From an uncultured delta proteobacterium (GTDB lineage Bacteria; Desulfobacterota; RBG-13-43-22): a DNA stretch of 64,000 bases. This document shows positions 1 through 64,000 of this stretch, piece after piece (position 1 is the stretch's first letter; the number at the start of each line of letters is the position of its first letter). The stretch lies in assembly GCA_963843145.1 (NCBI GenBank), contig CAWJJC010000010.1:32001-96000 (forward strand), written 5' to 3'. The position numbers and the translations under genes were made by a program. The notes beneath the pieces were generated by a model. That model was not told where the DNA came from. It made no database searches and saw nothing but the letters and a program-made list of their open reading frames with translations.

Positions 1-1004
1 AGGCCGAACCCCAGGGCCACCATGATTCGGAAGCTGTAAAACGGGAGACCGATAGGGGGGCGGTCGGATTTCGGAAAATCTCGCAGGCCACGCACCTGTC
101 CGGTCAGGGAATGGGTGTCCAACAGGCTGAGCAGATAAGGGATTTGAAGGGACCAGTGGTTTTCCTCTCGCGCCGGGTCGGGCCAGGCCAGAAGGTTCCA
201 GGCCGCAGCGGTCCCCGGCGGGTTCGTCCGCCAGTGGGCCTCCATGGCCGCCAGCTTAGCCGGCTGATACCGTCCTACCGCGAGGCCCGAACCGTCTCCC
301 AGGTAAATCTGCAGGGGGGTGAAGACGATAGCACCGATGACGGCCACCTTAAAGGATTTCAGGAAGAAATCGACCTGTCGGTTCCGGTGGAGTTGCCAGG
401 CGCTGATCCCGCCGACCACGAACACCGTGATTTCCAGGCAGGCCACCCACATGTGGGAAACCCCCCAGGGCATGGACGGGTTAAAAATGGCCGCCCAACT
501 GCTTTCCTGCAGGAAGCGCCCTTCTCGAAAAATCCCTCCGGCCGGCGTCTGCATCCAGGAGTTGGCGACCATGATCCACCAGGCCGACAGGGAGGAGCCT
601 AGGGCCACCATGATGGTGGAGAACAGGTGCCAGCCGGGAGAGACCTTTTTCCAGCCCCAGATCATGATCCCCAGGAAGGAGGCCTCCAGCATGAAGGCCA
701 TGGTGGCTTCAAATCCGAGAATATGCCCGAAAATATCGCCCCCGGCCCAAGAGAAAAAGCTCCAGTTGGTACCAAATTGAAATTCCAGGGGGAGGCCGGT
801 GACCACCCCCACCGCAAAATTGAGAATGAACAGACGGGACCAGAACAGGGCCTGCTGATAATAAAGGGTGTTCTTGGTCTTCAAGTACAGGGCTTCCATC
901 ACCACCAGGTACAAGCTCAGACCGATGGTCAGCACCGGCCATAAAATGTGAAACATGGCGGTGAAGGCGAATTGCAGGCGGGAGAAAAGGATCGCTTCGG
1001 TCAT
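1..1004 (-). CDS. cydA: Cytochrome bd ubiquinol oxidase subunit I (N-terminal part; runs off window start)
   Basis: Manual minus-strand translation from ATG at 1004: MTEAILFSRLQFAFTAMFHILWP...FAVGVVTGLPLEFQFGTNW...FMLEASFLG...NSWMQTPAG...QPAKLAAMEAHW, all CydA motifs. Absent from the ORF track because no stop lies in the window. Confidence 0.95.
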   Translation of the reverse strand, partial: MTEAILFSRLQFAFTAMFHILWPVLTIGLSLYLVVMEALYLKTKNTLYYQQALFWSRLFILNFAVGVVTGLPLEFQFGTNWSFFSWAGGDIFGHILGFEATMAFMLEASFLGIMIWGWKKVSPGWHLFSTIMVALGSSLSAWWIMVANSWMQTPAGGIFREGRFLQESSWAAIFNPSMPWGVSHMWVACLEITVFVVGGISAWQLHRNRQVDFFLKSFKVAVIGAIVFTPLQIYLGDGSGLAVGRYQPAKLAAMEAHWRTNPPGTAAAWNLLAWPDPAREENHWSLQIPYLLSLLDTHSLTGQVRGLRDFPKSDRPPIGLPFYSFRIMVALGFG

Positions 1005-1084
1005 GGTTGTCGCCTAATTAGTCTGGCAACTGAAGCCTATAGCCCCTTCCCTCTGCCCGGATCCACCAAAATCTTCCCTCCATC

Positions 1085-1693
1085 TTACTTACCTCCCTTG
1101 CCTTTATGCCCGCCATCATCCTTCTTATCTCCCTTGTCTTTATGCCCGGGAGGGCCCCCCTCCTGCCATTTATCGTGTTTTGGTTTACCCTTTTTATAGC
1201 CTTTATCCCGATATTTCGAGGGGGGTCCTTGGGGCCGCCAGTACTCTGTTCGCCAATCATGATCCCTGTCCCAGTATCTCTCCCTATCCCAGCGATCATG
1301 GTATTTTTTGAACTGCCCATAGGGAATGTGCCGCTGCCCCGGTGGTATACGCCGATAATCCGGAGGTAGATCGATCACGGCCCGGGGGACCCGGTGGGGC
1401 TCCACGAAAACCCAGGGTCCATTATAGGCACGGGCCCGGAACCAGTGGTCTTGGTACGGCCGATACCAGTATCCGCCGAAAAATAGAATATCGACATCGA
1501 TGGTCGGAGGGAAATACACATTAGTCCTGGGGATCGGTATCACGGGCGGCGGGACTCGGATCACCAACGGTGGCGGCAACGGAATGCCTATCCCGACGCT
1601 GACCTTCACCTCGGCGGGGGATGGCGCGACCGATGAGAGGATTGGGATAAAAATTGCCCCGATAAAGACAAGACCGATTTTCAATTTTTTCAT
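1085..1693 (-). CDS. Secreted Pro/Trp-rich protein (WXXGXW-like) with Gly/Lys/His-rich tail
   Basis: ORF 1085..1732, likely start MKKLKIG at 1693. Signal peptide, VSVGIGIPLPPP, GGYWYRPYQDHW, low-complexity C-terminus. Confidence 0.7.
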   Translation of the reverse strand: MKKLKIGLVFIGAIFIPILSSVAPSPAEVKVSVGIGIPLPPPLVIRVPPPVIPIPRTNVYFPPTIDVDILFFGGYWYRPYQDHWFRARAYNGPWVFVEPHRVPRAVIDLPPDYRRIPPGQRHIPYGQFKKYHDRWDRERYWDRDHDWRTEYWRPQGPPSKYRDKGYKKGKPKHDKWQEGGPPGHKDKGDKKDDGGHKGKGGK

Positions 1694-1783
1694 GGCTGGC
1701 CTCCACTCAACTGTCTGCTTTAGCCTTTTCATTTAATACTAAAACCTTAGGCTCCGATTGGACTGACTCAGGGGGATAACTCG

Positions 1784-2188
1784 TCATACCTTGTATTCCG
1801 TAAGCCAGAGATCGTGCAGATTACAAAAGCTGGTGGCCCAGAGAAGGCCCTGGAATCCCTCCGGCAACTGGTAGGAAGACTCGGCGGTATCGGCCGGGGT
1901 AAAAGTTTTCTCCCCCAGGACCTTTCCTTCCGGGGTTAGCAGGGTGTGTTTGACAATGAAGTGTTTCTCGGTCATGGGATGGGGGGTCACTATTTTTAAG
2001 CCCCTGCCCTTCACGGTTACCTGGGGGAGATGAAGTTTCTCTTTCCCGGCCCACCGCCCAAGAGACGCTTTCGTGTAGATAAGTCCGGCGGGAAATTGGG
2101 TAGCCGCTTCGGCGTCCAAGGCTTTTCCGGTTGCGGCCAGGGCGGCCAGCGCCAGGGAAGTCTTCAAAAATTCTCTTCTTTCTTTCAT
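1784..2188 (-). CDS. Tat-exported superoxide reductase / desulfoferrodoxin-like protein
   Basis: ERREFLK twin-arginine signal; EKLHLP, HPMTEKH and CNLH give the 4His/1Cys iron site of superoxide reductases. Confidence 0.8.
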   Translation of the reverse strand: MKERREFLKTSLALAALAATGKALDAEAATQFPAGLIYTKASLGRWAGKEKLHLPQVTVKGRGLKIVTPHPMTEKHFIVKHTLLTPEGKVLGEKTFTPADTAESSYQLPEGFQGLLWATSFCNLHDLWLTEYKV

Positions 2189-2346
2189 GACTGTGCTCCT
2201 TTCTGGTTGGTTGAAAAAGGGCCCTTACCCCCACACAGGGAAGAGAGAAAAATGTTGTGGTGTCAGGCTACCGGGAAGTTGCTTCCAAACCCCAAGCGGG
2301 TCACCGAAAGCTTTATCCCGGAATGTTTATTTTAGTTGAATTCCAT

Positions 2347-3792
2347 TTACGGGATCGGCCCGACAACCACGGTTCCGGTATTTCCGGATCGATGGTCCAG
2401 GGCTAAAAGGGTAACCTTGGAATTCGGTTTTAAAGCCTCCATCATTTGGATAAAACCGTCCACCCCCTCCACCGCCTGTTGATCGACAGCCAGGATGATG
2501 TCTCCCAGCTCAAAACCGGCTTTTTTCAAAGGCCCCCGATCTTCCAGAAGGGTGATGATTACCCCTCGGCCGGCCTCGAGGCCGTAATGCTCCGCTTCCT
2601 GCTTAGAGAGAGACCGCACCTCGGCGCCAATCCGCTGCTTTATGGCGGCCAGATACATTTTCGTCGAAGATTCCAAATTTCCGATTTTGACCGTCACCTG
2701 CAGCCGCTGACCTTTGCGCTCGAAAACGATCTTAACTTCGCGACCGATCGGGGTATCGGCGACTTCATTTCGCAGCGCCCCGGAGTTGGGGACCGCCCGG
2801 CCGTCGAACTCCAGGATGACGTCGTCTTTCTTCAAACCGGCCCTTTCGGCCGGCCCGTTCTTCAAAACCTCAACAATCAGCGCTCCTTTTTCCCTAGCCC
2901 TTTGAAAGGAATTGGTCGTCGGAGGCGTGACATCCCGGGTGGTGACTCCCAGCCACCCCCGTTCCACCTTCCCGTGGGCCATGATGGCCTGGGCCACATG
3001 AACGGCTATGTTGCTTGGGATAGTGAATCCGATCCCTTCGAACCCGCCGGATTCCGAAGCGATGGCGGCATTGATGCCCACCACTTCTCCTTTAAGCGTC
3101 AGCAGCGGGCCGCCGCTGTTGCCTGGGTTTATGGCCGCGTCAGTCTGCATGAAATCCTGGTAACTGCTGGGGTCGGTGATCCCGCGACGATGTTTGGCAC
3201 TGATAATCCCCTGGGTAACGCTCTGATCGAGCCCGCGGGGATGACCGATCGCCACTACCCACTGTCCCACCTCCACCTTGTCGGAATCGCCGAAGGTGAC
3301 ATGAGGAAAAGGTTCCTTCGCGGAAATATGGATTACCGCCAGATCGGTTTTGGGGTCGCTCCCTACCAATTTTCCGGGAAAACGGCGTCCGTCGGACAGA
3401 AGGACCTCGATTTTGGTGGCCCCTCCGACCACATGGTGGTTGGTCAGAATATGGCCCTGGGAATCGATAAGCATCCCCGAGCCCAATCCCCGCAATTCCC
3501 TTTTGAATTTCTTGGGCATCTTGGGAATATTGAAAAAATGCCGAAAAAAAGGATCGCTCCCGAAAGGCGCCATGGGGTTTTCAACTTCCTGCCTTTCGGT
3601 CACTTCAATGTGAACGACCGCCGGAATGTTCATTTTAGCCACCTGGATGATCGCGGTGGACAAATCCAGCGGGACTTTTCCGGTTTCGGCCCCGACAGCA
3701 CAGTGAACCGCACCTGGTAAGAATAGCAGATTGAGCCAGAAAAGAATTAAGCCTCCCCTGACGGACAACCGACACCTATTTTGCAGTTCCAT
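2347..3792 (-). CDS. degP: HtrA/DegP (Do family) serine protease with two PDZ domains
   Basis: LTNHHVV, DLAVI, QTDAAINPGNSGGPL catalytic triad motifs; RGWLGV PDZ. Confidence 0.95.
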   Translation of the reverse strand: MELQNRCRLSVRGGLILFWLNLLFLPGAVHCAVGAETGKVPLDLSTAIIQVAKMNIPAVVHIEVTERQEVENPMAPFGSDPFFRHFFNIPKMPKKFKRELRGLGSGMLIDSQGHILTNHHVVGGATKIEVLLSDGRRFPGKLVGSDPKTDLAVIHISAKEPFPHVTFGDSDKVEVGQWVVAIGHPRGLDQSVTQGIISAKHRRGITDPSSYQDFMQTDAAINPGNSGGPLLTLKGEVVGINAAIASESGGFEGIGFTIPSNIAVHVAQAIMAHGKVERGWLGVTTRDVTPPTTNSFQRAREKGALIVEVLKNGPAERAGLKKDDVILEFDGRAVPNSGALRNEVADTPIGREVKIVFERKGQRLQVTVKIGNLESSTKMYLAAIKQRIGAEVRSLSKQEAEHYGLEAGRGVIITLLEDRGPLKKAGFELGDIILAVDQQAVEGVDGFIQMMEALKPNSKVTLLALDHRSGNTGTVVVGPIP

Positions 3793-3880
3793 ACCCCCCC
3801 CTGCGTGAATATTTTCAGCTTTTATAAAAATTTCCTGTTCCCTTCTAGCTCTTTAAACCAGCCAAATCCTGGAGGCCGGG

Positions 3881-5221
3881 CTACTCCATCCCCGCTTCCT
3901 TCAGATTCCCGACAATCACCCGGATCGCCTGCTCGGGATGGAGGTAGGTTTGCGCCACCCGGAGAACGTCCTCCCGGGTGATCGATTGAATCAGTTTCGG
4001 GTATTTTTCCGGATAGTCGAGGCCGAGGCCGAAGTACTCGACCTGAGCAAGAAAACCCGCAAGTTTTCCCTGGGTGTCGAAACGCATCGGGAAACTCCCG
4101 ATGAGGTATTTCTGGGCTCGCTGGAGGTCATCCGGAGAGACCGCTTCCTTCCGGATTCGCTTCAGTCCCTCGAAAACCAATTTCAGGGCTTCTGAGGCCG
4201 AAGCATTTTTGGTTTGCAGGACCACTTGAAAAGAGCCCTGGTACTTGCGGCTGTCAAAGAAGCTGGCCACGGAATAGGCCAGTCCCCGTTTCACCCGGAT
4301 TTCCTCCATCAGCCTGGAACCAAAGCCCCCGCCGCCTAAAATATAGTTCATGACCGTCAAGGCGTAGTAATCGGGGTTGGTCCGCTCCACTCCCGGCCCT
4401 CCGATAATGATGCTGGCTTGGGTCACCTCGCGGTTGATGCGTTTGGTTTCAGGACCCGGCTGAAACGTCGGCGTAAAAGGCTGAGGTCTGATCTCCTTGG
4501 CCTCCCAGGAGGTCAGGAGCGGAACCAGTCGGGTGTTCACCTCTTCCGGACTGATATCTCCGACAACGGCCAAGATGGCGTTGTTGGGATGATGCCATTT
4601 CCGGAAGAAATCCAGGACCCTTTCCCGGGTCAATTTCCCCACGGATTCTTTTGTTCCTTCCACCGGATGGCCGTAGGGATGGTTCCCAAAGAGGGCCTGG
4701 CGAAAGGCTTTTTCGGCCAACGTCTCGGGATCTTCTTCAGCCGCCTGGATGCTCCCCAGAATCTTCTTTATTTCCTTGTGCAGTTCCTCCTCCGGGAAAG
4801 CGGGCCGGGTAAGGGCCTCCAGAAAAAGGCCGAAGGCCTGGTCCAGGTCCTTTTTCAGAAAGCGGAGACTGACGACCGCATAGTCGGCGGACGCCGAGGC
4901 CCCCAGGGAAGCGCCCAGGAAGTCCAGGGTCTGGTTAAAAGCCGTCGCCGACTGACGGGTAGTGCCGAGTAGAAGTCCTTTGGCCGTGAGATAAGCCAGC
5001 CCTTCCTGCCCGGCGGGATCACGCCGCGAGCCGGCATCCAGTAACAATTGGATGGTGACAAAAGGAAGGGAGTGGTCTTCGGAGACGAGCAGGACCAGCT
5101 TGTTGGGCAGTTGCTCCCTATGGACTACAGGCCGGGCCACCGCGTCAGACAAACCCACCCCTGCTATCCAACCCCAGAGAACAGCCGATAAAACGAATAC
5201 GCTGAATGGAAATCGTGTCAT
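3881..5221 (-). CDS. M16 (pitrilysin-family) peptidase, non-catalytic subunit
   Basis: GLAYLTA replaces HxxEH; ILGGGGFGSRL...RGLAY motif. Confidence 0.9.
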   Translation of the reverse strand: MTRFPFSVFVLSAVLWGWIAGVGLSDAVARPVVHREQLPNKLVLLVSEDHSLPFVTIQLLLDAGSRRDPAGQEGLAYLTAKGLLLGTTRQSATAFNQTLDFLGASLGASASADYAVVSLRFLKKDLDQAFGLFLEALTRPAFPEEELHKEIKKILGSIQAAEEDPETLAEKAFRQALFGNHPYGHPVEGTKESVGKLTRERVLDFFRKWHHPNNAILAVVGDISPEEVNTRLVPLLTSWEAKEIRPQPFTPTFQPGPETKRINREVTQASIIIGGPGVERTNPDYYALTVMNYILGGGGFGSRLMEEIRVKRGLAYSVASFFDSRKYQGSFQVVLQTKNASASEALKLVFEGLKRIRKEAVSPDDLQRAQKYLIGSFPMRFDTQGKLAGFLAQVEYFGLGLDYPEKYPKLIQSITREDVLRVAQTYLHPEQAIRVIVGNLKEAGME

Positions 5222-5232
5222 TATTGAAAACC

Positions 5233-6630
5233 TTAGCGGATGATTCGGCCGGCACCGGAGGGAACCGACGGTAAAGGTTTGCCTTCCTGAGGCGGCAGGG
5301 GGTTGAGGATTCCCACCGTCCGATTCCGGGGAATCAGATATTGGCCGGCCACCCGCTGAATATCCGCCGGCGTCACCTTTCGGATGGAGGGCAGGTAGTC
5401 GTCCGCCGACCGCCAGCCCGAAACGATTTCACACTGGGCCAGGAGCATGGCCTGGGCGAACAAAGAATCCTGGCCATAAATGAAGGCGGCCTCCAATTGA
5501 TTTTTGGCCTTCTCCAGTTCCGCCTCGGTGACGGGTTCCTTCTGGAGGCGGTCCAGTTCCTGGTCGAGGGCTTTTTCCAGTTCATCGGCCGTGTGCCCCG
5601 GAAGCGGCTGGGCCGAAAGGGAAAAGAGCTGGGGGTCCCGGGAAAGCAGGGCGTTATCCGCATCGACGCTCAAGGCCAACTGTTTTTCCCGAACCAGGCT
5701 TTGATAGAGCCGTGAGCTTTTTCCGCCGGCCAGCACCGCCGCAATGACTTCCAGCACGTAGCCGTCCGGACTGTGGAGGTTGGGCACGTGATAGCCCATC
5801 AGGAGGTAGGGAAGTTCGGCCTGCCGGCTCACCGTTATTCTCCGCTCGCCGCTCTGGGGCGGGTCAAGGTCCTTATTTGGGCTGGGGGTCTCCCGCCGGG
5901 GAATGGATCCGAAAGCCGCCTGGATCCGGGGCAGGATCTCCTCTTTTCGAAAGTCCCCCACGACCACCAGAAAGGCATTGGCCGGGTTGTAATAGGTCCG
6001 GTAATGGGACTGGAGGTCCTCCAGGGTATAGCCTTCAATATCCTGCTTCCAACCGATGGTCGGCCAGTGATAAGGAGACGTCTGAAAGGCTGTGGCCTCT
6101 AATTGTTCGGCTAGGTAGGCCTGAGGACTGTCTTCGGTGCGCATACGCCGTTCTTCCAGCACGACCATCCTTTCCGTTCGGAAATCCTCCTCCCGGAGCA
6201 TCAGATTTTGCATCCGGTCGGATTCCAGATCAATCAGCACCGGCAAGCGGTCGGAACGCATATTTTCAAAATAGGCCGTAAAGTCGCTCGAGGTAAAGGC
6301 ATTCTGCTGGCCCCCGTTCTCCTCGATGGTCCGGTCGAACTGTTTACCACTCACCCGGCGGGTGCCTTTGAACATCATGTGCTCCAGCATATGAGAAAGT
6401 CCGGTCTTGCCCCAGGATTCATTCCGGGACCCGACCCGATACCAGACCTGAAAGGTGACTTCGGGAACCTTCGGGTTTTCCAGAAGGATCACCTTCAGGC
6501 CGTTGGGCAGCACCTGCTCCACCACCCGATCGGCCAGAGTGGTCGAAAAAGCCGGAGCGGAAACCAGAAACAGCAGCGATAAAAGAAATAGGTTTACCCC
6601 AAGAACCAATCGTCTGATCTGCAAGGACAA
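5233..6630 (-). CDS. M16 zinc peptidase, catalytic subunit
   Basis: GLSHMLEHMMFKGT (HxxEH), NAFTS, EERRMR. Confidence 0.93.
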   Translation of the reverse strand: MSLQIRRLVLGVNLFLLSLLFLVSAPAFSTTLADRVVEQVLPNGLKVILLENPKVPEVTFQVWYRVGSRNESWGKTGLSHMLEHMMFKGTRRVSGKQFDRTIEENGGQQNAFTSSDFTAYFENMRSDRLPVLIDLESDRMQNLMLREEDFRTERMVVLEERRMRTEDSPQAYLAEQLEATAFQTSPYHWPTIGWKQDIEGYTLEDLQSHYRTYYNPANAFLVVVGDFRKEEILPRIQAAFGSIPRRETPSPNKDLDPPQSGERRITVSRQAELPYLLMGYHVPNLHSPDGYVLEVIAAVLAGGKSSRLYQSLVREKQLALSVDADNALLSRDPQLFSLSAQPLPGHTADELEKALDQELDRLQKEPVTEAELEKAKNQLEAAFIYGQDSLFAQAMLLAQCEIVSGWRSADDYLPSIRKVTPADIQRVAGQYLIPRNRTVGILNPLPPQEGKPLPSVPSGAGRIIR

Positions 6631-6851
6631 CCTCCTCGTCCGATAAGGATTACCATTTATTCCCTGGGTGCTTCCAGGGGGGATTCGCCTGATTCAGAAA
6701 GCTATCATACCATAACTTCCTCTGGGTATCGGAACTTTTTGACGGGGGAAACGCCTGTCGGGACTGTTTCGGTTTTCATGCCCGGGAAGGGGCGTTGGAA
6801 CCCTCTCAGGATTCGACAGATTACCAGAGTACGGCGGGGGAGTTAAATAGC

Positions 6852-6890
6852 GGAAAACCATTATTTTTGGGATGGAAACCCATTATTTTT
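6852..6890. repeat. Two 17-bp direct repeats at 22-bp period (possible orphan transposon end)
   Basis: GGAAAACCATTATTTTT (6852-6868) and GGAAACCCATTATTTTT (6874-6890). Confidence 0.45.
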
Positions 6891-7001
6891 AGTGGTCGGG
6901 GACCTCGGACCCGAAAAAGCGTCGACTTAGAGGAAAATAACGGCAGGAGATAGGGAGAGAAAAACCGCTTCGACGCTGCCTGCCGTTCAGGTGCGCCGCC
7001 C

Positions 7002-7565
7002 TTACCTGACCGCCGCGGGGGGTCTTCGTAAACGCTCAAGTTCACTCTCGGCGGCAAACAGGTCATCGCGCAGTGATTCGCGGCGACGGTCAAGGTCGCG
7101 TATCTCACTGCGTAACTCGTTGCGCCGCGAATCGGAGGTTTTCTTTTCGCGCAGTTCGGATTCTTTGCGCGAGATCTCGTCCAGATTGTTGTTGATGCGG
7201 CGCTTCAGCGAATTGATTTCGTAAGCAGCCTGGTAGATGCCCTTGAACCTTGCGTCACAGACGTCCGCGTAGGAATGGCCCGCCAACCCCTCCCGTACGG
7301 CGTTCTCGGGCTGACAATAGTCGGATAGCCCCAACCGGCGTCCCTGCAAATAGCGCTTTTCGTCCGGGACGACCTTCACGCCGGCGCAGGCGTCACGGTG
7401 CCGAACGAGTCGATCCGCCGCATAGCCGGTGCGGCCGTCCTTGATCCCTAACTCGTACCAGTCGACCTTCGCACACTGGTCCTCCGGAATCGTGGCGCAA
7501 CCGCCCAACAACCCCACACACACCGCCAAGACGACGAGACAACGCAAAAGGTTGATGTTTTCCAA
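7002..7565 (-). CDS. DUF2799-like lipoprotein
   Basis: Lipobox LGGC; C..vDWyelG..DG..G and YxxGxxxGLxxYC pattern; coiled-coil C-terminus. Confidence 0.8.
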   Translation of the reverse strand: MENINLLRCLVVLAVCVGLLGGCATIPEDQCAKVDWYELGIKDGRTGYAADRLVRHRDACAGVKVVPDEKRYLQGRRLGLSDYCQPENAVREGLAGHSYADVCDARFKGIYQAAYEINSLKRRINNNLDEISRKESELREKKTSDSRRNELRSEIRDLDRRRESLRDDLFAAESELERLRRPPAAVR

Positions 7566-7583
7566 TTGAAAGATAGGGTTACA

Positions 7584-8255
7584 TCATGAATGAGGCATGC
7601 GGTATACCGCGCCGCCTTCACCAGGTTGTTGAAGTCGCATCCTTGGCTTGTTTGTTTGGTCTGATGAGCATACGTAAACCCTTGCTCTGGGGAAGTCTTT
7701 CAGGTTCAGACGATGAGCGATCAGACATATGACCTGGCAGTGGGATCCATTGAGAAGGTCCACGGCTGAGATGAATTGGGAAGTATCCAATGCGGCTGTA
7801 ACCTCATTCTCAACGAGAACGGCAGCACCTGTGGTGGCCGCTTCAAGATGGGAGCGAAGAAGCCTAAGCATGAATTGCCCGCGAGATTCATAGCTTCCTG
7901 GCTCTAATTGAACATCATCAAGGGAACCAAGGCGGACGCTGACAGTCGGCGACATAAATTCGACAGAGATTTTTCCGTCTAAGAAACCGGTTGTAACTGA
8001 TAGTGGATGTTCTATCCTCGTTGAGGAAAACAAGGCTTGAAGAATAGCTCTGAAGATTGTGGTTTTCCCCCAAGCGGGGGATTCCTCCGTGATTATGTTT
8101 AGCCCAGGAATAAACTCCAGATTGAGTTGCTCCCAGCAACCGACATGCAAGAGGTCAACACGTCGTAATGCCGGCACAATTTCAATGGATCTCGTTAGGC
8201 GCACTCTATCCTCGACTTCAACACTAAGTTCACCGGGAGCCAGATTTTTGGTCAA
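7584..8255 (-). CDS. Hypothetical protein resembling a degenerate SMC/ABC-type P-loop ATPase
   Basis: LNLEFIPGLNIITEESPAWGKTTIFRAI (Walker A-like), SRGQ, VLVENEVTAALD (Walker B/D-loop-like), ICLIAH. Confidence 0.5.
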   Translation of the reverse strand: MTKNLAPGELSVEVEDRVRLTRSIEIVPALRRVDLLHVGCWEQLNLEFIPGLNIITEESPAWGKTTIFRAILQALFSSTRIEHPLSVTTGFLDGKISVEFMSPTVSVRLGSLDDVQLEPGSYESRGQFMLRLLRSHLEAATTGAAVLVENEVTAALDTSQFISAVDLLNGSHCQVICLIAHRLNLKDFPRARVYVCSSDQTNKPRMRLQQPGEGGAVYRMPHS

Positions 8256-8334
8256 TCCGGTGGATCTTCGGGTTCGCCGCCTTCTACAAAATCAAACAAA
8301 ATCATATAATTGATAAAAAAAATTGATTACCCAA

Positions 8335-10751
8335 TTATCTTGTTAAGTTAAGTTTGTGTTCTAATATGTTGGCAAGGTCTAAAGGACTTATCCGCTGATG
8401 TCGCAGAGGGGGTTGGTCAAACAGGTCGAAAACCTGGCCGTCCACGCCCAAGGAATCAAAAGCCCCGCATTTAATCAGGCCTTTCACCACCCATTGGTTT
8501 AGCCGGCACAGCTCATCCCGCTTACAAAAATCGATCAGAGACTTAAAGGCGTCCCCTTTGTCCCTGGCCTCCAGGATGGATTCGATAGCACCTTCCCCCA
8601 GATTTTTTACCGCTGCCAATCCAAAACGGATTTTGTCTTCCACTAGAGTAAAATCCAGTTGACTCAAGTTGACATCCGGGGGCAGTACCACGATCCCCTT
8701 CTCTTGGCATTCAGCAATACACTTGGCGACTTCTGTGGAAGTTCCCATTTTATTGGCCATGAGGGCGATCATAAAATCCAACGGGTAATGGGCCTTTAAA
8801 TAGGCGGTTTGATAGGTGATCAAGGCATAGGCGGCACTGTGGGACTTATTAAATCCATAGTGTGAGAAGGTTACCATATGACCAAAAATAGCCTCAGCCT
8901 TTTTCTGATCAATTTTTTTCTTCCTGGCCCCTTCCAGAAAACGGGTCCTTTGCCGCGCCATGACCTCCGGGATCCTCTTCACCTATATCCTTTCGCAGGG
9001 TATTGGCCTCTTCCATGGAATAATCGGCCAGGAGACTTGCGATTTGCATGAGCTGCTCCTGATAGACAATAATCCCAAAGGTCTCCTTGAGGATCCCTTT
9101 CAACAGGGGATGAAGATATTCGACCGGCACTTCTCTGCGTTTTCTTTTGATATAATTTTCCACCATGCCACTCTCTAACGGTCCAGTCCGGTACATAGCT
9201 TTGAGGGCAATGAGGTCTTCAAATTTTTCGGGCTTGCTTTTGATCAGCAGGTCTTTCATGCCGGAACTTTCCATCTGAAAGACCCCGGTAGTATCTCCCC
9301 GAGCCAGGAGATTATAGGTGAGGGGATCATCCAGGGGGATCAGCTTTAGATCGATTTTTAGACCGTGGGTCTGTTCAATGGTCTTGAGGAGATATTTGAT
9401 GATGGTCAGATTGTTGAGACTCAGAAGATCGAATTTGATCAACCCCATTTCCTGGACCGAATTCATTCCAAACTGGGTCAGGGCCTCCCCCTTGTGCTGT
9501 TTGTATAAGGGGACGCTATCGGCGATCGGATGGGGGGAAATCACCACTCCGCCAGCAAGGGGGCCATTATACATGGGTAAGCCCTCCAGGGCCTCGGAAA
9601 TTGTCAATAGTTCATGGATAGTCGGATCCGTGTCTTTGAGTTCCTTGAGCCTGGGTTCTTCCCTTAAGGCCTCGAATAAGAAGATATGATGGGAGGGAAT
9701 CAAATCGGCAATCTTATCGACTTTTTCTTGTGGGATATTTAATGCCTGGCCCACAAGCCTAATGACCCATTTTAGGGGCATTTTCTCGAAGGTGATGATC
9801 TTGGCCACATATTCCTGACCGTATTTCTCGGTGATATATTTAATGACTTCATCCCGGCGTTCCAGGCAAAAGTCGACATCGATATCCGGGAGTCCATTGC
9901 TTTCGATGCTGAGAAACCTTTCAAAAAGGAGATTGTAGCCGAGGGGATCAATATCGGTGATGCCGAGGGAATAAGCCACCAGACACCCGGCCACGGAAGC
10001 CCGGCCCGGTCCGACCGGAATCCCCTGGGCCTTGGCATAGTTGACATAATCAGCCACAACTAAAAAATAGCCGGAAAACCCCTTCGAAGCAATAAGGGTG
10101 AGTTCTCTTTCTAGCCGGTCCTGGTACTCTTTAACCCGGGAGGCCGGGAAGGCGGGGTCCAATTGGGTCTTTAAGGCCAACCGTTGTTCTAAACCGCTCT
10201 GGGCCTCTTTTTTGAGACGGCCATCGATAGTCTCTTCCGCAGCCAGGGGATAGCGAGGAATATGGAAATGGCCGAAGGTCAATTCGAGATTACAACGATC
10301 AGCGATATGGAGGGTATTTTCAATGGCCTCCGGGAGATCTGAAAAAAGGGTTATCATATCCTCCGGCGACTTGAAATACTCTTGGTCGGTGAAAAAGCGA
10401 AACCGGTTGGGATCACCTAAAGTCTTCCTGGTCTCGATGCACATCAAGACCTCATGAGACTTGGCCTCTTCCTGAGTCAAATAGTGACAGTCGTTGGTGG
10501 CCACAATGGGGAGACCCAGGTCCCGGTGAATTTCCAGCAGACCCTGATTAACCAGGTCCTGTTCCGGAATATCGTTTTTTTGGAGTTCGAGATAAAACCG
10601 GTTCTGATCGAAAATCTCAGCCATTTCCCGGGAAATATCCAATGCCCGGTCTTTATCGCCTTTGAGCAGGGCAGAAGGAATCTCCCCATAAAGGCAGCCC
10701 GAAAGGGCGATCAAGCCTTCGTGATGTTCCTGCAAAAGCTCCCGGTCGACC
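8335..10751 (-). pseudogene. dnaE: DNA polymerase III alpha-subunit paralog, N-terminus cut off by IS21, frameshift near 8980, lacking C-terminal OB/tau domains
   Basis: RVDRELL...GLIALSGCL, TNDCHY, PDIDVDF, KFDLLSL, GVFQMES, YQEQLMQ, YGFNKSHS; ends soon after GAFDSLG. Confidence 0.85.
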
Positions 10752-10920
10752 TATTATCACCGATTTAAAAACCTACCAAACCCACCGGTAGAGAAACCGG
10801 CCAGGGGATGGTGAGGGCGGTATTCAGCGCCGTGGGCTCAGCCGAAGAGCGAACCGCCGGGTTATCGGGGTCATCCGAGATCAGGAATCTACCCGATTAT
10901 TTATTTTCATAATTTAAGGC

Positions 10921-11661
10921 TCAGGATTTAATTTTTCTTCGATAGCTGGACCCTCCTAAGATAAGGACCTCCGAGTTACAAACGAGACGGTCGGCTATCG
11001 CCGTGGCGGCCGTGGTGGAATCGAAGATATTTCCCCAGTCAGCAAACGGAAGGTTCGTAGTCAGCGCAGTGGACTTGACCTCATGCCTTTGGCTGATGAC
11101 CTGGAAGAACAGGTTCGACCCTTGGGGGCCCAGCGGTAGATACCCGATCTCGTCGATGGCCAGGAGGTCCGGGGTTTGATACTCATGGAGCTTGCGGACC
11201 AAGGAATGATCGGCCTCGGCGGCGGTGAGTTGATTGATCATATCCATGGCCGTGGTGAAACGGCATTTGATGTTGGCATTACAGGCGGCAAAGACCAGGG
11301 CCTTGGCCAGGAAGGTTTTACCGGTGCCGGGATTGCCGATGAAAAGGACATCCCGGCGTTGGGCGATGAAGTCCAGGGAGAAGAGGTTGAGGATCTGGGT
11401 TTTCTGGTCCAGCCGGGATTTATGATGATGGAAGTCGAACTGGTCCAGGGTGGGTTTATCGACCAGGCGGGACTGACGATAACGTGAGGTGATGGCCGTC
11501 TGCCGGCGGGCTTCCAGTTCGTGGTCGGCCAAGCGGTGGAGGGGGTCCACCCCGTTGAGATTTTTCTGAGCGGCCTGGTCCAGGACCAGGTCCAGGTGTT
11601 GGGCCATGGTTTTCAGCCGGAGCCGGATCAGTTTTTCCTTGAGGTCTTCCAGGTCGGGCAT
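10921..11661 (-). CDS. istB: IS21 helper ATPase IstB
   Basis: GNPGTGKT, LLAIDEIGY, LFFQVISQR, TTNLPF..W, AIADRL. Confidence 0.95.
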   Translation of the reverse strand: MPDLEDLKEKLIRLRLKTMAQHLDLVLDQAAQKNLNGVDPLHRLADHELEARRQTAITSRYRQSRLVDKPTLDQFDFHHHKSRLDQKTQILNLFSLDFIAQRRDVLFIGNPGTGKTFLAKALVFAACNANIKCRFTTAMDMINQLTAAEADHSLVRKLHEYQTPDLLAIDEIGYLPLGPQGSNLFFQVISQRHEVKSTALTTNLPFADWGNIFDSTTAATAIADRLVCNSEVLILGGSSYRRKIKS

Positions 11662-11663
11662 GG

Positions 11664-13132
11664 TTACTCCTTGCGCTTCAAGATATAGGCGTCATACTCG
11701 GCCAGGAGGGGCTCCTCCAGACGGATGCGGTTTAAGTCCTCCCTTTTCAGGTGCACCGGGGGATGGATTTTTTTAGGGTGCTTTTCCTGGTGGAGGATAT
11801 TTTGCACATAAGCAGCGCCATAGGCGTTATGGGCGTTGGCCCGCGAAAGTGCCTGGATTAAATCGGCGGTCCCGTATTGATCGTGGAGGGCCAGGAGTTT
11901 AGCCAGATTTTTTTTGATCGGCTGTCCGGTCCGGTTCAGGCCCTCCAGGAAGGCCTGGGCTTCCTCACCGAAGGAGATGAAACGGGAGACCTCCACGGCC
12001 AGCCATTCCTGGGGTCGGCGTTTCCAGGCCGCCTCGCGGTGGGCCGGGAGCTCGATCCGTTGTTTCTTCTCCCAGCAGCGGGTATGGGTGGCCAGGACCT
12101 TTTCCCGGAGATAGACGGTGACGGTGTGGGTATCGGCCTTGACGATGACCGGTTTGCCGACGGCCCAGGGAGGAACCGAGTAGCTGTTGCCGTCGAAGCG
12201 GAAGGCGAAGTCGGCCTGGACCTTGACCGAGAGGGTTTCCCGGCAGTCGGGCAAGAAGTCCGGTAAGGGTTGCAGGGCCTCGGGCTTGAAGCGATCCTTC
12301 GGGGCCGTTCGCCGGTGGTGTTGTGGATGCGGCTATTGGCCTGGGTGTCCAGCCAGTGCCGGAACTGCTGATTGACATCCGTAAGATCGGTAAAGGACCG
12401 CAGGGGCCAGAAGTTGTGGCGGATGTAGTGGATGCCCCCTTTTTCGATCTTGCCTTTTTCCTGGGGCTGATAAGGATGGCAGGCCCGGGGCACGATCCGG
12501 AAGGGTCTGAGAAACTCCAGGAAGGCCTCGTTAAAGCGGATGAGGGACCCCTCCCGTTCGGTGACGGCGGTGCCCATGTTGTCGACTACCAGTTCCGAAC
12601 AGACGCCTCCAAAGAAGAGAAAGGCGTTCAACAGGGCCTGCTGGAGGGCCTCCTGCTTCTGGGAGTGGGTGAACTCCCCGTAAAGCAGCCGGCTATGCGC
12701 TTCAATAATCGCCAAGCAGTAAAGCTTCCGGGTAGTCTTCCCGTAGAGCAGGGAGCCGAAGTGGCCCCAGTCCACTTGAAACTGTTTTCCCGGAGCCGAT
12801 TCGAAGCGGATATAGGCCCGTTTTTCTTTCGGCCGGATCTCGTGCAGGTAATCCCGGAGGATGGAGGTCTTCCCGGTATAGCCCTGGGGGATCAACCGTT
12901 GGAATAAAACCGTACTGCTGACCGTGGGGTCCTTTTCCAGCAACCGCCGGATCTCCTCCCGGAAGGGGTCCAGCTTGCTGGCCCGGACGATCACCGGCTT
13001 GGGCGGGTTGGGCTGATCCAGGTATCTTTTGACGCTGTCCCGGCTGAGCTTCAGGGTCCGGGCGATTTTGCGGATCCCATAGCCTTCATGGAACAACCGA
13101 TGGATCTCGAAGACGGTGCGGCGGTCGATCAT
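11664..13132 (-). CDS. istA: IS21 transposase IstA (frameshift near 12300)
   Basis: N-terminal HTH, RFESAPGKQFQVDWG, DNM, KGKIE; C-terminal FDGNSYSVP lies in ORF 11664..12254. Confidence 0.92.
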
Positions 13133-13440
13133 GCGGGCCTCCTTTCCGGCAAGGACAAGACCTGGAACAGGGGCTCCTGAAAGGCCACCAGGTCCCGGGT
13201 GATCAAGCCATTGAGGGCCCGCCGGTATTGTTCCGGACTCAGTTGCAACCGGGAGCCAATGGTCTCCGGGCGGTAATACGAAAGTCCCTGCTCATCGGCG
13301 GCCAGGACCAGGAAAAAATAGAGCAGCAGTTCCTCCGGACTCAGGTACTTAATCCAACCCCGGAAGCGATGTTCGATAAAGGCGAAGCTGCCGTCGATTT
13401 TTCGTATCCGGCGGGGGTTCAAGAGTTTTTTCTGGATCAT
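13129..13440 (-). CDS. Small HTH-like protein overlapping the istA start
   Basis: RIRKIDGSFAFIEHRF...LLYFFLVLAADEQGLSYY; its stop overlaps the istA ATG (ATGA). Confidence 0.75.
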   Translation of the reverse strand: MIQKKLLNPRRIRKIDGSFAFIEHRFRGWIKYLSPEELLLYFFLVLAADEQGLSYYRPETIGSRLQLSPEQYRRALNGLITRDLVAFQEPLFQVLSLPERRPA

Positions 13441-13489
13441 GGGCGCCTCCCGATGTTTTGGAGGCATCGATTAAAAGAACTCGCATCAT

Positions 13490-13953
13490 TTAAAGTCTAT
13501 CGAGTCCTCTTTTGCAATATGGACCCCGTGGTGCCAACTGGCTGGAATAATGAAGATTTTTTGGCGCTAACGCATCCATCTTTGCAAGGGCGGGAGCAAT
13601 AAAATAAGTTCCTGAGCTTATAAAAGAAAGAGGCTTGAACGCGTCCATCTTTGCAAGATTCGTTAACCGGCGTTTTCGGTCCGGACTTTTCTGTTTCGGC
13701 CGTTGTTGCGTTTGCACATAGGACGGGGTGTCGGTGACCGATAGTTCTTCCAATAGTCGGGATGGTGTTTCAGCCAGTTCTTTTGGGCATCCCGATGGTC
13801 GGCCTGGTAGTCTGGATCTTGGCGAACTTTTCCCGTTGCCAGAGGGTTTTCCGGGCTCTGCTGGCATTCCGGTCGGTTACAATACTGCTGGTTCTTTATC
13901 CGGGGATTCGGAAGAAAAAAAGATTGGCAATGCCGACATTGATTCCGGTCCAT
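13490..13953 (-). CDS. IS21-associated hypothetical protein with CxxC...CxxxxC motif (frameshifted)
   Basis: CRHCQSFFLPNPRIKNQQYCNRPECQ; WLKHHPDYWKNYR; LAKMDA occurs twice. Confidence 0.6.
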
Positions 13954-14137
13954 GGCTTCCCTCCCGGGGAAACCATAAATCGGACATCGATTCTCTGAAA
14001 CGGAAGAAAATTAAAAAAATGGAGGATGGTCGGAGAAGAAAAAGGAAGAAAATAGATCCCTGGCCGGGTTCTACTCCGGTGGCCCTGGACTACTTCTTAA
14101 CCGAAGTAAATGGTAGGCTTACTGACTGGTGATGATA

Positions 14138-14821
14138 CCCTTAAGGATTTTGGCTTGAATCCAAAAAACCTGGGAGCGGAAATCGGCCTGACCATGGTCT
14201 TGCATACGAACAGCCGAAAACTGGACTTCCATCCGCATGTTCATGCGGTGATACCCGGCGAAGGTGTCGATAAAAAAAGGCGCCAGTGGAAAAAGAAAAA
14301 AAGCCAGTATCTGTTTAACGTTAAGGCCGATGGCTAAAGTTTTTCGGGCCAGGTTCCTGGCCGCTTTGAATGAGGCCAGGCTTTCCATCCCCGGAAGCGT
14401 TTCCGGAGAATGGGTCGTTGACTGCTCTCATGTGGGAAAGGGGATCAGCGCCCTGAAATATTTATCCCGATATCTATACCGCGGGGTTATCAGTGAAAAA
14501 AATATCATCTCAAATCAGAATGGCCAAATCACCTTTCGATATATTCAAAGTAAAACCGGTAAAACTCAATACCGCACCCTTAAAGGAGAAGATTCTTTGT
14601 TTCTCATCCTGCAGCATGTCCTGCCCAAGGGATTTCGGCGGGTCAGGGACTATGGGTTTCTCCATAGCAACGCCAAGAAACTGCTGATGGTTGTCCAATT
14701 GATTTTGCGGGTTTTTCTTGAAGTTGTCAAAGAGCGGCCAAGACCTGTTTTTAAGTGTTCCTGCTGTTAAACCCCACTGATAATTCTTGGTTTTCGTTAT
14801 CCTGCATTGGAATCAGGGTAA
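14138..14821 (+). pseudogene. IS91-family (HUH) transposase, 5'-truncated by IS21, frameshifted
   Basis: VLHTNSRKLDFHPHVH (HUH), YLSRYLYR (catalytic Tyr), QHVLPKGFRRVRDYGFL. Confidence 0.9.
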
Positions 14822-15014
14822 CTGACCTTTGTGGCTAAGGCTGGCATAACCTTTCATCATGAGGTTTCAAAACTATACGAAATAATTCAGTTTTTTATTA
14901 AGCATGTTAAATGCTAAGGTACCTCTACGTCCTGAAAAAGGCGCATCGCGTTAAAGCTTCTCTTAAAACTCCTTCTCAAAAAAGATATTTTCTTTATATA
15001 AAGTAATCGGGCTC

Positions 15015-15079
15015 GTTCAACCAAACGGCATAATATTGTGGTTCGCTTCGCTCTCACAATCTATCCTTATTCGTTGGGC
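15015..15079. other. attC-like site at the IS91 3' end
   Basis: GTTCAAC (RYYYAAC)...ATTGTG/CACAAT stem...GTTGGGC (GTTRRRY), 65 bp; spacer lengths and unpaired base favour + orientation. Confidence 0.6.
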
Positions 15080-15282
15080 AATGATCTAAGAGAGTTTAGT
15101 CACCTATGGAGCAATAATGTCCGGGTTAGGGTTTTGCATAAACGGTTAAGAAGTTTTGGTCATCGTAGTTGTTTGGTTTTGGTGAAAAATAATTTCCCTC
15201 CAGGTCGAAGATGTTACTTGACAAATCAGGTATTTAGCGGGCCGATTTTCCGTAACCATCTGATATTACGGAGGATCTATTC

Positions 15283-15392
15283 ATGCCCTACACGTGGATA
15301 CCTGGGAGACCAAAGAAAAAACACAAGGCCCACGACAACCTTATGACACCTGTCAACCACCTATTGCCCGATATCACTCCTTTGCTCTCGGG
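15283..15392 (+). pseudogene. Probable N-terminal fragment of an IS4-like transposase interrupting the cassette
   Basis: MPYTWIPGRPKKKHK...LLPDITPLLSG with GGAGG RBS and upstream TTGACA; recalled resemblance only. Confidence 0.3.
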
Positions 15393-15858
15393 ATGCAACT
15401 GTCCTAGTAGGCCCAACCTTCCAAATAGATCATTTATGACCTTTCGATCTAAAACATATGTCTTCAACTCGAATGCTGCAACGAATTTATAATTGTCGTC
15501 CCCTGAGACTGATATGACTGCGATATCCGTCCTTTGATGAATGCCGCCAAAAAACTTTTCTATATCTATATCGTGTGTGGGAATGAACTTCTGAGAACGG
15601 AAGCGGCGTGTATCTTTTGTATTCTCTTCATCATCGAAAGTTATCCCTGTCCGGCGTTCTATGCTTTTCAAAATGTATCGAAAGAAAATATATTCCGATA
15701 AGCCGGTAAAACCGGAGGAAATACCCATTCGTTTCTTTAAGCTCTTTCCACCAATCCCAATACATTTGAATAAGTGCTTTTTCCGCAGCATCGTCCTCAA
15801 GGCATTTTTCGATATGCTGATCTAAAAGATCAAAAACCTCGATCTCGATGCCCTTCAT
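15393..15858 (-). pseudogene. Integron cassette gene, possible PD-(D/E)xK nuclease, frameshifted and 3'-disrupted
   Basis: Starts just after the attC at 15875; ORFs 15631..15858 and 15288..15800 join; TDIAVISV...FELKTY. Confidence 0.5.
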
Positions 15859-15874
15859 AAAACCCCTTCGCAGT

Positions 15875-15936
15875 TATCAACGCCATGGCTGACTTGCCGC
15901 CGCTTTTTGGCGGTCAAGTCCAGCCGCTTGTTAGGC
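15875..15936 (-). other. Integron attC site
   Basis: Minus strand GCCTAAC-AAGCG-GCTGGACT...AGTCAGC-CATGGC-GTTGATA; canonical R''/L''/L'/R' with two extrahelical bases; upstream gene's TAA lies in R''. Confidence 0.9.
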
Positions 15937-16792
15937 GGCGTTCTCCGCGATCAAACGTTTCGCCCAGTCCACCGCTTCTGGGTAATCGTGCGTATCAAGA
16001 ACGAACTCCTGTCCACGCGCCACACTCTGAAGATACACATAATTCTGATCGAGTTGCCACTGCAGGGGTTGGAGTGATAGCTTAGCCCTGATCCCCTTTC
16101 CGAAGGGTGAAACCACTTTGGTAGCCTCCAAAAACTGCGATTCGACGCTGGAGCTGTCAAAACCAACTGGTCAGCAACGGACGGAAGGTCCCCGCAGCAT
16201 AAGCTGTGTCGGTTCCAGCTGCGACATAGATTGTGTTGGTAGACCCGTAGTTTGCGGCAACGTGAGGATGCATGCTCGCCCAATCGGGGACACTGTATGA
16301 ATCTTTCCCCAACCGCCACATATCACCGACCTCAAGCCAGCCAAAGAAAATGTGGAGATCTGGAGCAGCGGGCCTGAAGCGAAACCGACCACTATGTTGT
16401 TCGACCTCCCGGAACCAGCCGAAGAACAGAAAGATCTCGCCTGATCCAACACCGTGCTTGTCGAGATGCCGCTGGGCTGCATCCGCCTGCCCGAAAAGCG
16501 GTCGCCATCCTGGTTTGCGCGGAAGCGAGTCCATTCTGAGATCCGGATCAAGATGAACAGGATCACTCGCCTTCACGGGGCGGCTACGCCGGACAGTCAG
16601 GTCTTCCACGATCGCACCGATCCGTTGATCCCCGCCAATGTCCGAAAAGTTAACGCGTGCGTGGTCTGGTGGCGGTGGCGAAACAAACCCATGTGGTATC
16701 GGCAAGGACACAAAAGAGCCGTCCTCGAAGATAGGGCTTGCGCACCCACCGAACGAGGAGTCAAATCCCTTTCGACTCAGGATTAGCTTCAT
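15931..16792 (-). CDS. Cassette gene: nucleotide modification-associated domain 3 (Nmad3)-like protein (frameshifted)
   Basis: MKLILSRKGFDSSFGGCASPI...SLPIP, HLDPDL, LFGQ, FLFFGWFR, HPH; C-terminus (LSYH, RGQEFVL) lies in adjacent frames. Confidence 0.8.
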
Positions 16793-16803
16793 TGATAGGA
16801 TCC

Positions 16804-16868
16804 GTGTAACGCCGGGTATCAGCGGGAGCCCGCACTATGAGTGATCCACTGCATGCCCGGTGTTAGGT
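16804..16868 (-). other. Integron attC site
   Basis: Minus strand ACCTAAC-ACCGGG-CATGCAGT...GCTGATA-CCCGGC-GTTACAC, 65-bp imperfect palindrome. Confidence 0.8.
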
Positions 16869-16975
16869 GTCGCATTGTTTCTTTCGTTGTAAAGCATATA
16901 ACGCTTCAAAGTACCCGGACGATTTTGCATAATTGAAGATTCAAGGCCATACCGCTCCGATATCCTTTTCAACAA

Positions 16976-17143
16976 TTACTCAAATTGAGTTCGGAAGATA
17001 TAATGTTGACTTTCGAGGTAAAAGCCAATATCGTGGGTCTCCCTGTTTAACCCAGTTGTCGCTAAGGCTTCCTCCTCTGGTGCCCACTGAGATTTACAGA
17101 TGACATTTTCATATTGAGCCTCCGCTATAGGATCTGTAAACAT
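16976..17143 (-). CDS. Small hypothetical protein (55 aa)
   Basis: GGAGG RBS ahead of ATG; MFTDPIAEAQYENVICK...; no recognisable motif. Confidence 0.35.
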   Translation of the reverse strand: MFTDPIAEAQYENVICKSQWAPEEEALATTGLNRETHDIGFYLESQHYIFRTQFE

Positions 17144-17278
17144 ATTTATTCCTCCATAACTCCCACAGTTGAAGGTTGCCAACAAGAAAACTTGATTATT
17201 TTACCTTATTCTTCCTATATTTTAATTGCCAAAAAGTCAATAAATTTCAAATCCCTTTCATTCCACTATATCTCCAGC

Positions 17279-18208
17279 CTATTTTTTGTGCCTTTTTAAT
17301 GCCGTTTCTAAATCCTTCTGCAAGGTCGATTTCAACTCCTTTGGTGAAACCACTTCCACATTAGGCAACCAACTATAAATCCAGTGAGTTATCCCCTCCA
17401 GACCGTTTACCCTGAATCGGAGTTCCAGTCGTCCATCTTTAAGATCTCGTTCCTTTTGGCTCCCGTGCCACTTTTTCCTTTGGATATAAGGTTTGCATCC
17501 CTTGTCAAATCTTAAAACCACTTCGACTGGTTCTCCGTCCACTACCGTTCCAAAAGCCCCCGAGAGTTCTTCCTCCGGGGCAATATCCCTGGGGACGAAA
17601 TGTTCCTCCAAAAGCTTTAGAGAGATAATCCGGTCCAAGGCAAAAGTCCTGACTTCCTCTCTGAGATGGCAATATCCTCGAAAGTACCAAAATTCCTCAT
17701 CGAAGAAAAGATAGTAGGGATCAACTTTTCTGGTATTTTTTTGATCGGAGGAAAGTGTCCGATAAATCATTTTGAGTTTCTGAAAATTCATGATGGCCTT
17801 ATGAATAAGACTGATGTGGCCGGTCACCTCCTTCGGAAGCTCTTTTCCTGAAAGGACAATGTGCCGGGGAATATCCGTTTTTTTGACCGTAAGCTTCTCT
17901 TCAATCCGCTTTAAACTATCCTCCCAGCCACTCCCCATCCTGCCCATCATTTTCCTGGAAATACCCAGGGCCAGGGTCTCTTCCATCGAAAGATTCGGTT
18001 TTTTTAAACCGTAGCCCTCCGTAAAGCCATAACCCCCTTTCTCTTTATCCAAGACAATCGGAAATCCGGCCACCTGAAGGGTGTTAAGATAACGGAAGAC
18101 GGTCCTCTCACTAACTCCAAGGTCTTCTTTCAAAGACTCAACGGTAACCTTTTCCTGGCTGTCGAGTTTATTCAGGATCATCATCAGAGAATCGAATTTA
18201 TAGGACAT
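17279..18208 (-). CDS. HTH-WYL-WCX transcriptional regulator (YafY/PafC-like)
   Basis: LGVSERTVFRYL HTH; RKVDPYYL...WYFRGYCHLREEVRTFALDRI; WCX-type C-terminus VEVVSPKEL. Confidence 0.93.
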   Translation of the reverse strand: MSYKFDSLMMILNKLDSQEKVTVESLKEDLGVSERTVFRYLNTLQVAGFPIVLDKEKGGYGFTEGYGLKKPNLSMEETLALGISRKMMGRMGSGWEDSLKRIEEKLTVKKTDIPRHIVLSGKELPKEVTGHISLIHKAIMNFQKLKMIYRTLSSDQKNTRKVDPYYLFFDEEFWYFRGYCHLREEVRTFALDRIISLKLLEEHFVPRDIAPEEELSGAFGTVVDGEPVEVVLRFDKGCKPYIQRKKWHGSQKERDLKDGRLELRFRVNGLEGITHWIYSWLPNVEVVSPKELKSTLQKDLETALKRHKK

Positions 18209-18319
18209 CTTTCCACCTCTTATTAATGATCTCAAGAAAGAATCAACATCGAATCACTGAATTCCGGGTCAAGCCCGGAATGACTAAAAATGGTTTATCA
18301 ACTTTTTGCTATTCCGTAA

Positions 18320-19798
18320 TTATTGGCACATCTCTTTTAATTTCTCTAAAATTTTGACCATAGCCAGGGTATCGAGGCGGCAATAATCCAGCATGGCTTG
18401 ACGCAATTTGGCTGCCTCTTCCATATCCCGAATTTCCATTAAGTTCTGATAGGCATTCATCGCCATCCCCCCATCCTGGATTTCCAGGTTGGAATAAGTC
18501 ATATCGGGAAGCAGGCAGGGGAGGACGTTTTTCAGGGAATAAGACCCTTTCATTTTCCAGTGATAGACATCTTTTTTTCTGAAGGGGATGGCCAGATCCT
18601 GAAGATTTTGGGTAATTCCTTCGATCCTGTCTTTGTAATTCGGGAACCAGGTAGCCAGGTTCTGGAGACAGCCTTTTTCAAAGCTGGCGTTATAGGCGAT
18701 AACACAGGCCCCCGGAGGGATTTGATCGCAAAGGTTTTGCAGGAGTTCTTCCCTGAAATCGGATCTGGGATCTGCCAAGAATTCGAGGTGTCCCAAAACC
18801 CCGTTCTCCTTTTCCTGGTAATGGAGCGAATATTGAAAGGGGATCCGCTGATAAGGGCGAGTCCCGTTAAAAGGAGGAATCGGAGGATTAATCGTCTCGA
18901 AATCCAAAAAATAGAGGGGATACCAGAGGGTCTTGAGGAAGTCCTTGACCCCATCGGAATTAAAAACCTCCTCCTGGTTGAGGAAGGAGTCTAATTGAAG
19001 CCTTTGACCCTGGGACAATAATTCCCCGGGGACCTCTTTTAGATCAACATACCCCTGATAGTAGAGCTTAAAACGATTCGTTCCTTGCCCCCCAAGGTCA
19101 AAAATAGAATTCTCGGGAAGATGCTCCCGGCAGTGGCCGATGAAATCACAGGCATAGGGATCATTGCATTGTTTCCCGATGGCAATCTCGGGTTCCTTTC
19201 CTGAAAGCATCCGCCGGAGCTTGTTTACCTCCTCCTTTACCCATTCTTGTTTTTTCAGTACACTTTCTGTAACCTCATCGACAATAAATAATTTGTCCGG
19301 TTTTATAGCCCCGTTTCGGACATATTGATTATTGATATAAACCAGGAAGGTTTTCTCAACGGGAAGCCCGGAGCCTTTGGCCACATAAAATTGGAGGGCC
19401 ACGTCATTCAGATGGACTTCTTCTATTTCCGTAACCCCTTTTACCTCGTAAAGTTCCCAACCTTCCTCTCCCAGATGAAGGAGGTCGTTTTTAACAAAGA
19501 TGTCGTCAAAGCTGAAGGTAGCTTCATAGATAGTGTCAATCCCCTTGCTCAGGGCGTTTTGAGTCTTCTGAAGCTGGTCATTATGGGAAAGACCTTCATA
19601 GGGAATTTCTATTCCTCCAGGGAAGAGCTCCTGGGCCAACATTCCCACTTCTGTCCCGGTCTGGAAAAGGTTCTCCTGGTCTTGAGAAATTTCATCCCTC
19701 CATTCCGGGTGAAATTTGTGGAGGTATAAGGACTTAGGACACTGGATGCCTCTTATAAAGAGGGACTTGCTTAAATAGGCCGTTCCTTCTTTCGGCAT
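18320..19798 (-). CDS. DUF2779-domain protein (Cas4-like PD-(D/E)xK nuclease plus RNase H/DEDD-like domain)
   Basis: LSKS...QCPKSLYL; DLL...ELYEVK; C..PY.C.F...C; YFLDFET, RPYQRIPFQYSLH, YNASFEK, GSYSLK, YCRLDTLAM. Confidence 0.88.
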   Translation of the reverse strand: MPKEGTAYLSKSLFIRGIQCPKSLYLHKFHPEWRDEISQDQENLFQTGTEVGMLAQELFPGGIEIPYEGLSHNDQLQKTQNALSKGIDTIYEATFSFDDIFVKNDLLHLGEEGWELYEVKGVTEIEEVHLNDVALQFYVAKGSGLPVEKTFLVYINNQYVRNGAIKPDKLFIVDEVTESVLKKQEWVKEEVNKLRRMLSGKEPEIAIGKQCNDPYACDFIGHCREHLPENSIFDLGGQGTNRFKLYYQGYVDLKEVPGELLSQGQRLQLDSFLNQEEVFNSDGVKDFLKTLWYPLYFLDFETINPPIPPFNGTRPYQRIPFQYSLHYQEKENGVLGHLEFLADPRSDFREELLQNLCDQIPPGACVIAYNASFEKGCLQNLATWFPNYKDRIEGITQNLQDLAIPFRKKDVYHWKMKGSYSLKNVLPCLLPDMTYSNLEIQDGGMAMNAYQNLMEIRDMEEAAKLRQAMLDYCRLDTLAMVKILEKLKEMCQ

Positions 19799-19868
19799 GT
19801 CTGATCTCCTGCTTAATTGAGTTAGGTTTTTCCTTATTGTTGCTGATTTCTTATTTTGACCAAATATT

Positions 19869-19898
19869 ATTATACCGTACTGCCAGGGCCATGTCAGT
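19869..19898 (-). promoter_or_regulatory. Sigma-70 promoter with overlapping palindromic operator upstream of DUF2779-WYL
   Basis: Minus strand CTGACA-N17-TATAAT; inverted repeat ACTGCCA-N6-TGTCAGT (19879-19898) covers the -35 box. Confidence 0.65.
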
Positions 19899-20030
19899 TC
19901 ACTATGTTAATTATAATTTATAAATCTTTACATATAAAATCCATGTAACGCGTAGAAGCTTAATAATCCTATGTGGTTATCAATAATAATAGCCAAATTT
20001 CATAACAAAACCAATTATCTGAGGGGAAAT

Positions 20031-20485
20031 ATGGACTTCAAACAACTTCTCGAAAAGATTTACCAAAAAAATAGCTCAGTAAACGTTTATTCCAAAAAGG
20101 GGCTCCATTGGTCGGAGTATTTTGGGTTGACCCCGCTATAAAGGAAATCGAGCTGACTTTTGCCGAGCCGGCAGAATCAATAGAATTGGAACCGGGGAGC
20201 GAGTTTATTACCGGTCCTCATGGTCATTGTGCCATTTGGGCACAATATAAAAGGAATGGCTTACTTCCTCAAAAATGGAAGGATCAGGAATACGAATATG
20301 TTCCCAGGGGGAGGGTTCTCTACGAGAGAAAGAAAAAAAGGTTTAAAGTTTTTTCCAGCCAGGAATTGGCCAAAAGTCGATGGTTTCGGGAGGCAATTAT
20401 TAAAGAGTTCAATCTCCAATCCGAGAAAACAGGTTTTTTCGGCGATGAGCACTATGAAGATCCTTTAAAAAGGAAAAGAAAATAG
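20031..20485 (+). CDS. Hypothetical protein (5' frameshift likely)
   Basis: GAGGGG RBS and ATG at 20031; VGVFW...HGHC..W...EYEYVPRGRV...DEHY. Confidence 0.6.
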
Positions 20486-20526
20486 GTCTTTTCAAAATTA
20501 GCGAATGAAGGGCAACGCTTTTTTCA

Positions 20527-20610
20527 ATGAATAAGCGTCTTATCAAGACCAGTAAATTCTTGAGTCTGGTCCTTCGTCATCAACCCGAAACCATAGGCTT
20601 ATCATTAGAT
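20527..20610 (+). pseudogene. kptA: RNA 2'-phosphotransferase (KptA/Tpt1) N-terminal fragment
   Basis: SKFLSLVLRHQPETIGLSLD is the KptA N-terminus; similarity stops after about 28 aa. Confidence 0.75.
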
Positions 20611-20887
20611 CAAATAGATACTATTGCCATATATTTTCATCGATGGATGTATCTCAAACGAAATAAAAACCAGGCATCTCTCTTGAGAATTGAGGTCTAC
20701 TATTCTTCCATCAAAACTCCTTGATTAAAGGTTGCCAGAAAGAAATGCCTCTATGGCTGCGGATTTAGAAGCTTACAAGGAAGCACTCTATTTGGATAAA
20801 CTACATTCATCCGAATTGCCCAAAGTTTAGCCACTCATCTTGACTAAGGAGCCATCAACCAGTCCCTGATAATCTATCCAGTTCTCT

Positions 20888-21060
20888 TCAGCGTTTCTTT
20901 CCGATCGCAAACGCTTTTCCAATAAATTCCCCGATACCATGATACTGTTGTATTTCCGGGCTGAAGACCAGGGGACGAATCTTCTCGATATCGGGTTTTC
21001 CATCATCCTTCAGCATACTTTCATCAATTTTGACATCTAAAATCTCACCCACGAATTGGG
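20888..21060 (-). pseudogene. Flavin reductase-like protein C-terminal fragment
   Basis: QFVGEILDVKIDESMLKDDGKPDIEKIRPLVF...GKAFAIGKKR*. Confidence 0.6.
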
Positions 21061-21139
21061 ATGGGATTCGATCCTTTCATTTTATCTTTTCTCTACCCCT
21101 GCGGCCGCGCGGCGGTGGACTTTCTCTGAGGCGGCCAGT

Positions 21140-22209
<1,070 letters not shown>

Positions 22210-22289
22210 GGCTACCTCTGTTTGAGATAGAGGATTATAGAATGAGATGGAGGGAAGGGAGCAAGGACGAAAAAGTGAAAGGTTTTTGA

Positions 22290-23792
22290 TTAGGGTTCAG
22301 GACTCTGGTTTGTCTCCCAGCGGATTTTCAGAAGCCCAGCGCCTTTTCGAGGTTGCGGATCAGCTCCGCGGGGAGTAGGTTCCATCCAGCGCTGCCCCAG
22401 AACCAGGAAAAAAATATAAAAACAAAGGATGCCCAGCGCCGAAAAGATAAGACCGGCCAGCGAGCTGATTTGGGGAAGCGCACCCCGAATCCCGGTTACC
22501 AGCCCGACCGAAAAGAGGCAAGCCAAGGTCGGGATCAGTACCTGGCGAAACACCGCAGACCAGGGTAGAGAAAGCAAGCGCCCGATGATTCCATAACGAA
22601 CCAATTGCATTAAAACCCCAATCCCGGCCATTAATATCGCTACCCCCCGCGCGCCTTGCCAGTAGGTCAGGGGAATTACTCCCGCGCCGAAAAGGACGGT
22701 CATCACTAAAACCGTCTGAACCCAGAGTTTCAGCCGGCCCAGGGCTTGAAAAAGGCCTCCCAAAAAACCGGCGAATAGGGAGCAGACCCCCCAGATCGCC
22801 AGCCAGGGGACCAGCGGCAGACCGGCCAGCCACTGATGTCCCAGAACGAGCGGGTAAAAATCGGGAGAGCAAACACAAACCAGACCCGCCATGCCCAAAG
22901 TGATCACGGAAATCATGCCGAAGGATTGCCGAAAGGCTTTTTCCAGACGGTCCCGATCCTGCTGGAGGTGGCTAAATACCGGAAAGGCCAGTTGGGCGAC
23001 AACTCCACCGATTTCGGTGGTGGCCAGCGTACAGATCAAAAAGGTCATCTGGTAAAGGGCCAAAGCCTTAACATCCAGGAGGCGTCCGATTACCCAGTCT
23101 CCCCCTCGCATAAAAATGTAGGCGACGAGGCAATTGATAAATATCAAGAAACCAAAGCGGCGAAGGTCCTTCAGCGGCCGCCAATCAAAGGAAATCCCCA
23201 GACTGCCGGGTTCCGAGAAAAGATGCGCGCCCAGGGTAGTGACCGCCGCCCCGCTGAGCCCGGCCAGCACGAGAGCCCAGGCATCCGGACGAAGATAGGC
23301 CATAGCCAGGCCCACACCCAGACTGATCAGGGATCCCCCGGTCTGCAGGGCCACGACCGGAGCGAATCTAAGTTCTTTCCTGGCCAGGGTTTCAAAAAGA
23401 GGTTCAAACCCTTTAATGACCGGGAGCAGCGCCATCACCCGAAGAATGGCCAGCGATTGAGGACTGTCAAAAAAGGCGGCCAGCCACGGCGCGCCCAGGA
23501 ATACGATTCCTCCCAGCAGTAAACCGCGGACGATCTGAAGCGTTCGAACCGGCAAAAGATAGACCGAGAGGTCACCCGAGCGTTGAATCAGGGCCGACCG
23601 GAGACCCGTCTCCGAAAATTGATCCAAGGCCGTCAGGGCCAGGGTGGCCACGGCATAAACACCCATTTCATCCGGGCCAAGCCAGCGGGCGATGGTCAGC
23701 ATCCGCGCCAGATCGAACCCGCGGGTCAAAAGGCGCGCGGCCGTAAGGGACAGCCCCCCGCGAAGGAGGCGCCCGGCTAGATCTGGGACGAT
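22290..23792 (-). CDS. Oligosaccharide flippase (Wzx/WzxC-like)
   Basis: ARWLGPDEMGVYA, ALIQ, many transmembrane helices, FPVFSHLQ. Confidence 0.85.
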   Translation of the reverse strand: MVPDLAGRLLRGGLSLTAARLLTRGFDLARMLTIARWLGPDEMGVYAVATLALTALDQFSETGLRSALIQRSGDLSVYLLPVRTLQIVRGLLLGGIVFLGAPWLAAFFDSPQSLAILRVMALLPVIKGFEPLFETLARKELRFAPVVALQTGGSLISLGVGLAMAYLRPDAWALVLAGLSGAAVTTLGAHLFSEPGSLGISFDWRPLKDLRRFGFLIFINCLVAYIFMRGGDWVIGRLLDVKALALYQMTFLICTLATTEIGGVVAQLAFPVFSHLQQDRDRLEKAFRQSFGMISVITLGMAGLVCVCSPDFYPLVLGHQWLAGLPLVPWLAIWGVCSLFAGFLGGLFQALGRLKLWVQTVLVMTVLFGAGVIPLTYWQGARGVAILMAGIGVLMQLVRYGIIGRLLSLPWSAVFRQVLIPTLACLFSVGLVTGIRGALPQISSLAGLIFSALGILCFYIFFLVLGQRWMEPTPRGADPQPRKGAGLLKIRWETNQSPEP

Positions 23793-23831
23793 GGCGTTCA
23801 AAACATTTTTCGTTGAGGCCGAGGGCTCTTT

Positions 23832-24797
23832 TTATTCCAATTTTTTTAGGCTTAAGGATTCTACCGGAAAGCCGCTGTCCAGCCAGGCCTGCAGGCCGCC
23901 GGCCAACACGCGAACCTTTTCTATTCCCCGCCGTTTCATCAATTGCGCCACCCGGGCGCTGGAAGCTTCGTTGGGTCAGGAGCAGTATAAAATAACCTCC
24001 CGGTCCAGAGGGATCCGCTGGATATGATGGCGCACGCCATTCAACGGCAGGTGAAAAGCACCGGGGAGGTGCTGCGGTTTCGCTAGGAGGTCCAGTTCCG
24101 TTCGAACATCCAGGATCAGCGGACGGTCTTCGTTTTCCAATTTTTCCTTGACCTCCTCCGCTGAAATGCGCAACAATAGAAATTGCCTCATGAGCCATTG
24201 TCGTTGCCAGAGCTTCCAGATAATGGTCCCCGCCAGTCCGCCCAGGAGGAGGACCCCGACGCCATTCCCCAGTCTCAGGAATTGATTGGCCATCCACTCC
24301 AGTTGATCGCTGAATTCATATCCCAATCCCACCAGGACGATTACCCAGAGGATGATTCCCAGGGTATCCCAGAATATAAACCGCTGGAGCCGCATCCGAA
24401 AAATCCCGGCCAAAGGCGGGGTGATAATGTTGACCCCGGGCAGGAATTTGGCCACCAGAAGTGACCGGACCCCTTGTCGAGAAAAAATATCCTTGGCCCG
24501 GCCGACACAGGTGTCGGGGCTTAGGGACATTCGGCAAAGAAAAGGGATGACCTTCTCTCCCCGCCACTTTCCCAGGGAATACCAACTCAAATCGGCGATC
24601 AGCGCGGCGCTCCAGATCACCAGGAAAATCGGCAGGATTTCCAAGCTTCCGTAACCGACCAGGGCCCCGGCAGCCAGCAAAATAGGCGCCGACGGGATGG
24701 GGAGACCAAATTGCTCCAACAGCACCCAAGAAAATAGAACCGCGTACCCGTGCTGAACAAAAAAAGATAGAAGTATTTTCACCATAATTAAGGACAC
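23832..24797 (-). CDS. DedA/VTT-rhodanese fusion, probable selenoprotein (UGA at 23976-23978)
   Basis: DedA motifs (EQFGLPIP, AKFLPG). The frame continues past TGA: YCS-U-PNEASSARVA...LAGGLQAW...E*. Hairpin GCGCC-CGGGT-GGCGC lies just downstream of the UGA. Confidence 0.85.
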
Positions 24798-24982
24798 ACC
24801 GGGAAAAGATAGTTACCCCGCCAGTATAGAAGAATCGTTTTGCTTTGGGCAAGAAATTTTCACTGGCTAAAAGATCGGCGATCTCCGCCAACGCTTCCGG
24901 GGTCCGGAGGGTTGGAGGCCCTGATCTCCTCAACCCGGTTTAATCAGTAGATCTTTTTTCGTCTTTAAGGTATATGTAGAAA

Positions 24983-25978
24983 TTGAACTTAAACCCAGAC
25001 AATCAAAAGAGGTGCCTTATGCGGTATAAAAACACGTTACCAAATCTGTTGGCTCTGCTTTTAATGAGCGCTTTCATTTTCCTTTGGGCTTCCAGTGAAG
25101 TCATGGCCCGGGCGGGAGGCGGACTGTCCGGAGGATTTCGCGGGAGCCGGTCCTTTTCCGCGCCTCGGACTTTCAGCCCGTCTCCTCTCAATCCAGGCGC
25201 CCCTTCTTCGGGGATGTTCAACCAGTCCACGCCGATGGCGCCTTCCACGGGGAGTCCGTTACTGCGGGGGTTGGCGGGAGGCCTGGCCGGGGGGTTCCTC
25301 GGAAATATGCTCTTCGGCGGCCTGGGTCACGGCGCCATGGGTTCCGGAGGCGGCGGAGGCGGAATCGGCTTCCTGGAAATAATACTTCTAGGGATAGGGG
25401 CCTTTCTATTATTCCGGTTTATCCGCAGTCGTAAAAAGACCGCGGGTTCCCCGTTCCAGCAGACCAATTATATCCCCCCTCCCTATTCCCAAGATCCTAA
25501 TCCGTCAGGCCTCGCCGCGGATCAAACGGTCGAAGCCGGAATCGGACATATCCAGTCCATGGACGCCCGCTTTAATCCCGCGGATTTCAAAGACTGGGTC
25601 CAGGACCTTTTCTTCAAGATTCAGGCCGCCTGGACCAATCAGGACCTGGGGCCGCTGACTCCTTTTTTAGCTCCGGAGATCCAAGCCATGTTCTCCCGGG
25701 ATCTGGAAGGTCAAAAATCCCAAAACCGGATCAATCGTCTGGAAAATATTGCCGTCCGTTCGGTGGATATCACCGAGGCCTGGCAGGAGGAAGGAAAAGA
25801 TTTTATCACCATCCTCTTTTACGCCAATTTGCTGGATTACCTGGAAGACAAAAAGACCGGAGCCGTGGTTTCCGGAAGCAAGACCGAACCGGTCAAATTC
25901 CGGGAATACTGGACCTTTGTACGGCCCGTTGGCGGCCAGGATAATTGGCAGTTGAGCGCTATCCAACAGGAAAGTTAA
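24983..25978 (+). CDS. Tim44-domain protein
   Basis: ARAGGG..GFRGSRSF, Gly-rich membrane segment, FFKIQAAW, FREYWTFVR, WQLSAIQQ. Confidence 0.9.
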   Translation: MNLNPDNQKRCLMRYKNTLPNLLALLLMSAFIFLWASSEVMARAGGGLSGGFRGSRSFSAPRTFSPSPLNPGAPSSGMFNQSTPMAPSTGSPLLRGLAGGLAGGFLGNMLFGGLGHGAMGSGGGGGGIGFLEIILLGIGAFLLFRFIRSRKKTAGSPFQQTNYIPPPYSQDPNPSGLAADQTVEAGIGHIQSMDARFNPADFKDWVQDLFFKIQAAWTNQDLGPLTPFLAPEIQAMFSRDLEGQKSQNRINRLENIAVRSVDITEAWQEEGKDFITILFYANLLDYLEDKKTGAVVSGSKTEPVKFREYWTFVRPVGGQDNWQLSAIQQES

Positions 25979-25996
25979 ACCAGACAGGGAATTGCT

Positions 25997-26081
25997 CGTC
26001 ATCCCCGAAGGTCTTTATCGGGGATCCAGTGTTCCTTTGGAAAAACCTGGATTCCCGCTCAGAAGCGCTGCGGGAATGACG
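25997..26081 (+). repeat. REP-like double-hairpin element (copy 1)
   Basis: CGTCATCCCCGAA...TCGGGGATCCAG...CTGGATTCCCGC...GCGGGAATGACG; inverted near-copy at 39448-39532. Confidence 0.8.
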
Positions 26082-26125
26082 CTTTATTACGCGGGGTCAC
26101 TAACCACCTTATAAGAGGCCGGCCA

Positions 26126-27529
26126 ATGCCCGGTAAGTCCACAGAAGAGCTTCAGGAAAAGATCCAATTCTATGAACGGGTGCTGGACAACATCCGCAAC
26201 GGGGTTATGATCACCGAACCCTCCGGGAAAATTATTTTTTTCAGCCGGGCCTACGGTGATTTCCTGGGCATCGATCCCCAAAAGGCCATGGGCCGGCATT
26301 GCCGGGAGGTGGTGGAGAATACCCGCATGGAAATCGTGGCCCAGACCGGCATCCCGGAAATCAACCACCCCCACCGGATCAAGGGCCAGGACATGGTGGT
26401 GCAACGGATCCCCATTAAGAAAAACGGCCGGACGATCGCCGTCTATGGACAGGTCATGTTTGAAGACGTGCGGGATGTTCAAGCCCTGGCCAAAAAGCTC
26501 AGCCTCCTGGAAACCAAACTGGAATTGTACGAAAAAGAACTGACCCACCTGCGCTCCTCCAAGTACACCATCAAGCATATCATCGGCCGAAGCGAGGAGA
26601 TGACCAAATTAAAGAATATGGCCCTCCAGGCGGCCAAGACCAATGCCCCGGTCCTGATCCTGGGGGAAAGCGGCACAGGTAAAGAGCTCTTCGCCCATGC
26701 CATTCACTACGCCAGCGAACGGCGGACCTTCCCTTTTATCCGCCTGAATTGTGCGGCCATCCCCCGGGACCTGCTGGAAGCCGAACTTTTCGGCTATGAA
26801 CCCGGGGCCTTTACCGGGGCCGGCAGCAAAACCAAACCGGGGAAATTCGAACTGGCCCATCAGGGAACCATTTTTCTGGACGAAATCGGGGACCTGCCCC
26901 TGGAAATGCAGCCCAAACTGCTGCGGGTCATTGAAGAAAAGGAAACCGAACGTCTGGGCGGCACCCGGCTGATCCACAGCAATTTTCGCCTGATCACCGC
27001 CACCCACGCCCCCTTGGAAGAGATGGTCGCCCAAGGCCGTTTTCGCAAAGACCTCTATTACCGCCTTAATGTCATCCCCCTGGCCATTCCCCCCCTCCGC
27101 GATCGAAAAGAGGATCTCCCGCTGCTGGCCGACCATTTGATCCAGATGCTCAACCGGGAACTAGGGACCCATGTCACCCGGCCGGCGCCGGAGGTTTTGA
27201 ATCGTTTCCGCCAATATGACTGGCCGGGAAATGTGCGGGAACTGATCAATGTGCTGGAAAGGGTCCTCTATTCTCTCGACGGGGACACCATTCATATTGA
27301 CCATTTGCCCATTTTTTTGCAGACCCACAAGAAAAGAGCACCCTCCGCCGGCGCCACCTCCCTAAAACGACTGCGAGAGGACTTGGAGAAGGAGGTCCTT
27401 TCCCAGGCCATGAAAAAAGCCCATTACAATAAACAGCAGGCCGCGCAGGCCTTAGGCATTCACCGGACGGCCCTCTATAAAAAAATAAAGAAATACGACC
27501 TCCCCCTGCAGCCGGCCCGCTGGAAATAA
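26126..27529 (+). CDS. Sigma-54-dependent activator (PAS-AAA+-Fis HTH)
   Basis: GESGTGKE, GAFTGA, FLDEIG, WPGNVREL, C-terminal HTH. Confidence 0.95.
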   Translation: MPGKSTEELQEKIQFYERVLDNIRNGVMITEPSGKIIFFSRAYGDFLGIDPQKAMGRHCREVVENTRMEIVAQTGIPEINHPHRIKGQDMVVQRIPIKKNGRTIAVYGQVMFEDVRDVQALAKKLSLLETKLELYEKELTHLRSSKYTIKHIIGRSEEMTKLKNMALQAAKTNAPVLILGESGTGKELFAHAIHYASERRTFPFIRLNCAAIPRDLLEAELFGYEPGAFTGAGSKTKPGKFELAHQGTIFLDEIGDLPLEMQPKLLRVIEEKETERLGGTRLIHSNFRLITATHAPLEEMVAQGRFRKDLYYRLNVIPLAIPPLRDRKEDLPLLADHLIQMLNRELGTHVTRPAPEVLNRFRQYDWPGNVRELINVLERVLYSLDGDTIHIDHLPIFLQTHKKRAPSAGATSLKRLREDLEKEVLSQAMKKAHYNKQQAAQALGIHRTALYKKIKKYDLPLQPARWK

Positions 27530-27533
27530 GGAA

Positions 27534-27742
27534 TGTATACTTTTCTCTACATGTATCCAGTTGGCTATATTCTGATAAACCCGCCTGATTATCACCATAA
27601 AAATAAAGACTGGTTATTTTCTGTAGCCATTTTGCTACACCTCGGGGATTTCCTCTTTTCCCCTTCTTTTCCTCTTTCTTATTGAATTATTAAACAGTTG
27701 TCCGTTCTGGGCCGGGTCGGCTTTTCTGGCCCTGTTATTGCT
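27534..27742 (+). promoter_or_regulatory. Sigma-54 promoter with three upstream activator sites
   Basis: TGGCCC-TGTTA-TTGCT at 27727-27742; TGTA-N10-TA(C/T)A at 27534-27551, 27552-27569 and 27622-27639. Confidence 0.75.
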
Positions 27743-27799
27743 GGTATATGGCCAACACTCTCCTAAGTTCCCACCAAAACCTTAAAGGAGCCTTTTATT

Positions 27800-28667
27800 A
27801 TGGGCAAAAAAGTCGATATTTCCGAGCCCAGGATCAGGAAAGACGATGTGCTGATCCTTTCCGATCCCGACTTTAACGTCAACAACGTCTGTCTGGTGAC
27901 CGGGGCCGGCGGGGGTATCGGCCGGGCCACGGCCATCGCCGCCGCCGCCAACAACCTCATGACCGTTGGACTCGATATCAACGAAAAAGAGGGCCAGAAA
28001 ACCCAGCGACTGGCCCGGGACCTGGGCGGGCAGATGATTTTTATCAAAACCGACTTGACCCGGGAAGAAGACCTCCGCTACGCCGTGGCCGAAGCCGCCA
28101 AATTGGGGACCATCAAATATCTGGCCAATATTGCCGGCATTCAGCACATCGATTCCATCGAAAACTTTCCCATGGAAAAATACGACTATATGATGCGCCT
28201 TATGCTGCGGGCACCCTTCTACCTTTCCAAATTGGTCGCTGCCTCACATGAAAAAAAGCAAAAACGGAACCGGGGCCATCGGCAACATGACCTCCATCCA
28301 CGCCCACATCTGCACCCTGAACAAGACCGTCTATAACCTGACCAAGTTCGGACTGCGGGCCCTGACCCAGTCCATCGCCGCCGAAGGAAACGGCAAAATC
28401 CGTTCCTTTTCCGTCAGCACCGGCTTTGTCAAAACCGCCCTGACGCTCAAACAAATCCCGGCCCAAGCCCAACAGCGGAAAATCACCCCTCAACAGGTGG
28501 TCCAGGACGTCATGCTGGGTAATTCCCGGATCAAAGAGATGATGACCCCCATTGAGGTAGGGAATCTTTTTCTGTTCGGCTTTTCCCGCTTCGCCAAATA
28601 CCTGATCGGCGGGGATTTGCTTTTTGATGGCGGCATGGTCTTGACCTATGCCGAGAAAAAAGGTTAG
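27800..28667 (+). CDS. SDR oxidoreductase (3-hydroxybutyrate dehydrogenase-like), frameshift near 28245
   Basis: TGAGGGIG, NIAGIQH, SIHA, YNLTKFG (YxxxK). Confidence 0.85.
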
Positions 28668-28786
28668 TCTCTCTTCCGTTCGCTGATTTATCAAAAAAAA
28701 ATAAGGAGGTGATCCATCAGGTAAGAAATAAATCACTTCTATCTTTAAGAGCTTTTTGTAACGCACCTAATAAAAAAGGAGGGTTA

Positions 28787-30040
28787 ATGATGAAACAAAT
28801 CAAGTTAATGAGCCTGGTCTTGATCTTGTCCTTTTTACTCTGGGGGGGATTGCCTCCGACGAACAAATGCCTGGCGGCGGACTCTTATAATCTCGGAGTC
28901 GCGTTGGGTCTAACCGGCACCGGTGCCCTTTATTCCAAAGACGGTACCGATGCCATTAAGCTGGCCGTCGATGAAATTAATGCCCACGGAGGTTTCTTAG
29001 GGAAAAATCCGATCAAGTTATTCATCAGGGACACTCAGACCAAGCCGGATGTGGGCGTCCGGGAGGCCAAGGACCTGATCCTGCGGGACAAGGTTCGCTG
29101 CGTCCTGGGGAGTTATTCCAGCGCTGTGGCCGTGGCCATCAAACCGGTCTGCCAGGAATATAAAGTGCTTCATATTGCCGCCATCAGCAACTCAGAAAAC
29201 ATCACCCAGGTTAATTTCAGTCCCTACACTTTCTCGGTTGTTCCCAACAGCTACATGCAGGCCAAGGCCGTGGTTTTAGGTGTGGCCCAGTTGGCCAAAA
29301 AGAAAGGCTGGAAGGATTACGTGACCATCGCCTCGGACTACGAGTGGGGCCGATCCACCCAAGAAAGTACGGTAAAACTCCTGAAAGAGGCGGCTCCTAA
29401 TTTGAAGTTAAAAAAGGAATTTTGGCCGCCGCTGGGAGAAACGCAGTTTACCTCCTATATTACGGCCATCATGGCCCAGAAGCCTGACTTTGTAATCGGC
29501 TCGGTGGCCTCTAAGGACAACGTGGCCTGGATGCAACAGGCCAAGGCCTATGGGTTCTTTGATAAAATTCCTTATCCAGGATCATTGATCAGCGTTTCCG
29601 AATTGATTATCGAGGCTAAAACCCTTACCCGGGGTCTGGTGGGGCTGATGCCGGGCACCCTTTTTTGCCCATCTGGATGTCCCCATGATGGCGATTTTGT
29701 TAAACACTTTAAGGCCAAATATGACCGTTATCCCAGTGATTGGGCGGTCATGGAGTATGATGCCGTTTATGCCTTGAAGCAGGGGATCGAGAAGGCGGGA
29801 GGCATCGACTCGGAGAAAGTAAAGGATGCGCTGAAAGGAGCGACCATCAATACCACTCGGGGCAAGCTCTATTTCCGACCGAATAGACAACCAACTGAGC
29901 TGTTCATCTTATATGGGTGTAGTAGCGGATGATCCCAAATATCCTTTCCCCATCTACCATGATCTGGTGAGGTCAAGGGCCCGGATTCCTGGCGTCCTGA
30001 AGCCGAAATTATCGCTGCCCGAAAAGCGAGAAAAAATAAG
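28787..30040 (+). CDS. Liv-type ABC transporter substrate-binding protein (frameshifts)
   Basis: Signal peptide, LAVDEINAHGG, DYEWG, YDAVYAL. Confidence 0.88.
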
Positions 30041-30049
30041 CGGGCGCTA

Positions 30050-30207
30050 AAGGACCGCCGGAAGATCGACCGCAGCCCGAGCACGATAAGCGCCGGGCTG
30101 CGGTCGGGGTGGGCCGTTTGAATTCACTTCAAATGGCGGGGGTTTCCCGCCTGAGGCGGGACCCTCCGCCGAGCAGAAAGTCATTTTTGACTTTTTGCGA
30201 GGTTAGC
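30050..30207. repeat. MITE-like element, related to 43220-43374
   Basis: Shares TAAGCGCCGGGCTG...GAATTCACTTC.AATGGCGGGG...CCGCCGAGCAGAAAGTC and the end GACTTTTTGCGAGGTTAGC. Confidence 0.7.
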
Positions 30208-30211
30208 AAAG

Positions 30212-31109
30212 ATGGATATTTCTTTCCTCTGTCGCAATTTTTGAGTGGCTTGGCCCGGGGTGCCATGCTGTTTCTTATCGCCTCGGGCCTGTCCCTCATC
30301 TTTGGGGTAATGAATATTCTTAATTTTGCCCATGCGTCCTTCTGGTTGGTTGGGGCCTATTTTTGCCATACCTTCTGGCCGATGATTGCAAAATTATGAT
30401 TTTGGCGCTATGGGTGAGTATCCTGCTGGCGGCCTTGGCGCCTGGCTGTTATCGGTTGGCTCGTCGAGGTGGTGTTGATCCGCCGGGTTTATAAGCGGGA
30501 ATTTGCCCGAACAACTCCTGCTGACCTATGCCATGGTGCTTGATTTTCGGGGATTTGATAAAATTCATTTGGGGGGTGGAAGACAGATCATCGTCGCCGC
30601 CCATCGTGGACAGGACCCGGTTTTTATCTTTCGGGGTTCCCTTCGATTCTTACTTCATTTTCGTCATTCTGATCGGATTGCCGCTATTTTCCTGGGCCTG
30701 TGGTGGTTTATGAAAAAAACCCGATACGGCCATATTGTCCGGGCCGCGGTCTTCAGCCGGGAGATGGTCAGTGCCTTGGGGATTCCTATCCCCAGGATAT
30801 ATACCGGAGTGTTTGTCTTAGGAATCTTTATCGCCGGTTTAGCCGGGGCCGTTCAGGCCCCGGTGGGATCGATCACCCTCGGCATGGATATGGCGATATT
30901 GTTCAGGCCTTTTGCGTGGTGGTCATCGGCGGGTTCGGAAGTCTTCCGGGTACCCTGGTTGGATCGCTATTGTAGGTGAGATATATTCCTTTTCCATTCT
31001 CTTTTGGCCGGAAGGTGCCCTGGTTCTAATTTTTGTCGTAACCGCCTTTGTCTTGATCATCCGACCCTGGGGATTGTTCGGAACGCCCCATGAGGATATG
31101 AAGAATTGA
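30212..31109 (+). CDS. Liv-type ABC permease LivH-like (multiple frameshifts)
   Basis: LIASGLSLIFGVMNILNFAH, TRYGHIVRA, VVVIGGFGS, IRPWGLFG. Confidence 0.8.
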
Positions 31110-31126
31110 CAGAAGGGATGCTCCTT

Positions 31127-32027
31127 ATGAAGAGAACCTGGTGGCTGGGGTTGCTTATTATCGGCAACCTTATTCCTTCCCTTGATGGTCGGGGAATACT
31201 GGATTCATGTGGCCATTGAAATATTGATTTAGGCCTTTTCGCGGTCAGCTTTAATATGATCTTTGGCTATATGGGCCAACTTAGTTTTGGCCATGCGGCC
31301 TATTTTGGCGTGGGTGCCTATGCCACGGGCCTACTTATGGTCAAGACTTCCGTACCCCTGCCCCTCTGTCTGGCCGCATCCATGATAACCGCGGGGATAT
31401 GGCTTTGATCCTCGGATACTTTTGTGTCCGTCTCACCGGGATTACTTCGCCATCCTGACCCTGGCCTTCGGCCAACTGATGTACTATATCATCTTCCAAT
31501 GGTATTCCTTTACCGGTGGGGACAACGGCCTCCAGGGATCCCCCCGGCGATACTTTTAGGGCCAATTCCTATTACTACTTTACCCTCCTTATTGTCACCG
31601 CGGCCCTGGTGGTCATGTGGTTTATCAGTGAATCCCCTTTCGGGTATACCATGCGGGCCATTCGGGATAACACCGACCGGACGCGGTTTATCGGCATCCA
31701 TGTCCGAAAATACATGCTTATTAACTTTGTGGTTGCCGGGATGTTTGCCGGCTTGGCTGGCGGCCTTTGGGGACCCTTTAACCGGAGTATCGCCCCTGAT
31801 CTTTGCAACTGGCACCAGTCCGGAATCCCGGTGTTCATGACCGTTATCGGAGGCCTATGGGCTTCTTGGGGCCTATGGTCGGGTCGGTGATTTACACCTT
31901 CCTCATGGCCTTTGTCACCGGGTTTACCGAATACTGGCCCCTGGTTATTGGGCTGGTCATTATGTTCGTCGTCCTCTTTGTACCCGGCGGAGTTCTCGGG
32001 TTGGTCAGAGGAAAAGACGAAGGGTAG
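31127..32027 (+). CDS. Liv-type ABC permease LivM-like (multiple frameshifts)
   Basis: [48 protein letters not shown]. Confidence 0.8.
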
Positions 32028-32087
32028 ACGGGACAAGGGACTGGAAGCCAAAGGGAACGAATTTTAGAATTATAGAAAGTTGAGCGT

Positions 32088-32840
32088 ATGGCCGAAGAAG
32101 TTATCCTCAGAGTGAAGGAATTATTCAAAGCCTTTGGCGGGCTTTTGGCCACCAACAATGTTAATTTTGAGATTAAAGCCGGAGAAATGTCCGCCATTAT
32201 CGGCCCGAACGGTGCAGGAAAAAGTACTTTATTTAACCTCTTAACCGGATATCATGCCGTCGACCAGGGGCAGGTGTTCTATAAAGAAAAGAATATTACC
32301 AATTGGCCAGCTTATAAGATTGCCCGTCTGGGGATAGCCCGTGCCTTTCAGGTCAGTAATATTTATCCCAAACTGACCACCTATGAGAATGTCCGCCAAG
32401 CGATTCTAACTCAGCAAAAAAGAACCCTTAACTTCTTTACCCCCGCCAGGCGGCTGGCCCAAAAGGAGACCCAGGACATCATTCAAATCACCGGGCTAAC
32501 CGAAAACACCCAGATGGTCGCCGGCAACCTTTCCCAGGGAGACAAGAAACGACTGGAACTGGCTATTGCCCTGGGGAGTAAGCCTGATCTGCTTTTTCTG
32601 GATGAGCCCACCGCCGGCATGTCCGGGGAAGAAACCCACGAAACGATGGAATTGGTGGCTCGGCTCAACCGGGAAATGGGGTTGACCATTCTTTTTACGG
32701 AGCATGATATGCCGGTGGTCTTTGGGTATGCCCGCAGACTATCGGTTTTGCATGCGGGGACCATTATTGCTGAAGGGACGCCGGAAGAGATCAGGGCCAA
32801 CGAAAATGCGCAAAGGGTCTATCTCGGGGAGGAAACATGA
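32088..32840 (+). CDS. ABC ATP-binding protein LivG-like
   Basis: [34 protein letters not shown]. Confidence 0.92.
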
Positions 32841-33545
32841 TTCTGGAGGTCAAAGACGTCCAAACCTATTACGGAACCAGCCATATCCTTTTTGGTGTTT
32901 CCCTCTCTGTAGATCGGGGTAAAATCGTCTGCCTCCTAGGAAGAAACGGGGCAGGCAAGACCACCACTATGCGGAGCGTATGGGGTCTCACTCCTCCTCA
33001 ATCCGGCAGTATCCAATTTAATGGTGAGGAAATGAGCGGAAAGCCTCCTTATTATATTGCCCGGAAAGGGATGGGCTATGTGCCGGATAACCGGCTGATT
33101 TTCCCTGATCTTACAGTAAGGGAAAATTTGGAGCTGGCCATTGAAGATGCCCAAGGGCTTTAGCGGGTAGCCTTGGACCCGTAGACCGAATTTACGAACT
33201 TTTTCCTCCCCTGATAAAACTGGACAAAAACTTGGGGGGTTATCTGAGTGGTGGTGAGCAACAAATGTTGACGGTCGGCAGAACCCTGATGGGGAATCCC
33301 GGCTGATTCTTCTGGACGAACCGGTAGAAGGGCTGGCCCCCCTGGTGGTGCGGGCCCTGGGAGAACAAATCCTGAAATTGAGGGAGATGGGAGAGACCAT
33401 CTTTTTTTCAGAACAAAATGTCAAATTCGCTACCATGATAGCCGACCGGGCCTTTGTAATTGATAAAGGCAAAATTCGGTACGAAGGCAGCATGGAGGAA
33501 TTGAAAGAGAATGAAGAGATTCGAAAGAAATATCTAATGATCTAA
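32837..33545 (+). CDS. ABC ATP-binding protein LivF-like (frameshifts)
   Basis: GRNGAGKTT, LSGGEQQML, LDEPVEGLAP, EQNV. Confidence 0.88.
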
Positions 33546-33620
33546 TGAAAACCCCTTAGCCTGTTGGGCCGTCTTCCGCACCCTCAATAGTATTAAAAGG
33601 CCTTTTCCAAGGAATTTATT

Positions 33621-35150
33621 ATGAATATCGGCACCCTCTTGCCTCGACATGCCCACTTTCGTCCTGATCATACCGCGGTTATTTTTGGAGAGTACTCGGC
33701 CTGAACTATCGCCAGTTCAATAAGAGCGTCAACCGTCTGGCCAATGCCTTTCTGGATCAAGGGATTACTAAGGGAGATAAGGTTGCCGCCATCCTTCCCA
33801 ACTCGCTGGAGCTACTAGAGGTTTATTGGGCGGTGGCCCAAATCGGGGCCGTGGTGGTCCCCTTAAGCCCCCTGCTTCGGGGAACTGGACTGATAACGCT
33901 ACTGAAGGATTCCGATACGGAGATGGTCATCACCAATGTGGACTTTGTCGAAATTTTGAACCCCATCAAACCGGCACTCTCTGCCATTAAGGCTGATCGC
34001 TACTGGCTGATCGACAGCAGCGCTACTGAAGGCTACCAGAGCTATCAGCTCCTGAAGGCCCGGGCCAACGACCAGGATCCCCAAAGGATCGAATTAGGCG
34101 ATCAGGACCCTTACAACATAATCTACAGCAGCGGCACCACTGGCTTCCCCAAAGGAATCATCCATACCCATTATGTCCGGGCCATGTACTGTACCCTTTT
34201 TGCTGCCGCCTATCGGATTTCCCCGGAAAGTATTGTTCTCCATACCGGTTCCATTGTCTTTAACGGGGCTTTCCTGACCCTCATGCCGACTATGTACCTT
34301 GGGGCTACCTACATCCTTCACCCCCAGTTTGATGCCGAAGCCATGATCAGGACCATCAAAGAAGAAAGAGTCACCCACATTGATGTGGTTCCCGCCCAGG
34401 TAATTGCCCTCTTGAATTCCCCCAATTTCGCCCTAAAGAATTTGGGATCTTTGGAAATGTTTCATTGCTATCGGGGCGCCCCTTCATAAAGAATATAAAG
34501 AAGAATTAAACCGCCGCCTGCCCGGACGCTTCTACGAGCTGTACGGCCTGACCGAGGGCTTCGTGACCATACTCGACAAAACCGATTTCCCCCGCAAACT
34601 TTCTTCGGTGGGTTGCTGCCCGCCCTTTTTTGAAATGAAGATTCTGAACGAGCAGCGGCAGGAAGTGCCGGTGGGCGAAGTGGGCGAGATCGTCGGCCGC
34701 GGGCCGATTCTGATGCCCGGCTACTACAAGCGTCCGGACCTGACCGAAAAAGCGATCATCGACGGCTGGCTCTATTCCGGGGACCTCGGTTTCGTGGACG
34801 AGGAAGGTTATCTGACCCTGGTGGACCGCAAAAAAGATATGATCATCTCCGGCGGCATCAACGTCTATCCCAAGGACATTGAAGAGATCCTGGTCCAGCA
34901 CCCGGCGGTCCGCGAGGCGGCGGTCTTCGGCCTGCCCCATGAGAAATGGGGCGAAACGCCGGTGGCCGCGGTGATCCTCAAGCAGCCCGGGCAAGCCACC
35001 GCCGAGGAACTGAAGACCTGGGCCAACGACCGGGTCGGCGCCAAGTACCAGCGCCTGGACCGGGTGATCCTCATGGAGGAATTTCCCCGCAGCACCGCCG
35101 GCAAGACCTTGAAACGGGTGATGCGGGAGGAACTGCAGAAGGGGATTTGA
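33621..35150 (+). CDS. AMP-dependent acyl-CoA synthetase (frameshifts)
   Basis: [37 protein letters not shown]. Confidence 0.9.
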
Positions 35151-35166
35151 TTCAGAGATTTTTCCC

Positions 35167-35266
35167 GTCATGCCGGACCTGATCCGGTATCCAGGTTACC
35201 CGGGACCTTCCCGACCTTTGGCAATCCGGATCTCGTCACACCTCCGCAGTCCTCATCCGGAATGAC
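35167..35266. repeat. REP-like hairpin element
   Basis: GTCATGCCGGACCTGATCCGGTATCC...TCCGGAATGAC. Confidence 0.55.
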
Positions 35267-35410
35267 AACTCTTTGCCGGGCTAATCCTTTTCTTCATGCT
35301 TCGCGGGTACTCCCGTCCTTCCCACCTTCTGACCGCCTCACTATCCTTTTCACTTGCGTTGGAGCTAAAATGGTTCTACAATAGATCTAACTTTTTTGAG
35401 GAGAATTGAC

Positions 35411-35656
35411 ATGCCGGTAAATCTATCCATAAAAAATGTGCCGGATGAAGTAGCCGAAGCCCTCCGCCAAAGAGCGGCCGGGCATCATCGCTCGCTTCAG
35501 GGGGAGCTCATGATCATTTTGGAGGAGAGCCTGGGTCAGAAACCTTCCCTGACGCCATTCGAACTTTTATCCAAATTGCGTGAGAATGGACTGAAATCAC
35601 CCGACGAATCTCTGCGCTTTGTACGGGAAGACCGTCGTGGGCATTCTCGTCGTTGA
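35411..35656 (+). CDS. FitA-like ribbon-helix-helix antitoxin
   Basis: NLSIKNVPDEV...LRQRA..HHRSLQGEL; overlaps a PIN toxin gene. Confidence 0.85.
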   Translation: MPVNLSIKNVPDEVAEALRQRAAGHHRSLQGELMIILEESLGQKPSLTPFELLSKLRENGLKSPDESLRFVREDRRGHSRR

Positions 35657-36008
35657 CGCATCTGCTTTAGGTGCCCTGATTTTCGGGGAACCCCAAGCGG
35701 AAGAGATGGCCTCCCGGATGGAGGGGGGAACCCTGGTTGCACCAACTTTGCTTTGGTTTGAGTTGGCCAGCATCTGCCTGAAAAAGATCAAGGCCCATCC
35801 CAGGCAGAAGGAGGAATTGCTCCAGGCTTTGGGTTTTGTCGAACGACTCCCGATTCAGCCGATCGAGGTTGATCAACCGGAGGTGGTCCGGTTGGCTTGG
35901 CAAACGGGACTGACTACGTATGATGCCAGTTATCTGTGGTTGGTCCAGCGATTGCGCGGAGAACTGGTAACCCTGGATGAAGGATTAATGGGGAAGATTA
36001 ATAAATGA
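35637..36008 (+). CDS. vapC: VapC PIN-domain toxin
   Basis: VVDASAL, FELAS, TYDASYL, LVTLD. Confidence 0.88.
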   Translation: MGILVVDASALGALIFGEPQAEEMASRMEGGTLVAPTLLWFELASICLKKIKAHPRQKEELLQALGFVERLPIQPIEVDQPEVVRLAWQTGLTTYDASYLWLVQRLRGELVTLDEGLMGKINK

Positions 36009-36046
36009 TGCCTCGACATCATTTTATCTGATGTTATAATGTTTTC

Positions 36047-36292
36047 ATGAGAACCACCCTGATTATTGACGACGACGTATTGGATAGGGCCCGGACCCTG
36101 GCGACCAAGAGCAAAATCCCTTTTCGGACGGTGGTTAACGAGGCCTTGCGCGCCGGGTTGTCCATGGTGGAGGCTCCGGCGAAACAAAAAAAATACCGGA
36201 CCACCCCTCGCCCTTTGGGTCTTCGAGCCGGCAGGAATCTGGACAACGTTCAGGAATTGCTAGCCCAGGTCGAGGGGGAACACCGGCGGTGA
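36047..36292 (+). CDS. vapB: VapB/CopG-type antitoxin
   Basis: MRTTLIIDDDV, VVNEALRAGL; GTGA overlap with the toxin gene. Confidence 0.85.
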   Translation: MRTTLIIDDDVLDRARTLATKSKIPFRTVVNEALRAGLSMVEAPAKQKKYRTTPRPLGLRAGRNLDNVQELLAQVEGEHRR

Positions 36293-36741
36293 TCCTGGTC
36301 GATGCCGATATCCTCCTTTACGCCGAAGACAGCCTGAGCCCTCGCCACCGCCATGCCCGAACCTGGTGGGATGAAAAGCTTTCCGGATCCGACCCGGTTT
36401 GCCTCTGCTGGCCGGTCATCGATGCCTTTATCCGTATCGGGACCAATCCACATGTTTTCGAACATCCCCTGCTGATCGGACAAGCCCTGGCCCGGGTGCA
36501 AAGCTGGCTTGACCAGCCCCCTACCCGTTTGATCCACCCTACCCAACGGCACTGGGTTATCTTTCAGGAGATGTTGACCGCGGGACAGACCTCAGCCAAT
36601 CTGGTCCCCAATGCCCACCCGGCCGCCCTGGCCCTGGAACACGGGTGCGAGCTCTACTCCAGCGATTCCGATTTCTCCCGCTTCCCGCGTTTAAAGTGGA
36701 GAAATCCACTGGCCAAAGATTGTTTGACGCCTGTTCATTGA
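36289..36741 (+). CDS. vapC: VapC PIN-domain toxin (mycobacterial-like subfamily)
   Basis: MILVDADILLYA, FIRIGTNP, NLVPNAH, SSDSDFSRFP..WRNPL. Confidence 0.85.
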   Translation: MILVDADILLYAEDSLSPRHRHARTWWDEKLSGSDPVCLCWPVIDAFIRIGTNPHVFEHPLLIGQALARVQSWLDQPPTRLIHPTQRHWVIFQEMLTAGQTSANLVPNAHPAALALEHGCELYSSDSDFSRFPRLKWRNPLAKDCLTPVH

Positions 36742-36781
36742 GTGCTATAATCCGCTCATCGCAATTTCAACAATGTAAGCA

Positions 36782-37855
36782 TTGTCTTTCGAGATCGATT
36801 ATCGGGAGGACAGGCTGATGAAGCAGAGAAGCAGCAGAAACCGATTTAAACAGGGCGTTTATTATGACGACAACCTTCCCGACCGCGTTCTCAATGTCTT
36901 CAAAAGTGTCAATCTTCTAGGCGGCTGGGATGGCGCGTCGTCTGGAGCGCCATTTCGGAGACCCGACACCTACCAATCCATACTGGATGGAAAAAATCTA
37001 CGACGGGTTGTTTACATTAACGGCCAGGTTACACCGCTGATTGACGGCTTTACCATCAAAAACGGCAACGCCTCGGGCTGGGCCACCAATTGCAGCGGAA
37101 GCAACGCCAATGGTTGCGGGGGAGGAATTTTCGTTTACCAGGCCGACGCTCGAATCATCAACAACAAAATACTCGACAACACCGCCAATAACTTTGCCAA
37201 CCAGTCCGGCTACGGCGGAGGCATCCATCTGGAGGCGACCTCTGGTGCCGTGATACGCGACAACCTCATCCAGGGAAATCGGGCCAATAATCCGGTGGAT
37301 GGAGGGGGCGGGGGAGGAGGATTGTCCATTTACGGAGCCGCTCAGGATTTTCCCCGGGTTAACAACAACCTCTTTATTAATAATTATGGTTTGATGGCGG
37401 GAGGACTCTTATCCGTTCTCCAACCCAACCCGGTCATTTATAATAACACTTTCGACAATAACAGCGCCTCGGGGGCCGCTGCCCTGGGCGTCTTTGGGGA
37501 AGGCACGATCACCAAAAATCGTTTCCAGAATCATCAAGGTACGGAAACGGTTTATCTGGGCACATTTTCGGGAACCTTCGAAGAAAATACCCTGATTGGC
37601 AACAATGCGAGTATAGGGGTACATTTGACTTACGAAAGCCCTCCTTTCCCTCCAGGGATTGAACACCAATTTAGTAAATTCCCTGGTCGGCGATCCGGGT
37701 TTCAAGGACCCCGCGGCCAGGACCTGGTGAGCATCGAGTCCATGAAGATGGAGAGCTTCGTGGCCTCCCCTTGCGACGGAATAGTGGCGGACGTCAAGGT
37801 CCAACCCGGCCAGGCGGTGGAGTCCGGGGATGTCCTAGTAACCTTCCAAACTTAG
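36782..37855 (+). pseudogene. Chimeric ORF: parallel beta-helix fragment joined to a biotinyl-carrier C-terminus
   Basis: IDGFTIKNG, GGGI and N-rich repeats; ends IESMKME...VQPGQAVESGDVLV; the parts join abruptly. Confidence 0.6.
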
Positions 37856-37962
37856 CTGCCGGAGTTTCCCGATGAAAAAAGAAACGCTCCTTGCCTAATA
37901 GCTTAGAACTTGATAAAATGTTCTTCAGAAGGGATTTGATAATATTTCTTTAGAAGTCGGCG

Positions 37963-38262
37963 ATGAAGAAAAAACCTAAAAAGGTTGCGTTATTGACGAT
38001 GGTTGTTGCCCTCTCCCTGTTTCTGGGGATTTCAACCTACCTCAATTATTATGGTCTATCGGAAGCCGATATCCTGGCCACCAACCTATCCTTTGAAAAC
38101 CCTGATTTGGAAAATCTGTTCGTCGATCACAAAAATCAACTGAACCTGATCCCGCCTTACGCCTCCGAGAATACCCCGGCAGGAACTTTTTCAGAAAAGT
38201 TTTTTTGCTACTTCTTTCCCAGAACCTCTCACGATAAAAAGAATCCCGTCCTTCGTTGCTGA
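37963..38262 (+). CDS. Hypothetical membrane-anchored protein
   Basis: N-terminal hydrophobic helix; C-terminal VLRC. Confidence 0.55.
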   Translation: MKKKPKKVALLTMVVALSLFLGISTYLNYYGLSEADILATNLSFENPDLENLFVDHKNQLNLIPPYASENTPAGTFSEKFFCYFFPRTSHDKKNPVLRC

Positions 38263-38356
38263 GTCCGGCCCCGGCGTTCATATCCTTTAATGGGGTAGCT
38301 CCCACTTTTCAGGTTTTTTTACTAAAAGCAGAGTAACAGTTTGGGAGGGAGGACTT

Positions 38357-38548
38357 ATGTTAGGCATCAATCAAGACATGCTGGTAATCCTGGTAATTGC
38401 CGCTTTTATTTTTGGGGCTAAGAAATTGCCTGAAATTGGCAAGGGATTAGGTAAGGGGATACAGGAATTTAAGAATGGAATAACCGGCCAGGACGAGGAG
38501 GAGAATCCCGCCAAACCTAAAGCTGTTGAAAAGCAGGAGACCAAGTAA
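38357..38548 (+). CDS. tatA: Twin-arginine translocase TatA/TatE
   Basis: [21 protein letters not shown]. Confidence 0.93.
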
Positions 38549-38585
38549 AATTAGAGCGGGGGGGAGTGCGGTCGTGGTGATCAAA

Positions 38586-39152
38586 TCATTTTCCCCGGAG
38601 GCGGTGGACTGTCCAAAAGATGAAGCCGACCAGGGAAATTCCAATAATGATTTCCAGTTCATAATGCCTGAGGTCAGCCAACAGAATCTGGAGGGCCGCA
38701 CCGAATAGATATCCCCCCAAAGCGATGACCACGGACCAGAGCAGGGCCCCCAGGCTATTTAGAATCAGAAATCGGCCGACCTTGAACTGTTTATCCAACC
38801 CCAGGACAAAGGGGGTGAGGATACGTATGCCGTAAACAAAACGAAAACCCAAGACGATCAGGTTATGATAACGTTCCATGGCTCTATGGACCTTATCCAC
38901 CCGAGTCTGGAGTTTGGGATACCGGCTTAACAACGTAACCCCTTTATAGCGTCCAACGAAAAAGAAGAGCTGGTCCCCGGAAAAGGCGCCTAAAAAGGCA
39001 TAAAACATGACCCAGGGCAGCTTAAGATATCCTAAATGCGCGGTGAGCCCGCCTAAAATCAGGACGGTTTCCCCTTCAAAAAAAGTACCTAAGAAAACAC
39101 CCAGGTACCCATAGGTCCTGAGCAAGTAATCAAAAGTCATGCTTGACACCAC
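38586..39152 (-). CDS. DedA family membrane protein
   Basis: GTFFEGETVLILGG, GDQLFF, FRFVYGIR. Confidence 0.9.
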   Translation of the reverse strand: MVSSMTFDYLLRTYGYLGVFLGTFFEGETVLILGGLTAHLGYLKLPWVMFYAFLGAFSGDQLFFFVGRYKGVTLLSRYPKLQTRVDKVHRAMERYHNLIVLGFRFVYGIRILTPFVLGLDKQFKVGRFLILNSLGALLWSVVIALGGYLFGAALQILLADLRHYELEIIIGISLVGFIFWTVHRLRGK

Positions 39153-39447
39153 TCCTTAGGGTGTTTTTCACGCCGGGAGAAGACGACCTTAGCGCGGAAG
39201 ATTCTACCCTTCATTCTTTACTATCGTTTACCGGGGAGGTTTCCAGTTGAGGTGAGTTTTTATGATAGCATAGATCCCACTGGAAGGGAAAAATATTGTA
39301 ATCTGCCCAACTGGCCCGGTTGAACGGTGCCACGGAGGACGAGATCGAAAACGCTTTTCGGGGACCCGAACGGTACCTGGAGGAAAAAAAGCTGCTGTTC
39401 TCGCCGGATTGTTAACGATCTCAAGATAGGAACAAAACATCACCGCG

Positions 39448-39532
39448 CGTCATTCCCATAGCGTTTCTGAGCGGGAATCCAGGCTGTTCCCAGAGAAAAC
39501 TGGATCCCCGATAAAGACATTCGGGGATGACG
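39448..39532 (-). repeat. REP-like double-hairpin element (copy 2)
   Basis: Reverse-complement near-copy of 25997-26081. Confidence 0.8.
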
Positions 39533-39583
39533 AGAAATAGGCTGCAACGACAATAAAGAGACCCTTTATAGGTGCCGAAGGGA

Positions 39584-41068
39584 TTACGGATTCCTCCGGG
39601 GGACTTGCTTAAAATCAATAAACCCCCGATCGACGTCTGTATGGATCAATTCGACGCGAATCCGGTCGCCCACATCAACGCCTTCAAATCCCTGGACCAG
39701 CCTTCCCTCCAAAGGCGGATTAAGGAGACGCGCCCAGGTTCCCTTGGGGGCTGCCCCGGTAACTATAGCCTCAAATCGCTCCCCGATCCTCGCTTCGAGG
39801 AGCAGGGCGGCGGCCGATTTCCCAACTTGACGCTCTACCTTCCGGGCGGCATCTTCCTCCTCAGTGCAGTGCCTGGCCAATTCCTCCAGTTCGCCCCCGC
39901 TATAAGGACAAGGGACCCCCTCCAGGGCCGCCTTAAGCAATCGCTGGGTGATCAAATCGGGATAACGACGGTTAGGGGCGGTGGAATGGGCATAGTCTTT
40001 TACCGCCAGCCCGAAATGGCCCGGAGCGTTCTCACCGGGGAGCTCGGAAACGTATTCCCCGGCCCCCAACAGTTTAATAATGGAAAGCGAGAGGTCGGGG
40101 AAACGAACCGGATCATCGGCTTTGGCCTTCAGCAGAAATCCTTCCAGGGCTTTTGAATCCGGCTCCTCCGGGAGCCTGAATCCCTGCTCCCGGGCAAGGG
40201 AGACAATCCGGTCCCATCGTTTAGGAGTGCGGACCACACGCCGGATGGAAGGGAATTTTTTTTCAAAGAGAAACTTGGCCGACACCCCATTGGCCGCGAT
40301 CATGAAGTCTTCGATGAGGCTCCGGGCGCGGTTCTTTTTTTCCACGGATAATTCGCTGACCCGGTCGCCATCGAATATGGGACGCGCCTCAACGGTCTCG
40401 AAATTCAGGGCCCCGTGTAGATGCCGCAAGCGCTTCAGGCTCTGGGCCACCCGATCCTGGAGGCGGAGGTTTTCATCCAGCCCGCGAACAGCGGCAATCC
40501 CTTCCGGCTGAGGTCCGCTCCCCTCCAGCCAGGCGGCCACACTGTTGTAAGCCAGTTTGGCCTGACTGCGGACTAGTGCCCGGGAGATTCCCCATGCCTG
40601 GAGAGATCCCTCACGGTCGATGACCATTTCGATGACCAGGGCCAAGCGATCTTCCCGGTCATTGAGGGAAGTGAAGTCGGTAGACAGTTTTTCAGGCAGC
40701 ATCGGGAATATCGTCGCGGCCGTGTAGACCGAGGTGGTATTGTGCCCGGCCTGACGGTCCAGGGCCGAACCTTTCAAGACCAAGACATCCACGTCGGCTA
40801 CCGCTACCAGTAGTTTGCATTCGCCATTAGGCCGGGCCTCGGCCACCGACAATTGATCCAGATCCCGGGAATCATCATTGTCTATGGAAGCCCAAAGGAG
40901 GGCCCGCAGGTCGCGGATCTGGCCCGAGCTGGCCGTGGCGGGGGAATGAATTCGCTCCAGTTCCGCCAGTGATTCGGCGGAAAAATCCGGCAAAAGTCCT
41001 CTTTCAAGCATCGCCCGCCGGGCAATCTGCTCCAGAATTGCGCGATGGTGTTTACCCCTGGTCATCAT
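39584..41068 (-). CDS. RNB-domain ribonuclease (RNase II/R family)
   Basis: SIDNDDSRDLDQ, LIEDFMIAAN, HFGLA..YAHSTAPNRRYPDL. Confidence 0.93.
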   Translation of the reverse strand: MMTRGKHHRAILEQIARRAMLERGLLPDFSAESLAELERIHSPATASSGQIRDLRALLWASIDNDDSRDLDQLSVAEARPNGECKLLVAVADVDVLVLKGSALDRQAGHNTTSVYTAATIFPMLPEKLSTDFTSLNDREDRLALVIEMVIDREGSLQAWGISRALVRSQAKLAYNSVAAWLEGSGPQPEGIAAVRGLDENLRLQDRVAQSLKRLRHLHGALNFETVEARPIFDGDRVSELSVEKKNRARSLIEDFMIAANGVSAKFLFEKKFPSIRRVVRTPKRWDRIVSLAREQGFRLPEEPDSKALEGFLLKAKADDPVRFPDLSLSIIKLLGAGEYVSELPGENAPGHFGLAVKDYAHSTAPNRRYPDLITQRLLKAALEGVPCPYSGGELEELARHCTEEEDAARKVERQVGKSAAALLLEARIGERFEAIVTGAAPKGTWARLLNPPLEGRLVQGFEGVDVGDRIRVELIHTDVDRGFIDFKQVPRRNP

Positions 41069-41684
41069 CCGGCCCCCTTTAGCTAGTTCAATCAAAAATC
41101 ACTGTGGAAAAAAAACCTGTTTCCTGAACCCTGGTACTTTCAATATTTCTAATCCATTGCTTAATCATAACCATGTTACATATTAATTTTATTATCAAAA
41201 ATGTCACGTATCTCATGCATGAAAACAGGGGCTATTTATTGCCAATCCTCCTTCGGATGAGGTTAGCCGCATAAGAGCTACTTTTTACCCTTCCGGGTGG
41301 GCGCCCACCCCAATCTGGTGTGATTGTTGGGACCAGGCGGCCAAGGAGCCTGAACTCAGCCCAGGCTAACCCCTGTGCCAGTAAGAAACAAAAAATAAAT
41401 AAAAACAAATAAGTTATAATGCAATAATTCGAAATTGTATAATGTATTTTGCCGATATAAAGTTGGGCCCGATCTTCTGGGAGCGCTTCTTTTGATCGGA
41501 CCAAAACCAACCGGAAAGTCCTTCAGCTTTCCCAAGTCGAGGGGGATCAATTCGAGCATAAAACCGGCGCCCGGCGTCCCCTATCCATTTTAGGATCATA
41601 CTTTTTTTGCTTTGCTGGTTTTAATATAGCGTCGATTAGTCTTGAGCTTTATAATGGATTAAACCCTAATCGAAGGAACACGGT

Positions 41685-42134
41685 TTGTTGTCTTCAAAAT
41701 TGAAACCTGCGGTTTCCAAATATTGGCTGGCCACGGCAGCGGGCTTGATGTGGACCGCCGTAGGTCTTATGCTCTGCGGGCTGGCCTATGAATGGCTCGC
41801 CGTCCTCCCTTTACGCGGGGCCGCCCCTTTAGGAGCGGTGGGTATCCTTTTGTCCCTGGCGGTTTATCGCTTTGGTTTTTCGAAAATCGCCCTGAAAAAC
41901 ATCGATCGGCTTCGCCAATTTCCGGATAGAGTCTGTTTTTTTGCCTTCCAGGCCTGGAAAAGCTACCTGCTCATCGCCCTGATGGTTATGCTCGGTTTTA
42001 TTCTTCGGCGCTCCACCATTCCCAAATACTACCTTTCCGTTCCTTATGCCGCCATCGGCGGGGCCTTGCTTTTGTCCAGCTTTCATTACTATGCCCATCT
42101 TTGGCGCCCGGCTAAAGAGCAGGAAACGAAGTAA
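41685..42134 (+). CDS. Conserved hypothetical membrane protein
   Basis: Four hydrophobic segments; CFFAFQAWKSY. Confidence 0.75.
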   Translation: MLSSKLKPAVSKYWLATAAGLMWTAVGLMLCGLAYEWLAVLPLRGAAPLGAVGILLSLAVYRFGFSKIALKNIDRLRQFPDRVCFFAFQAWKSYLLIALMVMLGFILRRSTIPKYYLSVPYAAIGGALLLSSFHYYAHLWRPAKEQETK

Positions 42135-42138
42135 TGGG

Positions 42139-42262
42139 GATAACCTCGCAAGAAGTCCCGAGCCTTCATCCTGTGCCCTTCGCCTCCTGTCATCCCTCCC
42201 TTTGAACGACCGAAGGGAGTGAAGGACAGGCACTCTCTGACGGATTTTTTTGCAAAGACAGT
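42139..42262. repeat. Degenerate MITE-like element
   Basis: Left end GATAACCTCGCAAGAAGTC matches the IS inverted repeat; right end degenerate. Confidence 0.55.
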
Positions 42263-42333
42263 AGTTATAATCGTTATAGATCGTCTTACCTGCTTCGTAC
42301 GCTCGGCGCTATGCGCCCTGCGCTTTGCCTTTC

Positions 42334-43041
42334 CTACCGGTAAGTGATCAGGGACGGATCCCGCTGCAGTTCCAAATAGGCCACCGAATTAAACGAAGAG
42401 AGGGTGAAACGCTGTTCGGAGAATTTAAAGGTGGAGACCGAGGCGTTGCGTATCTGCCAGGCCAGGTCCACCGCGTCCAGATCCGGCAGGGAAAGGGCCT
42501 TCTGAAGCAGGGCGGCCAGGGGGCCGCCCGAGGTGACCAGGGCGACGGTCTTTCCCTTTCCGGATTCCCGGAGGATCCGGGCCAACCCCTTCCGCACCCG
42601 CCCGGTAAAAGCCGGCCAGGTTTCCACGCCCTCCAGGCCTTCCGGGTTGTTGATCCAACGGGAAATAGAGAGGTTCAGCACCCGGTAGAGGACATGGGGA
42701 TCGGTAAAAAGTTTTTCCAGCTCCGCCTCCAGGGACGGTTTTTCCCGAATTAACAGGGGAAGCTGCATATTGACCATCGTGGCCAGGTCAAATTCATTGA
42801 AATCGGACAAGAGGCGCGGAGACGGATCACCGGAAAATAAAGCCGGTTTTTGACTTAAAGCCGCGGCCGTATCCCGATGCCGTTTCATCTCACCGCAATA
42901 CAGGGCGTCAAACGTTCGGTCCGTCCGCTCGAAAAAGTCCGCCAGCAGTCGGGCCTGGGTTAAACCCATTTCCGACAGTTCATCGTAATCGGGCTTGCCG
43001 AATGAGGCCTGGGCGTGCCGAATGAGGTATAAATCTCCCAT
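42334..43041 (-). CDS. Histidine phosphatase (phosphoglycerate mutase family)
   Basis: LYLIRHAQASFG, FNEFD, VTSGG, NASVS. Confidence 0.9.
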   Translation of the reverse strand: MGDLYLIRHAQASFGKPDYDELSEMGLTQARLLADFFERTDRTFDALYCGEMKRHRDTAAALSQKPALFSGDPSPRLLSDFNEFDLATMVNMQLPLLIREKPSLEAELEKLFTDPHVLYRVLNLSISRWINNPEGLEGVETWPAFTGRVRKGLARILRESGKGKTVALVTSGGPLAALLQKALSLPDLDAVDLAWQIRNASVSTFKFSEQRFTLSSFNSVAYLELQRDPSLITYR

Positions 43042-43219
43042 AGTCTTAACCTGTCTCATTGATTTTTAACATAATATTATCCCCTTCTATCCTACCAATG
43101 TCAATTTTCTTTCGGATTTCGCGTTTCGAATTTGGTTGCGGCCAGGCACTGCGCAGGATGTCCAGGGAAATGGTTTTTTTCTTGAAACCGACCCGCTTCT
43201 CTTTTACCATGGGGAGAAT

Positions 43220-43374
43220 GATGGGCTCGCCAGAAGTCCATCATCAACCCGAGCGCGATTAAGCGCCGGGCTGGGGTGAGGGGGGCACCGTTGGAATTCA
43301 CTTCCAATGGCGGGGGAGGGGGAACCCTTCCCCGCCGAGCAGAAAGTCGTCTTTTGACTTTTTGCGAGGTTATC
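43220..43374. mobile_element. MITE with 19-bp inverted repeats and AAT direct repeats
   Basis: AAT|GATGGGCTCGCCAGAAGTC...GACTTTTTGCGAGGTTATC|AAT. Confidence 0.75.
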
Positions 43375-43377
43375 AAT

Positions 43378-45251
43378 GATGGTCTCGCAAAAAGTCTAAA
43401 ATAAGTTAATGAGCTGAAATAATTTAATAAAATATTATTTTTCCCTTGACAGTGCGGGTCAAATTGATTAGAATCATGTTTAAAAACAGACAGTTAAGGC
43501 ACAAGACATGATTCAGATCAAAGACCACAAAACGGGCTACATTTTCGATCTCTGGGACTATTTGGGCCCCAAACGGCGGAAGCTCATGGAGGAGTCCTGG
43601 GCTGGGATGTTTCGGCAAGAGATCCTCGACGAACTGCCGGTCACCGAGATCGCTTCCGCCTTTTCAAATCTTTTTGGTCGTCCAACCAAGGAACTCTATA
43701 TGGCCTTGGGGGTCCTGGTGCTGCAACAGATGCAGGACCTGACCGACGAAGAGACTTCGAAGCAGGTGGCCTTCAACCTGCAATGGCATTATGCCCTGGA
43801 TATCACCGAAGAGTCGGATGAGGCCAAGTATCTCTGCCCTCGGACCTTATGGCATTTACGGCAATTGGTCACCGAGAAAGATTTAGACACCCTATTATTC
43901 CAGAAGATCACGGCCAAACTGGCTCGGGTTTTCAAGGTGGATGCCAGTCAGCAACGTCTGGACTCGGTGCATATCCAATCCAATATGCGCCATTTGGGCC
44001 GCATCGGGATGGTGGTGCAGACCATCCATAAATTCCTGGTCAACTTGAAACGACAACGTCCCGACCTTTTAGGGACCCTCCCCGCGGAGTTGGTGGACCG
44101 TTACTTGTCGGAGAAGGCTTTGGGTTGTTTTTCCATGGTCAAACCCTCGGAGTCGGAACGGACCCTGAACCAGGTCTGCCAGGATCTGTTTACGCTGGTC
44201 CGGAAGATGAGCGCTTATCCGCAAGTGGCCTCCCTGAGCAGCTTTCAGTTGCTGCAACGGGTGTTGAAGGACCAAGGTCATATTCAGGAAGCCGAAGGGC
44301 AACCCGTGGCAGTCCTGGTTAAAGCGGCCAAGGAAGTATCTTCGGATTCCTTGCAAAATCCCTCGGACCCTGATGCGGGTATGACGCCCACAAAGGCAAA
44401 GGATATCAGGCCCAACTGCTGGAAACCTACAGTGAAACGAAAGAGCAGTTGTCCCTGATTACCGAAGTAAGAGTAGAATCGGCTTCGACCATGATGTTCA
44501 TGCTCTGATACTGGCTATTGAATCTGCGGTCGCCGGGGTTTGAACCCCACAGAGGTGCTGGCGGATGCGGCCTATGGGAGCGACGACAATCTGCAAGGCG
44601 CTCAGGAATTAGGGGTGGAAGTAATCGCCCCGGCCATGGGCGCCTATCGTTCGGATCGTCTGCCCTTGTCCCGGTTCGTCTTTTCCGATTCCGGAGCAGT
44701 GGTGCGTTGTCCCAGGGACAGGAACCGGAGAGAGTCCGCCGGAAACAGGATCACTATCGGGTGGCTTTTCCGCTGACTCCCTGTGCCGGTTGCCCGGTTC
44801 AGAACCAGTGCCCGACCCATCCGGGCAAGAAGTATCGCTACCTGCGCTACGATCACAAGGTCTTCCGGTTGGCGCAACGAAGACAAGTGGAGCAGACGGA
44901 AGCCTTTAAGCAGCGGTACCGGTTTCGAGCCGGGATCGAGGGGGCGTTTTCAGCCTGGGATCGCCGCACCGGAGTTAAACACCTGCGGGTCCGAGGGGGA
45001 CCAGCGGTTCGCTTCGCAGTGACTTTAAAGGCGGCGGCGATGAACATCTTGAGGGCTACGGCCTTCAAGGCCAAGGAAACCGATGGGTCCGGGACTCCCC
45101 TGGGTATTACTTACCTGGTCTATCGCCCGTTTTCTGTTTTCAAAGAGCTGATCGGAGGGTTATTAAACCTCCCCAACAACATGATAACTTTTTTTGCGGA
45201 TGATTGTCCTTGTCAGCTAAAATCCGCAGCCTGACTTTTTGCGAGGTTATC
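43378..45251 (+). mobile_element. IS1182/IS5-like insertion sequence
   Basis: Inverted repeats GATGGTCTCGCAAAAAGTC / GACTTTTTGCGAGGTTATC (16/19) around a DDE transposase. Confidence 0.85.
43508..45234 (+). CDS. DDE transposase (IS1182-like), frameshifted
   Basis: GRPTKEL, QRLDSVHIQSNM, LQNPSDPDA, ADAAYGSD, RYRFRAGIEG..S, HLRVRG. Confidence 0.88.
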
Positions 45252-45254
45252 AAA

Positions 45255-46055
45255 ATGAACGGCTCGCTAAAAATCCTGGTTTGCATCAAGCAGGTCCTAT
45301 CTCAGGATGGTCCGATCGAAATCGATCCCGCTGATCCCTCCGGGAGATCTCTTTTTGCCGGGAATCTTCCTTTGTTCGTCCTCAATCGTTTTGATGAATT
45401 TGCAATGGAGGAGGCCCTGCGGGTAAAAGACGCCTTTCCCGACACGAATCTTCACGCCCTGACCGTCGGCCCCGCCCGGGCCGAAGCGGTGATCCGCCGC
45501 GCCCTGGGCATGGGAGCCGATCACGGGGTCCATCTGCTCACCGAGGAGGGCGAAGAGCCGACGCCCTTTCAAATCTCCTCCTGGATAGCGGCCTTTTCCG
45601 ACGCCAGCGCTTACGACCTGATCTTAACCGGGATCATGGCCGAGGATGATCTGCAAGGGCTGGTGGGGCCCCTGATCGCCGAACGACTGGGTCTTCCCTG
45701 CGCTGCCTCCGTGGTGTCCTTCCGGGTTTCCCCGGAACAAAACCGGGTCGAAGCGGAGAAAGAGGTGGAGGGCGGCCGACGGGAAAAGTGGCGGCTGCTG
45801 CTCCCGGCGGTGCTGACGATTCAAAGCGGGATCAACAAGCCCCGCTATCCATCCCTCTCCCATGTACTTCGAGCCCGAAAGCAGGCCCTGGAAATCATTG
45901 CCGCCGCCTCCCTGCCGAACGACGAACCCCGGCAGTCCCTGGTGCGTTTTGTCCTCCCCGAAAAAGTCCGCACCGGCCGGGTGCTTACCGGGACTTCCGA
46001 AGAAAAGGCCGAAAGACTCACCGGGATCTTGGGCGAAAAAGGCCTCCTGCCCTGA
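45255..46055 (+). CDS. etfB: Electron transfer flavoprotein beta subunit
   Basis: ILVCIKQV, NRFDEFAMEEAL, ALGMGAD, INKPRYPS. Confidence 0.92.
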   Translation: MNGSLKILVCIKQVLSQDGPIEIDPADPSGRSLFAGNLPLFVLNRFDEFAMEEALRVKDAFPDTNLHALTVGPARAEAVIRRALGMGADHGVHLLTEEGEEPTPFQISSWIAAFSDASAYDLILTGIMAEDDLQGLVGPLIAERLGLPCAASVVSFRVSPEQNRVEAEKEVEGGRREKWRLLLPAVLTIQSGINKPRYPSLSHVLRARKQALEIIAAASLPNDEPRQSLVRFVLPEKVRTGRVLTGTSEEKAERLTGILGEKGLLP

Positions 46056-47084
46056 ATGGCCCCCTTTGAGCCCACACTCTTCGTCCTGGGGGACCACGAC
46101 CAGGGTCAGATCAGCCCGTCCACCTGGGAGGGACTGGGCCTCGCCGAGGAGATTCGGCGTCACCAGCCCGCCCCGATCAAAATTATCCTGATGGGCGACG
46201 CCGTGGAGGGACCTGCGGCCCAGGCGGCCGAGGAGGCCCGGGTGGATGTCCTGGCCGTCAAGGTCCCTGGCCTGAAAAGCTTGCCGGGAGAAATCGCCCT
46301 GCAGGTCTTGCAGAAATTATTTTTCGAATCCCCGCCGGTTTGCCTGATCATGCCCCAAAATTCCCGCAGTTGGGAACTCGCCCCCCGAATCGCCCTGCGC
46401 CTGGGGTTGGCCTGCATTCCCGGGGTGACCAAAATCCTTCAGGAAAACAATCGTCTTCTTTTCAGGCGGTCCCTCTTCCAGGGTAAGCTCCTGGCCGACC
46501 TTGCCGTGGAAACCCGGGGAGTGGTCCTGACCTTCGAATCCGGCTATTTCAAATTTTCAGGATCGCCCCTTCAGGAAAACGGATTTTGGGAGCTGAAAAC
46601 CCTGTCCCCTTCCGAATCCCGGGCTGAACTGCTGGAATTCACACCGGCCGTGGAGATCGAAGCGGCCCTGCGCGAGGCGGAGGTGATCGTGGCCGCCGGC
46701 CGGGGCATCGGTTCGGAAAAAACCCTCGACCTGATCCATCGCCTGGCGGCCCTGTTTCCCCGATCGTCCGTGGCCGGGTCCCGTCCCGTATGCGACTTGG
46801 GCTGGTTACCCTACAACCGACAGGTAGGCCAGACCGGGTCCACTGTCCGCCCCCGGCTTTATTTGGCCTGCGGCATTTCCGGCGCCTATCAGCACATCGC
46901 CGGCATGAAGGATTCCGGTTTCATCGTCTCCATCAACCGGGATCCCCAGGCGGCCATCGGCCAATGGTCGGACTTGCGCGTTGAAGAGGATTTAAAAACT
47001 TTTTTACCTCTGCTCATCGAAGCGGTGCTAACATACCGGGAAGGCCGGGGTAGTTCGGAAGAATGTAACGGGAGGCTTAAGTGA
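46056..47084 (+). CDS. etfA: Electron transfer flavoprotein alpha subunit
   Basis: VAAGRGIG, GSRPVCD, QVGQTG, GISGAYQH, INRDP. Confidence 0.92.
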   Translation: MAPFEPTLFVLGDHDQGQISPSTWEGLGLAEEIRRHQPAPIKIILMGDAVEGPAAQAAEEARVDVLAVKVPGLKSLPGEIALQVLQKLFFESPPVCLIMPQNSRSWELAPRIALRLGLACIPGVTKILQENNRLLFRRSLFQGKLLADLAVETRGVVLTFESGYFKFSGSPLQENGFWELKTLSPSESRAELLEFTPAVEIEAALREAEVIVAAGRGIGSEKTLDLIHRLAALFPRSSVAGSRPVCDLGWLPYNRQVGQTGSTVRPRLYLACGISGAYQHIAGMKDSGFIVSINRDPQAAIGQWSDLRVEEDLKTFLPLLIEAVLTYREGRGSSEECNGRLK

Positions 47085-47995
47085 AAAAATCGAAACAGCT
47101 ATCCGGAAACCGGATCAAAGGATTAATCGCCGACTTCATCGCCACGTCTCCCGTCAATACTATGGGAACCAAAACCGGGGAGCCGGCCTGGGAGGACGCC
47201 TTGGTGGGCTTTGCCTCCGGCGCGGACCCGATTTGGCAGCAATACAAGGAATACATCGGGCCCTTCCACTGGACCCCCTGGGAGGTCTTTACCCAATACC
47301 ACCCGGAGGAAACCGCGCGCCCGGAGGAACTGACCGTGGTTTCGTGGGTCTTGCCTCAACGTCAAGCGGTGCGCCGGGCCAATCGCCGGGCCAAGAAGTA
47401 TCCCGCCGAGGAATGGGCCCGGATCAGAGTCTATGGGGAGGAGTTCAATGTGGCTTTGCGTCGCCACCTGGTTCAGCGCCTTGAACAGGCCGGCCACGCG
47501 GCCGTCGCCCCCATGCTGGTTCCCAACTGGACCGTTGTCAAGTCGCAACGGTTTTCCTATGCCTCTTCCTGGTCCGAGCGCCATGCGGCCCATGCGGCCG
47601 GCTTAGGCACATTTGGGCTCTGTGACGGACTGATCACCGCCAGAGGTAAAGCCCTGCGGGCCGGGTCGGTGGTGGTCCGGCTAGCCATTGAACCGACCCC
47701 CCGGCCCTATGCCCACCATCGGGCCTATTGCCTCTATTTCGCCGAGGGTACTTGCGGCCGATGCATCGACCGCTGCCCGGTCGGGGCGATTACCGAGGCC
47801 GGCCACGACAAGGAGAAGTGTCGGGAACATCTGGTCCGGACCAGGGCCTATGTCGAAAAAACCTATCAGTTCGTGGGCTATGGTTGTGGGCTGTGCCAGG
47901 TGGGCGTGCCCTGCGAGGCGGGCATCCCGGTCAAGGCCGCCCGGGAAGCCCTGGAGCGGGGCGAATTACCGCCCCCACCCCCGCCCTTGGCCTGA
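47081..47995 (+). CDS. Epoxyqueuosine reductase/reductive dehalogenase-like 4Fe-4S protein
   Basis: WSERHAAHAAGLGTFG, CGRCIDRCP, CGLCQVGVPC. Confidence 0.8.
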   Translation: MKKSKQLSGNRIKGLIADFIATSPVNTMGTKTGEPAWEDALVGFASGADPIWQQYKEYIGPFHWTPWEVFTQYHPEETARPEELTVVSWVLPQRQAVRRANRRAKKYPAEEWARIRVYGEEFNVALRRHLVQRLEQAGHAAVAPMLVPNWTVVKSQRFSYASSWSERHAAHAAGLGTFGLCDGLITARGKALRAGSVVVRLAIEPTPRPYAHHRAYCLYFAEGTCGRCIDRCPVGAITEAGHDKEKCREHLVRTRAYVEKTYQFVGYGCGLCQVGVPCEAGIPVKAAREALERGELPPPPPPLA

Positions 47996-48027
47996 AGCCG
48001 CTCGGACGACGAGCCCAGGATAACCCT

Positions 48028-48471
48028 ATGCCTCATTTTGGATTGATGGATCCGGATGCCCTGGGAGCGGAAGCGGCGGCTCTGCAGCGCGCCAGGCTGC
48101 ATATCCGCGCGGGACGGAGGAGACTTCGCCAGGGAAAAATATCCGCCGGTCTGGGTACCCTCTACGACGCCCTCCTTTCCGCCCTGGAGTGGTATGCGGC
48201 TTCTCCCGATCGCCGAGAAAACTTACCGATAGGCGATGAAGATAATCTCGCCGATGATCGGACAGTATTCGCCCTGCTGGTCAAATCCGGGTTGATCGAC
48301 GCCCGGATCGACTATTCAGCCTTTAAACACCTCCTGGACACGGCGCCTCCCGAGTCTTCCACCTATGATTATGCGGAAGTTCTGAATCAAGTGGAGTTGG
48401 TCATGACCCGGCTCGGCGTTATGCCCTTCGAAGAGGGCGGATTGCCCCCCGAGGACCCCTCCACCTATTGA
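48028..48471 (+). CDS. Conserved hypothetical protein
   Basis: MPHFGLMD...RARLHIRAGRRRLRQGK...LPPEDPSTY. Confidence 0.7.
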   Translation: MPHFGLMDPDALGAEAAALQRARLHIRAGRRRLRQGKISAGLGTLYDALLSALEWYAASPDRRENLPIGDEDNLADDRTVFALLVKSGLIDARIDYSAFKHLLDTAPPESSTYDYAEVLNQVELVMTRLGVMPFEEGGLPPEDPSTY

Positions 48472-48518
48472 TGGGCTTGCATTTCCCATCATCCAGAGAT
48501 TATACTGTTTTTATAAAA

Positions 48519-48610
48519 AATCGGGGAGCTGGGGGGTGCCCGGCTGAGAAGGCAAGCGATCCGTTGCCGACCCTTTAAACCTGCTCTGGGTAATGCCAGC
48601 GAAGGGAACG
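48519..48610 (+). promoter_or_regulatory. TPP riboswitch
   Basis: GGGGAGC...GCTGAGA...GACCCTTTAAACCTG.TCTGGGTAATGCCAGCGAAGGGAA upstream of thiM. Confidence 0.92.
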
Positions 48611-48653
48611 CAAAATAAAAGCCGGCCCTTCGTTGGCCGGCTTTTATTTTGCG
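48609..48653 (+). terminator. Intrinsic terminator (riboswitch expression platform)
   Basis: Perfect inverted repeat CGCAAAATAAAAGCCGGCC-N7-GGCCGGCTTTTATTTTGCG. Confidence 0.8.
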
Positions 48654-48746
48654 AAATCCGGATTAAGCCGGGAAGAGGAAAACAACCCAGACCTCCTTTT
48701 TGATGGAGGATACGACCACTCAGACGGCCAGGGAGATTTCCAACCT

Positions 48747-49550
48747 GTGGATGGAATAAAAAATAAAATCTCGGTTCTTTTAGACCGGGTCCGAACCAAA
48801 AGACCGGTGGTTCATGCCATCACCAACTGGGTGACCGGGGGGAATGTGGCCAATGCCCTGCAGGCCCTGGGGGCTAGGCCGGTGCTGGCCTTTTCGACGT
48901 CCGAGGTGGCCGAGATCACCACCCGGGCGGACGCGTTGTACCTGAATCTGGGAACCCCTACACCCGACCGGATTGCGGCCATGCTGCTCGCGGGACGCCG
49001 AGCCAATGAAATCGGTCTGCCCGTGGTTTTTGATCCGGTGGGGGCCGGTGCTTCCACTTTTCGGAAGGATGCCTGCCGCCAAATCCTTTCAGAATTAACC
49101 ATTGCTATTATTCGGGGAAATCCGGCCGAGATCGGCGCTCTAGCGGGACAGGGAGGCCAACTGCGGGGAATCGACAGCGTGTCCGGTCCGGAGGACATCC
49201 ACGAAGCGGTCCGGGTCCTTTCCGCGAGAACGGGGGCCGTGGTAATTGCCAGCGGGGAGCAGGACCTTATTTTCTATGAGAACCAAATGGTGATGGTCGG
49301 AAACGGCCATCCGCTGATGCTCCGGGTTACCGGTACCGGCTGTATGCTCTCGGCGGTCATTGCCGCCTTTGCCGCCGTGGGTCGCGCCCCCCTGGAAAGC
49401 GCCATCGCCGGGGTCTCCTGCTTCAAACTGGCCGGGGAACTGGCCGGACAGACGGCCGGCGGTCCGGGGGCATTTAGAATCGGCCTGATGGACTTTCTCT
49501 ATGCGCTCACTCCGGACGATCTTCAAAGATCCGCTGCCCTTCAAGGCTAA
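48747..49550 (+). CDS. thiM: Hydroxyethylthiazole kinase
   Basis: HAITNWVT, LNLGT, DPVGAGAS, IRGNPAEI, VTGTGC. Confidence 0.93.
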   Translation: MDGIKNKISVLLDRVRTKRPVVHAITNWVTGGNVANALQALGARPVLAFSTSEVAEITTRADALYLNLGTPTPDRIAAMLLAGRRANEIGLPVVFDPVGAGASTFRKDACRQILSELTIAIIRGNPAEIGALAGQGGQLRGIDSVSGPEDIHEAVRVLSARTGAVVIASGEQDLIFYENQMVMVGNGHPLMLRVTGTGCMLSAVIAAFAAVGRAPLESAIAGVSCFKLAGELAGQTAGGPGAFRIGLMDFLYALTPDDLQRSAALQG

Positions 49551-49553
49551 TAA

Positions 49554-50123
49554 ATGGAACCAACCGGAACCAACTCTCGTACTGTGGCCCGGGCGATCAT
49601 TCTGGTAGCCATTGGGGTGGCCCTTTCCCCTTTCACCAGTATTCCCATAGGCATCGCCAAAATCAATCCGACCCAACATTTCGTGAACGTCGTCGCCGCC
49701 GTTTTGCTGGGACCCTGGTGGGCCGCCGGTGTCGCCGGGATCATTGGCCTGCTCCGAAACGCCCTGGGCACCGGGACGCTGCTGGCCTTTCCCGGCGGGA
49801 TGATCGGCGCCTTCCTGGCGGGGCTCTTGTTTCGGTTAACTCGGAACATTTATTTCGGGGCCCTGGGCGAAGTCCTCGGGACGGGAGTGCTGGGAGCCCT
49901 GGCCAGCGCCCTGATCGTGGCCCCGGCCCTGATGGGCAAATCCATGGCCTTGGGGGCCTTGATTATCGCCTTTTCGGGCAGCACCTTCGTTGGGGCCGTT
50001 TTAGGGATCCTGGGGTTGAAGCTATTGGAAAAAGCCGGCTATGCGACAATCAAAAGACCCAGACATGGACGAGTTAGCAAGAAGTCATCTCAAGGGATTT
50101 GCCCCTCAAAAAAGGCCCTATAA
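49554..50123 (+). CDS. thiW: ECF transporter S component ThiW
   Basis: PTQHFVNV.AAVLLGPW, LRNALGTGTLLAFPG, GEVLGTG. Confidence 0.9.
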   Translation: MEPTGTNSRTVARAIILVAIGVALSPFTSIPIGIAKINPTQHFVNVVAAVLLGPWWAAGVAGIIGLLRNALGTGTLLAFPGGMIGAFLAGLLFRLTRNIYFGALGEVLGTGVLGALASALIVAPALMGKSMALGALIIAFSGSTFVGAVLGILGLKLLEKAGYATIKRPRHGRVSKKSSQGICPSKKAL

Positions 50124-51763
50124 TTTGGTTCTGGCTTTCGAAAAGGTCTCCTATCGTTATGATGGAATGGAGGACTGGGCTCTCAGCGAGGTCGACCTGA
50201 CCGTAGCGGAAGGGGAATATGTGCTGGTAGCCGGGGCCAGCGGCAGCGGCAAATCCACCTTCTGTCGGCTGGCCACCGGGCTGGCCCCCCATTTCCACGG
50301 AGGCGATCTGAAAGGCCGGGTGCTGGTCGATGGGTTGGACACCCGGGAAGTTCCGGTCAGCCGACTTTTCGGTCACGTGGGCTTGGTCTTTCAAAACACC
50401 GATGCCCAGTTGTTCAACCGGACGGTGGAGGAAGAACTGAGGTTCGGCCTGGAAGGGCTCGGGCTGGAACCCAAAGAGATTGAAAAACGGCTGGAATGGG
50501 TGAGCGGGGTGCTGAAACTCGGCGGCCTCTTGGAACGCTCCCCCCACCAACTTTCCGGGGGCGAAAAACAGCGGGTGATACTGGGAGCCATTCTGGCCCT
50601 TCGTCCCCGCCTTCTGCTGTTGGATGAACCTTTTGCCCATCTCGATCCGGAAGGCAGCGAAGGGCTCCGATTGCTACTTAAAACCCTGCGCGGCGAAGGG
50701 CCGGCCGTGCTGGTGGTCGAACACCGCCTCCAGGAAGTGGTGGCGGATGTGGACCGGCTAGTACTATTTCATCAGGGCCGCCTGACCGCGGACGGTCCCC
50801 CGCGGCAGGTATTGGAACAGGAGCTGACGGGTTACGGGCTGAACCTTCCTCCGCTGGTTGGTCTTTTTCGCGCTTGGGGGCTGGACGGTCCTCCCCCACT
50901 TACCCCTCGGGAGGCGATACAACTTCTCGCTTCCGGACCTCCCCGGCGGTTTTCCCCAACCGAAATAAATAACTCTCGGGAAGGAGTACCTCCTTTTTCC
51001 CAGAATCGGGAGGCCGTCCCGGTGGTGGAAATCCAGGATCTCCGGTTCGGTTACCCCGACCAGGAAATCCTGGAAGGGGTTGAATTTCACCTTCGGCCGG
51101 GAGAATGCGTAGCGATTCTCGGCCGAAACGGCGCCGGTAAGACCACGCTGATCAAGCACCTGAATGGACTACTGCAGCCTTCCCGCGGCACGGTACTGGT
51201 CCTGGGCCGGGACACCCGGGTGACTAAAACCCACGAACTGGCGCGAGGGGTCGGATTCGCCTGGCAAAATCCGAACGACCAGCTTTTTCAGACCTCGGTG
51301 CGGGAGGAAGTGCTGATCGGCCCCCGTATTCTGAAAGGCCTACGATCCCCCCTGGTGCGAACGGCTTTTTGAACGGTTCGGACTCGGTCCCCTCCTGGAA
51401 CGATCCCCCTTCCGGCTGAGCGAGGGAGAAAAAAAAAGAGTGGCTTTCGCCACGGCTCTGGCCGCCCGGCCGGAAATCGTCATTCTCGATGAACCGACCG
51501 CCGGTCAGGATGAACCCTTTCGCCGGGAACTGGGCGGACTGATTCGGGAGTTGCGGGAAGAAGGCAAGACCGTGCTGCTGGTGACCCACGACCTGGAATT
51601 CGCCGCGGAACAGGCCCCGCGCTGGCTGGTCTTGTCCGGAGGAAAAATCATAGCCGATGGGTCCCCCGAGACGATCATGGGCGACCGCCGGACCATGACC
51701 GCAGCCGGTCTACGGCCCACACAGCGGTTTGAATTGGCTCAGTTACTGGGAAACGTGGCATGA
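50065..51763 (+). CDS. ECF transporter duplicated ATPase (frameshift near 51340)
   Basis: GASGSGKST, LSGGEKQR, GRNGAGKTT, LDEPTAGQD. Confidence 0.9.
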
Positions 51764-52431
51764 AATCATCGATTCCGGATCCCCGCGCCAAGCTGGTCCT
51801 GGCCTTCACCGCCGCCGTGATCTTGGTGTCGCTCGATCAATGGCTGACCCTGCTGGTTGCCGCCGCCGTAATCTGGGGAATGACTCTCCCCCTGAACCTG
51901 GTGCCCACCTGGTTCAAATTTTTTAGGGGGTTGGGCCCGGCGGTCTTCGGTTTCTTCGCCATCGCCTGGCTGGCCTTCGATCTTTCCACGGCCCTGATAT
52001 CCGGCCTGCGTTTGCTGGCCCTCGGCACGGTTTTCTTTCTTTTTTTTCAGACCACTTCCCCTAAAAACCTTTCCCAAGCCTTGGTCCGGATGGGGATGCC
52101 TTACGCTTTCAGTTTTGTACTGACCGTCTCCATGGAATTCATCCCGGTCCTGACCCGACGGGCGGCCAACATCCGGGACGCGCAACGGGCCCGGGGGATC
52201 CCCCTTCAGGGCGGCCTGCGAACACTCCGCCACCTGCCGGCCCTGCTGGGGCCTTTGCTTATTCAATCCTTCAAATTGGCGGACGAGATGGCCGAAGCCC
52301 TGGAGGCCCGGGGGTTCGGAGCCGCTGCCCGCCACACCCGTCAGGAATTACCCCTCCGGGCAATGGATTGGGGGATTATCTCGTTAAGCCTTGTCGGCCT
52401 TGCCGCCTTACTATTTTTCAAATATAGCTGA
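51760..52431 (+). CDS. ECF transporter T component
   Basis: DPRAKL, AQRARG, ALEARGF. Confidence 0.9.
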   Translation: MKSSIPDPRAKLVLAFTAAVILVSLDQWLTLLVAAAVIWGMTLPLNLVPTWFKFFRGLGPAVFGFFAIAWLAFDLSTALISGLRLLALGTVFFLFFQTTSPKNLSQALVRMGMPYAFSFVLTVSMEFIPVLTRRAANIRDAQRARGIPLQGGLRTLRHLPALLGPLLIQSFKLADEMAEALEARGFGAAARHTRQELPLRAMDWGIISLSLVGLAALLFFKYS

Positions 52432-52469
52432 AAAATTTGCTTTCCTGCTTTTCTACTCGAATTATTTTT

Positions 52470-52623
52470 GATAAACTACAAAGTGTTCCCAGGGCTGTCA
52501 TTGCGAGGAGTGGAGCGACGAAGCAATCCCTAATAATCAGCTACTTACCAAGGTGGGGATTGCTTCCCCCGGATCAGGTCCGGGATCGTGATGACGGTTT
52601 TTTCGACTTTTTACGAAACCATC
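52470..52623. repeat. MITE-like element enclosing REP-type hairpins
   Basis: GTCATTGCGAGGAG..GCGACGAAGCAATCC...GGATTGCTTC; right end GACTTTTTACGAAACCATC. Confidence 0.65.
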
Positions 52624-52670
52624 GTTAGTACCGCGTCATGCCCCATGGATTATCACTAAGGATCAAAATC

Positions 52671-53009
52671 ATGGATAGCAGAAAGCTGTTGGATCCCATC
52701 ACTCCAGGAGAAATTTTGAAAGAAGATTTTTTGGAGCCTTTGAAGATCAGCCTCAACCAACTGGCCCGTAACATTGGGGTACCCCCCAACCGTATCAGCG
52801 AAATCGTCAACGGGAAGCGAATGATTACCGCCGACACCGCCCTGCGGTTACAGAGGTTTTTCGGAGTGGAGGCTCAGTTCTGGCTCAACCTTCAGTTGGA
52901 GTATGATCTTCGGTTAGCCAAACGGCAACGATGGACGGATATTGAAAAACAGATAATCCCGATTCAGGCTGCTCTCAAAATTATTCCGGAAGATTCGAGG
53001 CCAATATAG
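52671..53009 (+). CDS. higA: HigA family antitoxin (orphan)
   Basis: TPGEILKEDFL, RISEIVNGKR.ITADTALRL, FWLNLQ..YDL. Confidence 0.9.
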   Translation: MDSRKLLDPITPGEILKEDFLEPLKISLNQLARNIGVPPNRISEIVNGKRMITADTALRLQRFFGVEAQFWLNLQLEYDLRLAKRQRWTDIEKQIIPIQAALKIIPEDSRPI

Positions 53010-53350
53010 AAATTGGATTCTATTTCGGTGGCAGGGACTTGGCGTAGGCCAGGCCAAGGTCCAGCCACTTTCTTGTAATCTTCGGTCCCGGCTAGTCTGG
53101 CCTTGGGGATCATCACCCACCCTTTCATGGCCTTTCCGGTGATGTCGAAGGCCAGCGCCCGTCCGGATTGGATTTCCTGGTGCGCCCGCTCCGGGAAACC
53201 GAGACGAACGATTAGATTGTCTTTGTAAATCCCGAAGGCCATGTTCCCGCCAACCAAATAACACACCCCGCCGAACATGCTCTTGGCTATCAGCCCCTGT
53301 TCCCCGACATAGAGTTCTTTGATGATCGCTTCGATTGCTTTGTCATAGGC
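53010..53350 (-). CDS. TfoX N-terminal domain protein (3' frameshift likely)
   Basis: KSMFGGVCYL.GGNM..G, GKAMKGWV. Confidence 0.8.
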
Positions 53351-53452
53351 CACGGTATAATCTCCTTCCTCTTAAAAGGTGGAACAGACGTCCTCGCCTG
53401 TTACCGACCAACCCCAGCCGGGGGCGGCTGGGCTACAAAAAGACCTTTGCAA

Positions 53453-54395
53453 TTATTTCTTTCTGCGAAAGACCAAAACGGTACTTTCCAGTTCCGGGGG
53501 TAGCACGAAACCGCTCAATCGAGGATCCGCCTGCCATTCAAACCGCTGTTGGCTGGTGTAGACTTCCCAGTTGCCGCCGGCAAACCGGTAACGGCTACCG
53601 ATGACCACATAGAGATCGACTCTGGGGGTTGAAAAAACCTCCTTTTCAAAGGAGTTCCCCGGAGGCGGCCAGGAGCAGAGAACGACTTGGGGTTTGTATT
53701 TTTCCAGGGCCTCTTTAGCGCCCAGTTTTTCCACCCGGTCCGGGTATTGAATGGCGTGCGTCCAACTGAAGTTGTCGGTGGCCGTGACCGGGACACCGGC
53801 CTCGATCAGCAGCGAGGCCAGCGTGCCGTCCCCGGCGGCGATCTCCAGGCAGGAACGCCGGTCGATCAGGCCGGCCAAGGCCTCAATCAGAGCGGTTGAG
53901 TAAAAGCAGTAAATACCCCGGGACTGTACCAGCGGCATCAGGAAACGCTTCTGGGAGATCAACGGCCACCAGAACCTGAACCACCCCAGGGAGACCGGTT
54001 TGCGCTCCAGGCCTTTTCTGAACAGAAGCCGCTGGATAATCAATCCGTTGACCAGATTGAAGCGGATCTTCCCCGAGGCTTTTCCGCTGGCGGCGGCCAG
54101 GTAGCACTTTTCCAGCCCCTGCAGGAGCATCCGGCTTTTAATCAGGTGCGGCAGGGCGCTGGCGATGACCTGGGGATTCTGGCCGCTCTTTTCAATGCGC
54201 CGGGTCCAGAGATCCAGGTCCGACCGGGCTGTTCGTGGCGGCCTCCTCCGTGGTCAGCGCCTTGGAGTTTTCCAGCGCGGCCACCAGCTTTCTACCCGCC
54301 TCCTCCCACTCGCCGGGATAACGATCCATGAGTTCCTGGAGGGGAGGATTGCTGTTCAACCACCTCAGAGAGGCTTTCGCCTCGGAGTGCTTCAT
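53453..54395 (-). CDS. Hypothetical SAM-methyltransferase-like protein (frameshifted)
   Basis: ORFs 54192..54395 and 53453..54130; CLEIAAGDGTL, ATD, CSWPP. Confidence 0.65.
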
Positions 54396-54865
54396 CGATT
54401 CCCTTTTTTCAAAAGCCGCCGGTCAAACTCAAGATCTTTGACTTCTAAAATGGTCACCCGGACTATATCCGAATGCCCCGGGTTGATCAGGATATTATGC
54501 TCCTGCTCGACGACTGCCGACGGCACCCGCAGCAGGAGGCTGCGTTTGGAATGGATCCATTCGGTCCCCAGGTCGGCCAGTTTGCGAGAGGCGGGGTAAT
54601 GTCGCCAGTCCTTAGGCAGATCCACGGCTGAGAGGCTCTCCGGTTGAATCTCGTTGGTTAACTCGAGGGTCGCGATGCCCAGGTCGCTGGGGGCCTGCAT
54701 CCAGGAAACGTGGACCAGAAACTCGACCATAGCCAAAGATCGGGTTTCCGAGGTATAGAGTATTGCGGTTCCCCGGTGATTCCAACGGCCCCCATAGGTT
54801 TTCGCGCCGATACCGGTCAGATCGTTCAAATGCCTTTTCCTGGCGATCCGGTAGACGAGCATCAA
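54392..54865 (-). CDS. RES-domain toxin
   Basis: VYRI, GGRWN..G, YTSE..SLA..E, VPSAV, N.LINP.H. Confidence 0.92.
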   Translation of the reverse strand: MMLVYRIARKRHLNDLTGIGAKTYGGRWNHRGTAILYTSETRSLAMVEFLVHVSWMQAPSDLGIATLELTNEIQPESLSAVDLPKDWRHYPASRKLADLGTEWIHSKRSLLLRVPSAVVEQEHNILINPGHSDIVRVTILEVKDLEFDRRLLKKGNR

Positions 54866-55293
54866 GAGAAGATTCCGTGTTCGATTCGCCCCAGCTCTTC
54901 CAGGACTATTTCGTTCCCGAACCGCGAATTCAGAAGCGACGCCGGCGTTCTGTTCCTCAAGGCCGGAGAAGGCGTCCTCAACCAGGAACTAAACCGCTCG
55001 CGGTCCCCAAAGACCTCTTCTCCCCGGACCACAACCTCGGCGATCTGCAGGATGTGTTCGGAAACGATCCTGTTAAAGCGGTGGTTGCGGCGGTAGCGCT
55101 GAATCGTCCGCTCGGTCACCGGCAGCATTTCGGCCATCTGAGCGAGCGACAAGTGCAAATGCTTGGCCAGATGAAGCAGGGCTTCCTTGGTCAGTCCCTT
55201 ATCGCTGAGATCCAGGAGGTCGAGACGGCTGGCGATCACGCCCTCGAAAGCCTTTTTCCCTCCCAAGACCCCGGAGATTTCCGATAATTCCAT
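54862..55293 (-). CDS. Xre/MbcA/ParS-type antitoxin
   Basis: HTH ERTIQRY; EVFGD...WL.TP.PAL...TP..LL, LGRIEHG. Confidence 0.9.
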   Translation of the reverse strand: MELSEISGVLGGKKAFEGVIASRLDLLDLSDKGLTKEALLHLAKHLHLSLAQMAEMLPVTERTIQRYRRNHRFNRIVSEHILQIAEVVVRGEEVFGDRERFSSWLRTPSPALRNRTPASLLNSRFGNEIVLEELGRIEHGIFS

Positions 55294-55374
55294 ATCTGGA
55301 CTCCTTTCCCGAATAACGACATTTGTCGATATAATAGCGTCTTTTGTCGTAATTGTCAAAGAAATGTAGAAAAG

Positions 55375-55405
55375 GTAGATTGGGTAGAGCGAAGCGAAAC
55401 CCAAC
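55375..55405 (+). repeat. GTAG-type REP hairpin
   Basis: GTAGATTGGGTAGAGCGAAGCGAAACCCAAC. Confidence 0.6.
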
Positions 55406-55510
55406 AAAGGAGGAAGTAGCGAATCCCGTCGACTTGATTTTAATTGACTCCGAGCGGTTGTCAGCCATACCATAGGCGATACGATAGAAGGTGACCAGGA
55501 TAAGCGAAAA

Positions 55511-55846
55511 ATGATGCAACTTTTAATCAAAGTTTCGCTCAGCGTGGCTATTATTCTTCTGGCCACCTTTACCGCCAAGCGATTCCCCTCCATTGCCGGT
55601 TTGATCGGCGTCATGCCTTTGACCGGGGCCTTGGTTTTGGGTTGGGTGTATTTGGAAAACCGCGGCGACCCAAAGATCATGACGGCTTTTACCAAGGGGG
55701 CCGTCTGGGGCATGTTGCCCAGCATCTTGTTCTACCTCGTCGCCTTGTTCTGCCTCAAAAAGGGATTTCCCCTGACGATCGTTCTCGGTTCGAGCTTCGC
55801 GGCCTGGTTCCTGGCGGCCGCCGTTCACCAATGGGCGTTGAAATAG
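55511..55846 (+). CDS. DUF3147-like small membrane protein
   Basis: KRFPSIAGLIGVMPLT; four hydrophobic helices. Confidence 0.7.
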   Translation: MMQLLIKVSLSVAIILLATFTAKRFPSIAGLIGVMPLTGALVLGWVYLENRGDPKIMTAFTKGAVWGMLPSILFYLVALFCLKKGFPLTIVLGSSFAAWFLAAAVHQWALK

Positions 55847-55864
55847 AAAGGCTCTTATTTTATT

Positions 55865-56130
55865 GACGACCTGCGAAATGCCATCGGCCTCCTGAAACTG
55901 ATTTCCCAGGGAGAAGAAGATATCAAAAACGGGAAGTCAAAGTCACAGGAAGAGGTATTCGCCGGCATCGACCAGAAGCTTAAAGAATGACTATGGAAGA
56001 AATACATTATACCCCGGTGCATCCTGGGGAGGTCTTGCGGGATAAATTGGAAAAAATCCGTTTGACCCAATCAGCTTTAGCCAAGCATATCGGCATCCTC
56101 CCCAAGACCATCAATGAAATCTGCCGACTT
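55865..56130 (+). pseudogene. Antitoxin remnants (Phd-like C-terminus, then HigA-like N-terminus)
   Basis: LLKLISQGEEDIKNGK...EVF; LTQSALAKHIGILPKTINEICR. Confidence 0.55.
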
Positions 56131-56173
56131 TATAGAAATTAAACCCATCGCCGCCTAAGAAGATGCACACGGC

Positions 56174-56476
56174 ATGAAAAAACCCAGGCGAAAACTTTCT
56201 GCGGCCGAGAAGGCGGGAAAGAGACGGCGCCGGAAGGAATATATGACCATCTTCATCAATGGGAAACAGAAGCGGGTCAAACGTCCGCCGACCGTCGAGG
56301 GTCTGGAGGTCGATGAATTCATCCGTAGAAACGCAGACCCTATCTGGTTGCATCAGAATGAAATGTGGGAGTATATGATTGAAGAAGAGGCCTCCCTTGA
56401 AACAAGGGGTCAAAAGGTCATCGAAGTCTCACCAGACATAACGCCGGTGGTTGGTGAGCTAACCGCCAGGCACTAA
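56174..56476 (+). CDS. Conserved hypothetical protein
   Basis: IFINGKQKRVKRPPTVEG..VDEFIRRNADPIWLHQNEMWE. Confidence 0.65.
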   Translation: MKKPRRKLSAAEKAGKRRRRKEYMTIFINGKQKRVKRPPTVEGLEVDEFIRRNADPIWLHQNEMWEYMIEEEASLETRGQKVIEVSPDITPVVGELTARH

Positions 56477-56971
56477 GCTGCCCGACGACACCTTCCAACC
56501 AGATACACCGATATCCCCCGGGGATGAAATCGGCCCAAAAATGAGAGGCATCAACGTCGACATGGCCATGAAGCTTCCCGTGCTTTGAAGCTCCGCTCCA
56601 GCAAGCCGGCTCCGAGGGGGTCCACCCTCATCTCTTTTGTCGCTTAGTGCGAAGTACACCTACTAATCCTCCATCCTTGTAGCCCCGAAAGTTAAGGATT
56701 ACAGATAAAAGTATTCTATGGGGAATGCCCCGATTGAGACCCCATAGATCTATTGTGATCCTTCCCTATCGGTTCCGTTCTTCATGCGTAAATCCAAAAT
56801 TGCTCCCAAGGCTTCGAATAGCTGCATTTTTTTCTCTTAAGCAACTTTGAATTGATGCTTATTCGAAATGTGCTATAAAATTAAAAAACGGGCGCTGTCC
56901 CTAAATATTACCCATGGCAGATACGAACCATCAGGGCGAACTGAATCGACTTTCATTGCCTTGTTTGAAAC

Positions 56972-57043
56972 TTCCCGTCGTCTCCCGCGATTCGTCACTT
57001 GATACCAGGCGCCCGGATATTCTATTTTCAAAGGTCGGGACAT
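56972..57043 (-). pseudogene. REP-associated (Y1 HUH) transposase N-terminal fragment
   Basis: MSRPLKIEYPGAWYQVTNRGRRRE. Confidence 0.7.
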
Positions 57044-57302
57044 AACCAACCATATACCACAAATCCTTCTTAAGAGCCAAAAGCGAAATTGACCTCTTTT
57101 ATCATGTCGGTTATCCTTCTTGGCGCAGTAAACCACCTTGACCTCATCAAAAAAATAAGGGGTCCGCATCAAAAGAATACTATTTTTACCCCATTCCATT
57201 CTTCCGAAAATATTAGTATTTTCAATTTTGGGGGCAAGTCCTTCAACCCTAACCCAAAATGCTTTGCCTTAAGTTAACAGGTCCTTGCGGAGGAGTGATT
57301 TT

Positions 57303-59592
57303 ATGAATACTCGTAGATATCGTGACCCGAATAGTCTGTTTATAATTCTGCCTCTGATCTGGGGGACCATCTTGGGGTTGTGGACCACCCCTGGTTCGGC
57401 TTCGCCAATCGAAAATTCAAGGGATGTTAAATTATCCCGCCCACCACTGCGATTTGAGATTAACGAGGGACAAACCCACCCGCAGGTTCAATTCACCGCG
57501 AGGGATCGCGACGGAATCGCCTTCTTGACTCCCGGCGAAACGGTATTGCAGATCTCCAGGAGAATGGATCGGCCGGATTCCGGCCCCGAATGGGAAAGGC
57601 GGCCGGTCCATCGGTGGGGCCGACCTTTGAATCCTTTTATATTCGTTTAAAAATAGAGGGCGCGAACCCGAACTCCAAGGTAACTGGAATAGAGCGGTTG
57701 CCGGGGGTGACCAATTACCTAATCGGCGATAACCGGCAGAACTGGCGGACCCAGGTTTCCGGCTATGCCAAAGTCAAATACGAGGAGGTTTATCCCGGGA
57801 TCAATCTGGTCTACTACGGAAACTATGAGGGCCGCCTGGAGTATGACTTTATCGTGGCGCCGGGCGCGGATCCCAACCGGATAATTCTTTCCGTCGAAGG
57901 CGCACGGGACGTAGCCATTGACCCGTCGGGTGATCTGGTCATGAGCACCGACCTCGGAACGATACGCCAGCAGGCCCCCAGGGTCTATCAGGAGATAAAC
58001 GGGAGGCGGAAGGAGGTGGACGGGGGATATAAGATAATTGAGGGAGTAGAGTCTGCCGGACGCAAGATTTTGGCCTTCGCGCTGGGGAATTACGACCGAA
58101 ACCGGCCGCTGGTGATAGATCCCGAGATCGTCTATGCCACCTACCTCGGCGGGTCGTCGACCAGCACTGTGGCCAACGAAGGCGCCCGCGGGGTGGCCGT
58201 GGACAGCCAGGGGGAAGCTTACATCGTGGGGGTAACCATATCGGCGGATTTCCCGACCCTGAACCCGGCCCAGGGCACGCTGCGGGGGTTCAGCAACGCC
58301 TTCATCACCAAACTGGACGCCAACGGCCAATGGTCATTCGACCTACCTGGGAGGCAGCGGTTTTGACGAGGGCACCGTCATTAAAGTCGACGCCACCGGC
58401 GCGGCCTATGTGGGGGGGAGCACCTGTTCTACGGAATTTCCCTACAGTCAATGCGCAGCAGGGGACCTACGGGCTCAATTGCGACGCCTTTGTTGCCAAG
58501 TGAGCCAAACGGGTCCCAGCTCGTTTATTCCACCTACCTGGGAGGGGCTGACCGGGAAAGCGTGGCGGACTGGCATTGGATACGGACAATAATCTGTATG
58601 TGGTGGGCAACATCTCCCCGGCAGCGGGGATATCGGCCAACGATTTTCCGACCGTCAACCCCATCCAGGCCACCTATGGCGGAGGTTCCCGGGATGGTTT
58701 CCTGTCGGTTGTCAACTCCGCCGGTTCCAGCCTGCTTTTTTCAACCTACCTGGGAGGGAATGGCGATGATTTTTTTCAGTCGCTTAAACTTGAGGCAGGC
58801 AATGGCGATGTGTATTTGAGTTACTTCAGTGATTCCGACAACTTTTCAAATAGCCTCTCATCTCCGACGCCTTCCCTGGAAGTAACCTTCAAGAAGAAGG
58901 GGAAGATTAAGTTGCGGGATATCGGAGAGAAAGTATTTTTTATTTTTAAGCTGGTGGAAGAAATCGTCAACGACCCATCGGTAGACCCTTTCTTCAAAAT
59001 GGTAATCGAAGAAGCCACTGGTATTTTTATACGCGTGCTCGCTGAAAACACAACCGGCGGCATTACCTTGAACCACGTACAAGCTGATTCAGTTCCAGCC
59101 CTGCAACCCCAGGCCTTGGGTGGTCTAGATGTAAAATTAAGCTCCTTCGACCAGAATTTGAACGTGATCCGACGGTCTTCTTCGGCGGCAGAGGCGAAGA
59201 GACGGTAAGCGCAATGGCGGTCGATCGTCAGGGCGCCGTTTACGTCATCGGTAGCACCATGTCGACCGATCTGCCGACCGTCAATCCCATCCAGGCCGCC
59301 CATTCGGGGGGCGATGCCTCCGACGGTTTCCTGGCCGTCTTCCACCCCCAGACCATGTCGCCCATATTCGCCACCTACCTGGGCGGCACCGGGGTGGAGT
59401 TTCTAACGGCATCACCGTCGATGCCCAGGGCTATATGTACATCGTCGGTGAAACCTGGGCGGCTTCCCGACCCCCACAGCCAACGCCTATCAGAACCAGT
59501 TTCGCGGGCGCACCGACGCCTTCCTCATCAAGATCTCGCCGGTCACCATCCCGCCGATCCTTCGGCTTTTTCTTCCTTTGATCCAGAAATAG
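57303..59592 (+). CDS. Secreted SBBP-repeat beta-propeller protein (multiple frameshifts)
   Basis: FEINEGQ, NYLIG, VYPGI, LEYDF.VAPGADP, LVIDP, repeated YSTYLGG / DFPT; C-terminus LFLPLIQK*. Confidence 0.85.
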
Positions 59593-59746
59593 CGCATTAA
59601 GGAGACAAGCTGCCTTCCTCGATATCGCCTTTGAAGACCCGTGCATAGGAATAAATTGCCACCTACCGAGAGTTGAGACGGTTCCCGATTGGCGTTTGTT
59701 TAATTGACAGGCGGAAAACTGGGTCGGACCCCAATCCCTCATGCAA

Positions 59747-60640
59747 TTACCTCAGAATAAGCGGTAGATAAATATTCTTTCTAATTGGGGCAAAGGCCAA
59801 ATCGTAGCTGATGTTATTCTGGGCTATCAGTGTCGCGATCCCTGTGCTTTTATCCAACACATAAAAACCACCAGTGCTGCCGAAAGCAGCATAGAGAGTA
59901 CCATCGCTAGGATCAATCGCCAACCCGCCAAAACCACCTATTGTTACCCCGGGGTTTCCTATGGAGGTATAGGAGCCAGTGGCAGGACTCACTGTGCCCA
60001 GAGAGTTGCCAATAGCATCAAGCGCATAGAATTTTTGACCATCAAAAGCCAGCCCATTCAGGTCGCGGTTTTCACCTGGGACTGGTCCCAGTACCGTGGC
60101 GATACCTGTGGTGGGGTTGATCGTGAACATCGCAGCGTTACCAGCATTCCCTTGATTTACTCCGAACAATTGCCCTGACGCATCAAATGCTAGTCCGCCT
60201 TCGAAAACGAAGAATCCTAATGGCCCAACTGCAGTGGCAACCCCATTGGTTGTATTGATCGTGTACAACCTTGCGCCCGAACCGATACTAGTGCCGTATA
60301 GAGTCCCGTTACCGTGGAAGGCTAAAGCTCCTATTGCGATCTCAACTGGTCCGTGGGGACCAATCAGGGCGGCGCTTCCGGTGGTTTTGTCGATCATAAA
60401 TAAATTCAGACCATCTGTAGCATACAAACCTCCTGAGACCGGAGTTTGTAACACTGCGGCAGGAGCAGATGTGAAATCTTTATGAAGTCCATCTTCGCTA
60501 TTGGTGGAATAGCCGAGCACACCGGTCAAAGGCGATATAACTCGTGGCACCACTTTCATTGCCGGAGCAGCCGCTGCCCAAGTTTCCAAAAAACCCAACC
60601 CGATGGTCAACACGAATGCGATAATAAGTCGAAATTTCAT
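59747..60640 (-). CDS. Secreted beta-propeller-like protein with C-terminal IYLPLILR tail
   Basis: Signal peptide; repeated LAF..G.LY / TI...TG.AT. Confidence 0.8.
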   Translation of the reverse strand: MKFRLIIAFVLTIGLGFLETWAAAAPAMKVVPRVISPLTGVLGYSTNSEDGLHKDFTSAPAAVLQTPVSGGLYATDGLNLFMIDKTTGSAALIGPHGPVEIAIGALAFHGNGTLYGTSIGSGARLYTINTTNGVATAVGPLGFFVFEGGLAFDASGQLFGVNQGNAGNAAMFTINPTTGIATVLGPVPGENRDLNGLAFDGQKFYALDAIGNSLGTVSPATGSYTSIGNPGVTIGGFGGLAIDPSDGTLYAAFGSTGGFYVLDKSTGIATLIAQNNISYDLAFAPIRKNIYLPLILR

Positions 60641-61112
60641 TCTATTTCTCCTTTAGGTTGTTTGCAAATGTTTTATGCCTAATATGTCATTAAAAAGTAC
60701 TGTGATCTCCATTACAAAGATATGATCTTAAGTTTACCGTAAGCGTTTGATCCCGCCTCACCTCATCAAACCACAACCCCCACCTCTTGGTTGAGAAATG
60801 GGGTTTCCTAAATTCCTCCATTTTCTTGCCCTCTTTTAGGGTTGAGTGGCGTTGCTGGAAAACGGGTTATCTTACTGTTTTGGGTCTTAAATGAATCCCA
60901 TTATATACAATTTTTGAAATAGTAAATAGGAGGTTCTTCATCGGGCAGGTACCCTTAATTTGGGCAGGTCCTTCAACAATTTCCGTTTGAAATCTTCTCA
61001 AAAGGGCAATCCGTCAAAAACAATTCAGGAAGCTATACGTACTAAAATCTGATTTTCTTATTGAAGTTAATGGGTTAGGTGTTGTTTAAAATCTCATAGT
61101 TTTGTTTTTTCG

Positions 61113-62006
61113 TCAAGGATTATTTGGGTGGCCAGCCGTTTGTTGCCTGATCACCTCCATGGCTTTGAAGTAGTCTCTCTGCACCTTAAGGTTTGATATC
61201 CGGCAGTACCGTTGTGTGGTTTTCACATGGCTATGACCCAAGAGATCTTGAATGGTGGAGAGATCGGCATCGGCATTGAGCAGCTGGGTGGCCATGGTAT
61301 GCCGAAGATGATGACAGGACACCTTGAGCTTGGCCTGGCGGGCATAAGTTTCCATGCGCCGCTGAATGCCGCGGATGGAGATGGGCTGCCCCTGGCAAGG
61401 CTTCTTTTCCGCCAGGAAGATCTTTCTGGATCTGGATGGAGGCCTCACCCTCAAATAGGCGGCCAGGGCCTGAAGGGCATCATGGCTCATATAGACGACC
61501 CGATCTTTTCCGCCCTTACCGTCTTCAACCAGGATAGTCCTGCGTTTGACGTCTATGACCCCGATCGTTAGCTGGGCGACTTCTTCCACCCGTAACCCGC
61601 AACGGAGCATGAGCATGAACATGGCCCGGTCACGGACGCCCTTGATGGCCTTGAAGAAGGTCTCCACCTGATCATCTCTCAGGTGCCGGGGAAGGGGCTG
61701 GGACATCTTCTGGAGATGAGTCTTCTTGATGGGATTGGTGATAATCACCCCTTCCTCATCCCGCAGGTAATGGTAGAACTGGCGAATACCGTTCAAGTGG
61801 CAGTTGACCGTCTTGGGCGCCAGCCTCTTCCTCATGAGATGCTCGATGTAGCGTGACACGGTTGCGTGGGTCACGGCCTCCACCGGCACATCCAGCCAGA
61901 GGATAAAGTGTTTAATGAGGTTCAGATAGTTCTTCACGGCATGGGGCGAACAGTTCCGCCGCTTTAAAAATCTCTGCCAGTTCAGGATCGCATCGGTCAT
62001 CGCCAT
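61113..62006 (-). CDS. Tyrosine recombinase/integrase (second)
   Basis: GLRVEE, GKGGK, HHLRH, LGH, TQRY. Confidence 0.93.
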   Translation of the reverse strand: MAMTDAILNWQRFLKRRNCSPHAVKNYLNLIKHFILWLDVPVEAVTHATVSRYIEHLMRKRLAPKTVNCHLNGIRQFYHYLRDEEGVIITNPIKKTHLQKMSQPLPRHLRDDQVETFFKAIKGVRDRAMFMLMLRCGLRVEEVAQLTIGVIDVKRRTILVEDGKGGKDRVVYMSHDALQALAAYLRVRPPSRSRKIFLAEKKPCQGQPISIRGIQRRMETYARQAKLKVSCHHLRHTMATQLLNADADLSTIQDLLGHSHVKTTQRYCRISNLKVQRDYFKAMEVIRQQTAGHPNNP

Positions 62007-63051
62007 TACTGTCCCTCCTCTCTATTTTCGACATGGCTCTAAAATACTCTTCCTCGCGGGTCTTATCGGTCAACTGGGCATAACGCCGGGTCTCCTCGAT
62101 ACTCCGGTGACCCAGCAAAACCTGGAGACACTCCAGACGCATACCGGCGTTGAGAAACTCCGTGGCAAAGGTGTGGCGAAGGGTATGCAGGGAATATCCC
62201 TTGTCCGCCAATCCCGCCTTCGCCAGATATCGTATAAAGATGGTCCGGGCGGTGCTGTAGGACATCGTCTCTGTCCGGGTATAGATCAGGTACTCCTCAC
62301 CGGGATTCCTCTTCTTCAACCACCTCCGCAGAGCCAGGGCCGCATCGTCACTGAGATAGACCACCCTCCCCAGGCGGTTCTTCTCCCCTTCGTAAATCTC
62401 TATCCTCCGCTCCTTGAGATGGACGTCGGCCATCTTGGTATTAAGCAGTTCACCGATCCGCAGACCCGTCCTCAACAAGACCAGGATCATGGCCCGGTCA
62501 CGAATATCTTCAATGACCGAAAGCAGCTTCCGCAGATCGTCAGGATCCATGGCCCGCGGCAGCCGCTCCGGTAATTGCAACCGTATCCTTCTGCTGAATA
62601 GTTCCGCAGAAACGATCCCTTCTTCTAACAGGTAACGGAGAAAGGCTTGCACACTCACCAGCCTGGTCCTGATCGTTGTAATCTTAATCCCCCGGTCCTG
62701 CTCCTGCTCAATGAACGCCTCCACATCCCTTCGGGTAATGGCTTCCAGGGATGCCCTGCCGCTCTCCCGTATCAGGCCAAGAAAAAGAATGATCGCCCCA
62801 AAACGACTGTATAAGGTCCTCGGTCTGCGGTTGCGAAGAGTCAGGTGACGAAGATAGGCTTCCACCTGATCCTTCCCCGGAAGGTCCATCCGGACCAGCC
62901 GTTTCAAAATCTTGCCAAGCGCTTCTAAACAGCCTTCAGGATGTATTTTAAATCGTAATCGCGTTTGATAATAACGGGGAGCGTTATCGGCGGGAATCTT
63001 AAAATCAGAAGATATACTCGTCTGCTGTAGATCACTATGTCCGTTCGTCAT
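61912..63051 (-). CDS. Tyrosine recombinase/integrase (first)
   Basis: GLRIGE, GEKNR, HTLRH, LGH, TRRY. Confidence 0.93.
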   Translation of the reverse strand: MTNGHSDLQQTSISSDFKIPADNAPRYYQTRLRFKIHPEGCLEALGKILKRLVRMDLPGKDQVEAYLRHLTLRNRRPRTLYSRFGAIILFLGLIRESGRASLEAITRRDVEAFIEQEQDRGIKITTIRTRLVSVQAFLRYLLEEGIVSAELFSRRIRLQLPERLPRAMDPDDLRKLLSVIEDIRDRAMILVLLRTGLRIGELLNTKMADVHLKERRIEIYEGEKNRLGRVVYLSDDAALALRRWLKKRNPGEEYLIYTRTETMSYSTARTIFIRYLAKAGLADKGYSLHTLRHTFATEFLNAGMRLECLQVLLGHRSIEETRRYAQLTDKTREEEYFRAMSKIERRDSNGDDRCDPELAEIFKAAELFAPCREELSEPH

Positions 63052-63213
63052 CTCTGCCTCCTTTTCTTAAATCAATAAGAAAATCAGACAGATGATGACT
63101 AATAAACACTTATCTGTCAAACATCAGCTTGGTACGTATAGCAGGAAGAAAGGCACAAAGCGCTCATCCTGGTTACCGGACCAGGCATGCCCATCCGGTA
63201 ACCAGCATGGAAT

Positions 63214-64000
63214 TTATTCAAACAGGTCCGCTTTCATCTCCACCGTCAACCCATCCCCTTCCATCAGCCGCCGGGCCAATCCCTCGATTTTGGGTAGCTC
63301 GTAATGGAAGAAATAGGCAAACGTCTGGATACTTCCCCTGGTAAAAATTATTTTCTTCTTCGGACAATTCCTTTTCCAGGGCCTTCCGGATGACCAGGGC
63401 CTGGACCAGCCACTGCCAGGCCACGGCAATGATGCCGAAGAATTCCAGGTAGAGGGTGGCGTCGGCCAGGAAGTATTCGGGGCCTTTCTCCTGGGAAATT
63501 TGGACCAGGCGGGCCGTGACCTCCTTCAATTTTCCCAGGGCCTCCTGCAGGCGCACGGCGTAAGGGGCCAGTGAGGAGACCTCCCGGGCCTGGGTGATGG
63601 TTTGCTCCACCTCCCGGAGATAAAGCTGGGCCGCCTTCCCGCCCTTCATGACCATTTTTCTTCCCAGCAGATCCAGGCCGTGGATCCCGGTGGTCCCTTC
63701 GTGGATGGGGTGGATGCGGGCGTCGCGGTAGAACAGTTCCAGGGGGAATTCGTCGCAGTAGCCGTACCCGCCCAGGATCTGCAGGCCTTGACTGACCGAA
63801 AGGAGGCCCATTTCCGAGGGATAGGTCTTGGCGACCGGTGTGAGCAGATCCAGCAGCAGTTCGTTCCGCTCTTTATCTTCCCCGGTGAGAACCCGGGCCC
63901 GGTCCGCATAGAGGCTGCATTGCAGCAGCAGGGAAAAAGACCCCTCGACTACGGCTCGCTGGAAAAGGAGCATGCGCTTTACGTCCGCGTGTTCGATGAT
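63214..64000 (-). CDS. Acyl-CoA dehydrogenase (C-terminal part; 3' frameshift)
   Basis: IIEHADVKRMLL, LTPVAKTY, QILGGYGY, IHEGTTGIHGLDL. Confidence 0.92.

Follow-up and report, generated by a model that had tools for sequence, protein, structure and literature searches.

A HUH transposase gene followed by a palindrome that resembles an integron attC site raises the question of whether the two belong to one mobile element or record the fusion of two different mobility systems that act on single-stranded DNA. Such an arrangement is present in the genome of an uncultured delta proteobacterium, within a stretch of 64,000 nucleotides (GCA_963843145.1, CAWJJC010000010.1:32001-96000; hereafter the window, with positions counted from its first letter). 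A first-pass annotation, made from the sequence alone, had placed the 3' end of an IS91-family element at GGGCTC/GTTCAAC, had regarded GTTCAAC as the first box of an attC-like hairpin fused to that end, and had proposed that the element either targets attC R boxes or travels as an integron cassette. The letters themselves were confirmed: CGGGCTC runs up to 15014, GTTCAAC occupies 15015-15021, with 15015 lying 194 bp past the transposase stop, and the palindrome extends over 65 bp through GTTGGGC at 15073-15079.

The assignment to the IS91 family also held, given the matches to the Y2_Tnp profile and the HPHVH motif. Relatives were collected at 79 loci (transposase identity over the query, 56-91%), and comparison with them gave the following features at the right end of the element.

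14137-15075, plus strand: right-hand 939 bp of an IS91-family element of about 2.3 kb
14137-14821, plus strand: transposase pseudogene, C-terminal ~60% of the protein (PF04986 and translations)
14110-14337 and 14330-14767, plus strand: open reading frames of the transposase fragments
14230-14244, plus strand: HUH motif HPHVH, seen in the translation
15015-15021, plus strand: GTTCAAC box, internal to the element; reverse complement of the lost left-end GTTGAAC
15027-15066, plus strand: oriIS subterminal hairpin (5' arm 15027-15041, decayed; loop; 3' arm 15055-15066)
15067-15075, plus strand: terminal TTATTC then GTT, the true element/flank junction (near-invariant end of the nhmmer match)

The window copy is the stump of a larger element. 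It aligned by blastn with locus L012 (2810-3742) at 91.4% identity over 939 bp, and homology to L012, L011, L016 and L021 sets in at window position 14137; for L013 it begins at 14249, this locus being cut by a contig end. The breakpoint at 14137 falls inside the catalytic domain of the transposase, so that the copy has lost its left end, its tyrosine-recombinase gene and some 170 transposase codons, together with the N-terminal Zn-binding domain (PF14319) that the intact relatives have. Both remaining fragments match Y2_Tnp (PF04986; 47.5 and 94.6 bits, cut-off 20.9) and cover profile positions 1-47 and 88-179. The frame is shifted by an additional G at 14329, which none of the five aligned relatives has, and TAA stands at 14768-14770 where 15 relatives have a sense codon (CAA, AAA, AAG or CAG) in the alignment; read through this nonsense codon, the frame reaches the natural stop at 14819-14821. 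Of the hallmarks of the IS91 family, the HUH-Y2 transposase is recognizable in the fragments, and a complete transposase with its Zn-binding domain is lacking. Truncation, frameshift and nonsense codon together mark the window copy as dead, the remnant of an IS91-family member that no longer works. This copy holds the sole Y2_Tnp domain and the sole hairpin of this kind in the 5.35-Mb genome of 32 contigs. From identical integrase coordinates in G005 and G030, we infer that the genome of L012 belongs to the same family as that of the window. The DNA to the left of 14137 is unrelated and unique and includes a frameshifted IS21 element; a repeat at 10700-14136 that could explain the truncation was ruled out, this stretch being unique in the genome. 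A 96-aa open reading frame with CxxC ... CxxxxC motifs (13663-13953, minus strand) lies between the end of the IS21 element and the breakpoint, and no family match was obtained for it.

The palindrome was found to accompany the transposase. It begins with a GTYCAAC box, which a 5-nt spacer separates from a 12-bp stem that has a single bulged base; a 6-nt spacer (TTATTC) and then GTT follow. In 16 aligned relatives, GGGCTYGTYCAAC and the whole hairpin are kept along with the transposase, and similarity between the flanks ends only after TTATTC-GTT, about 58 bp past GGGCTC, every locus differing beyond that point. An HMM of the hairpin stretch yielded 91 nhmmer matches, the window's included, at the same distance from the gene wherever the contig reaches. 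The 12-bp stem is 97.5% paired in 23 diverse family members and carries compensatory changes at four of its 12 pairs, with a covariation score equalled by none of 500 shuffles. Collectively, the conservation, the compensatory changes in the stem and the late divergence of the flanks lead to the conclusion that the palindrome is part of the element and the GGGCTC/GTTC junction is internal. By the same comparison, the true junction is between 15072/15073 and 15075/15076, and not at 15014/15015. The cut can be placed only within or beside GTT, since the left end of the element also begins with GTT; the left junction of L045, A-TTGAAC, hints at a G/TT crossover (a single case). As expected of an IS91-family oriIS, the palindrome abuts a GTTN target (TTATTC/GTTG, 15067-15076). 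The fusion point of the first-pass annotation thus has to be moved by some 58 bp, and the hairpin is the internal oriIS structure, an outcome that the annotation itself had named within its refuting conditions. It had also suggested aligning the homologues downstream, where a constant arm was to indicate a cassette; a constant arm was indeed found, yet it does not imply a cassette moved by IntI.

The box is conserved as GTYCAAC among the relatives and covaries with the left end, GTTCAAC occurring with GTTGAAC and GTCCAAC with GTTGGAC, with exceptions in L038, L052, L056, L084 and the Endozoicomonas-type copies and with a signal inflated by relatedness. This covariation suggests that the box would pair with the left end at termination or in a circle. 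In the window, the palindrome folds as DNA no better than shuffles (z -1.1 on the plus strand, -1.7 on the minus strand), and the same stretch in four relatives gave z values of -2.0 to -3.6 in six folds (two relatives on both strands); the poor fold of the window palindrome is due to an inserted C and a G-to-T change in its 5' arm relative to the family consensus. Traits of an attC site are present at 15015-15079, namely RYYYAAC and GTTRRRY boxes, an imperfect stem, 5/6-nt spacers and an extra base on the 5' arm. The palindrome was also correctly described as facing opposite to two further sites (A and B, below): its plus-strand 5' arm holds the 5-nt spacer and the extra base, and the two single-base bulges of site A are on the minus-strand 5' arm, as in a control array. 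As a cassette attC the palindrome fails, its sequence being tied to an IS91 transposase and its orientation being opposite to that of sites A and B, and on these grounds it is classed as an attC look-alike and not as a member of the integron attC sites.

Complete relatives are 2.29-2.33 kb long, and copies within a genome are 97-100% identical up to sharp ends; one genome has four 100%-identical copies at four different places, and similar sets were found in two others. The gene order is tyrosine recombinase, then Y2-HUH transposase. The transposase of L043 matches NF033538 (transpos_IS91) with 383 bits and has its Zn-binding domain. At the left end, GTTGAAC or GTTGGAC precedes a GCCGC...GCGGC palindrome, and the flanks show no repeat beyond the shared GTT; the terIS end has been lost from the window. 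The recombinase matches PF00589 and PF13495; among NCBIfam models the integron integrase fits it best, with 90 bits, well short of the 265-bit cut-off.

In these relatives the recombinase gene is split at a conserved run of eight or nine A residues (e.g., L064:2215-2235, and also in L012, L021, L043 and L062). Downstream of the run, 21 of 23 scorable copies encode the catalytic C-terminus (HxLRH ... Y) in the -1 frame, and the other two, from one genome, have seven A residues and are in frame; ten of the 33 copies were unscorable by motifs, among them L069, which is in frame by eye. The A8/A9 run has the look of a site for transcriptional slippage or for programmed -1 frameshifting. Part of the oriIS end is duplicated in tandem at L020:770-812, L023:1421-1461, L064:3732-3768, L069:1321-1441 and in L087 after position 982, and in L069 a 13-nt unit that begins with GTTAGAA occurs at least four times between two element copies. 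Such duplications may be traces of initiation or termination gone wrong.

We next consider the other side of the junction. Two further attC-like sites were recovered by script at 15875-15936 and 16804-16868, and the region reads as follows.

15073-15079, minus strand: GCCCAAC, putative R'' box of a severed third attC; fits RYYYAAC
15080-15874, minus strand: cassette-like unit with overlapping open reading frames 15858-15631 and 15800-15288; the ATG at 15858 is 17 nt from site A
15875-15936, minus strand: attC site A (top strand is the minus strand), GCCTAAC ... GTTGATA; fold z -3.6 and -3.8
15937-16803, minus strand: cassette with an Nmad3-domain open reading frame, 16792-16157 (PF18754, 189 bits); ATG 12 nt from site B
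16804-16868, minus strand: attC-like site B, ACCTAAC ... GTTACAC; fold z -2.4 (plus), -1.35 (minus)

No Pfam or NCBIfam match was obtained for the open reading frames 15858-15631 and 15800-15288. Site A has R boxes, extrahelical bases on the top-strand 5' arm, cassette spacing and a conserved sequence; site B has these in part, the attC tests used here being home-made. Homologues of site A occur in G030, G020 and G027, with compensatory changes in the apical stem, and all three genomes have an integron integrase over the cut-off. Site B is weaker, with a multibranch fold prediction and one homologue, an 85% match over 54 nt in G028 with the surrounding DNA unmatched, and it is missed by the covariance model R1, which was built from four A-type sites away from any element. 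Given how narrow R1 is, and that site B escapes it, a lack of R1 matches does not show that sites are absent. When 15073-16900 was compared with 60 relatives, sites A and B were matched and the cassette contents were not; an uninterrupted allele or homologous cassettes were sought in the same 60 relatives and none was found. Like integron attC and CALIN sites, A and B have R''/R' boxes, bulges on one arm, short units with an open reading frame and homologues in integrase-bearing relatives; the differences are that their own genome has neither integrase nor attI and that the palindrome beside them is only a look-alike. A search for an integron integrase in this 97.9%-complete genome gave a best TIGR02249 match of 86 bits against a cut-off of 265, and the pair of intI and attI that makes a complete integron is absent. 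Since its own genome has no integron integrase, the cassette cluster is integrase-less (CALIN type) at best.

Strong R1 matches in the 5.35-Mb genome numbered two, site A and C8:75907-75969. The latter, outside the window, is an attC-type site of the A family (E 1.4e-9), and a 142-aa open reading frame 2.2 kb from it matches the N-terminal part of the integron-integrase model (C8:78182-78481, 55 bits). Within the window, 17279-18235 (318 aa) was considered as an integron integrase and rejected, being a WYL/HTH regulator. A loose anchored-fold attC scan of the whole window was unspecific (128 hits, mostly in G+C-rich coding DNA). A strict genome-wide scan gave 91 scattered hits, mostly from a palindromic repeat family, and missed sites A and B, and for that reason no attC total was derived from it. 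A strict regular expression combined with RNA folding returned one unrelated site only, and an Rfam search returned nothing relevant.

The target of the element was also examined throughout the family. Among 72 unique right flanks, the positions after GTT are strongly biased: position 4 is A in 50 of 72, position 5 is G or T in 66, position 6 is G in 42, and position 7 is C or T in 57. Exact GTTRRRY is present in 23 of these flanks against 6% expected, and GTTRRRY with at most one mismatch in 58 against 31% expected. On the left, 29 of the 38 listed flanks end in TT by our own count. When pre-insertion sites were rebuilt, with pairing imposed on the AAC and GTT boxes and with controls drawn from the same loci, 19 of 37 folded at -12 kcal/mol or below, compared with 32 of 280 control GTT sites (Mann-Whitney p 1e-5); the remaining 18 are not attC-like by this home-made test. 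Read on the strand opposite to the element, the rebuilt targets have the form xxxxAAC/AAG..., then a stem whose 5' arm carries single-base bulges, and then GTTRRRY. This bulge pattern is also that of the control array in L098, where 55-nt sites lie next to a partial integrase. In attC architecture, the extra bases stand on the R''-L'' arm; the L098 control array is the one set on which this rule was checked here.

Individual loci and whole genomes showed the same association. In L043, a genuine integron integrase (430 bits) lies 600 bp from the element, which interrupts the attC belonging to the first cassette, and in L098 copies stand at GCCTAAC/ within the array of 55-nt attC sites. Integron integrases over the cut-off were found in 11 of 14 distinct element-bearing genomes and in none of 14 control genomes. 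On 75 element-bearing loci, with the element on the plus strand, R1 gave nine matches at E<=0.01, all nine on the minus strand. Those at L056, L058 and L017 (E<=0.01), and a weaker one at L029 (E 0.038), overlap or abut the left end of the element, whose own heptamer serves there as the R'' box of the attC. By sequence, then, the insertion point in the attC targets of the relatives is shown to be just after the AAC of R'' on the top strand of the array, with the element always opposite to the cassettes. The preference is not absolute, since copies were also found at the end of another element (L063, L067 and L075), in short tandem repeats (L069) and in apparently coding DNA (L072/L073).

In the window, too, the element probably split an attC, a third one, with GTTGGGC at 15073-15079 as the complement of that site's R'' box: the geometry is that of L043, L098 and the R1 matches, the array is on the minus strand with the element on the plus strand, and GCCCAAC is a proper RYYYAAC. 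GGGC follows GTT in five of the 72 unique flanks of the family. The box lies ~800 bp from site A; its distance from the stop at 15288, which ends the last cassette open reading frame on the minus strand, is 208 nt, a long gap that counts against a third attC. No hairpin can be folded at the window junction because the left junction and the rest of the attC are gone, and a later deletion or rearrangement at 14137 would have taken the left 1.35 kb of the element together with that remainder. The targeting of R boxes proposed in the first-pass annotation therefore survives as a link of the family to such boxes, and the box concerned in the window is probably GTTGGGC at 15073-15079 and not GTTCAAC.

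We consider it likely that the locus is a dead IS91-family stump, with its own oriIS palindrome, which was docked at R'' of a third attC by HUH joining. For such docking, the HUH transposase would nick single-stranded DNA at the foot of the oriIS hairpin, and the element would be joined to a target strand presenting the same picture of hairpin, short spacer and GTTRRRY, a picture that the folded bottom strand of an attC would fit. The left-end heptamer GTTGAAC may then act as the replacement R'' of the invaded attC. HUH chemistry is preferred because insertions occur beside the ends of other copies, because the ends are duplicated, and because the position is R'', opposite to the cassettes.

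Other explanations of the junction were weighed against the same data. It is scarcely credible that the element ends at GGGCTC (15014) and was fused by targeting or capture to an independent attC at 15015-15079: in many genomes the same hairpin and box stand behind the transposase and the flanks begin to differ only past TTATTC-GTT, up to which point the identical copies of a single genome also share the hairpin, and the stem covaries in the family, although the palindrome has the RYYYAAC/GTTRRRY boxes and 5/6-nt spacers of an attC and GTTC at 15015 fits the IS91 target given in the available part of PMC13181058. Travel of the whole 2.3-kb unit as an integron cassette, moved by the IntI of the host with the hairpin and the GTT-GAAC circle junction as its attC, is the second proposal of the first-pass annotation and is very improbable. 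The joined ends would make a complete attC-like site with covarying complementary boxes (GTTCAAC ... GTT-GAAC), the elements reside in integrase-bearing genomes and arrays, and the left junction of L045 fits a G/TT crossover in its one case. Cassette movement, however, does not account for copies that are opposite to the array (nine of nine covariance-model matches, and L043) and placed at R'' instead of the R' crossover point, nor for four identical copies dispersed at non-array sites of one genome; the end duplications in L020, L023, L064, L069 and L087 look like rolling-circle slips, and the element encodes its own IS91 transposase (383 bits).

An ordinary IS91-type insertion at a plain GTTN, with GTTGGGC belonging to no attC and the nearby attC-like sites being coincidental, is unlikely in our judgement, but several observations would suit it. 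No attC remainder survives at the window junction, 18 of 37 targets of the relatives are not attC-like, and the region from 8 to 21 kb is littered with mobile and broken DNA, including a frameshifted IS21 element, a dnaE fragment and low G+C. Coincidence is made less plausible by the rarity of A-type sites (two strong R1 matches in 5.35 Mb, with the stump ~800 bp from one of them), by the cassette spacing and the orientation of the stump, which is the standard one of the family, and by the window flank, which is an exact GTTRRRY.

Beyond docking by HUH joining, a wider interpretation may be put forward tentatively, and we regard it as possible but doubtful: the two-gene IS91 group might form a third class of attC-specific integron parasites, in which mimicry, slippage, docking by the recombinase and R'' replacement all hold jointly. 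The joined ends would then be an attC mimic with covarying boxes, and a full-length IntI-like recombinase would be made only after a -1 shift on the A8/A9 run. Recombinase and HUH transposase would act on folded single strands to dock the element at R'', and since the heptamer would replace the lost R'', the invaded cassette with the element inside it would stay IntI-mobile. If this were true, the HUH and tyrosine-recombinase single-strand systems would be coupled, as the first-pass annotation had guessed.

Compared with known systems, the relatives share with the IS91 family (IS91, IS801, IS1294 and IS1294b) a HUH-Y2 transposase, distinct ends and an apparent lack of target duplication, as these are described in the available part of PMC13181058. 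In that same part, the oriIS ends of the family are described as having imperfect palindromes at a subterminal position and as lying directly against a target tetranucleotide (GTTC, for example), and the cleavage of terIS in IS801 and IS1294 is placed at GTTC (PMC13181058). Here, too, the oriIS palindrome is at GTTN, and the left end GTTG stands beside a palindrome of its own, like GTTC at terIS. The relatives differ in having an upstream tyrosine-recombinase gene, in an internal box that complements the left end, and in a target that is longer (TT/GTT-A-K-G-Y) and often an attC hairpin. ISShvi3-type IS91 members with an upstream integrase-like open reading frame have the same two-gene layout, as do similar ISfinder entries, the comparison being one of descriptions. 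In the available text of a preprint (10.1101/542381), tyrosine recombinases 'found in IS91' fall into an integron-like subgroup without the extra helices of IntI. ISShvi3 has been seen adjacent to attC, and no IS was found interrupting attC sites, according to the available part of PMC9229058; the target rule, the orientation rule and the hairpin are absent from the accessible part of the published description of ISShvi3-type members. No description of the target rule of this IS91 lineage was found in the main texts searched.

The chemistry proposed for the docking has a counterpart in another family. IS608, of the IS200/IS605 family, uses a HUH-Y1 transposase, subterminal hairpins and a guide sequence complementing the cleavage site, and moves by peel-and-paste. 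It has in common with the present elements single-strand HUH chemistry at the foot of a hairpin and an internal complement, comparable to that of the GTYCAAC box to the left end; it differs in its Y1 dimer, in peel-and-paste instead of rolling-circle movement, and in having no recombinase gene. Other elements resemble the present ones in their choice of target. IS1111-attC elements have a DEDD transposase and group IIC-attC introns a reverse transcriptase and a ribozyme, and their position in attC differs from that of the present element. The IS1111-attC group (IS110 family) and the group IIC-attC introns are the known attC-specific mobile elements, and site- and orientation-specific attC insertion in cassette arrays, which is mentioned in PMC9229058, is shared with them.

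For the family as a whole, the data suggest an IS91 lineage that seeks out integron attC sites, which it enters at a single fixed position with a constant orientation, and that is predicted to leave a usable attC behind after insertion. For the window itself, the result corrects an annotation trap, in that the end of an IS91-group element can be miscalled as an attC; the copy found here is inert. If the homing were confirmed, the lineage would join IS1111-attC and the group IIC-attC introns as a source of cassette promoters, a disruptor and a transposase carrier, and it would offer a tractable system for the reading of a folded attC strand by a HUH nuclease.

Several features of the surrounding DNA were also recorded. 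From 14000 to 21000 the G+C content is 40-45%, compared with ~55% around it; this interval holds the stump, the two cassettes, the WYL/HTH regulator and a DUF2779 protein (18320-19798), and it is probably one acquired island. The IS21-family element (10800-13650, minus strand) has an intact istB (10921-11661, 234 bits) and a frameshifted istA (11664-13132, 245 bits); repeated CATCTTTGCAAG motifs lie near 13490-13660, and the element is unique in the genome. A dnaE-type fragment of DNA polymerase III alpha (8335-10735, minus strand) abuts the IS21 element; some 125 residues are missing at its N-terminus, and it is spread over at least two frames. Finally, adjacent tyrosine-recombinase open reading frames at 59747-63051 (minus strand), which resemble a recombinase-trio element, recur in the same arrangement on contigs C13 and C28, with partial matches to TIGR02249.

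Follow-up and report, generated by a model that had tools for sequence, protein, structure and literature searches.

A putative insertion element with a pair of Xer-like tyrosine recombinases as its sole genes in an uncultured delta proteobacterium

Genes and ends of the element

The window, that is, the whole stretch of 64,000 nt analysed here from the genome of an uncultured delta proteobacterium, carries at 61026-63148 one of three genomic copies of a 2109-bp element. This copy contains two genes on the minus strand, recL (61912-63051) and recS (61113-62006), which encode Xer-like tyrosine recombinases of 379 and 297 aa, respectively; the last 95 nt of recL overlap recS. Both proteins match the Pfam Phage_integrase domain (PF00589; E 4.8e-40 for RecS and 2.9e-37 for RecL) with 137.6 and 128.5 bits, in the same order, against a cut-off of 27.1, which places them in the tyrosine recombinase superfamily, and both also contain SAM-like N-terminal domains. 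Their closest solved structural relative is XerA (PDB 4a8e), with which R, K, HxxR, H and Y align in both RecL and RecS. The scores against the NCBIfam XerC and XerD models are 204.6 and 176.5 bits for RecS and 143.4 and 130.1 bits for RecL, the cut-offs being 335 and 330. RecL has about 60 extra N-terminal residues, which are conserved in the family alignment, and about 50 extra C-terminal residues.

A search of the ESM Atlas with RecL returned unnamed tyrosine-recombinase clusters only. In a plasmid collection searched with RecS, the best 5000 records all showed <60% identity, with the listed matches at 30-33%, and the one match that was inspected is an integrase beside an IS91 transposase, not a RIT element. 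The AlphaFold2 model of RecL, built from a 17-row alignment, has a mean pLDDT of 57.8 with residues 1-36 unstructured and is uninformative on an arm-binding domain; the predicted complex of RecL and RecS obtained a score of 0.28 (mark, 0.32), which speaks neither for nor against their association. No cargo gene is present, because all other ORFs of at least 50 aa overlie the recombinase genes in another frame or on the other strand and the non-coding ends of the element measure only 80 and 90 nt. The original prediction of two overlapping recombinase genes with full R-K-HxxR-H-Y sets and no cargo is thus in agreement with both the XerA alignment and the ORF survey.

The element ends in 10-bp terminal inverted repeats, CTATACGTAC on the RecS side (61033-61042) and its inverted partner GTACGTATAG on the RecL side (63132-63141), and each is flanked by one copy of the 7-bp sequence CAGGAAG (61026-61032, on the target-arm side, and 63142-63148, both read on the plus strand). 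In 28 of the 30 representative loci compared, the RecS-side repeat retains the form CTATACGTA(A/C)C. These ends were read at first as an outer 11-bp perfect inverted repeat (61032-61042 and 63132-63142) with a 5-bp AGGAA direct repeat outside it (61027-61031 and 63143-63147). Both repeats are present, but the full direct repeat is the 7-mer CAGGAAG, which shares one base with each arm of the 11-bp repeat. In relatives with other 7-mers, the inverted repeat begins CTATACG and the adjacent outer base is not complementary, indicating that the ends in fact consist of a 10-bp inverted repeat and, outside it, a 7-bp direct repeat, to which the 11th base belongs. An 11-bp perfect inverted repeat alone is expected about 0.8 times by chance in 2.6 kb; the outer repeat also marks the exact limit of homology among the three copies.

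A 17-bp perfect inverted repeat, TCTGATTTTCTTATTGA, whose chance expectation in the same length is ~2e-4, is located further inside (61048-61064 and 63072-63088). Its asymmetric spacing from the terminal repeats (5 nt at the left end, 43 nt at the right end) was correctly described from the outset, and its position and a TCTGTTTTTCTTATTGA-like motif are conserved across the element family. A promoter-like sequence, TTGACA-17-CATCAT (63092-63120, minus strand), with 10/12 consensus matches, reads into recL. The promoter scan overall was not above shuffled sequences; TTGAC and CAT(C/T)AT recur at the corresponding position in the majority of the 28 ends that were aligned. The second inner repeat, immediately downstream of the promoter-like site, precedes the ribosome-binding site of recL, where it may be an operator, and recL-recS are presumably autoregulated.

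Genomic copies, target units and related elements

The search for other copies that had been proposed with the original prediction brought the total in the source genome to three, on contigs C10, C28 and C13, and revealed further ones in relatives. The three copies are 95-99.7% identical: those on C28 and C13, at two different sites, agree at 2099 of 2106 positions (99.67%), and those on C10 and C28 at 2021 of 2121. Homology among them ends sharply on both sides, between TT and CAGGAAG-CTATACGTAC on one and between GTACGTATAG-CAGGAAG and AA on the other. The right flanks are unrelated, whereas the left flanks are ~65% alike, compared with 95% inside the element. A longer element that includes the similar left flank was considered and rejected, because of this lower similarity and because the flank belongs to its own 29-member family. 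The recombinase genes are under selection as well as intact: all six ORFs are preserved across the three copies, and the differences between copies are mostly at third codon positions (39/64 for recL). Like insertion sequences in general, the element is shorter than 2.5 kb, contains mobility genes only, has terminal inverted repeats and occurs in several copies that share precisely the same borders. The C10 copy differs from the other two by 4.7%, and the contamination of the assembly is estimated at 6.9%; therefore, this copy need not have arisen by recent transposition within one cell line.

The left flank is a member of a family of ~330-bp repeat units, recognised by nhmmer and alignment (60778-61025, minus strand). 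The unit contains a hairpin (60778-60803), a promoter-like -10 sequence (60900-60905) in the same direction as recL and recS, box A (60975-60996) and box B (61015-61025), all on the minus strand, and a leader is also present. It consists of promoter, leader and attachment-like arms, and the element sits in its core. The genome contains 29 nhmmer matches to the unit, all of which end at the core, and 26 of them are without the element. No Rfam match was obtained for 60500-63400 at E up to 1, indicating that the unit is not a known RNA family. The target half-sites, AAACAAnnTT and AAG, are unlike the inverted repeat of the element. Of 48 loci, 10 have the arm family beside the RecS-side flank and none beside the RecL-side flank, and the same arm adjoins related elements in other genomes. 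The element also serves as a marker for a conserved multi-copy site with a promoter, a leader and an attachment-like repeat, around which variable gene islands of anaerobic syntrophs seem to be arranged.

Empty sites with a single core, on which the original prediction was to be judged, were found in two settings. At a paralogous unoccupied site, C28:494397-494630, one CAGGAAG lies between members of the two arm families, and the right arm matches over 66 nt (88%). In a genome of the same genus, the orthologous flank is without the element and consists of the acyl-CoA-dehydrogenase flank, a short arm and CTGGAAG. This second site has CTGGAAG instead of CAGGAAG and is not accompanied by the full unit.

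Of 77 related loci, 71 have a recL gene followed by a recS gene, and the pair is kept down to a RecL identity of 42%. At the remaining six, a contig end interrupts the locus or the copy is truncated, leaving fewer genes, not more. A third recombinase gene, which had also been named as a point to check, was found within the element in none of the 77 loci; two loci show a weak extra match nearby, outside the element. Together with the exact borders of the three genomic copies, this agrees with the two-recombinase, IS-like element that had been predicted. The ends are likewise retained in homologous pairs (28 of 30 representative loci), and a motif-anchored search located both ends and both 7-mers in 57 loci, in which the element is 2034-2281 bp long. 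The architecture of the family comprises the outer repeat, the conserved promoter and the asymmetrically placed 17-bp inner repeat. The identities of RecL and RecS to the query co-vary (Spearman 0.965, n=69 loci, which are related and not independent).

The family occurs in genomes of Syntrophales, Smithellaceae, Desulfobulbus and Geobacteraceae, and one member (locus L078) is found in Desulfoprunum benzoelyticum DSM 28570. Its spread is patchy, with 1-4 matches in each of 16 of the 401 genomes sampled across the phylum (12 of 254 genera). Within each of eight other genomes, the copies agree at 97-100% of positions over 2.13-2.32 kb and terminate in the same manner, and near-identical copies (99-100%) in relatives occupy many sites, the identity spanning the element only. 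The same-genus genome with the empty site has an element copy of its own, which is accompanied by the C10-type arm (95.4% over 2216 nt) but lies in a different genomic context; the element, the 91-nt arm and a fragment of the neighbouring gene are common to this genome and C10, indicating that blocks larger than the element, or exchanges between cores, also occur.

The flanking 7-mer, the proposed mechanism and alternative explanations

Across the subfamilies represented in the 57 loci, 14 different 7-mers were found, and the 7-mer varies by subfamily and matches that of the target. The two flanking 7-mers are identical in 44 of the 57 loci (43 by the end-finder, plus locus L014) and differ between the sides in 13 insertions in relatives. 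At all of the 11 informative insertions with unequal flanks, the canonical 7-mer of the subfamily is at the RecS end; the two 7-mers in the source genome are identical, so that this one-sidedness is visible in relatives only. There, insertion is site-specific and without target duplication, a short core being carried to one side. In addition, beside target arms of one kind, elements with GTAGGTG face one way and those with its complement CACCTAC the other. From its match to the target, its link with orientation and its constant place at the RecS end of insertions with unequal flanks, the 7-mer is a crossover ('coupling') sequence and not a target duplication.

We conclude, with a probability of about 0.8, that the element is an autonomous, IS-sized, site-specific transposable element with the Xer-like tyrosine recombinases RecL and RecS as its sole genes; its site specificity is strong. 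In the proposed mechanism, the 10-bp inverted repeats, each beside one copy of CAGGAAG, would serve as ends, and recombination between the directly repeated 7-mers would excise a 2116-bp circle. The circle junction, GTACGTATAG-CAGGAAG-CTATACGTAC, would form a symmetric 10-7-10 core site, and head-to-tail joined ends of this kind would resemble a classic recombinase core site. The circle would then re-integrate by conservative recombination at a target with the same 7-mer (TT-CAGGAAG-AA), which in the source genome and relatives would be the core of the conserved multi-copy attachment-like unit, and the asymmetric 7-mer would determine both target choice and orientation. Expression of recL-recS would be driven by the TTGACA-17-CATCAT promoter in the RecL-side end, and the 17-bp inner repeats are probably extra recombinase-binding sites, one of them over the transcription start region; each enzyme may bind one type of repeat, as originally proposed. 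We infer that both recombinases are required and act as a mixed tetramer, and that the element is mobile in the source organism via a circular form.

The RecL end, the 7-mer and the RecS end are joined head to tail in a metagenome contig, L107 (2246 bp, of which 1554 nt were examined); this junction could represent a tandem copy rather than a circle. In public sequencing data (Logan, four runs, with listed pieces of only 100-457 nt), no circle or excision junction was found, nor was any contig among the listed pieces that spans the element or closes on itself; none of the runs contained >27% of the words sampled. In one RNA library, 27 of 30 bins are covered by contigs, which does not amount to evidence of transcription.

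The original prediction allowed AGGAA to be either the crossover or a duplicated target. A target-site duplication, such as classical insertion sequences leave through staggered cutting and repair, would account for the identical short direct repeats that flank every copy in the source genome. However, a single 7-mer is shared by all insertions of the subfamily, the enzymes are conservative recombinases, and the 13 insertions with unequal 7-mers carry the canonical one at the RecS end in 11/11 informative cases, an outcome that staggered cuts cannot yield. Duplication is thereby effectively ruled out, leaving the crossover as the favoured role of the repeat. We give equally little credence to a fixed invertible or resolvable switch, of the type of FimB/FimE with fimS, or to an immobile relic integrase pair. 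Although two adjacent tyrosine recombinases bracketed by inverted repeats bear a superficial likeness to recombinase-controlled switches, the asymmetric 7-mers in direct orientation would lead to excision, not inversion, and the phyletic distribution is patchy. The three copies with their unrelated right flanks, as well as the near-identical copies at many sites in relatives, contradict such a switch.

Two further explanations, both unlikely, deserve more weight. Rather than a selfish insertion element, the pair might be the recombinase module of a larger unit system, an integron-like or attP-like platform in which cassettes have their own promoter and the pair docks at unit cores to move or shuffle neighbouring unit-plus-cargo modules. 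The units indeed occur head to tail in islands (for example, C2:115-130 kb), precede unrelated genes and end sharply at the core; other, single recombinase genes adjoin four units with the same geometry, and the block shared with the same-genus genome in a different context points in the same direction. Nevertheless, the pair is absent from 26 of the 29 units, only the 2.1-kb element is conserved among the three copies, copies elsewhere are 99-100% identical over the element only, and subfamilies with CAAATAC, CTTGCCA, ATCGTAA and other 7-mers are inserted at places without a recognisable arm. The other explanation is that the element is not a kind of its own but a reduced form of a known family, either a RIT element that has lost one gene or a Tn554-type transposon that has lost TnpC and cargo. 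It shares with RIT elements overlapping tyrosine-recombinase genes, terminal inverted repeats and the absence of cargo (PMC3414803, PMC10214605), and with Tn554 two recombinases, site specificity and the one-sided carry-over of a short core. Sporadic decay, however, is not what the loci display: the two-gene form is stable in 71 of the 77, with conserved ends, and the ends leave no space for a third gene. Moreover, TnpA and TnpB of Tn554 are 361 and 630 aa in size, compared with 297 and 379 aa here, and the Tn554-related pairs of Actinobacteria include a protein of 611-828 aa.

Comparison with known systems

To our knowledge, standard accounts contain no insertion-sequence family that moves by tyrosine recombination. 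No description of a two-recombinase IS-like element was found in the openly accessible literature, and a two-enzyme insertion element of the present kind seems to be previously undescribed. Tentatively, and with somewhat less than even confidence, we propose that it represents a new bacterial IS family, the first with a conserved pair of Xer-like tyrosine recombinases as its 'transposase'. According to this proposal, target and orientation would be set by a swappable 7-bp spacer that has been re-coded at least 14 times, strand exchange would be one-sided (by a replication-resolved or strand-biased Holliday junction), and the preferred landing pad would be an undescribed promoter-bearing multi-copy attachment site, maybe the site at which an integron-like system of Syntrophales and related groups recombines its cassettes. 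For the question of why certain mobile elements depend on more than one tyrosine recombinase, a cargo-free 2.1-kb element with two enzymes and simple 10-7-10 ends would be the smallest system and the easiest to work with, and the re-coded 7-bp spacers with matching targets and flipped orientations suggest a compact integration system that is retargetable via its spacer.

Five groups of prokaryotic transposons with tyrosine recombinases, namely ICE/IME, SE, GInt, RIT and Tn554, are distinguished in a 2023 review. RIT elements are described as IS-sized, with overlapping tyrosine-recombinase genes and terminal inverted repeats, and their mobility has been inferred from distribution and not demonstrated at the bench (PMC3414803, PMC10214605). 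They carry three genes, ritA, ritB and ritC, the last encoding a protein with an extra C-terminal helix; RitA has two core-binding domains (PMC8138268). The present element shares with them the overlapping genes, the absence of cargo and the terminal inverted repeats. It is set apart by its stable two-gene composition, by its 10-11-bp outer and 17-bp inner repeats (at least 34 bp in RIT elements) and by its occurrence in Syntrophales, Desulfobulbales and similar groups, RIT elements being found mainly in Alpha- and Betaproteobacteria.

The resemblance to Tn554 lies in two tyrosine recombinases that act together, in site specificity and in the transfer of a 6-7-bp core to one side only, no true duplication of the target being formed. 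Tn554 requires TnpC, has a large TnpB and carries resistance cargo, whereas the present element is 2.1 kb long with neither a third ORF nor room for one and proteins of 297 and 379 aa. The termini of Tn554 are described as imperfect inverted repeats; it is not known to have perfect ones.

With XerC/XerD-dif and the Xer-exploiting elements (IMEX), the element has in common 'simple' Xer-like recombinases and a predicted junction of the dif or lox type, in which a short asymmetric spacer separates inverted arms. RecL and RecS differ from the XerC/XerD resolvases of chromosome dimers, which act at dif as one unlinked pair per chromosome, in that their scores are far below the cut-offs and their genes are located inside a mobile unit with three copies per genome. 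The host has its own unlinked Xer genes, encoding XerD at C27:481556 (377 bits, above the cut-off) and an XerC-like protein at C2:63340 (317 bits). SE and GInt elements are also transposon-like and target-specific, with several proteins of the tyrosine-recombinase fold, a one-sided 'footprint' and strand-biased exchange. Their core set comprises four genes, among them those for a catalytically dead protein of this fold and for an auxiliary protein; they are 15-35 kb long with cargo and occur in Gamma- and Betaproteobacteria. Finally, IS1111-attC insertion sequences and group IIC-attC introns are small and selfish, and they insert in a single orientation into the core of a multi-copy recombination site that is resident in the host. 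The present element likewise homes to the core of a multi-copy site, but the enzymes and the target differ: a DEDD transposase or a reverse transcriptase and the integron attC site in those elements, and two tyrosine recombinases and the promoter-bearing unit here.

Genes, borders and copies of the element

The 2.1-kb element at window positions 61026-63148 consists of two Xer-like tyrosine recombinase genes on the minus strand, recL (61912-63051; 379 aa) and recS (61113-62006; 297 aa), which overlap by 95 nt. Both products, RecL and RecS, matched the Pfam Phage_integrase and SAM-like N-terminal domains, and each aligned to the archaeal XerA structure 4a8e across the entire catalytic domain, with the Arg, Lys, HxxR, His and Tyr nucleophile all present. 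Their scores are far under the curated XerC/XerD cut-offs; the host's own XerD, which is above its cut-off, and a XerC-like gene lie elsewhere in the genome (G000), apart from the element. Because the non-coding ends are only 80 and 90 nt long, there is no cargo and a third gene would not fit. The original prediction of two overlapping recombinase genes with full catalytic sets and no cargo was thus confirmed, as were the inner 17-bp perfect inverted repeat (61048-61064 and 63072-63088) and its asymmetric distance from the outer repeat (61032-61042 and 63132-63142), which is 5 nt on one side and 43 nt on the other.

The 2121-nt stretch has three full or near-full matches in G000: the window copy on contig C10 and two copies on contigs C28 and C13 (95% each; the latter is cut by the contig end after query base 16), which provide the additional copies whose search had been proposed as a check. 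Flank alignments placed the borders of similarity exactly at TT/CAGGAAG-CTATACGTAC on the left and GTACGTATAG-CAGGAAG/AA on the right. Since the similarity stops exactly there, CAGGAAG is the flanking repeat, which leaves 10 bp for the inverted repeat proper. The predicted outer 11-bp inverted repeat was therefore correctly positioned but one pair too long, its 11th pair arising because CAGGAAG starts with C and finishes with G; likewise, the predicted AGGAA direct repeat is present, but its full form is the 7-mer. In tyrosine-recombinase core sites, inverted binding arms flank a 6-8-bp asymmetric overlap, and head-to-tail joining of the element ends would give the same layout (GTACGTATAG-CAGGAAG-CTATACGTAC). 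The two 7-mers are in direct orientation, and their recombination would therefore excise the element rather than invert it.

The C28 and C13 copies differ at 7 of 2106 aligned positions, and the C10 copy differs from each by about 4.7%, without indels. All six ORFs of the three copies are intact; where recL does not overlap recS, the C10 and C28 copies differ at 64 positions, 39 of them third codon positions. recL and recS are under selection, and at least one transposition appears to be recent.

Distribution, conserved ends and junctions

A RecL search yielded hundreds of proteins with 70-95% identity, many on contigs of just 2.0-2.3 kb. A one-genome-per-species scan identified 77 loci, the record titles of which name uncultured 'delta proteobacteria', Syntrophales, Smithellaceae, Smithella, Desulfobulbus, Geobacteraceae and the isolate Desulfoprunum benzoelyticum DSM 28570; a few of these loci are short contigs binned to other groups. 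RecL is followed by RecS in 71 loci, and the remaining six are cut by contig ends (two) or have a truncated RecL (four). A further recombinase match was found near the pair in only two loci, weak and outside the element, in agreement with the predicted two-recombinase form without a third enzyme. The identities of RecL and RecS to the query co-vary (Spearman 0.965 across 69 loci, which are related and not independent). Copies in eight other genomes are 97-100% identical across 2.13-2.32 kb and have the same kind of ends. With even sampling across the phylum, the family was present in 16 of 401 genomes and 12 of 254 genera, with 1-4 matches each, a patchy spread like that of a mobile element. 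There is also a distant subfamily with 42-45% RecL identity (loci L079-L083 from one Desulfobulbus MAG, L084 and L077), the copies of which are 99.7-99.9% identical; its targets resemble palindromic sites (AGTCAACATT ... AATCATGACT), and AGACTGT is constant at its RecS end, with varying RecL-end 7-mers.

Both ends were located in 28 of 30 representative loci, so that the predicted ends recur in homologous pairs. The RecL-side end (right in the window) reads, outermost first, 7-mer, CTATACGTA(A/C)C, AAAATGATGATTGACAG, about 17 nt, CAT(C/T)AT, TCTGTTTTTCTTATTGA, GGAGG and ATG in these 28 loci; the RecS-side end (left) reads 7-mer, CTATACGTA(A/C)C, 4-5 bases and TCTGTTTTTCTTATTGA. As this architecture is conserved, the asymmetric spacing is a family trait. 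The 43-nt side contains a promoter-like TTGACA-17-CATCAT (10 of 12 consensus matches), the argument for which rests on conservation, the promoter scan overall being not above shuffles. The inner repeat at this RecL-side end overlies the expected transcription start. We infer that the inner repeats are putative additional recombinase-binding sites, one of which may double as an operator.

Scanning metagenome contigs for two half-repeats around any 7-mer yielded 24 loci, a handful of which could be chance by an arithmetic estimate, and several are of low complexity. Locus L107 (2246 nt) contains recS and recL followed by the RecL-end, ACAGGAA and the RecS-end, and 29 nt past the junction match the family's RecS-side end; this is the order of a circle or a tandem. 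Three further loci have an element end beside a solitary repeat, and six are solitary palindromic sites with no recombinase gene within up to 1.5 kb on each side (less at contig ends). Solitary sites at L090/L095, L101, L102, L109 and L110 have the form TACGTATAG-N7-CTATACGTA, and element-like sequence flanks some of them on either side; they may represent footprints, miniature derivatives or recombination sites in their own right. Public sequencing runs provided no direct evidence of a circle in the window's own organism.

The 7-mer core and its target repeat

The original prediction regarded AGGAA as either the crossover sequence or a duplicated target. The 57 loci that have both ends and both 7-mers contain 14 different 7-mers on the RecS side (CTTCCTG in 20, GTAGGTG in 11, AGACTGT in 7, CACCTAC and CTTGCCA in 4 each, and others). 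The flanking 7-mers are identical in 44 of these loci, including L014 (CTTCCTG on both sides), and differ in 13. Eleven of the 13 are informative, and every one has its subfamily's canonical 7-mer at the RecS end, with a variable 7-mer at the opposite, RecL end. Target duplication cannot produce this pattern, and this origin was therefore ruled out. AGACTGT, for example, is constant in seven insertions in three genomes, opposed by five different left 7-mers. Furthermore, GTAGGTG elements and reverse-complement elements have opposite orientations relative to a like flanking arm, as would be predicted for an asymmetric overlap between symmetric arms. The 7-mer is thus a crossover sequence; the pattern fits conservative exchange in which the 7-mer would move with one end, and hints at one-sided strand exchange resolved by replication.

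To its left, the window copy is flanked by a member of a separate repeat family, the unit, with a full length of about 330 bp. A profile built from nine sites located 29 units in G000, all ending at (T/A)(T/A)CAGGAAG and 26 without the element; the 11-mer TTCAGGAAGAA occurs 19 times versus about 2.5 expected (arithmetic estimate). Units lie at window 60778-61032, C2:115667-129500, C28:347463-349758, C28:493273-494630, C21:20457-22816, C20:535140-540191 and other places, and have no match in Rfam. Each comprises a hairpin, in which changes between copies are compensatory, along with a leader and a TATAAT-type (sigma-70-like) promoter; it also has a box A, which is nearly palindromic, and, adjoining the core (the 7-mer targeted by the element), a box B (CAAAAACAAnnTT). 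The promoter has the orientation of recL/recS and points away from the core. Units are often arranged head to tail in islands (at least four inside 12 kb on C2) ahead of unrelated signalling and secreted-protein genes; the genes that follow encode Lcl_C, beta-helix, PAS/HD and histidine-kinase proteins, cyclases, a STAND NTPase and a cation-efflux protein. G000 also has units with the core GTAGGTG. In other genomes, 10 of 48 loci have the unit arm beside their RecS-side flank and none has it beside the RecL-side flank; in the GTAGGTG subfamily of elements, a related arm can be seen by eye. Subfamilies with other 7-mers use sites without a recognisable arm, having mainly TT before and AA after the 7-mer in common. 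Window 57590-59600 contains overlapping plus-strand ORFs in three frames with a common repeat motif (YSTYLGG...), which look like one large repeat-protein gene split by frameshifts or assembly errors.

Unoccupied units have a second conserved arm beyond the core. The site C28:494397-494630 and the sequence right of the C28 copy are 88% identical over 66 nt; with its one CAGGAAG, the former is therefore a paralogous empty site of the predicted single-core form. In the same-genus genome G002, the acyl-CoA-dehydrogenase flank lying right of the window copy is present (93% identical) without the element and is preceded by ...CAAAAACAACATTTCTGGAAG, an empty short site whose core is a variant and which lacks the full unit. 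The single element copy in G002 is 95.4% identical to the window copy over 2216 nt, including 91 nt of left arm, and its context is syntenic with G000 contig C12. This C10-type arm in a C12-like context implies that cores exchange or that blocks larger than the element move, and events of one or the other kind thus occur as well. The G002 region (C33:50000-56500, syntenic with C12:150-165 kb) also has an 881-nt deletion in the adjoining gene cassette. A second dispersed repeat of about 320 bp (G002 L136:1122-1440; about 20 places in G000, including C27:103023-103333 and C10:173615-173927) has 77-93% identical copies and is unrelated to the unit, according to BLAST hits only.

Single tyrosine-recombinase genes, about 26% identical to RecS, adjoin four units in like geometry. 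In addition, a 3.2-kb segment bounded by GTAGGTG cores occurs twice in G000 (C2:126204-129436 and C20:538917-542152; 96.8% identical) and contains one tyrosine-recombinase gene, a complete CAGGAAG unit and a beta-helix/PMP-repeat gene. The homology of a partial third copy (C2:117730-118805; 91%) ends exactly at CTTCCTG and is followed by a different unit. The segment looks like a second kind of element on this site family, and several elements thus appear to use the unit for recombination. The unit may serve as a cassette site or an attachment site (attP) that carries a promoter, or it may be a promoter which elements have come to target.

Relation to known tyrosine-recombinase elements

The three copies, exact borders, conserved ends and conserved gene pair bear out the predicted mobile, two-recombinase IS-like element, and we consider it probable (about 0.8) that this is a real, autonomous mobile element. 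Joint action of both enzymes as a mixed complex is plausible. The chances that the family is undescribed are roughly even: searches of openly accessible full texts found no description of a two-recombinase insertion element, and a 2023 paper distinguishes five groups of prokaryotic transposons with tyrosine recombinases, none of this kind. The closest known kinds are RIT elements and Tn554. RIT elements have three recombinases, whereas the present element has two; Tn554 combines two recombinases with TnpC, which the present element lacks. The present element was classed as a transposable element driven by tyrosine recombinases. Reports on Tn554 and SE elements describe conservative exchange with a core sequence carried at one end, and the 7-mer pattern of the present family fits such an exchange.
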